20,000 nt of DNA from an uncultured virus (IMG/VR IMGVR_UViG_3300035182_002505) (Duplodnaviria; Heunggongvirae; Uroviricota; Caudoviricetes). Where the stretch lies: the IMG/VR virus record IMGVR_UViG_3300035182_002505; one strand, 5' to 3'. Positions within the stretch are counted from its first letter, which is position 1; every line of letters starts with the position of its first letter. Shown one piece after another: positions 1 through 20,000 of the stretch. Below the pieces are notes generated by a model. It did no database searches, was not told where the DNA came from, and worked only from the letters and a program-made list of their open reading frames with translations. The translations under genes and the position numbers were made by a program.

Positions 1-32
1 TCGGGAGTGGAGTAGCGCATGGTGGGGAGACG

Positions 33-704
33 CTACCTTTTTTGAGCCTCCGTGTCGAGTTCAGTGCCTTCGCCGGCTACCCTCGTGGCGGCGACATCCG
101 TGTCTTCAACATCTGCGGCCGGAGGTCCTGGTGGCGGCGTGTCCTCGGCGACGAACCTTCCGCTCTTCGACTTCTTCCGGGTGGGCTTGGGGATTTTGAT
201 CTCTTGCTCGGTGAGCGGAAGTTCCGTAAGACGGATCTGGAAACCGGTCGGCGCATCGAGGTGAACGAACTCGATGGATGTAGGCTTGATTTTCGACCTC
301 ATCAGCCATGTCCTGGTGGTGGTCCTTCCGTCCACAAACTCACGGTACAGGGCCGCCATGACAGCAGCGGCGTACTTCGTGTAGCGACGGCGCCCCTTCT
401 GCCACTCGACGATTGTCATCTTGTCGACGTCGAGCAGTTTGGCGAGGTCGCGCACGTTCATGCGGAGAGACCTGCGGACCAGATCGAACTCGTCGGGGTA
501 ACTGAATCCCTCGGTACAGAGCCAGAGGGCGACCTTGTCTGACAGCTCGTGCCTGTCCACGGGCTCGGTCCGGCCACAGGAGCATATCCAGCGAGGGATC
601 TTCGAGGAAAAGGTCCTGGGCCCCACGCGGAGGAACATGTCACCCACGCCATTTTGCATGAACCGCTTGCACGGGCGGCAGATCTTCTTCGTCTGAGGGG
701 GCAT
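33..704 (-). CDS. MqsA/YgiT-like zinc-finger plus XRE helix-turn-helix protein with acidic low-complexity tail (223 aa)
   Basis: N-terminal CRPC...CSCG zinc-ligand pairs, then VRRSLRMNVRDLAKLLDVDKMTIVEWQKG (XRE-type HTH). ATG at 704 (MPPQTKKIC) preferred over the ORF-track start at 749. Confidence 0.75.
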   Translation of the reverse strand: MPPQTKKICRPCKRFMQNGVGDMFLRVGPRTFSSKIPRWICSCGRTEPVDRHELSDKVALWLCTEGFSYPDEFDLVRRSLRMNVRDLAKLLDVDKMTIVEWQKGRRRYTKYAAAVMAALYREFVDGRTTTRTWLMRSKIKPTSIEFVHLDAPTGFQIRLTELPLTEQEIKIPKPTRKKSKSGRFVAEDTPPPGPPAADVEDTDVAATRVAGEGTELDTEAQKR

Positions 705-756
705 GGTCGACCGACATCCTGCTACATGTTGCGGGACCTTGGCGGACAATTTGCGA

Positions 757-1092
757 CTATCCGAGTCGCCTGGTCGCCTGAGCGAGCTTGGCCGGTTCGG
801 GCGAGTACGCCCACATGATCAGGGCCAAATGCCTGCGGGTCGGCCACCCATTTTTGTCGAACAGCGGCTCGTTCCTCGCCTCGACTTGGGCCATGTGCCG
901 GGAGACGAAGTTGTTGCGCCTGTTGCGCCACCATGGGTCGAGCTTCGCGAAAGATCCTCCGGCCGACGAATACTGCGCGATAAACTGTCCGGGTGACCGT
1001 GCTCGGACACTGACCCCCCAACTTTCGGCAGTAGGAAGCCACCGTGATACGGTCGAGATAGAGAGCCAGCCAGGTTCCACAGAGGACGCCAT
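757..1092 (-). CDS. Small basic hypothetical protein (111 aa) with WW-RRNNF-RH-AQ...PTRRHLALIMWAY motif
   Basis: 3' part of ORF 757..1302 from ATG 1092 (MASSVEPGW...). Motif-rich, protein-like sequence that fills the gap between the HTH gene and the recombinase. Confidence 0.6.
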   Translation of the reverse strand: MASSVEPGWLSISTVSRWLPTAESWGVSVRARSPGQFIAQYSSAGGSFAKLDPWWRNRRNNFVSRHMAQVEARNEPLFDKNGWPTRRHLALIMWAYSPEPAKLAQATRRLG

Positions 1093-1951
1093 GCCCCCCA
1101 GGAAACACCCAAGCCTCGACCCGCGCAAGGCCGTGGCCCTACTTCGCATCTCGACCGACAAGAGGAAGCAGGAAATGGGAGCGGACGCGCAGCTCCTGGC
1201 CATCAAGCGCTGGGCCCAGCAGCACGACGTCGAGGTAGTGGCCATCGAGGACGAGGAAAAGTCAGGCCGGAAGTCGCTCGACAATCGAGAGGGCCTGATC
1301 AATTGCCTGAACCTTCTGGCTCAGTACGGGGCCTCCCGGCTCATTGTCGCCAAGATCGACCGCATCTCAAGGAGCACGGAGACCTACTCGTTCTTCCTGC
1401 AGAAGCTCCGCGATATGGGGGGTCGCATCTACACCGTCGACGGCGTGGGCAACGTCGAGCCGGACGAAGAAGAGCGGCCCATGGACAAGGCCATGCGCGG
1501 CATGCAGGTCATCTTCGCCGAGCTGGAGGTCGAGCTGACCATTGCCCGCACGAAGGCCGTGTTCGAGGTCAAGAGGGAGCGGGGGGAGAAGCTAGGGGGG
1601 CTCGTGCCGTGGGGGTTCAAGATTGACCACAGCCAGGACGACCCCGCCTTCCCCCGGCGCCACAAGATCGTCCCTGATCTGGAGGAGCGAGCCCTGATGA
1701 AACAGGCGGCGGAGCTGCAGGCATCAGGACTGTCGCTCTCGCAGATCGCCGAACTGTCGGAGCAGTACGGATTCAAGAACAGAAAGGGAGGATGGGCTTC
1801 TCGCAACACCATTTACCAGATGGTACTCGCCCATCGGTCGATCGGAAGAAGCAATCCTGGGGAGGTGACAGCGACACAGCCAGAGGAACTCCGAGTCGCG
1901 GAGGCTCCGACGCCAGAACGCGAACTTCTCGAGGAAAAAAGAAGCGCATGA
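1091..1951 (+). CDS. Serine recombinase (resolvase/invertase catalytic domain plus short recombinase DNA-binding domain), 286 aa
   Basis: LRISTDKRKQ (catalytic Ser motif), SG...REGL, KIDRISRS, FAELE...ARTK, GGLVPWGF, GLSLSQIA...WASRNTIYQMV. AGAGGA upstream of ATG 1091. No C-terminal Zn ribbon. Confidence 0.92.
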   Translation: MPPRKHPSLDPRKAVALLRISTDKRKQEMGADAQLLAIKRWAQQHDVEVVAIEDEEKSGRKSLDNREGLINCLNLLAQYGASRLIVAKIDRISRSTETYSFFLQKLRDMGGRIYTVDGVGNVEPDEEERPMDKAMRGMQVIFAELEVELTIARTKAVFEVKRERGEKLGGLVPWGFKIDHSQDDPAFPRRHKIVPDLEERALMKQAAELQASGLSLSQIAELSEQYGFKNRKGGWASRNTIYQMVLAHRSIGRSNPGEVTATQPEELRVAEAPTPERELLEEKRSA

Positions 1952-2511
1952 GCCCATTTCTGGAAGGAATACTTGCTAAATTTGCCGAGCACGGCCCTCT
2001 CGGTCTCGGCTTCGTGGTCATGTTGTACGCGGTCATCCAGTACGACAAGAAAAAGGACCAACTCACCGAAAAGATCGAGACACTACAGAAGGACTCGTCC
2101 GACGATATCCAGCAGCTCCAGCGCGAATACGCGTCGACCATCCAGCAGATGCAGCGCGATCACGCGACCCTGGTTCAGCAGCGTCAGGTCGAAAATGCCG
2201 CGACCATTCAGCAGCTCCAGGCCGCCCATGCGCTCGCGATCCAGACCATGCAGAAAGACCATGCGCGCGAGATCTTTGATCTGAACCGCGATCACGCGGT
2301 CAAGATCGAGACGATCAACCGCGAGCGCGCCGAGGACGCGGAGGCCGTAGCCGCGAAGCTCGAGGACATGAACATCAAGATGTTCAACGCGGTCAACGTG
2401 ATTTCCGACTCGATGGACGACAGGTTCCAGCCTCCCGTCCCCCAGCTCCAGCCGGCGCAGGCAGATCGTACTGCCCGCCGCCCCGGGTCACATCCCGACA
2501 AAAAGAGGTAG
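1948..2511 (+). CDS. N-terminal transmembrane protein with 11-residue-repeat coiled coil; holin-like (BhlA/UviB-like) N-terminus, 187 aa
   Basis: ATGA overlap with the recombinase stop. EHGPLGLGFVVMLYAVIQY hydrophobic helix followed by DKKK, then eight hendecad repeats. Confidence 0.75.
   Translation: MSPFLEGILAKFAEHGPLGLGFVVMLYAVIQYDKKKDQLTEKIETLQKDSSDDIQQLQREYASTIQQMQRDHATLVQQRQVENAATIQQLQAAHALAIQTMQKDHAREIFDLNRDHAVKIETINRERAEDAEAVAAKLEDMNIKMFNAVNVISDSMDDRFQPPVPQLQPAQADRTARRPGSHPDKKR
2074..2337 (+). repeat. Eight in-frame 33-nt/11-aa degenerate repeats
   Basis: IETLQKDSSDD / IQQLQREYAST / IQQMQRDHATL / VQQRQVENAAT / IQQLQAAHALA / IQTMQKDHARE / IFDLNRDHAVK / IETINRERAED. Confidence 0.85.
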
Positions 2512-2515
2512 TACC

Positions 2516-2788
2516 ATGTCCAAGCACCACAGCCTTTCCCCCAGCGCCCCCGAGTCCCTCCGCCGCGTCATGGAGTCCTCAGACCGCGTGTGCGATCACG
2601 CGACGGCGAGGCTGGACAAGCGCATCGCGCGAGCCAAGGCGATGAACAGGGGCGAGACGCCTCCCCCCGAGGAAGACTCGCACGTGGGCCGGCTTCCGAC
2701 GGCGGCGGTGCTTGGCATGTCTCCCGAGGAGGAAGCCGAGTTCCTCGTCGAAATGTCCGTGCCGCGCCGCAAGGCGATGGCTGGCTGA
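2516..2788 (+). CDS. Hypothetical protein (90 aa)
   Basis: Starts 4 nt after the upstream stop with AGAGGT just before; its stop abuts the tmk stop. Confidence 0.65.
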   Translation: MSKHHSLSPSAPESLRRVMESSDRVCDHATARLDKRIARAKAMNRGETPPPEEDSHVGRLPTAAVLGMSPEEEAEFLVEMSVPRRKAMAG

Positions 2789-3976
2789 TCAGCCGGAAGC
2801 GCAGCAGCCCGCCAGGAGCAGCGGCTCGACCAGGGACCAGATCGCCTGTTCGACCTGGTCCTCGGTCCCGCTCGCATCGACGAATTTGACGTTGTGCGAC
2901 GGGACCAGCTCGTCCGCGATGAGGTACAGATTGTCAACGCACACGAGAAGGTCGTCTCGCTCGAGGCGGTCCGCCGGCTTCCCCCGGGCGGCGCGACGCG
3001 CCTTGGCCTGCTCAATCGGCAGACGGATCACGATCGTGAGGTGAGGCGCCAGGATGCCGCCGCCCGCCGCCGCGTTCAGTGCGCCGATCAGTGTCGCGTC
3101 GTCCATCAAACCGGGCGAGGCCTCCTGGCTCAGCAAGGCGCCCTGGTAGCACAGCGTCGAAAGCTGGTACCGGTCGCAGACAACGTCACACCGCTGCAGG
3201 AGGTGCTCCAGATCGCGGCAGTGCTGCTCGCGGTCGGCGAAGAAGAGCTTGGTCAGTCCCCAGGTCGAGATCGTCGACGATCCGTTGCTCAGGTAGTGCC
3301 GGATCGCGCGGCCGTGCGGACCGTCGGTAGGCTCTGCTTCGAGCGCGGCGCCGATCCGGCCGGCCAGGCGCCTGGCCTGGGTGCTCTTGCCGGATCCGTC
3401 GATGCCTTCCAGCACGATGAACAAGCCGTGGCGGCCCAGGGGGGTCGCCGCGCCACCGCAGACGCCCAAGCGCTGGACATCGCAGGTCGGCACGGGTTCG
3501 CCTGCCTCGCCGGCGCCCTCGGACCCGTAGACCTCATCCTGGCCGCAGAACATCGCGCTGCAGCACTTGGCGTCGATAGACAGCAAGAACGCGAGGTCTG
3601 GCATGCATTCGTCGACCAGATCGGGCCAGCGCCGCACGACCTCCTGTTCCTCGGCGGCGAACAGCGTGGTGGCGGTCGCGAGTTCCTCGTTCAGCCACGC
3701 CGTGAAGCGCCCGGATTTGCGCCATAGGTCGCAGAAGATCGGCGCCGAGAACCCGGTGACCGCGTTGGCGGCGAAGACGGCATACGAGACCATCGGCCTG
3801 TTCGCCTTGTCGTACGGGCGAACTTCGATGGGCCACAGGCTGTCCTCGGGGAACTGCATCGACCATCCGATCCGCCAGAGCATGGCCCAGGCGGAGGCAA
3901 GGTCGGGGACGAGGTGATCAGGAACCGAAACGCAGCGACCTGGGTCGATCGACGAGCATGGCATGCGACGACGCAT
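2789..3976 (-). CDS. tmk: Thymidylate (dTMP) kinase with about 180-aa N-terminal extension of unknown function
   Basis: FIVLEGIDGSGKST P-loop, AEPTDG, LFFADREQH, VVCDRYQLSTLCYQG and VDASG lie in about 2789-3430. Start is uncertain (ATG 3976 or 3964, or an internal start). Confidence 0.88.
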   Translation of the reverse strand: MRRRMPCSSIDPGRCVSVPDHLVPDLASAWAMLWRIGWSMQFPEDSLWPIEVRPYDKANRPMVSYAVFAANAVTGFSAPIFCDLWRKSGRFTAWLNEELATATTLFAAEEQEVVRRWPDLVDECMPDLAFLLSIDAKCCSAMFCGQDEVYGSEGAGEAGEPVPTCDVQRLGVCGGAATPLGRHGLFIVLEGIDGSGKSTQARRLAGRIGAALEAEPTDGPHGRAIRHYLSNGSSTISTWGLTKLFFADREQHCRDLEHLLQRCDVVCDRYQLSTLCYQGALLSQEASPGLMDDATLIGALNAAAGGGILAPHLTIVIRLPIEQAKARRAARGKPADRLERDDLLVCVDNLYLIADELVPSHNVKFVDASGTEDQVEQAIWSLVEPLLLAGCCASG

Positions 3977-4066
3977 ACCACGAACCGATCGGCGCCAGGT
4001 AGACTATCTTCGACTGTCGACTCATAACCGACTGCTCAGGCAAACCGTACCCGCTGAGCAACCCGC

Positions 4067-5380
4067 CTAACGTCGACGAGGCGACAGGGTAAATGAAGGG
4101 TCTTGAAAGAAGCCAGAGGAGTCGAGGTGGTTGATGGTGGCCACGACATTCGGATGAACGAAGTCGCGATTGCCGCTGAGATCGCGGAGGAGTCGATTTC
4201 GCATACGAAAGTACACGGTCGATCGACGGTTGTTGTCGAAGATCTGTACCGGGATACTCTCTTGCAGAGCGAATCTCTCCTTGATCAGCTCGATCACTTG
4301 ATCGCGCACACGGACACCGTGGATGAACTGGTCGGTCCTGGCCTTGTTATTGGCGATGGACGACTGCAAGGTGCTTGCGCTAACGAACTCGGTGGCCTGG
4401 GGAATGCGTCCGGTACGGGCCACAAACTCTTCGAGAATCCCCGGCTTTGACATGATCCGACCCACGTGGTCAGCGATGCGCTTGGACTCTCCTGGAAGGA
4501 TGGTGGCGAACTTTGAAATTCCGCCAATCGGAGAGAAATTCGTGCGCAGGGCCTCGGTGAGTCGGCCATCGACGAGGGCATCGACGCTGCTCGCGGAACG
4601 GCCGGTGTAATTAACCCTGCCTTCGGCGACATAGTTCTTTCCAATCGCAAACCCCTCGGACTTCATCGCATCGCCGGGCCGCTTGTGCTCGGCGACATAG
4701 TTCTTTCCAATCGCAAACCCCTCGGACTTCATCGCATCGCGAGCCTTGCGCATGTCGCGGATCGCGATGAACCGATCAAGGTCTGCGTTGGCCCGCTTGA
4801 GGTTGGCCAGCTCCTCGGCCGAGGAGATCTCCTCGTTGTCGCGGGCGATGCGACGCTGAAGCTCCATCTCTTCCTGGGGTGTCATGACGGACGAATAGGA
4901 CATGCCTCGCCTTTTCTTGCCAACGAACGGCATCATCTCGGACGTGAGCCCGGCCACCGGGAAGGCCACCAGGTTCTGGCGATCGGAGCGGCTCTTGCTG
5001 ACATGAACAACCACGGGCACGTAGCGGGCCTTCTGCATTCGGGCGAGCTTGTCTTGGGCGCGCCTGGCCACGGCATCGAGCCCGCCCATGCGAAGAGCCG
5101 AGTCGACGACGGCCATGGACTCGTGCGTGAGCCTCGTGAACAGCACCTCGTCGCACAGCTCCCACGAGAGAGGGAAGGCATGAACCTGATCAAGGAAGCC
5201 TTCGATCGCCCCGGGCGCGACCCAGGTGGCAAAAGCAGCTTCGACGGCGAGCACGGAGTCCGGCAGGAAGAAGCACTTTTCGCGAAAGAAAGCCTTTTCT
5301 TGCGAAGGCGGTGTCTTATTTAGCTTCCCGGTATTCTCAGCGAAGTAAGCGAGCAACTTGATCTTTTTTTCGATATTCAT
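4067..5380 (-). CDS. Hypothetical protein (437 aa) with internal 17-aa duplication
   Basis: ATG 5380 (MNIEKKIKLL) overlaps the upstream TGA by 1 nt (TGATG). Long open frame; no family recognised. Confidence 0.75.
   Translation of the reverse strand: MNIEKKIKLLAYFAENTGKLNKTPPSQEKAFFREKCFFLPDSVLAVEAAFATWVAPGAIEGFLDQVHAFPLSWELCDEVLFTRLTHESMAVVDSALRMGGLDAVARRAQDKLARMQKARYVPVVVHVSKSRSDRQNLVAFPVAGLTSEMMPFVGKKRRGMSYSSVMTPQEEMELQRRIARDNEEISSAEELANLKRANADLDRFIAIRDMRKARDAMKSEGFAIGKNYVAEHKRPGDAMKSEGFAIGKNYVAEGRVNYTGRSASSVDALVDGRLTEALRTNFSPIGGISKFATILPGESKRIADHVGRIMSKPGILEEFVARTGRIPQATEFVSASTLQSSIANNKARTDQFIHGVRVRDQVIELIKERFALQESIPVQIFDNNRRSTVYFRMRNRLLRDLSGNRDFVHPNVVATINHLDSSGFFQDPSFTLSPRRR
4623..4740. 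repeat. Exact 52-bp direct repeat, two copies (4623-4674, 4689-4740), 66-nt period
   Basis: tcggcgacatagttctttccaatcgcaaacccctcggacttcatcgcatcgc occurs twice, encoding DAMKSEGFAIGKNYVAE twice in frame. Confidence 0.95.
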
Positions 5381-6342
5381 CACGCGCTGACTTTCTTCAC
5401 GTATTTCTTGTAAACGTACCGACCACCGAAGAGAATGCCGGCGACGACGACCAGGCCACCCAGGACCTTGCTGACGGCCCTGGCGCCGGAGACGATCGGG
5501 GACGAACTGGCTGGGACGGCCAGGGAGACATCGACATCGTCGGCGTCGGGCGCCGGTAGCGCGGGGATGACCGGGCAACTTGTCGCGTCGGCCCGGAGCG
5601 GGAGCTGGGTGCAGTCCTCGTAGCCGACCACCCGGCGCCCCTGAAAGGGCCGGCCGGAGGCATCGAGGGACACGCTGCCATCGGGGTTGACCTTGCAGGC
5701 CCACAGTTCACCTGTTCGACGTCCCTGATCATCCGTTCCGGTCCAGACCTCGGACCAGGCGCGGACGACGAGGTCGATGCCGGGCTGTCCCCCATCGACC
5801 GAGTGGACAATGCCGTCCTTCTCGAAGAGCACGGTGAACTCATGCTCGCCGGAGAAGCCGTCGCCTCGGGAGAACCCGCCGTCAGAGGCCAGGCCAATGA
5901 TGACCGCGTCGCCGGGCCCGGGGAGCGGCGTCCCCTCGACCCACGGGATGCCCGAGCGCCAGGCGCCGATAGACTCGGCGAATTCCTTCTCCTGCTCGAC
6001 GGCGAAGTCACCGGCGTTGACCCGGTCGGCGTACCAGCGGTAGAGGGCCGGGTTGTCGACGCCGGCGGCGCGCTCGATCGCCTCCCGGGTGACGCCGCAG
6101 GTCGACTGCGTGGCTGCCTGGCCATCGGCCTGGGCGATCTGCATGTCCGTCGCCTGCTCGACGGGCAAGATGTTGTCGAAATACAGGCGGTGGATGTACT
6201 CGTTCTGTGTCTTTGGGTCCTGGTAGGCGAGGGGCCCGTCGATCATGAGATTGATCGCTGCTACCAGGAACCGGCAGCGCGGCATACCGACGCGCAGAGA
6301 AGTCCTGGCTGTCTCGCGGAGCACGTAATCAAACGAGGTCAT
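5380..6342 (-). CDS. Putative CHAP/NlpC-P60-like cysteine amidase with C-terminal membrane anchor (320 aa)
   Basis: STCG (candidate catalytic Cys), PGPGDAVII, GEHEFTV (candidate His) and SVDGGQ in the expected order. Ends VLGGLVVVAGILFGGRYVYKKYVKK. ATGA overlap with the upstream gene. Confidence 0.62.
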   Translation of the reverse strand: MTSFDYVLRETARTSLRVGMPRCRFLVAAINLMIDGPLAYQDPKTQNEYIHRLYFDNILPVEQATDMQIAQADGQAATQSTCGVTREAIERAAGVDNPALYRWYADRVNAGDFAVEQEKEFAESIGAWRSGIPWVEGTPLPGPGDAVIIGLASDGGFSRGDGFSGEHEFTVLFEKDGIVHSVDGGQPGIDLVVRAWSEVWTGTDDQGRRTGELWACKVNPDGSVSLDASGRPFQGRRVVGYEDCTQLPLRADATSCPVIPALPAPDADDVDVSLAVPASSSPIVSGARAVSKVLGGLVVVAGILFGGRYVYKKYVKKVSA

Positions 6343-6932
6343 TTCGCCCCCTTCTTCCTGGCTGATTGAGCGGGCGAAACACGGCCGGCGTCAGACTCTT
6401 CCGAATCCGTCTCTGCTGCATCCTTCTGCGCATCCTCGATCTTTTTCGCACGGACTCGCTCGGTCTTCGCCTGCGACTTGATAATGAAGCGGACCTGATT
6501 GGCGACGTAGGTCATGTCGCGAACGTTCTTGCCTGTCCGCAGCCGATCGAGAAGGTATGGGGCTCTGGCGTCGAGGATGGTCGCCGCCTTTTTTGCCTCA
6601 TCCTCGTTGCCGTAGCTGTCGACAAATGTGCCGTCGTCGAGCATCAGCACGAAGGAATCGCGGTCCTTGTGGCGAACCAAGACAACGTGAACGGTCGACC
6701 CCTTCTGCATGATGGGGTACTTGGCCGCATTGTAGACGAAGACGTCGCCCATGATCGGGTTGCTGCGTCTGGACGCGACGAGCGGGATGCCTTCGGCGGC
6801 CGCCCGCTGGAAGAGAAGACCGATCTTGCCCGCCTCGTCAGCCTTCCGGGCACGATCGGTCAGGCGCAGCCGAGCCCACAGGGAGCGAAGCTGCCGGTTG
6901 CCAAGGGAATCGAGGAGTTCGGTGACGTCCAC
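6339..6932 (-). CDS. Hypothetical protein (about 197 aa), paralog of 18564..19925
   Basis: Shares IGxLFQxAAxxG and NPIxG...GK...D motifs with 18564..19925. GTG 6932 chosen from the paralog alignment and promoter spacing (ORF track starts at 6968). Confidence 0.75.
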   Translation of the reverse strand: MDVTELLDSLGNRQLRSLWARLRLTDRARKADEAGKIGLLFQRAAAEGIPLVASRRSNPIMGDVFVYNAAKYPIMQKGSTVHVVLVRHKDRDSFVLMLDDGTFVDSYGNEDEAKKAATILDARAPYLLDRLRTGKNVRDMTYVANQVRFIIKSQAKTERVRAKKIEDAQKDAAETDSEESDAGRVSPAQSARKKGAK

Positions 6933-6939
6933 CGAGCAG

Positions 6940-6968
6940 AGGGTACCGGAGTCGAGGTCCGGCCACAA
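6940..6968 (-). promoter_or_regulatory. Putative sigma70-type promoter, leaderless for GTG 6932
   Basis: Minus strand TTGTGG-17 nt-TACCCT-7 nt-GTG. Confidence 0.4.
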
Positions 6969-7000
6969 AAGCCAGCGCGCCCGCTCCTGTCTTGGCCGTT

Positions 7001-7030
7001 TTGGCGAGAAAACGAAGGGTGCGGTACCGT
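7001..7030 (+). promoter_or_regulatory. Putative promoter for the four-paralog operon
   Basis: TTGGCG (7001-7006)-18 nt-TACCGT (7025-7030) in the divergent intergenic region. Confidence 0.3.
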
Positions 7031-7097
7031 CTAGGGCGCGCCCGTCGGCAGAGCACTCCCTCGCCCTCTTTCCTCGCCTCCACGGAACGATCCTCCC

Positions 7098-8441
7098 ATG
7101 CCCCTGCCTACCGACCTCACGAGCAACCTGCCGAAGGTACCGGATCTGACGGCCCTCCTCCAGGACGTCACGCTGGCGAAGTCCGTCGACTCGCTACTTC
7201 CGCCCGAACTACAGGGTAGCGGGGTGACCGATGAGCTGATCAAGGCCATCCAGTCGGGGGCCGTTTCAACTGCTGACGCGGACGCGCTGATCAAGAAAGG
7301 AATCTCGGCCGGTGCGGGGGCGGCGTGCGCGGCAGCGAGTGGCGGCACACTGGCGATGCTTTGCACCGGCGTGGCGAACGCAGTCCTGGCACAGACAGGC
7401 AGCTTCTTCGCCCATGCGGTTGATCCGACTCCGCCCAACGCGGACATGTTCGACCTGCTGATGGACCCGATGGGCGTAGCGCGTGCCGACATGATGGACC
7501 AGTTGCACGACAAGAAGGCAGACCTGCTTGTTCAAATCCTGCCGATGGCTGGCGGAGACCCTGAATCGGAGAAAGCCATTCAGGATCTGGTAGACACCTT
7601 TTACGAAAGCAAAAACGGCTTCGACGGTGTCACGTTGAAGCCCGACCCCGTCAACCGCCCTGACGACTTCCCTGCGGCGTACGGGTACATGCTTCCGCTG
7701 CTCGGTCCGCAGATCTTTTACACGGACCCCGACACGGGCGACACGTTCGAGAACACGTTCTCCGATGTCAACGCTGCCTGGTGGGAGCCCTACTTCAAGA
7801 AGCTCGGCAAGACCTACAAGGACGCAGGGATCAACGTCGACGTCGGCATCAAGCAGATGATCGCCAAGGCGAAGACCATGTACCCGCAGCAGCTCGCCTA
7901 CACGCAGCCTCAGATGAGGCAGCAAGTGGAGGCGATGCTCGATGCACAACACTTTCTCTACCCGGCCCTGGATGACGCCTTCAAGTTGCGCCTCAAGAAC
8001 GTGATGGCGGGTGTCGCGATCAAGGCAAAGCAGAACCTGATCAAGCAGATCGACAACCTGACCCACGAGCTTGTCGTTCGCAGCGGCACGAGTCCGATGG
8101 ACAAGGACGGTGTTGAAAAGATGCGCCAGAAGGCCATCCAGTACGCCGATGAGCTGAGCAGTGGCTCACCACCCAGCAAGGTGGCTCAAGAGATCGACCG
8201 GGACGTGGGCACCCGCACCGATGCACTTCCGGACCTGACTCCTCTGGCCAACATCAGCGCCGCCCCGATCGCTGCTGACCTGAGCATGGAGAAGATCGAA
8301 AAAAAGCACTCGCACCCATTTCTCAAGGCGGTTGCCATCCTGGCGGGTGTTGCCGTCGTCGGCGCGGGTGGTGTGGCGCTGTATCGCAAGAGCAAGGGGC
8401 TCCCCATCGTCCCGACCAACTTCCGCCGTCCCCTCAAGTGA
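7098..8441 (+). CDS. Tail-anchored membrane protein, paralog 1 of 4 (447 aa)
   Basis: Shared PDDFPAAYGY, WW-x-YF-K-G and MYPQQ-Y motifs. C-terminal TM AVAILAGVAVVGAGGVALY then RKSKGLPIVPTNFRRPLK. Confidence 0.9.
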   Translation: MPLPTDLTSNLPKVPDLTALLQDVTLAKSVDSLLPPELQGSGVTDELIKAIQSGAVSTADADALIKKGISAGAGAACAAASGGTLAMLCTGVANAVLAQTGSFFAHAVDPTPPNADMFDLLMDPMGVARADMMDQLHDKKADLLVQILPMAGGDPESEKAIQDLVDTFYESKNGFDGVTLKPDPVNRPDDFPAAYGYMLPLLGPQIFYTDPDTGDTFENTFSDVNAAWWEPYFKKLGKTYKDAGINVDVGIKQMIAKAKTMYPQQLAYTQPQMRQQVEAMLDAQHFLYPALDDAFKLRLKNVMAGVAIKAKQNLIKQIDNLTHELVVRSGTSPMDKDGVEKMRQKAIQYADELSSGSPPSKVAQEIDRDVGTRTDALPDLTPLANISAAPIAADLSMEKIEKKHSHPFLKAVAILAGVAVVGAGGVALYRKSKGLPIVPTNFRRPLK

Positions 8442-8443
8442 CC

Positions 8444-10075
8444 ATGGCCCCCACTAACAACAGAACCCTCGGCGACAAGACTGACGACACCTTTGGCATG
8501 CTGCAGGCTCTGCAAAGCCTGAACGTGGCGCGGCAGGCGGGGTCCCAGCTTCCTGGGGTCTACCAGAAGAACGACACGACTCGGCAGATCATGGACGGCA
8601 TCAGGTCTGGCATCTGGACGAACGAGACCGTCCAGGCCATGATCAACACCGGGATCGGATCCAATCCGGCCAGCGTCTGCGACAGCAAAAAGCCAGGCAT
8701 GGTGGTCCTGTGCGCCATAGCGACCGAACTCGTACGCTCGGCAACGGCAGGATGCCTCTCGGCGCGCGTCCCGTTCGAGCCGCCGACCCTGGCAGGGATC
8801 ATCGGCGATGACCCGCTCTTCGGTGGCGCCTTTCAGGGCAAGGAGTACGTCGAGAACACGCCGGATCCGGTCGGCTCGATCGCCAAGCTGATGGTGAAGC
8901 AGCTCAGCACCTTTCGGGCCTGCCTGTTCGAGGTCGTTCCGGAAATCGCCGGCACGATGGTCGATGCCCAGACCATCATGGACCAGGTCGTCGACGGCAT
9001 GATCCAGAACCTCTACGGCCTGCCTCTGCAGGGCATTAAGGCGCTGGCGCCCGAGCTGGTGTCGAAGACCAAGGACCAGGATGCGACGGACGCCTCGTGG
9101 TGGAGGACGTACTTCGCCAAGCTGGGCGCGACCTACAAGGCCGCCCTGCCCGACAGCGAGGACGACATCGACGAGGTCGTGACCAGGGTCATCCAGAAGG
9201 CGGACGCCGAGTACCCGACGCAGGCGCAGTATTCGCTGCCATTTTACCGGCAGCAGATCGCAGCGATGATCGACGCGCAGACCTTCTTCTACCCCTTGTT
9301 GGACCGGGCTCTCCTGGCCCGTCTCACCGGCGTGTCGGCTGCGGCCGCACTGGCCACGAAGTTCAAGGTGGCATCGGCCGCCGTGGCGCTGGGCGATCTG
9401 ATCCGCAAGGCCTTCCAGGGCACCTCGCTGAACACGTCGACCACCTCGGTCGACAACATCGCGATCGGAGCCCTCGAGTCCATGGCCAACCGGAGCCCGG
9501 AGGAGATGGTGGAGGTCATCCTGAGCGCGACTGCGACCTCGTCACTGTCCCCGGAACTCCTGGTCACCCTCACCCCCGTGGAACCCAGCAAGCAAGGCCC
9601 GGGGGCCTTCCAGCTTTTCCCCACGAACATGCCACCGGTCACTACGACGAAGCCTGGGCCGATCGCGGGAGGGTTCCGGCCCGTCCCGGGCCAGGCGCCG
9701 AGGCCGAGCCCCGGCCAGGTCCCGAGCGACTGGCTCAAGCCGATCCCCGTGGTCGCACCTGCGAGCAGCTCGCACAGCGGCTCGCACAGCAGCTCGCAGA
9801 CCAGCGCCTCGGCGGGCTCGTCGACCGGTGCCGGTGCCGGCCACAACAGCGGCTCGAGCCACGCGTCGCCCGGCGGCGCTGGCCCCCAGGGACCGGTGGC
9901 GTCAGCGCCGGCGGAGGAGGCTGCCGACACCAAGACCCCGACGACCCATCCGGTCCTCAAGGGACTCGCCATCGCGGGCGGCGTGCTCGCCGTTGGCGCC
10001 GGAGGCCTCGCCCTCTACCGCAAGACCCAGGGCCTTCCGGCCATCCCGACGAACCCTCGTAAACCGCTTTCCTGA
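8444..10075 (+). CDS. Tail-anchored membrane protein, paralog 2 of 4 (about 543 aa), Pro/Ser/Gly-rich stalk
   Basis: PELVSKTKDQDAT..SWW and YP.Q.QY..PFYRQQ motifs. C-terminal TM then YRKTQGLPAIPTNPRKPLS. ATG 8444, or GTG 8438 overlapping the upstream TGA. Confidence 0.9.
   Translation: MAPTNNRTLGDKTDDTFGMLQALQSLNVARQAGSQLPGVYQKNDTTRQIMDGIRSGIWTNETVQAMINTGIGSNPASVCDSKKPGMVVLCAIATELVRSATAGCLSARVPFEPPTLAGIIGDDPLFGGAFQGKEYVENTPDPVGSIAKLMVKQLSTFRACLFEVVPEIAGTMVDAQTIMDQVVDGMIQNLYGLPLQGIKALAPELVSKTKDQDATDASWWRTYFAKLGATYKAALPDSEDDIDEVVTRVIQKADAEYPTQAQYSLPFYRQQIAAMIDAQTFFYPLLDRALLARLTGVSAAAALATKFKVASAAVALGDLIRKAFQGTSLNTSTTSVDNIAIGALESMANRSPEEMVEVILSATATSSLSPELLVTLTPVEPSKQGPGAFQLFPTNMPPVTTTKPGPIAGGFRPVPGQAPRPSPGQVPSDWLKPIPVVAPASSSHSGSHSSSQTSASAGSSTGAGAGHNSGSSHASPGGAGPQGPVASAPAEEAADTKTPTTHPVLKGLAIAGGVLAVGAGGLALYRKTQGLPAIPTNPRKPLS
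9048..9087 (+). repeat. Constant block A, copy in paralog 2 (40 bp identical to 10734-10773)
   Basis: cgcccgagctggtgtcgaagaccaaggaccaggatgcgac in both places. Confidence 0.93.
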
Positions 10076-10087
10076 AAGACGACCCTC

Positions 10088-11503
10088 ATGCCTCACGTGC
10101 TCGGAGACGCAGTACAAGACAAGATCGTAGCAGCCCTGCAAGAGCTGTCGGATGCCAAGACGCAGGAAGCACAGCTTCCGGTGGCTCTTCAGGGAGACGA
10201 CATCTCGACGGACATCCTCGCAGGGATGCGCAGCGGTGCGTTCACCGAGGCGGAGATCCAGTCGCTGATCCAGAACAGCACCTCGGCGCGTCCGGACGAC
10301 ATCACCAGGTCCACCAAGCCCGGGATGGTGACGATCAACAAGGTTTCTCGAGGGCTCATCGATCAAGCAACCGCCTCGTGCATCGGGCCGAACGCGACGG
10401 TTCAGCACAACAACTTGAGCGGCTGGGGCATTTTCAGCGCAGGCAAGGTGGACTTCAGCGGTCAGGGAGACAACTTTGACCAGCTCGGGTACCAGCCCGT
10501 CTCCGACCTCATCACGCAGCAGAATGCCGCGTTGAGGGATGACAACGCCTGCCTCATCGCCAACGTGACGCCGATCGCGGCCAACGATCAGGTGACCCGA
10601 TCGCTGCTGGTCAACCAGATCGACGACTTCACCAAGCCGCAGGACTTCGGCCCCCCGGACGTGGTCAATCGACCCAACGACTTCCCCGCAGGTTACGGCT
10701 ATAAATTGCCGCTTTTTCCGATCAAAACGCTCTCGCCCGAGCTGGTGTCGAAGACCAAGGACCAGGATGCGACCGAAAGCTCCTGGTGGAGAAAGCACTT
10801 CCAGAAGGTCGGCGACATTCTCTCCGGAGCAGGCGTCTACGACCGGACGGTTCAAGACGTGATCGGTCAGATGATCGCGAACGCTGACACGATGTACCCG
10901 CAGCAGATGCAGTACACCGTCCCCTTCTACCGTCAGCAGTACGAAGCGCTGGTGGACATGCAGGCGTACCTGAACCCGGTCCTCGATGAGGCGCTGCGTC
11001 GCCGGCTCTCGGGTGTCATCGCCGGGTGGGCTTTGGCTACCCACAAGGGGGTGGTGGACGCGATCGTCAATCTCGTCTACCTAATGGCGGACATGTCCGG
11101 GGTGAATGTCCGGAACAACGCGAAGGCAGACCAGCTCGTGGCCAGGGCTCTGACCTACGCCACAGCTCTTCTGACCACGCCAGTGACGCAGGTTGCCAAG
11201 AATCTGGCGGCTGACGTGCCGAACATGGCTGGCCCGCTGGACGTGAGCCTTCTCACCAACCTCTCCCTCACGCCACAGATTCAACTCATCAACATCCACG
11301 GGGGAAGCAAGAACCCGCTGGGTGCACCCAGCGGGGCGCCAGGAGAAGGGGGGTCGGGCGGGACCAGCACAGGCCACAAGATCCTGGTAGGATTCGGCAT
11401 CCTGGCGCTCGTGACCGGAATTGCTGCGGCGAGCGTGGCCGTCTACCGTAAACGCAAGGGACTGCCCGCAATCCCATCCGACTTCACCAAGCCGCTTCGT
11501 TGA
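10088..11503 (+). CDS. Tail-anchored membrane protein, paralog 3 of 4 (471 aa)
   Basis: PNDFPAGYGY, PELVSKTKDQDATESSWW and MYPQQMQYTVPFYRQQ motifs. C-terminal TM then YRKRKGLPAIPSDFTKPLR. Confidence 0.9.
   Translation: MPHVLGDAVQDKIVAALQELSDAKTQEAQLPVALQGDDISTDILAGMRSGAFTEAEIQSLIQNSTSARPDDITRSTKPGMVTINKVSRGLIDQATASCIGPNATVQHNNLSGWGIFSAGKVDFSGQGDNFDQLGYQPVSDLITQQNAALRDDNACLIANVTPIAANDQVTRSLLVNQIDDFTKPQDFGPPDVVNRPNDFPAGYGYKLPLFPIKTLSPELVSKTKDQDATESSWWRKHFQKVGDILSGAGVYDRTVQDVIGQMIANADTMYPQQMQYTVPFYRQQYEALVDMQAYLNPVLDEALRRRLSGVIAGWALATHKGVVDAIVNLVYLMADMSGVNVRNNAKADQLVARALTYATALLTTPVTQVAKNLAADVPNMAGPLDVSLLTNLSLTPQIQLINIHGGSKNPLGAPSGAPGEGGSGGTSTGHKILVGFGILALVTGIAAASVAVYRKRKGLPAIPSDFTKPLR
10736..10789 (+). 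repeat. Constant block A, copy in paralog 3 (54 bp identical to 12304-12357)
   Basis: cccgagctggtgtcgaagaccaaggaccaggatgcgaccgaaagctcctggtgg. Confidence 0.95.
10891..10939 (+). repeat. Constant block B, copy in paralog 3 (49 bp identical to 12459-12507)
   Basis: gatgtacccgcagcagatgcagtacaccgtccccttctaccgtcagcag. Confidence 0.95.
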
Positions 11504-11511
11504 GGAACGCC

Positions 11512-13458
11512 ATGGACCAAGAAAACCAAGCCATCGAGACCGAGAACTACGAGGCCGCACCGCCTTCCGAGGGGGCCACGCTCAGCGCCCTTCCGGGCGA
11601 CGACCAGACCCGTGGATCCGTCGGCGAAATCGGGCAGGTGTCGACGGACGCCGCCGACCATCCTTCCGACTTGAGCGCCGTCCCCAACGACAGCCAGGAC
11701 TTCAAGATCTCATCGGCGCTGACGGATCTTTCCTCGGCCAAGCATGATGAAGCCAGACTTCCCGGCGTCTTCATGGAAGACGTCTCGACGAAGGAGATGC
11801 TCGATGGGATTCGCCAGGGAACGCTCAGCTTCAACACGCTGGACCTTTTGATCGCGAACGCGCGCAGCTCGCGACCGGATCACGTCTGCGACGTCAACAA
11901 TTACGGCATTGCGATGATCTGCAAGGCGTCGTACGGCCTGGTCTCGAAGAACGTGGACCCATGTATCGGCGCATCGCAGAGCCTGGGATGGGGATGGTCA
12001 CCGTTTGCTCACGGAGCGGACTCGGACACCCCCCAGGGCGATCTCTTCGACGTATCGCTCGATCCCGTCGGGGACGAGTCCACGAGCAGGAAGCAGAAGA
12101 TCGCGGACGTCCACGCTTGCCTGACGAAGATCGTTCCTGCGCTTTGTGCCCAGGACAAGTTCCTGACAGGTGAAGTCCAGCACCAGATTGATGCCTTTAC
12201 CGCCCCCCTGATCAAGGGACTCCCCGACCCGGATCACAAGGCAGACGACTTCCCTGCGGCCTACGGCTACCTGCTCCCGCTGGTCGGCGTCAAGACCATT
12301 TACCCCGAGCTGGTGTCGAAGACCAAGGACCAGGATGCGACCGAAAGCTCCTGGTGGCAGAAATACTTCACCAGGATCGGCCAGCTCTACACGAAGGCCG
12401 GCATCGACCCGACCAACATCAACATCGCGACGTCGAAGGCGATTGCCAACGCGAACAAGATGTACCCGCAGCAGATGCAGTACACCGTCCCCTTCTACCG
12501 TCAGCAGGTGGAGGCGATGATCGACGGGCAGAAGTTCTTCTATCCCACCCTCGACAACGTCTTCAAGCGGAGGCTGACCAACGTGATCGCAGGCGCAGCA
12601 ATCGCGGCCAAGCGGAACATGATCGCTGCGATCGTCAGCCTCGTCTACACCATGGGTGAGGTGGGGGGCCTGGACGTCACCAACCAGGCCGTGGCCGATG
12701 ACCTTGTCTCCAGGGCCTTTATCTTCGCCAACAGCCTGCTAACCTCATCCGTCGCGACGGTGAGGGCCGACGTGCTGGCTTACCTGCAGAACCTGAAGGT
12801 GCCGGCTGTCCTGCCGATCGTGACTTCCATCGCACCGATCGTCCCGATCGTCTCTCTGACGCCGGCTCAGATCAAGAAGGACAGCAGCAGCCAGGGCCAG
12901 CAAACCCTCACCCCACTGATGCCTGTCGGCGGAGGCAAGACGCAGGGAGACCAGGGTTCGAGCGGGTCGAGTCAAAAGTTCCCCGTCCTCAACCCCGCCC
13001 AGACCTTCCTTCCCGGTACAAAGTTCATCGACCCGGCCTCCAGCTCAGGCGGCTGGCAATCGAGCTTCCCGGGCCTGCACCAGACCTGGAGCAGCTCCGG
13101 CGCAGGCAGCGACAGCGGCAGCGGCAGCGGCTCGTCCCAGAGCAACCAAGGGTCGGACACGGGAACGGGCAGCGGATCGGGTCTCGAGTTGACGAAGACC
13201 GTCGACCAGCCCGCGCATGTCGCCCCCCCTGCGGCCGAAGACTCCACGCCGGCCACCGCGGACACCACGCCGGCCACCGCGGACACCACGCCGGCGGCGG
13301 CGACCGACAAGCCCATGAGCCCCGTCGTCAAGGGCATCCTGTTCGTTGCGGGTGCGGCTGCCCTCGGGACAGCGGGCTACCTGATCTGGCAGGCGACACA
13401 GAAGAAGGCAGCCACGGCTTCCCTGCCGCCTGCCAGCGACGACGAGACCCCGTTATAA
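11512..13458 (+). CDS. Tail-anchored membrane protein, paralog 4 of 4 (about 648 aa), acidic N-terminal extension and Ser/Gly/Thr-rich stalk
   Basis: GAGGA upstream of ATG 11512; same core motifs. C-terminal TM GILFVAGAAALGTAGYLIW then QATQKK. Confidence 0.9.
   Translation: MDQENQAIETENYEAAPPSEGATLSALPGDDQTRGSVGEIGQVSTDAADHPSDLSAVPNDSQDFKISSALTDLSSAKHDEARLPGVFMEDVSTKEMLDGIRQGTLSFNTLDLLIANARSSRPDHVCDVNNYGIAMICKASYGLVSKNVDPCIGASQSLGWGWSPFAHGADSDTPQGDLFDVSLDPVGDESTSRKQKIADVHACLTKIVPALCAQDKFLTGEVQHQIDAFTAPLIKGLPDPDHKADDFPAAYGYLLPLVGVKTIYPELVSKTKDQDATESSWWQKYFTRIGQLYTKAGIDPTNINIATSKAIANANKMYPQQMQYTVPFYRQQVEAMIDGQKFFYPTLDNVFKRRLTNVIAGAAIAAKRNMIAAIVSLVYTMGEVGGLDVTNQAVADDLVSRAFIFANSLLTSSVATVRADVLAYLQNLKVPAVLPIVTSIAPIVPIVSLTPAQIKKDSSSQGQQTLTPLMPVGGGKTQGDQGSSGSSQKFPVLNPAQTFLPGTKFIDPASSSGGWQSSFPGLHQTWSSSGAGSDSGSGSGSSQSNQGSDTGTGSGSGLELTKTVDQPAHVAPPAAEDSTPATADTTPATADTTPAAATDKPMSPVVKGILFVAGAAALGTAGYLIWQATQKKAATASLPPASDDETPL
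12304..12357 (+). repeat. Constant block A, copy in paralog 4
   Basis: Identical to 10736-10789. Confidence 0.95.
12459..12507 (+). repeat. Constant block B, copy in paralog 4
   Basis: Identical to 10891-10939. Confidence 0.95.
13244..13295 (+). repeat. 21-bp tandem repeat, 2.5 copies (TPATADT) in the stalk of paralog 4
   Basis: ccacgccggccaccgcggaca twice, then ccacgccggc. Confidence 0.9.
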
Positions 13459-13613
13459 ACGCCTGTACCGGGGACCGCCGGCCATGATACCCGGCGCCAG
13501 TGCGCGCCAGGCACACCGTTCTGCGCATCGACCATTTCAGCCGATGCGACCTGCACATCGAACGCAAGTTCTGCTAGCGCAGGGCTCGGCGAGTAGGGCA
13601 GAAGCTGGATCAT
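13377..13613 (-). CDS. Possible small hypothetical protein (78 aa)
   Basis: ATG directly follows the stop of 13614..14957 (TAAATG) and the ORF fills the gap, but it overlaps the 3' end of paralog 4 convergently by 82 nt and has no motif. Confidence 0.3.
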   Translation of the reverse strand: MIQLLPYSPSPALAELAFDVQVASAEMVDAQNGVPGAHWRRVSWPAVPGTGVYNGVSSSLAGGREAVAAFFCVACQIR

Positions 13614-14957
13614 TTAGTCTTTCCTCGGCACAGGCACGGCCTTGACGATCCCCCATCGGGGGGACTCGATCAGACCGAGTTTTTTCAACTTCTTGAGCTG
13701 CGTCCGAACGGTTCCATCGGGCATGTCCGCCAGCAACTGGATAGCTTCGCTCGGAGACATCTCTTCGCCAGAGGACCTGATTACCCCAAGGACCCTTCTG
13801 GCGGACGGAGACAGTCCAAGCATCTTGGCATCGGCCTTCGGGGCGGCTTTCGGGGCGGCTTTCGGGGCGACCTTCGGGGCAGTGGGCAGTTCGGGTGCCG
13901 AAACGACGGAAACGACGGAAGTAGAGTCGCGAGGCTCGATCACCGGGTTACGAACGGGTTCGACCGTCTGAGTAGACGGTGGGTCGACCGATGATCCGTG
14001 CTCGATCACCGATAGCTCGTCAAGCAGTCGAGCCCTCTGCTGCTCGATGGAGGCCGCCTGCACATCGATCTCGGCGATACGATTGACGATCTCCGCTGCT
14101 CTACACAACGCGACAGCCCCCAGGGATAGCAGGTACGAAGCGGCAGCTCCCTTGCTTGTCATGGTATTTGGTGATTCTGAAGCCCGACCCACGGGTACCA
14201 CAGGCGGCGATTGGCTCGAAGGGTTGGCACCGCCCGATGGGGCCTGCGCCTCGCCACCTGCGACACCGGTCGCGACTTCCTGGACGTCCCCGTCTCCGTC
14301 CTCGTCTCCGTCATCATCCGGAGAGTCGTCCTCGTCTTCTCCGATCTCGTCGTCGTCGGCCTGGATCTCGTCGCTGGTAACGGCGTCGCTGGCGGCGTCG
14401 TCCGGGTCATCATCGTCTGGGTCATCATCCTCGGCGTCACTGGCGTCGTCGTCCGGGTCATCATCCTCGGCATCGCTGTCGACGCTCTCGTCATCCTCAG
14501 CGTTTTCATCATCCGAAGTGGACTCGTCCTTCTCGTTGTCGCCAGAGGACTCAGCTACCTTTGAGCCTGACGGATCTTCTTCGGGTTCACGCTCGATATG
14601 CCCCCTGGTCCCGACGCTCGACCTTCTGGCCTGTTTTGCGGGAACAGCAGGTTTTCGCATGAAATCGAAGCCGGCATCGAGGACAACGAAAAGGTGGCTC
14701 TCGTCAAGGACCCAGTCGTTGTTCTTGCGACGAGTCACGGGGTCACCATCGCAGTCCAGGTGTGACACGAGCCCTTCGCCCGCGCACCCCTGGACCAGCT
14801 CCCGGACCTCTGCCTGCCGCAACCCTTCGCCAGCACCCCAGCGGTAAAGTTGCCCGAGGGAGATGCCGTCTTTGCCGCTCGAGTAGGCCCGGACGATCAG
14901 TGGCTTGATGTGCTTTTCAAGTTCGCGCCGAAGATCGGCAAGTCTGTTGATCGGCAT
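13614..14957 (-). CDS. Putative DNA-binding protein: N-terminal helical/wHTH-like domain, long Asp/Glu tract, coiled coil, C-terminal winged HTH (447 aa)
   Basis: GAGGA upstream of ATG 14957. C-terminal LSPSARRVLGVIRSSGEEMSPSEAIQLLADMPDGTVRTQLKKLKKLGLIESPRWG is wHTH-like. Acidic tract at about 14281-14550. Confidence 0.75.
   Translation of the reverse strand: MPINRLADLRRELEKHIKPLIVRAYSSGKDGISLGQLYRWGAGEGLRQAEVRELVQGCAGEGLVSHLDCDGDPVTRRKNNDWVLDESHLFVVLDAGFDFMRKPAVPAKQARRSSVGTRGHIEREPEEDPSGSKVAESSGDNEKDESTSDDENAEDDESVDSDAEDDDPDDDASDAEDDDPDDDDPDDAASDAVTSDEIQADDDEIGEDEDDSPDDDGDEDGDGDVQEVATGVAGGEAQAPSGGANPSSQSPPVVPVGRASESPNTMTSKGAAASYLLSLGAVALCRAAEIVNRIAEIDVQAASIEQQRARLLDELSVIEHGSSVDPPSTQTVEPVRNPVIEPRDSTSVVSVVSAPELPTAPKVAPKAAPKAAPKADAKMLGLSPSARRVLGVIRSSGEEMSPSEAIQLLADMPDGTVRTQLKKLKKLGLIESPRWGIVKAVPVPRKD
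13837..13880. repeat. 12-bp tandem repeat, about 3.7 copies (APKA/APKV)
   Basis: ttcggggcggct twice, then ttcggggcgacc and ttcggggc. Confidence 0.85.
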
Positions 14958-15006
14958 GGGCGCATTCCTCAAATCGAGAGCTAGCGAGATCCAGGTTCGC
15001 GAACCA

Positions 15007-15543
15007 CTACTGCAGCGGCTCGTGCTCGATCGAGGAGGGGTACTGCGTCGAGGGATCGATGCCGAACGTCATCACGGTGTCCTGGTGCGTATGCGCCTCG
15101 GCGGAGGGCGGCACGATCAGGAAGTCACCGGGGGCCGGGGTCGGCTCGGGCGATGGAGGGACGGGGAGCCCGGCGGCAGCGAACAGGGTGTCCGGGTCGG
15201 CCGGGGCCTGGTGCGTGTAGCCGCGCTCGGCGGTCAGGATCTGGATGGCCGAGTTCCGGCGGGTCACCGCCTGCTTGAGGATCTCGATGAAGCCCGCGAA
15301 GCTCGTCCCGTGCTCCATGGCCGCAACCAGGAGTCCTTCGAGGCCACCGCAGATGGTGACCTTGACGATGTTCTCGAGGTAGGCCGGGTCCTGCTTGGCG
15401 AAGAGTTCGCGGTAGGCCTGCAACGTCTGGGCGTAGTTCTGGTCGACGATTTGCTCGCCGTCCAGCATCGTCCGCATGTTGATCAGGTTCCCGCGCCGCT
15501 GACCGCCATGCTTGTTGCCCTTGGACTTGTTGTGCTTTGACAT
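15007..15543 (-). CDS. Hypothetical protein (178 aa), basic N-terminus and Pro-rich C-terminus
   Basis: GAGGTGG SD before ATG 15543 (MSKHNKSKG). The upstream part of ORF 15007..16023 overlaps the ASCH gene and is discarded. Confidence 0.78.
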   Translation of the reverse strand: MSKHNKSKGNKHGGQRRGNLINMRTMLDGEQIVDQNYAQTLQAYRELFAKQDPAYLENIVKVTICGGLEGLLVAAMEHGTSFAGFIEILKQAVTRRNSAIQILTAERGYTHQAPADPDTLFAAAGLPVPPSPEPTPAPGDFLIVPPSAEAHTHQDTVMTFGIDPSTQYPSSIEHEPLQ

Positions 15544-15602
15544 GTCCACCTCATACCATGCAACCTGCTTGCTTGGCACGAAGAGAAGTGTATGCAGCCC
15601 AA

Positions 15603-16379
15603 TTATTTTGCGATTTCGACCTGCTCCATGGCCGACAAATCTGGCTGAAAGAACCCCAGGCTTCCCTTGCACTTCACCGGCTTGACCAGAGGGCGAATGT
15701 TGCTGAGGACCAGGGCGAACCCGCCCATATAGTAGGGGTCGTCCTCGAGCGAGTGATAGACGTCTGTGCCCTGGACACAGCCACCAGGGGCGATGACGTC
15801 GACGACCTTGGCCACGGCGATGAGCGCGCCGAGGGTCAGCGTCTCGGGCGCCGGCAGGACGTCGCTGAGACCCATGTTCGCGATCATTCGCGCGACGTCG
15901 TCGTACTCGCGGCGGGTCATGCTGCTCGAGGCATGAATCAAGAAATCGCCCCGGAAGGATGATCCACCTTTCCAGTCGCGGTTCTCGACGCGCTTGGATC
16001 CGTTCACGATCAGATCGACCCAAGGCTGGCGGATCGACAGAGCCTTCAGACGCATGGGTCGTTGCTGGGACACGGGTGACTCAGTCGGCGGGGTTGGGAG
16101 GCTCTCGTCCGGCTCGGCGGCGACCTTGGCCAGGACATCGCCGTGACAGAGCTTGGGCGCACACCAGCAGCCGAGTTTTTTGCCACGTAGCTCTCGCCTG
16201 GCCTTGGCGACCAGCTCGGGCTGCGACCGGAACCAGGCTTCGTACTTGTCGAGCAGGGTCTGCGTGCGATCGGCCTCCGAGGTGATCCGGAACGGGTTCC
16301 CCCACGGGCCTGGCCGGCCGATGTAGACGAACGACCCCTCCGGGACCTGCTTGCAATGCACAACTAGAGGGTGCGGCAT
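15603..16379 (-). CDS. DUF4326 domain fused to ASCH domain (258 aa)
   Basis: VYIGRPGPWGNPF...LRGKKLGCWCAPKLCHGDVL (DUF4326 signature), Pro-rich linker, then KALSIRQPWVDLIVNGSKRVENRDW...LIHAS...KGSLGFF (ASCH GxKxxExR motif). Confidence 0.88.
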   Translation of the reverse strand: MPHPLVVHCKQVPEGSFVYIGRPGPWGNPFRITSEADRTQTLLDKYEAWFRSQPELVAKARRELRGKKLGCWCAPKLCHGDVLAKVAAEPDESLPTPPTESPVSQQRPMRLKALSIRQPWVDLIVNGSKRVENRDWKGGSSFRGDFLIHASSSMTRREYDDVARMIANMGLSDVLPAPETLTLGALIAVAKVVDVIAPGGCVQGTDVYHSLEDDPYYMGGFALVLSNIRPLVKPVKCKGSLGFFQPDLSAMEQVEIAK

Positions 16380-16385
16380 AGCGGA

Positions 16386-16706
16386 TCAGAAGGGCGGAAG
16401 CGAGATGTGGATCCCCTTGAGGGAGGATACGCCGAGGGTGTAACCGGCGTGCCATGCGACTTTCACCTCGACATCCGTGTGAAGATCTGCCGCGAAGACC
16501 GCATGATCGATCTCGTCCCCGATACCGATGCGTGCTCGTCCAAGGAAAAGAGCGGACATCACCAGGGAATGAAGCATGCACCTCGACTCCTCGGGTGTCT
16601 TGGCGAGAAGAAGAATGCCGGGGGCATTCTCGATCGACCCGTTGACGATGCGAGGAACATCGGCAATGGCCTTGGTAAGAAGTTGTTCGTCTTGTTCGTT
16701 TGGCAT
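16386..16706 (-). CDS. Hypothetical protein (106 aa)
   Basis: AGGTGG before ATG 16706; stop lies 6 nt before the next start; co-oriented in the operon. Confidence 0.65.
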   Translation of the reverse strand: MPNEQDEQLLTKAIADVPRIVNGSIENAPGILLLAKTPEESRCMLHSLVMSALFLGRARIGIGDEIDHAVFAADLHTDVEVKVAWHAGYTLGVSSLKGIHISLPPF

Positions 16707-16737
16707 TTAATCCACCTACGTCTTTCGTCGACTAAAG

Positions 16738-17463
16738 TCAACCAAGATTGGAGCCGATCATCGACACGAAGTGCCGATTCATCCACTGCACCTGCGCGCG
16801 GCGCATCGCCGTGACCCTCCAGGGGCAGTGAAACGACATGTTATCGCTCTCGAGCAGGATGCCGTACCCCTCGGCGACCATGGCCGAGTACGCGAGGTGC
16901 AGGCTGCGCAAGTCCTCGGAGGCGTCGCTCCATGGCACGGTGCCTCTCGGATCATGGGGGCCCATCACGGGCAGGTCGTAGCGCTCCATCCACAGGTCGA
17001 ACGACCGGAAAATCTCCGCGTGCCGCGAGCCGGCTTCGTCGATGGCGAGGAGATCTCGGACTTCGTCACAGTCTGCGGGGTTCTTTGGGATCAGCACGTG
17101 AGAGACCTCGTGCGAGAGGGCGGCTGGCCAGTAGACGGCATCGCGCAGCACGTCATCCTCAAGGTGCCTGCTGCCCAGGGTGGGGCACCAGACGATCGAC
17201 CTGGACTCCCAGTGGATAAAGCTCCCGAGTGGCCCCCTGAACCACCCCTGCGCCTCCTGTCTTGGGCGGAAGGTTCCTCTCACAGAAGCCGGTACGAAGC
17301 CGACTTGAATGGGAACCGACCAGGCGGTCGCCAGCGCGACGACTCGAACGAAGTCCTCGATCATGTTGTGGCGCAACAGCTCTCGTCGCATGTGATCGAT
17401 GGCCGCAGGCATGGGTGGCTTGATCGATGGGAGAGGACCAGGAACGAACAATGAATCAGTCAT
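16738..17463 (-). CDS. Putative zincin-type metalloprotein/metallopeptidase (HEXXH), 241 aa
   Basis: AALSHEVSHVL with a downstream DE as candidate third ligand. ATG 17463 (MTDSLF) is supported by promoter spacing. Confidence 0.55.
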   Translation of the reverse strand: MTDSLFVPGPLPSIKPPMPAAIDHMRRELLRHNMIEDFVRVVALATAWSVPIQVGFVPASVRGTFRPRQEAQGWFRGPLGSFIHWESRSIVWCPTLGSRHLEDDVLRDAVYWPAALSHEVSHVLIPKNPADCDEVRDLLAIDEAGSRHAEIFRSFDLWMERYDLPVMGPHDPRGTVPWSDASEDLRSLHLAYSAMVAEGYGILLESDNMSFHCPWRVTAMRRAQVQWMNRHFVSMIGSNLG

Positions 17464-17470
17464 CAGGCCG

Positions 17471-17498
17471 ATCATACATTGCCCCAAGAAATGGTCAA
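17471..17498 (-). promoter_or_regulatory. Sigma70-type promoter, leaderless for ATG 17463
   Basis: Minus strand TTGACC-16 nt-TATGAT-7 nt-ATG in an AT-rich island. Confidence 0.6.
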
Positions 17499-17519
17499 GA
17501 AATCAGCAATTTTGGAGAT

Positions 17520-17548
17520 TTGCCACGACCTTCACGATCCGATAGAAT
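17520..17548 (+). promoter_or_regulatory. Sigma70-type promoter, leaderless for ATG 17555
   Basis: TTGCCA (17520-17525)-17 nt-TAGAAT (17543-17548)-6 nt-ATG. Confidence 0.6.
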
Positions 17549-17554
17549 CGGTGC

Positions 17555-18243
17555 ATGGCCCAACAGTTTGCGACGTGGCGCACTGCTACACCTCCGACGA
17601 CGAATCGCTCAGGCCGACGGTTCACGGTCACGAAGCCTCATCGCTCGGTGACCTTTCGGACCTGATCAACGGCAACATGGAGCAAGTGGGCAACAACATC
17701 GCCGATGCGATCCAGGCGAAGGTCATTGAGCGGCTCCCTGCCGTCATCGAAAGCGCGACGCCTGCGCTCACCAAGGCGGCAGAAGATGCGTTTGGGGAGG
17801 TCGTCAAAAGCGACGTGTACCAGCAGCATATCAGCGGCCTCATGGAGGAAGCGAAGACCGCAAAGAAGCACGGTCTGATCGCTCTGGCCGTCACCGGAGT
17901 GGCGACGGCTCTGCTCACCTGGGGACTCGTGCGGTACGCGGGGCCGGCGAAGTTATCTGCTCAAAACGGCGGCTCGTCGTTCTCATCCCACGGCACTTCT
18001 TCCTGGTGTGCCGACTTCGGCGGGGCGGGACGGGGGGCAGCGGCCGGACGCCCCACCTTGGTGGCGTTGCGCTTGGACCACGCCCGAGCGCGGGAAGCCT
18101 CGATGCGAGCCCACTTGCTTTTCGGGTTTCCGTGCTTGTCGGTGGCACCCGCCTCGTCGTCCTTTTTCGCCTTCCAGTCAGCGAACCCAGCGATCTGGTT
18201 GAGGTACTCGGGAGGGCACTTCGAGAAGGGCATGTCCTTGTAG
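17555..18243 (+). pseudogene. Small membrane protein gene with uncertain ends (possible frameshift near 17645, possible lost stop at 17953)
   Basis: Protein-like core LGDLSDLINGNMEQVGNNIADAIQ... with TM GLIALAVTGVATALLTWGLVRY in the 17479 frame. The promoter-defined ATG 17555 is in another frame. The frame runs 283 nt antisense into the next gene. Confidence 0.45.
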
Positions 18244-18473
18244 CTGTCACCAGGCCACTTCGGCGGATCCTTGAACACGATCGGGTCGCCGTACTTGGAG
18301 GCGAGGTCTTCGTCGGTGGCGATCGTCCCGGACGGAGGCCCCATCAGCGGATCGTAGGGCTGCGAGGAGCCCGCTGCCCCGACGGATCCAGGCAAGCGTG
18401 CCTCGATGTAATCGAGGCGAGCGGAGATACCGCGGAGGATGAGGAGAATCTCTTCGGTTTTGTCGTTCAGCAT
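17961..18473 (-). CDS. Hypothetical protein (170 aa) with SSB-like acidic C-terminal tip (EEVPWDENDEPPF)
   Basis: Compact core YGDPIVFKDPPKWPGDSY...CPPEYL...RARAW, Pro/Ala linker and acidic tail ending in PF; has its own promoter. Confidence 0.8.
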   Translation of the reverse strand: MLNDKTEEILLILRGISARLDYIEARLPGSVGAAGSSQPYDPLMGPPSGTIATDEDLASKYGDPIVFKDPPKWPGDSYKDMPFSKCPPEYLNQIAGFADWKAKKDDEAGATDKHGNPKSKWARIEASRARAWSKRNATKVGRPAAAPRPAPPKSAHQEEVPWDENDEPPF

Positions 18474-18479
18474 GCATTG

Positions 18480-18507
18480 ACAGTAACACCGGCCGATCAG
18501 ATTTCAA
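18480..18507 (-). promoter_or_regulatory. Sigma70-type extended -10 promoter, leaderless for ATG 18473
   Basis: Minus strand TTGAAA-16 nt (ending TGt)-TACTGT-6 nt-ATG. Confidence 0.55.
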
Positions 18508-18559
18508 GAAGAAAAAAACGGGATCGATCATGCGTCGCGAAAGCATGATCGATCCCGTT
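18506..18559 (-). terminator. Intrinsic (Rho-independent) terminator of 18564..19925
   Basis: Perfect 17-bp inverted repeat (18517-18533 / 18543-18559), 9-nt loop, T7 run on the minus strand, starting 4 nt after the stop codon. Confidence 0.88.
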
Positions 18560-18563
18560 CGGG

Positions 18564-19925
18564 TCACTTCTTCTTGGCGGCGGCTGCCGCATCGGTCGCG
18601 GGACGCTCGAAGCGACTCATCGGAGGTTGGCGATCCGGACCACCTTCCTTGCTCACGGGAGCCAGCTCTTCGGCGAGCATCCGCTCGATCAGGTTGGCCT
18701 TCAGAATCGAGGCATCGAGCCGCAGGTCACTCCATTGCTTTCCCGAGCTGGCGTTCTTGAGTTCCGCGGGGAACCGCTGCTCGAGCATCTTGGCGAAGGT
18801 GACGGCGTTCTGCTGACGGGTGAACGTCTCGATCCACTCGCCACCGGAAACCAGGAGCACCTTGTACTTCGGCTTTTCGGTTCCGGTGTTGTTGTCCTCG
18901 ACGACGATGACGTAGCGCAGGCCATCTGCGGGGCCCGCGACAAGCGGCATGCGGCGCTCGGGCACGACAACCATGGTGCCATCGATCGGGTTTTTCGACC
19001 GCTGGGTAGATGATGGCGTGCGCGAATGCCTTGGAGAAAGCTCCGGGCCGACCAGCAGAATGGGGTTTCCCTCGCGAATGATGGCTTCTGATCCGTCCGT
19101 GAAGGCGCCGTCGTCTTCCGTTAGCTGGTCAGGGGACACGTTGTGTTTCGGATGGAGCGCGATCACGGACGTGCCGGCCGCGTGCTGACGGTCGGTGAGT
19201 TCGCCCTTCTTCCACGCCTTGTTCAGCGTCGCGAGGCGAGCCTCCACCTTCTTCATCGCTGCTTGCTCTTCCTTGCTCGCTGCCTTCTTCTTGGCGGTCG
19301 GCTTCTTCTTGCCCCCCGGGCTTGCCTCAGCCTTCGCCGCCATCTGCCGGTACTGCTGACGAAGCGTCGCAAGCTCCTTCCTGATCTCGGAGAGATTGGA
19401 CTCTAGCTTCTTAGTCGACTTGCTGCTCTCGGAAGCCTTCTTCGGCGCAGCCTTCTTGCCAGCAGCCTTCGTTTTCGCGGGGAACATGGTGAGAGAAATT
19501 CCCTGCGCCTTTCGCTCCGCGGGCGTCATGGCCATCGCCGCCTTCACGTAGGCGGCCATCTTCGCGGCGAAGACTTTCTCTTCCTTGGTGCCCGTCAGGT
19601 CATGCCAGCCCCCAGGATCCTTCTTCGTAGGGGCCTTCTTGCCGGGGCGCCCCTTGGTGGCGGGACCCTTCGAGGACTTGGCGTTCGCAGCATCCTTCTT
19701 TGAGATCTGGTTCTTGTAGCGCTCGGCGGTCCCGGCCGGGCACTCGGCGAGGACCTTGTTCAGCTCGCCGGTGAGCGCCGCCACTTGGAAGAGCTGCCCG
19801 ATCTGTTCGTCGGAGCTGGCCAAAGCGAAGTCGTGGTTCTTGCTCAGCGTCTTGTAGATGCTGTCGAGCGTCGGCGAGTGGAACTCGAGGAGCGCGTCCT
19901 CGATGGTGAGCGGGGTGGTGTGCAT
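18564..19925 (-). CDS. Hypothetical protein (453 aa) with Lys/Ala-rich histone-like centre and coiled coil; paralog of 6339..6932
   Basis: ATG 19925 (MHTTPL). KKAAPKKA and KKKPTAKKKAA segments; N- and C-terminal domains align by eye with 6339..6932. Confidence 0.82.
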   Translation of the reverse strand: MHTTPLTIEDALLEFHSPTLDSIYKTLSKNHDFALASSDEQIGQLFQVAALTGELNKVLAECPAGTAERYKNQISKKDAANAKSSKGPATKGRPGKKAPTKKDPGGWHDLTGTKEEKVFAAKMAAYVKAAMAMTPAERKAQGISLTMFPAKTKAAGKKAAPKKASESSKSTKKLESNLSEIRKELATLRQQYRQMAAKAEASPGGKKKPTAKKKAASKEEQAAMKKVEARLATLNKAWKKGELTDRQHAAGTSVIALHPKHNVSPDQLTEDDGAFTDGSEAIIREGNPILLVGPELSPRHSRTPSSTQRSKNPIDGTMVVVPERRMPLVAGPADGLRYVIVVEDNNTGTEKPKYKVLLVSGGEWIETFTRQQNAVTFAKMLEQRFPAELKNASSGKQWSDLRLDASILKANLIERMLAEELAPVSKEGGPDRQPPMSRFERPATDAAAAAKKK

Positions 19926-20000
19926 GCTGGTGATCGCTTTGTACCAGAGCCGCGAGAAACATCCTAACCGCCGTACAATCACTGTTGGGGGGGGGCCGGC

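Follow-up and report, generated by a model that had tools for sequence, protein, structure and literature searches.

Work on phage mosaicism by De Paepe et al. (2014, PMC3945230) describes relaxed homologous recombination in which exchange is favoured in more conserved regions, quotes minimal pairing segments of 31-34 bp for RecA and 23-27 bp for Red-beta, reports ~100-bp exchanges within phage genes as frequent, and states that repeated sequence is usually lacking in phage genomes. In the T-even adhesin gp38, conserved glycine-rich motifs lie beside hypervariable segments that set host range, as described by Trojet et al. (2011, PMC3157838), and in Anaplasma marginale the msp2 system is described as one expression site with 7-12 silent donor alleles and a hypervariable centre (PMC3338850). 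The survey of Wang and Chen (2018, PMC6053082) concerns full-length, long-lasting homogenization in cellular genomes.

Here we analysed a window of 20,000 nt, the whole stretch of DNA under study, from the uncultured virus IMGVR_UViG_3300035182_002505 (Caudoviricetes), whose record is ~20% complete as a virus. On its plus strand, to which all coordinates below refer, four co-directional paralogs form a tandem array, each an intact, full open reading frame without stops: gene 1 (7098-8441, 447 aa), gene 2 (8444-10075, 543 aa), which encodes a low-complexity stalk, gene 3 (10088-11503, 471 aa) and gene 4 (11512-13458, 648 aa), which encodes a long Ser/Gly/Thr-rich stalk. Each protein has one C-terminal hydrophobic stretch, predicted to be a membrane anchor, which bears out the term “membrane genes” used in a preliminary description of this DNA, and the proteins may be located at a surface. 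None of the four matches a family among the Pfam, PHROGs and NCBIfam profiles, their best hit among PDB sequences (E 0.46) gives no family assignment, and an Atlas search with the paralogs returned no usable match; the models that the Atlas itself supplies have low confidence (pLDDT 0.32 and 0.49). A scan of the contig, ~20% of the genome, found no family members beyond the four.

Only patches of 38-54 bp are alike in these viral genes, whose proteins are 32-40% identical in pairwise comparison, in contrast to the full-length homogenization treated by Wang and Chen (PMC6053082). Like the mosaicism described by De Paepe et al. (PMC3945230), the patches are short identical tracts inside phage genes, longer than the minimal pairing segments quoted for RecA and Red-beta. 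The exchanges described there take place between phages and prophages, whereas here they would take place between paralogs of one genome, and no Rad52-like recombinase was detected in this fragment. We consider short-tract, homology-dependent gene conversion between old phage paralogs, and not a dedicated cassette-switching machine, to be the best explanation of the patches, with a probability of about 0.72.

Identical blocks in genes 2, 3 and 4

Two blocks are common to genes 3 and 4. Block A (54 bp), at 10736-10789 in gene 3 (residues 217-234), is identical at 54/54 positions to 12304-12357 in gene 4, and block B (49 bp), at 10891-10939 in gene 3 (residues 269-284), is identical at 49/49 positions to 12459-12507 in gene 4, exactly where the preliminary description had placed them. 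The share of gene 2 in block A, also noted there, is confirmed as a 40-bp tract at 9048-9087 identical to 10734-10773 of gene 3, 38 bp of which are also identical to 12304-12341 of gene 4. For gene 1, the reported 15-bp match (7878-7892 = 10892-10906 = 12460-12474) exists but is not significant by permutation (p 0.065), nor is a 17-bp match between genes 1 and 4 (7662-7678 = 12244-12260; p 0.16), which had escaped that description. The tract ends are nested and pair-specific (40 bp for genes 2/3, 38 bp for genes 2/4, 54 and 49 bp for genes 3/4), as separate conversion events would leave them. The codon phase of the blocks is the same in genes 2, 3 and 4; both blocks are direct repeats within co-directional genes, and they are mutually unrelated in sequence. 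A search across the contig found no inverted copy of either block, and no silent donor copies were found elsewhere in the contig (~20% of the genome).

The identity extends to synonymous positions. At identical residues, synonymous codons match in 30/30 cases inside the blocks versus 66/149 outside (Fisher 8e-10), which lies above both the gene-wide background and the level that codon bias predicts. When codon status was shuffled among identical residues (n = 5000), none of the permutations (0/5000 for each pair) gave a run of 54 nt in genes 3/4 or of 40 nt in genes 2/3, and a run of 38 nt in genes 2/4 was attained in 3/5000. Per-residue codon usage over the 34 block codons gives a log10 P of -7.95 to -9.36, and the codons common to the blocks include non-preferred ones, e.g., CGT at 0.11. 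The likelihood of the blocks given codon usage differs little among genes 2, 3 and 4 and does not distinguish donor from recipient. The synonymous-site counts, together with a codon-bias P of ~1e-8 to 1e-9, uphold the earlier argument that protein-level selection alone is insufficient and support the conclusion that neither protein-level selection nor codon bias explains the blocks.

For a metagenomic virus record, identity of this kind might be an artefact, either of assembly collapse or of strong protein conservation in biased codons, and block B indeed covers a motif common to all four proteins (11/16 residues shared with genes 1 and 2). This explanation is already largely refuted, and we regard it as scarcely credible. 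The codon-bias probability is about 1e-8 or lower, and block A, lacking conservation in the wider family, is not a family-conserved motif: across seven outside homologs, identity to gene 3 is 17.5% in block A, 18.9% in the segment between the blocks and 17.9% in block B. The public sequencing runs X1-X4, of which X1 may come from the sample that yielded this record, provide contigs from a 31-letter graph, from which rare variants are dropped. At positions predicted for exact repeats in such a graph lie 8 contig ends in X1 and 6 in X2, every half-block is tied to a copy-specific flank, and neither other letters nor single-letter variants are listed in the contigs of 4/4 runs. The blocks are real and not assembly collapse, because the contigs break exactly at the repeats with no other letters.

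Block A is present in three genes of one probable operon, as might be expected of a nucleotide-level element, i.e., a protein-binding site, RNA structure, small-RNA target or packaging signal, whose identity is kept by selection on DNA or RNA. We hold such an element to be very unlikely. The blocks fold no better than expected (37% and 39% of 500 synonymous resamples do equally well) and show no dyad excess, a search of Rfam up to E 1 gave no match, and no promoter-like site was found in them; the closest further match to block A in the contig has 22/54 mismatches, and the tract ends vary by gene pair. Binding sites, moreover, usually need less than complete identity over 49-54 bp.

A serine recombinase gene (1091-1951, plus strand; Pfam Resolvase, E 1.8e-25) lies 5.1 kb upstream of the array, and its product might act site-specifically on the blocks, excising or shuffling array segments. 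The preliminary description stated that nothing links the two, and this still holds. Serine recombinase crossover sites follow a 12+2+12 model; the best such dyad reaches 6/12 in each block, a value that 85-89% of array windows reach or exceed, so that block dyad symmetry is at or below the array background. Blocks A and B have no sequence relation to each other, and the collagen-fibre paralogs considered below carry the same kind of patches far off and inverted. Site-specific crossover is not known to homogenize 50-bp tracts, and we judge a role of this enzyme at the blocks to be highly implausible. The array likewise differs from a shufflon or invertase switch, as the blocks lack dyad-symmetric sites and there are no inverted segments with alternative gene ends.

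The segment between the blocks

Between blocks A and B lie 101 bp in both genes (10790-10890 in gene 3 and 12358-12458 in gene 4), and the 49/101 identical positions counted by hand in the preliminary description are exact. There the segment was taken as the variable part of a constant-variable-constant cassette, a reading that fails because divergence in the segment matches that in the remainder of genes 3 and 4. Nucleotide identity is 49.0% within it versus 50.3% elsewhere, and 41% of 331 equal-sized windows show identity as low or lower; at the amino acid level, 9/34 residues are identical versus 36%, and 19% of 331 windows fall at or below this level. Nor are the two tracts significantly close to each other, the chance of their falling within 101 bp ranging from P 0.16 to 0.69 according to the span allowed. 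Since variability in the segment does not exceed that of the remaining gene sequence, and since neither donors in the contig nor alternative inserts in the run contigs were found, the suggested diversification system is not sustained, and a dedicated variation system is unlikely.

Diversity-generating retroelements combine a template and variable repeats, which differ mostly at adenines, with a reverse transcriptase. In contrast, the blocks here are identical, the middle segment differs at half of all positions, and no reverse transcriptase was found among the scanned proteins of the fragment. The DNA layout is constant-different-constant, like that described for msp2 (PMC3338850); unlike msp2, the array consists of four intact genes, with no donors in the contig and a centre that is not hypervariable. 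As in gp38, the conserved in-frame flanks could act as exchange points, whereas the middle segment here is at background divergence, in a protein without known function and without demonstrated chimeric alleles (PMC3157838).

The gp38 precedent, in which exchanges are described at conserved motifs beside hypervariable segments (PMC3157838), favours an account of the blocks as homology arms under selection: through them the phage population would exchange the 34 residues, either between genes 3 and 4 or with paralogs carried by co-infecting relatives, and would form in-frame chimeras, as a means of diversifying a virion or surface protein. Indeed, two in-phase blocks above the pairing length flank a segment of equal length, and in X3 one contig of 316 nt, at a depth of 5.3, runs from gene 2 (8906-9047) into gene 3 (10734-10907) by way of the 40-bp repeat. 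We rejected this joint as evidence of a recombinant, as 31-letter contigs cannot phase a 40-bp repeat; it lacks read-level support, and X3 also contains 9416-10294, which the deletion implied by the joint would remove. Also counting against selected arms are the background-level divergence of the segment, the lack of silent donors in the contig and the non-significant closeness of the tracts. A search for recombinant alleles yielded, apart from this unphased joint, no alternative insert or letter in the contigs of 4/4 runs, from which rare variants are dropped, and no recombined block fragment among 49 short-protein candidates, none of which scored. We consider selected arms unlikely, and we find it quite improbable that a jumbo phage keeps in-frame arms through which genes 3 and 4 swap 34 residues and its population also gains chimeras of genes 2, 3 and 4. 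If this were true, the array would diversify a virion or host-contact protein as a module that needs neither recombinase sites nor donors, and the X3 joint would be a genuine recombinant; frequent block swaps would make for a module that is both simple and testable.

Two other features of the run contigs were set aside. X2 contig 15 passes through block B along a reference-like path, which was rejected as phase evidence because the same 31-letter limit applies to it, and the contig gaps in X2 and X3 were rejected as evidence since low-depth holes prove nothing: X2 has no contig over the middle segment of gene 3, its bin depth of 1.79 being explained by the contigs on its two sides, and in X3 no contig covers 12121-12347. 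The two middle segments, equal in length, form a graph bubble, which an assembler may remove.

Probable gene conversion between paralogs of one genome

Recent or ongoing localized gene conversion, which the preliminary description had already proposed in its recent form, remains the best reading of the synonymous identity, the codon-bias result and the lack of block A conservation in the family. It is inferred from one haplotype, because the searches turned up no close relative that carries the array. A general recombination route, by way of host RecA or a phage annealing protein encoded outside this fragment, would copy a few dozen bases wherever enough similarity persists between the paralogs; none of the scanned proteins of the fragment was recognized as a general recombinase (record ~20% complete). 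A patch above the pairing threshold could keep re-converting while the sequence on either side of it diverges, so that sharp islands remain. As a by-product, the blocks might on rare occasions give rise to in-frame swaps or to chimeras formed by deletion, which their shared codon phase in genes 2, 3 and 4 would allow.

Collagen-fibre paralogs of the same contig, a set unrelated to the four-gene array, serve as an internal control and show the same patchy-identity signature. They share a 91-bp identical block, the copies of which lie 48 kb apart and inverted, as well as 38+38 bp within a 61%-identical domain. In four other, more diverged paralog pairs of the contig, the longest identical runs are 7-13 bp. 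A 52-bp duplication also occurs at 4623/4689.

Counting against conversion, identity jumps abruptly from 100% to about 50% at the tract edges, and for conversion to start in DNA so diverged, persistent islands have to be assumed in addition. A segment of equal length with a patch on each side also fits selection that keeps the segment different, along the lines of the peak-of-divergence idea put forward in PMC3924837.

Ectopic gene conversion is a known process, of which the array is a clean, statistically strong example. The added value is modest and lies in the setting, a single large uncultured phage in which two paralog families, unrelated to each other, show patchy conversion and one affected protein family has no match in Pfam, PHROGs, NCBIfam or PDB. 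Since phage genomes usually lack repeats, paralog arrays of large phages would let relaxed recombination act within a single genome. A literature search, judged by title or the start of the abstract, returned no direct precedent for conversion among phage paralogs, though one may exist in print.

Relatives and the wider family

Relatives carrying the array were sought in viral_contigs (with gene 3, the four-gene alignment, the block A pattern, P0005, P0011 and the P0009-group alignment as queries), in metagenome_contigs (with the four-gene alignment), and in genome_contigs and GenBank phages; none was found in these contig and phage scans, which may omit records very near the window’s genome. 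One related locus, L004 (encoding P0005), is ~23-29% identical over the matched parts. It has a single family member in the sequence covered, 10 kb on the upstream side and about 1 kb on the downstream side, and direct repeats over 17 bp were not found in it. Partition trees of the sequence preceding the blocks and of that following them both pair genes 3 and 4 as sisters, at weak support values of 61 and 64, and the tree of the middle segment gives no resolution. Another protein, P0003, corresponds to a fragment of gene 1 running from the block B motif, with two residue differences; encoded on a 985-bp contig, it is read as a contig-end fragment. A primase search returned 72 loci at 24-35% identity over long matches.

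The gene array and its source contig

The window is the terminal 20 kb (55552-75551) of one 75,551-bp contig with 63.9% G+C, a linear virus record whose CheckV completeness of about 20% implies a full genome of probably several hundred kb. A codon-usage script called 76 genes on the contig. The PHROGs scan covered 71 of these, and the Pfam scan 52 of them together with 17 window ORFs. The scanned proteins include collagen-repeat fibre proteins, a DnaG primase, an SNF2 helicase, several DNA methyltransferases, an endolysin-like protein, a thymidylate kinase and a serine recombinase, and neither scan identified a capsid protein, reverse transcriptase or general recombinase among the scanned proteins of this roughly 20%-complete record. 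The SNF2 helicase (3673-7011 of the whole contig, + strand; also in locus L001) carries a mid-protein LAGLIDADG domain, read as an intein; terminase matches fell on this middle part.

Genes 1-4 (7098-8441, 8444-10075, 10088-11503 and 11512-13458) form a co-directional array, are all uninterrupted, and encode proteins of 447, 543, 471 and 648 aa that are 32-40% identical to each other; the 75,551-bp contig contains no fifth member. Every array protein has a hydrophobic stretch near its C-terminus followed by basic residues, and the gene 4 protein has a second such stretch at residue 432. Searches of Pfam, PHROGs and NCBIfam with the four genes gave zero matches, the best match to PDB sequences reached only E 0.46, and the Atlas offered no usable lead. 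When 1.84 billion representatives were searched in full with HMMER, the family had 12 matches: two window genes, two fragments (from genes 1 and 3), seven homologs that are distant but cover the full domain, and a single match confined to the anchor. In the gene 4 stalk, a 21-bp tandem repeat at 13244-13295 (31-bp exact overlap match) coincides with a pile-up of many unrelated contigs in all four sequencing runs described below.

A gene unrelated to the array lies just upstream of it on the opposite strand (5380-6342, -). Its product has no PHROGs, Pfam or NCBIfam match; a membrane anchor is predicted at its C-terminus, where the tail is basic. A gene of no known function at 4070-5380 (-) contains an exact, in-frame 52-bp duplication (4623-4674 = 4689-4740, 66 bp apart) that repeats a 17-residue peptide. 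The 170-aa product of 17961-18473 (-), likewise without a family match in Pfam, PHROGs or NCBIfam, has an acidic C-terminal tail reminiscent of single-stranded DNA-binding proteins.

Identical patches in genes 2, 3 and 4

Genes 3 and 4 are identical at 54/54 bases of block A (10736-10789 and 12304-12357) and 49/49 of block B (10891-10939 and 12459-12507), and at 49/101 in between. Gene 2 (9048-9087) matches gene 3 exactly over 40 bp (10734-10773) and gene 4 over 38 bp (12304-12341), and gene 1 shares 15 bp of block sequence; re-comparison of the array sequences reproduced every coordinate of the preliminary description. At identical residues, the synonymous codons agree in all 30 cases within the blocks but in 66 of 149 outside them (Fisher 8e-10), and block identity has a log10 P of -7.95 to -9.36 under codon bias, with non-preferred codons among those shared, so that synonymous identity exceeds both the gene background and the codon-bias expectation. 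When codon status was permuted 5000 times among identical residues, the 54 nt of genes 3/4 and the 40 nt of genes 2/3 were never reached and the 38 nt of genes 2/4 were reached three times; the gene 1 matches were not significant. Two further gene 1/gene 4 matches, 17 bp just upstream of block A (7662-7678 and 12244-12260) and 12 bp straight after block B (7926-7937 = 12508-12519), were not significant by conditional permutation. The patches have ends specific to each gene pair, and genes 2-4 read them in one codon phase. Judged by alignment, the family does not share block A as a motif, because identity to gene 3 over seven outside homologs is 17.5% there, resembling the middle segment (18.9%) and block B (17.9%), although alignment at such distance is uncertain.

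Assembly collapse could in principle have produced such identity. Four public runs (X1-X4) from four studies, one of which may be the source sample, contain 71-98% of the stretch's words, and the contigs listed for them carry no other letters. Among these contigs, eight X1 ends (9077, 9058, 10763, 10760, 10920, 10910, 12333 and 12478) and six X2 ends lie at the exact-repeat positions predicted for a 31-letter graph. Reading 30 bases in from both flanks is enough to span a block of 54 or 49 bp, which links every block in genes 3 and 4 to its own flanks, and collapse was rejected. The patches are exact, significant and real.

In run X3, a 316-nt contig of depth 5.3 starts in gene 2 (8906-9047), crosses the 40-bp repeat and continues in gene 3 (10734-10907), the arrangement expected of an in-frame deletion chimera. 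Because the words of a 31-letter graph are shorter than the 40 identical bases, this joint is without read-level phase, and X3, a shallow run with holes, also contains 9416-10294 (depth 6.2), which such a deletion would eliminate. The joint weighs neither for nor against gene conversion. None of 49 candidate short protein fragments bore the block region.

The segment between the blocks

The preliminary description had proposed a constant-variable-constant cassette, possibly a diversification system. However, genes 3 and 4 agree at 49.0% of the nucleotides of the middle segment (10790-10890 and 12358-12458) versus 50.3% over 397 aligned codons outside the region, and at the protein level at 9/34 versus 36%; of 331 equal-sized windows, 41% (DNA) and 19% (protein) have values no higher than these. 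The picture is therefore one of even divergence along both genes, broken by two identical islands, and not that of a constant frame around a variable insert. Two such tracts would fall within 101 bp by chance with P 0.16 (1290-bp span) or 0.69 (330-bp core). No donor copy of the blocks exists elsewhere in the contig (nearest match to block A outside the array, 22/54 mismatches), and the contigs listed for the four runs include no alternative 101-bp insert, although contigs drop rare variants. The blocks show no folding or dyad excess, Rfam match or promoter-like site. It is unlikely that the blocks serve to exchange the middle segment; gene conversion is the probable reading, and the variable centre is not supported.

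Fibre paralogs and probable short-tract conversion

Three collagen-repeat fibre genes (contig 375-1991, -; 2059-3507, -; 50348-51574, +; also in loci L001 and L003) served as an internal control. The first and third share a 91-bp identical N-terminal block, 48 kb apart and inverted, and the second and third share 38+38 identical bases in a C-terminal domain of 61% protein identity; by sequence, the third is a mosaic, with its N-terminus related to the first and its C-terminal domain to the second. For the other fibre pair and three further paralog pairs (26-39% identical), the longest runs measure 7-13 bp. Short identical tracts thus form between this phage's paralogs irrespective of how the genes are ordered or oriented, so that a general homology-dependent process is favoured over an array-specific system.

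We infer short-tract gene conversion between paralogs, mediated by host RecA or by a phage annealing protein encoded outside the fragment. According to De Paepe et al. (PMC3945230), RecA needs a pairing segment of at least 31-34 bp and Red-beta one of at least 23-27 bp, and exchanges of ~100 bp within phage genes are frequent. Patches of 38-54 bp exceed these minima, so they would go on re-converting while flanking sequence drifts; rare swaps or deletions could likewise occur at them. Codon usage of the blocks reveals no donor or recipient direction. Selection for alike patches or for a different middle may act, as in the peak-of-divergence idea (PMC3924837).

The array resembles concerted evolution by gene conversion (PMC6053082) in how it works, but is patchy and viral; gp38 (PMC3157838) and msp2 (PMC3338850) are alike in layout alone, whereas the array, when tested, had no hypervariable centre and, compared with msp2, no silent donors in the contig. 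The array would be a further instance of a known process, in a phage protein family without a name. The one related locus obtained, L004, carries just one member of the family and lacks long repeats; the array is therefore not established as a conserved system. L004 (1-12824) shares the primase (40%), a papain-like peptidase, a small cysteine-rich protein and one array-family member, which adjoins a gene whose product looks, by eye, like dihydrofolate reductase. This array-family protein is also present on a 129-kb contig.
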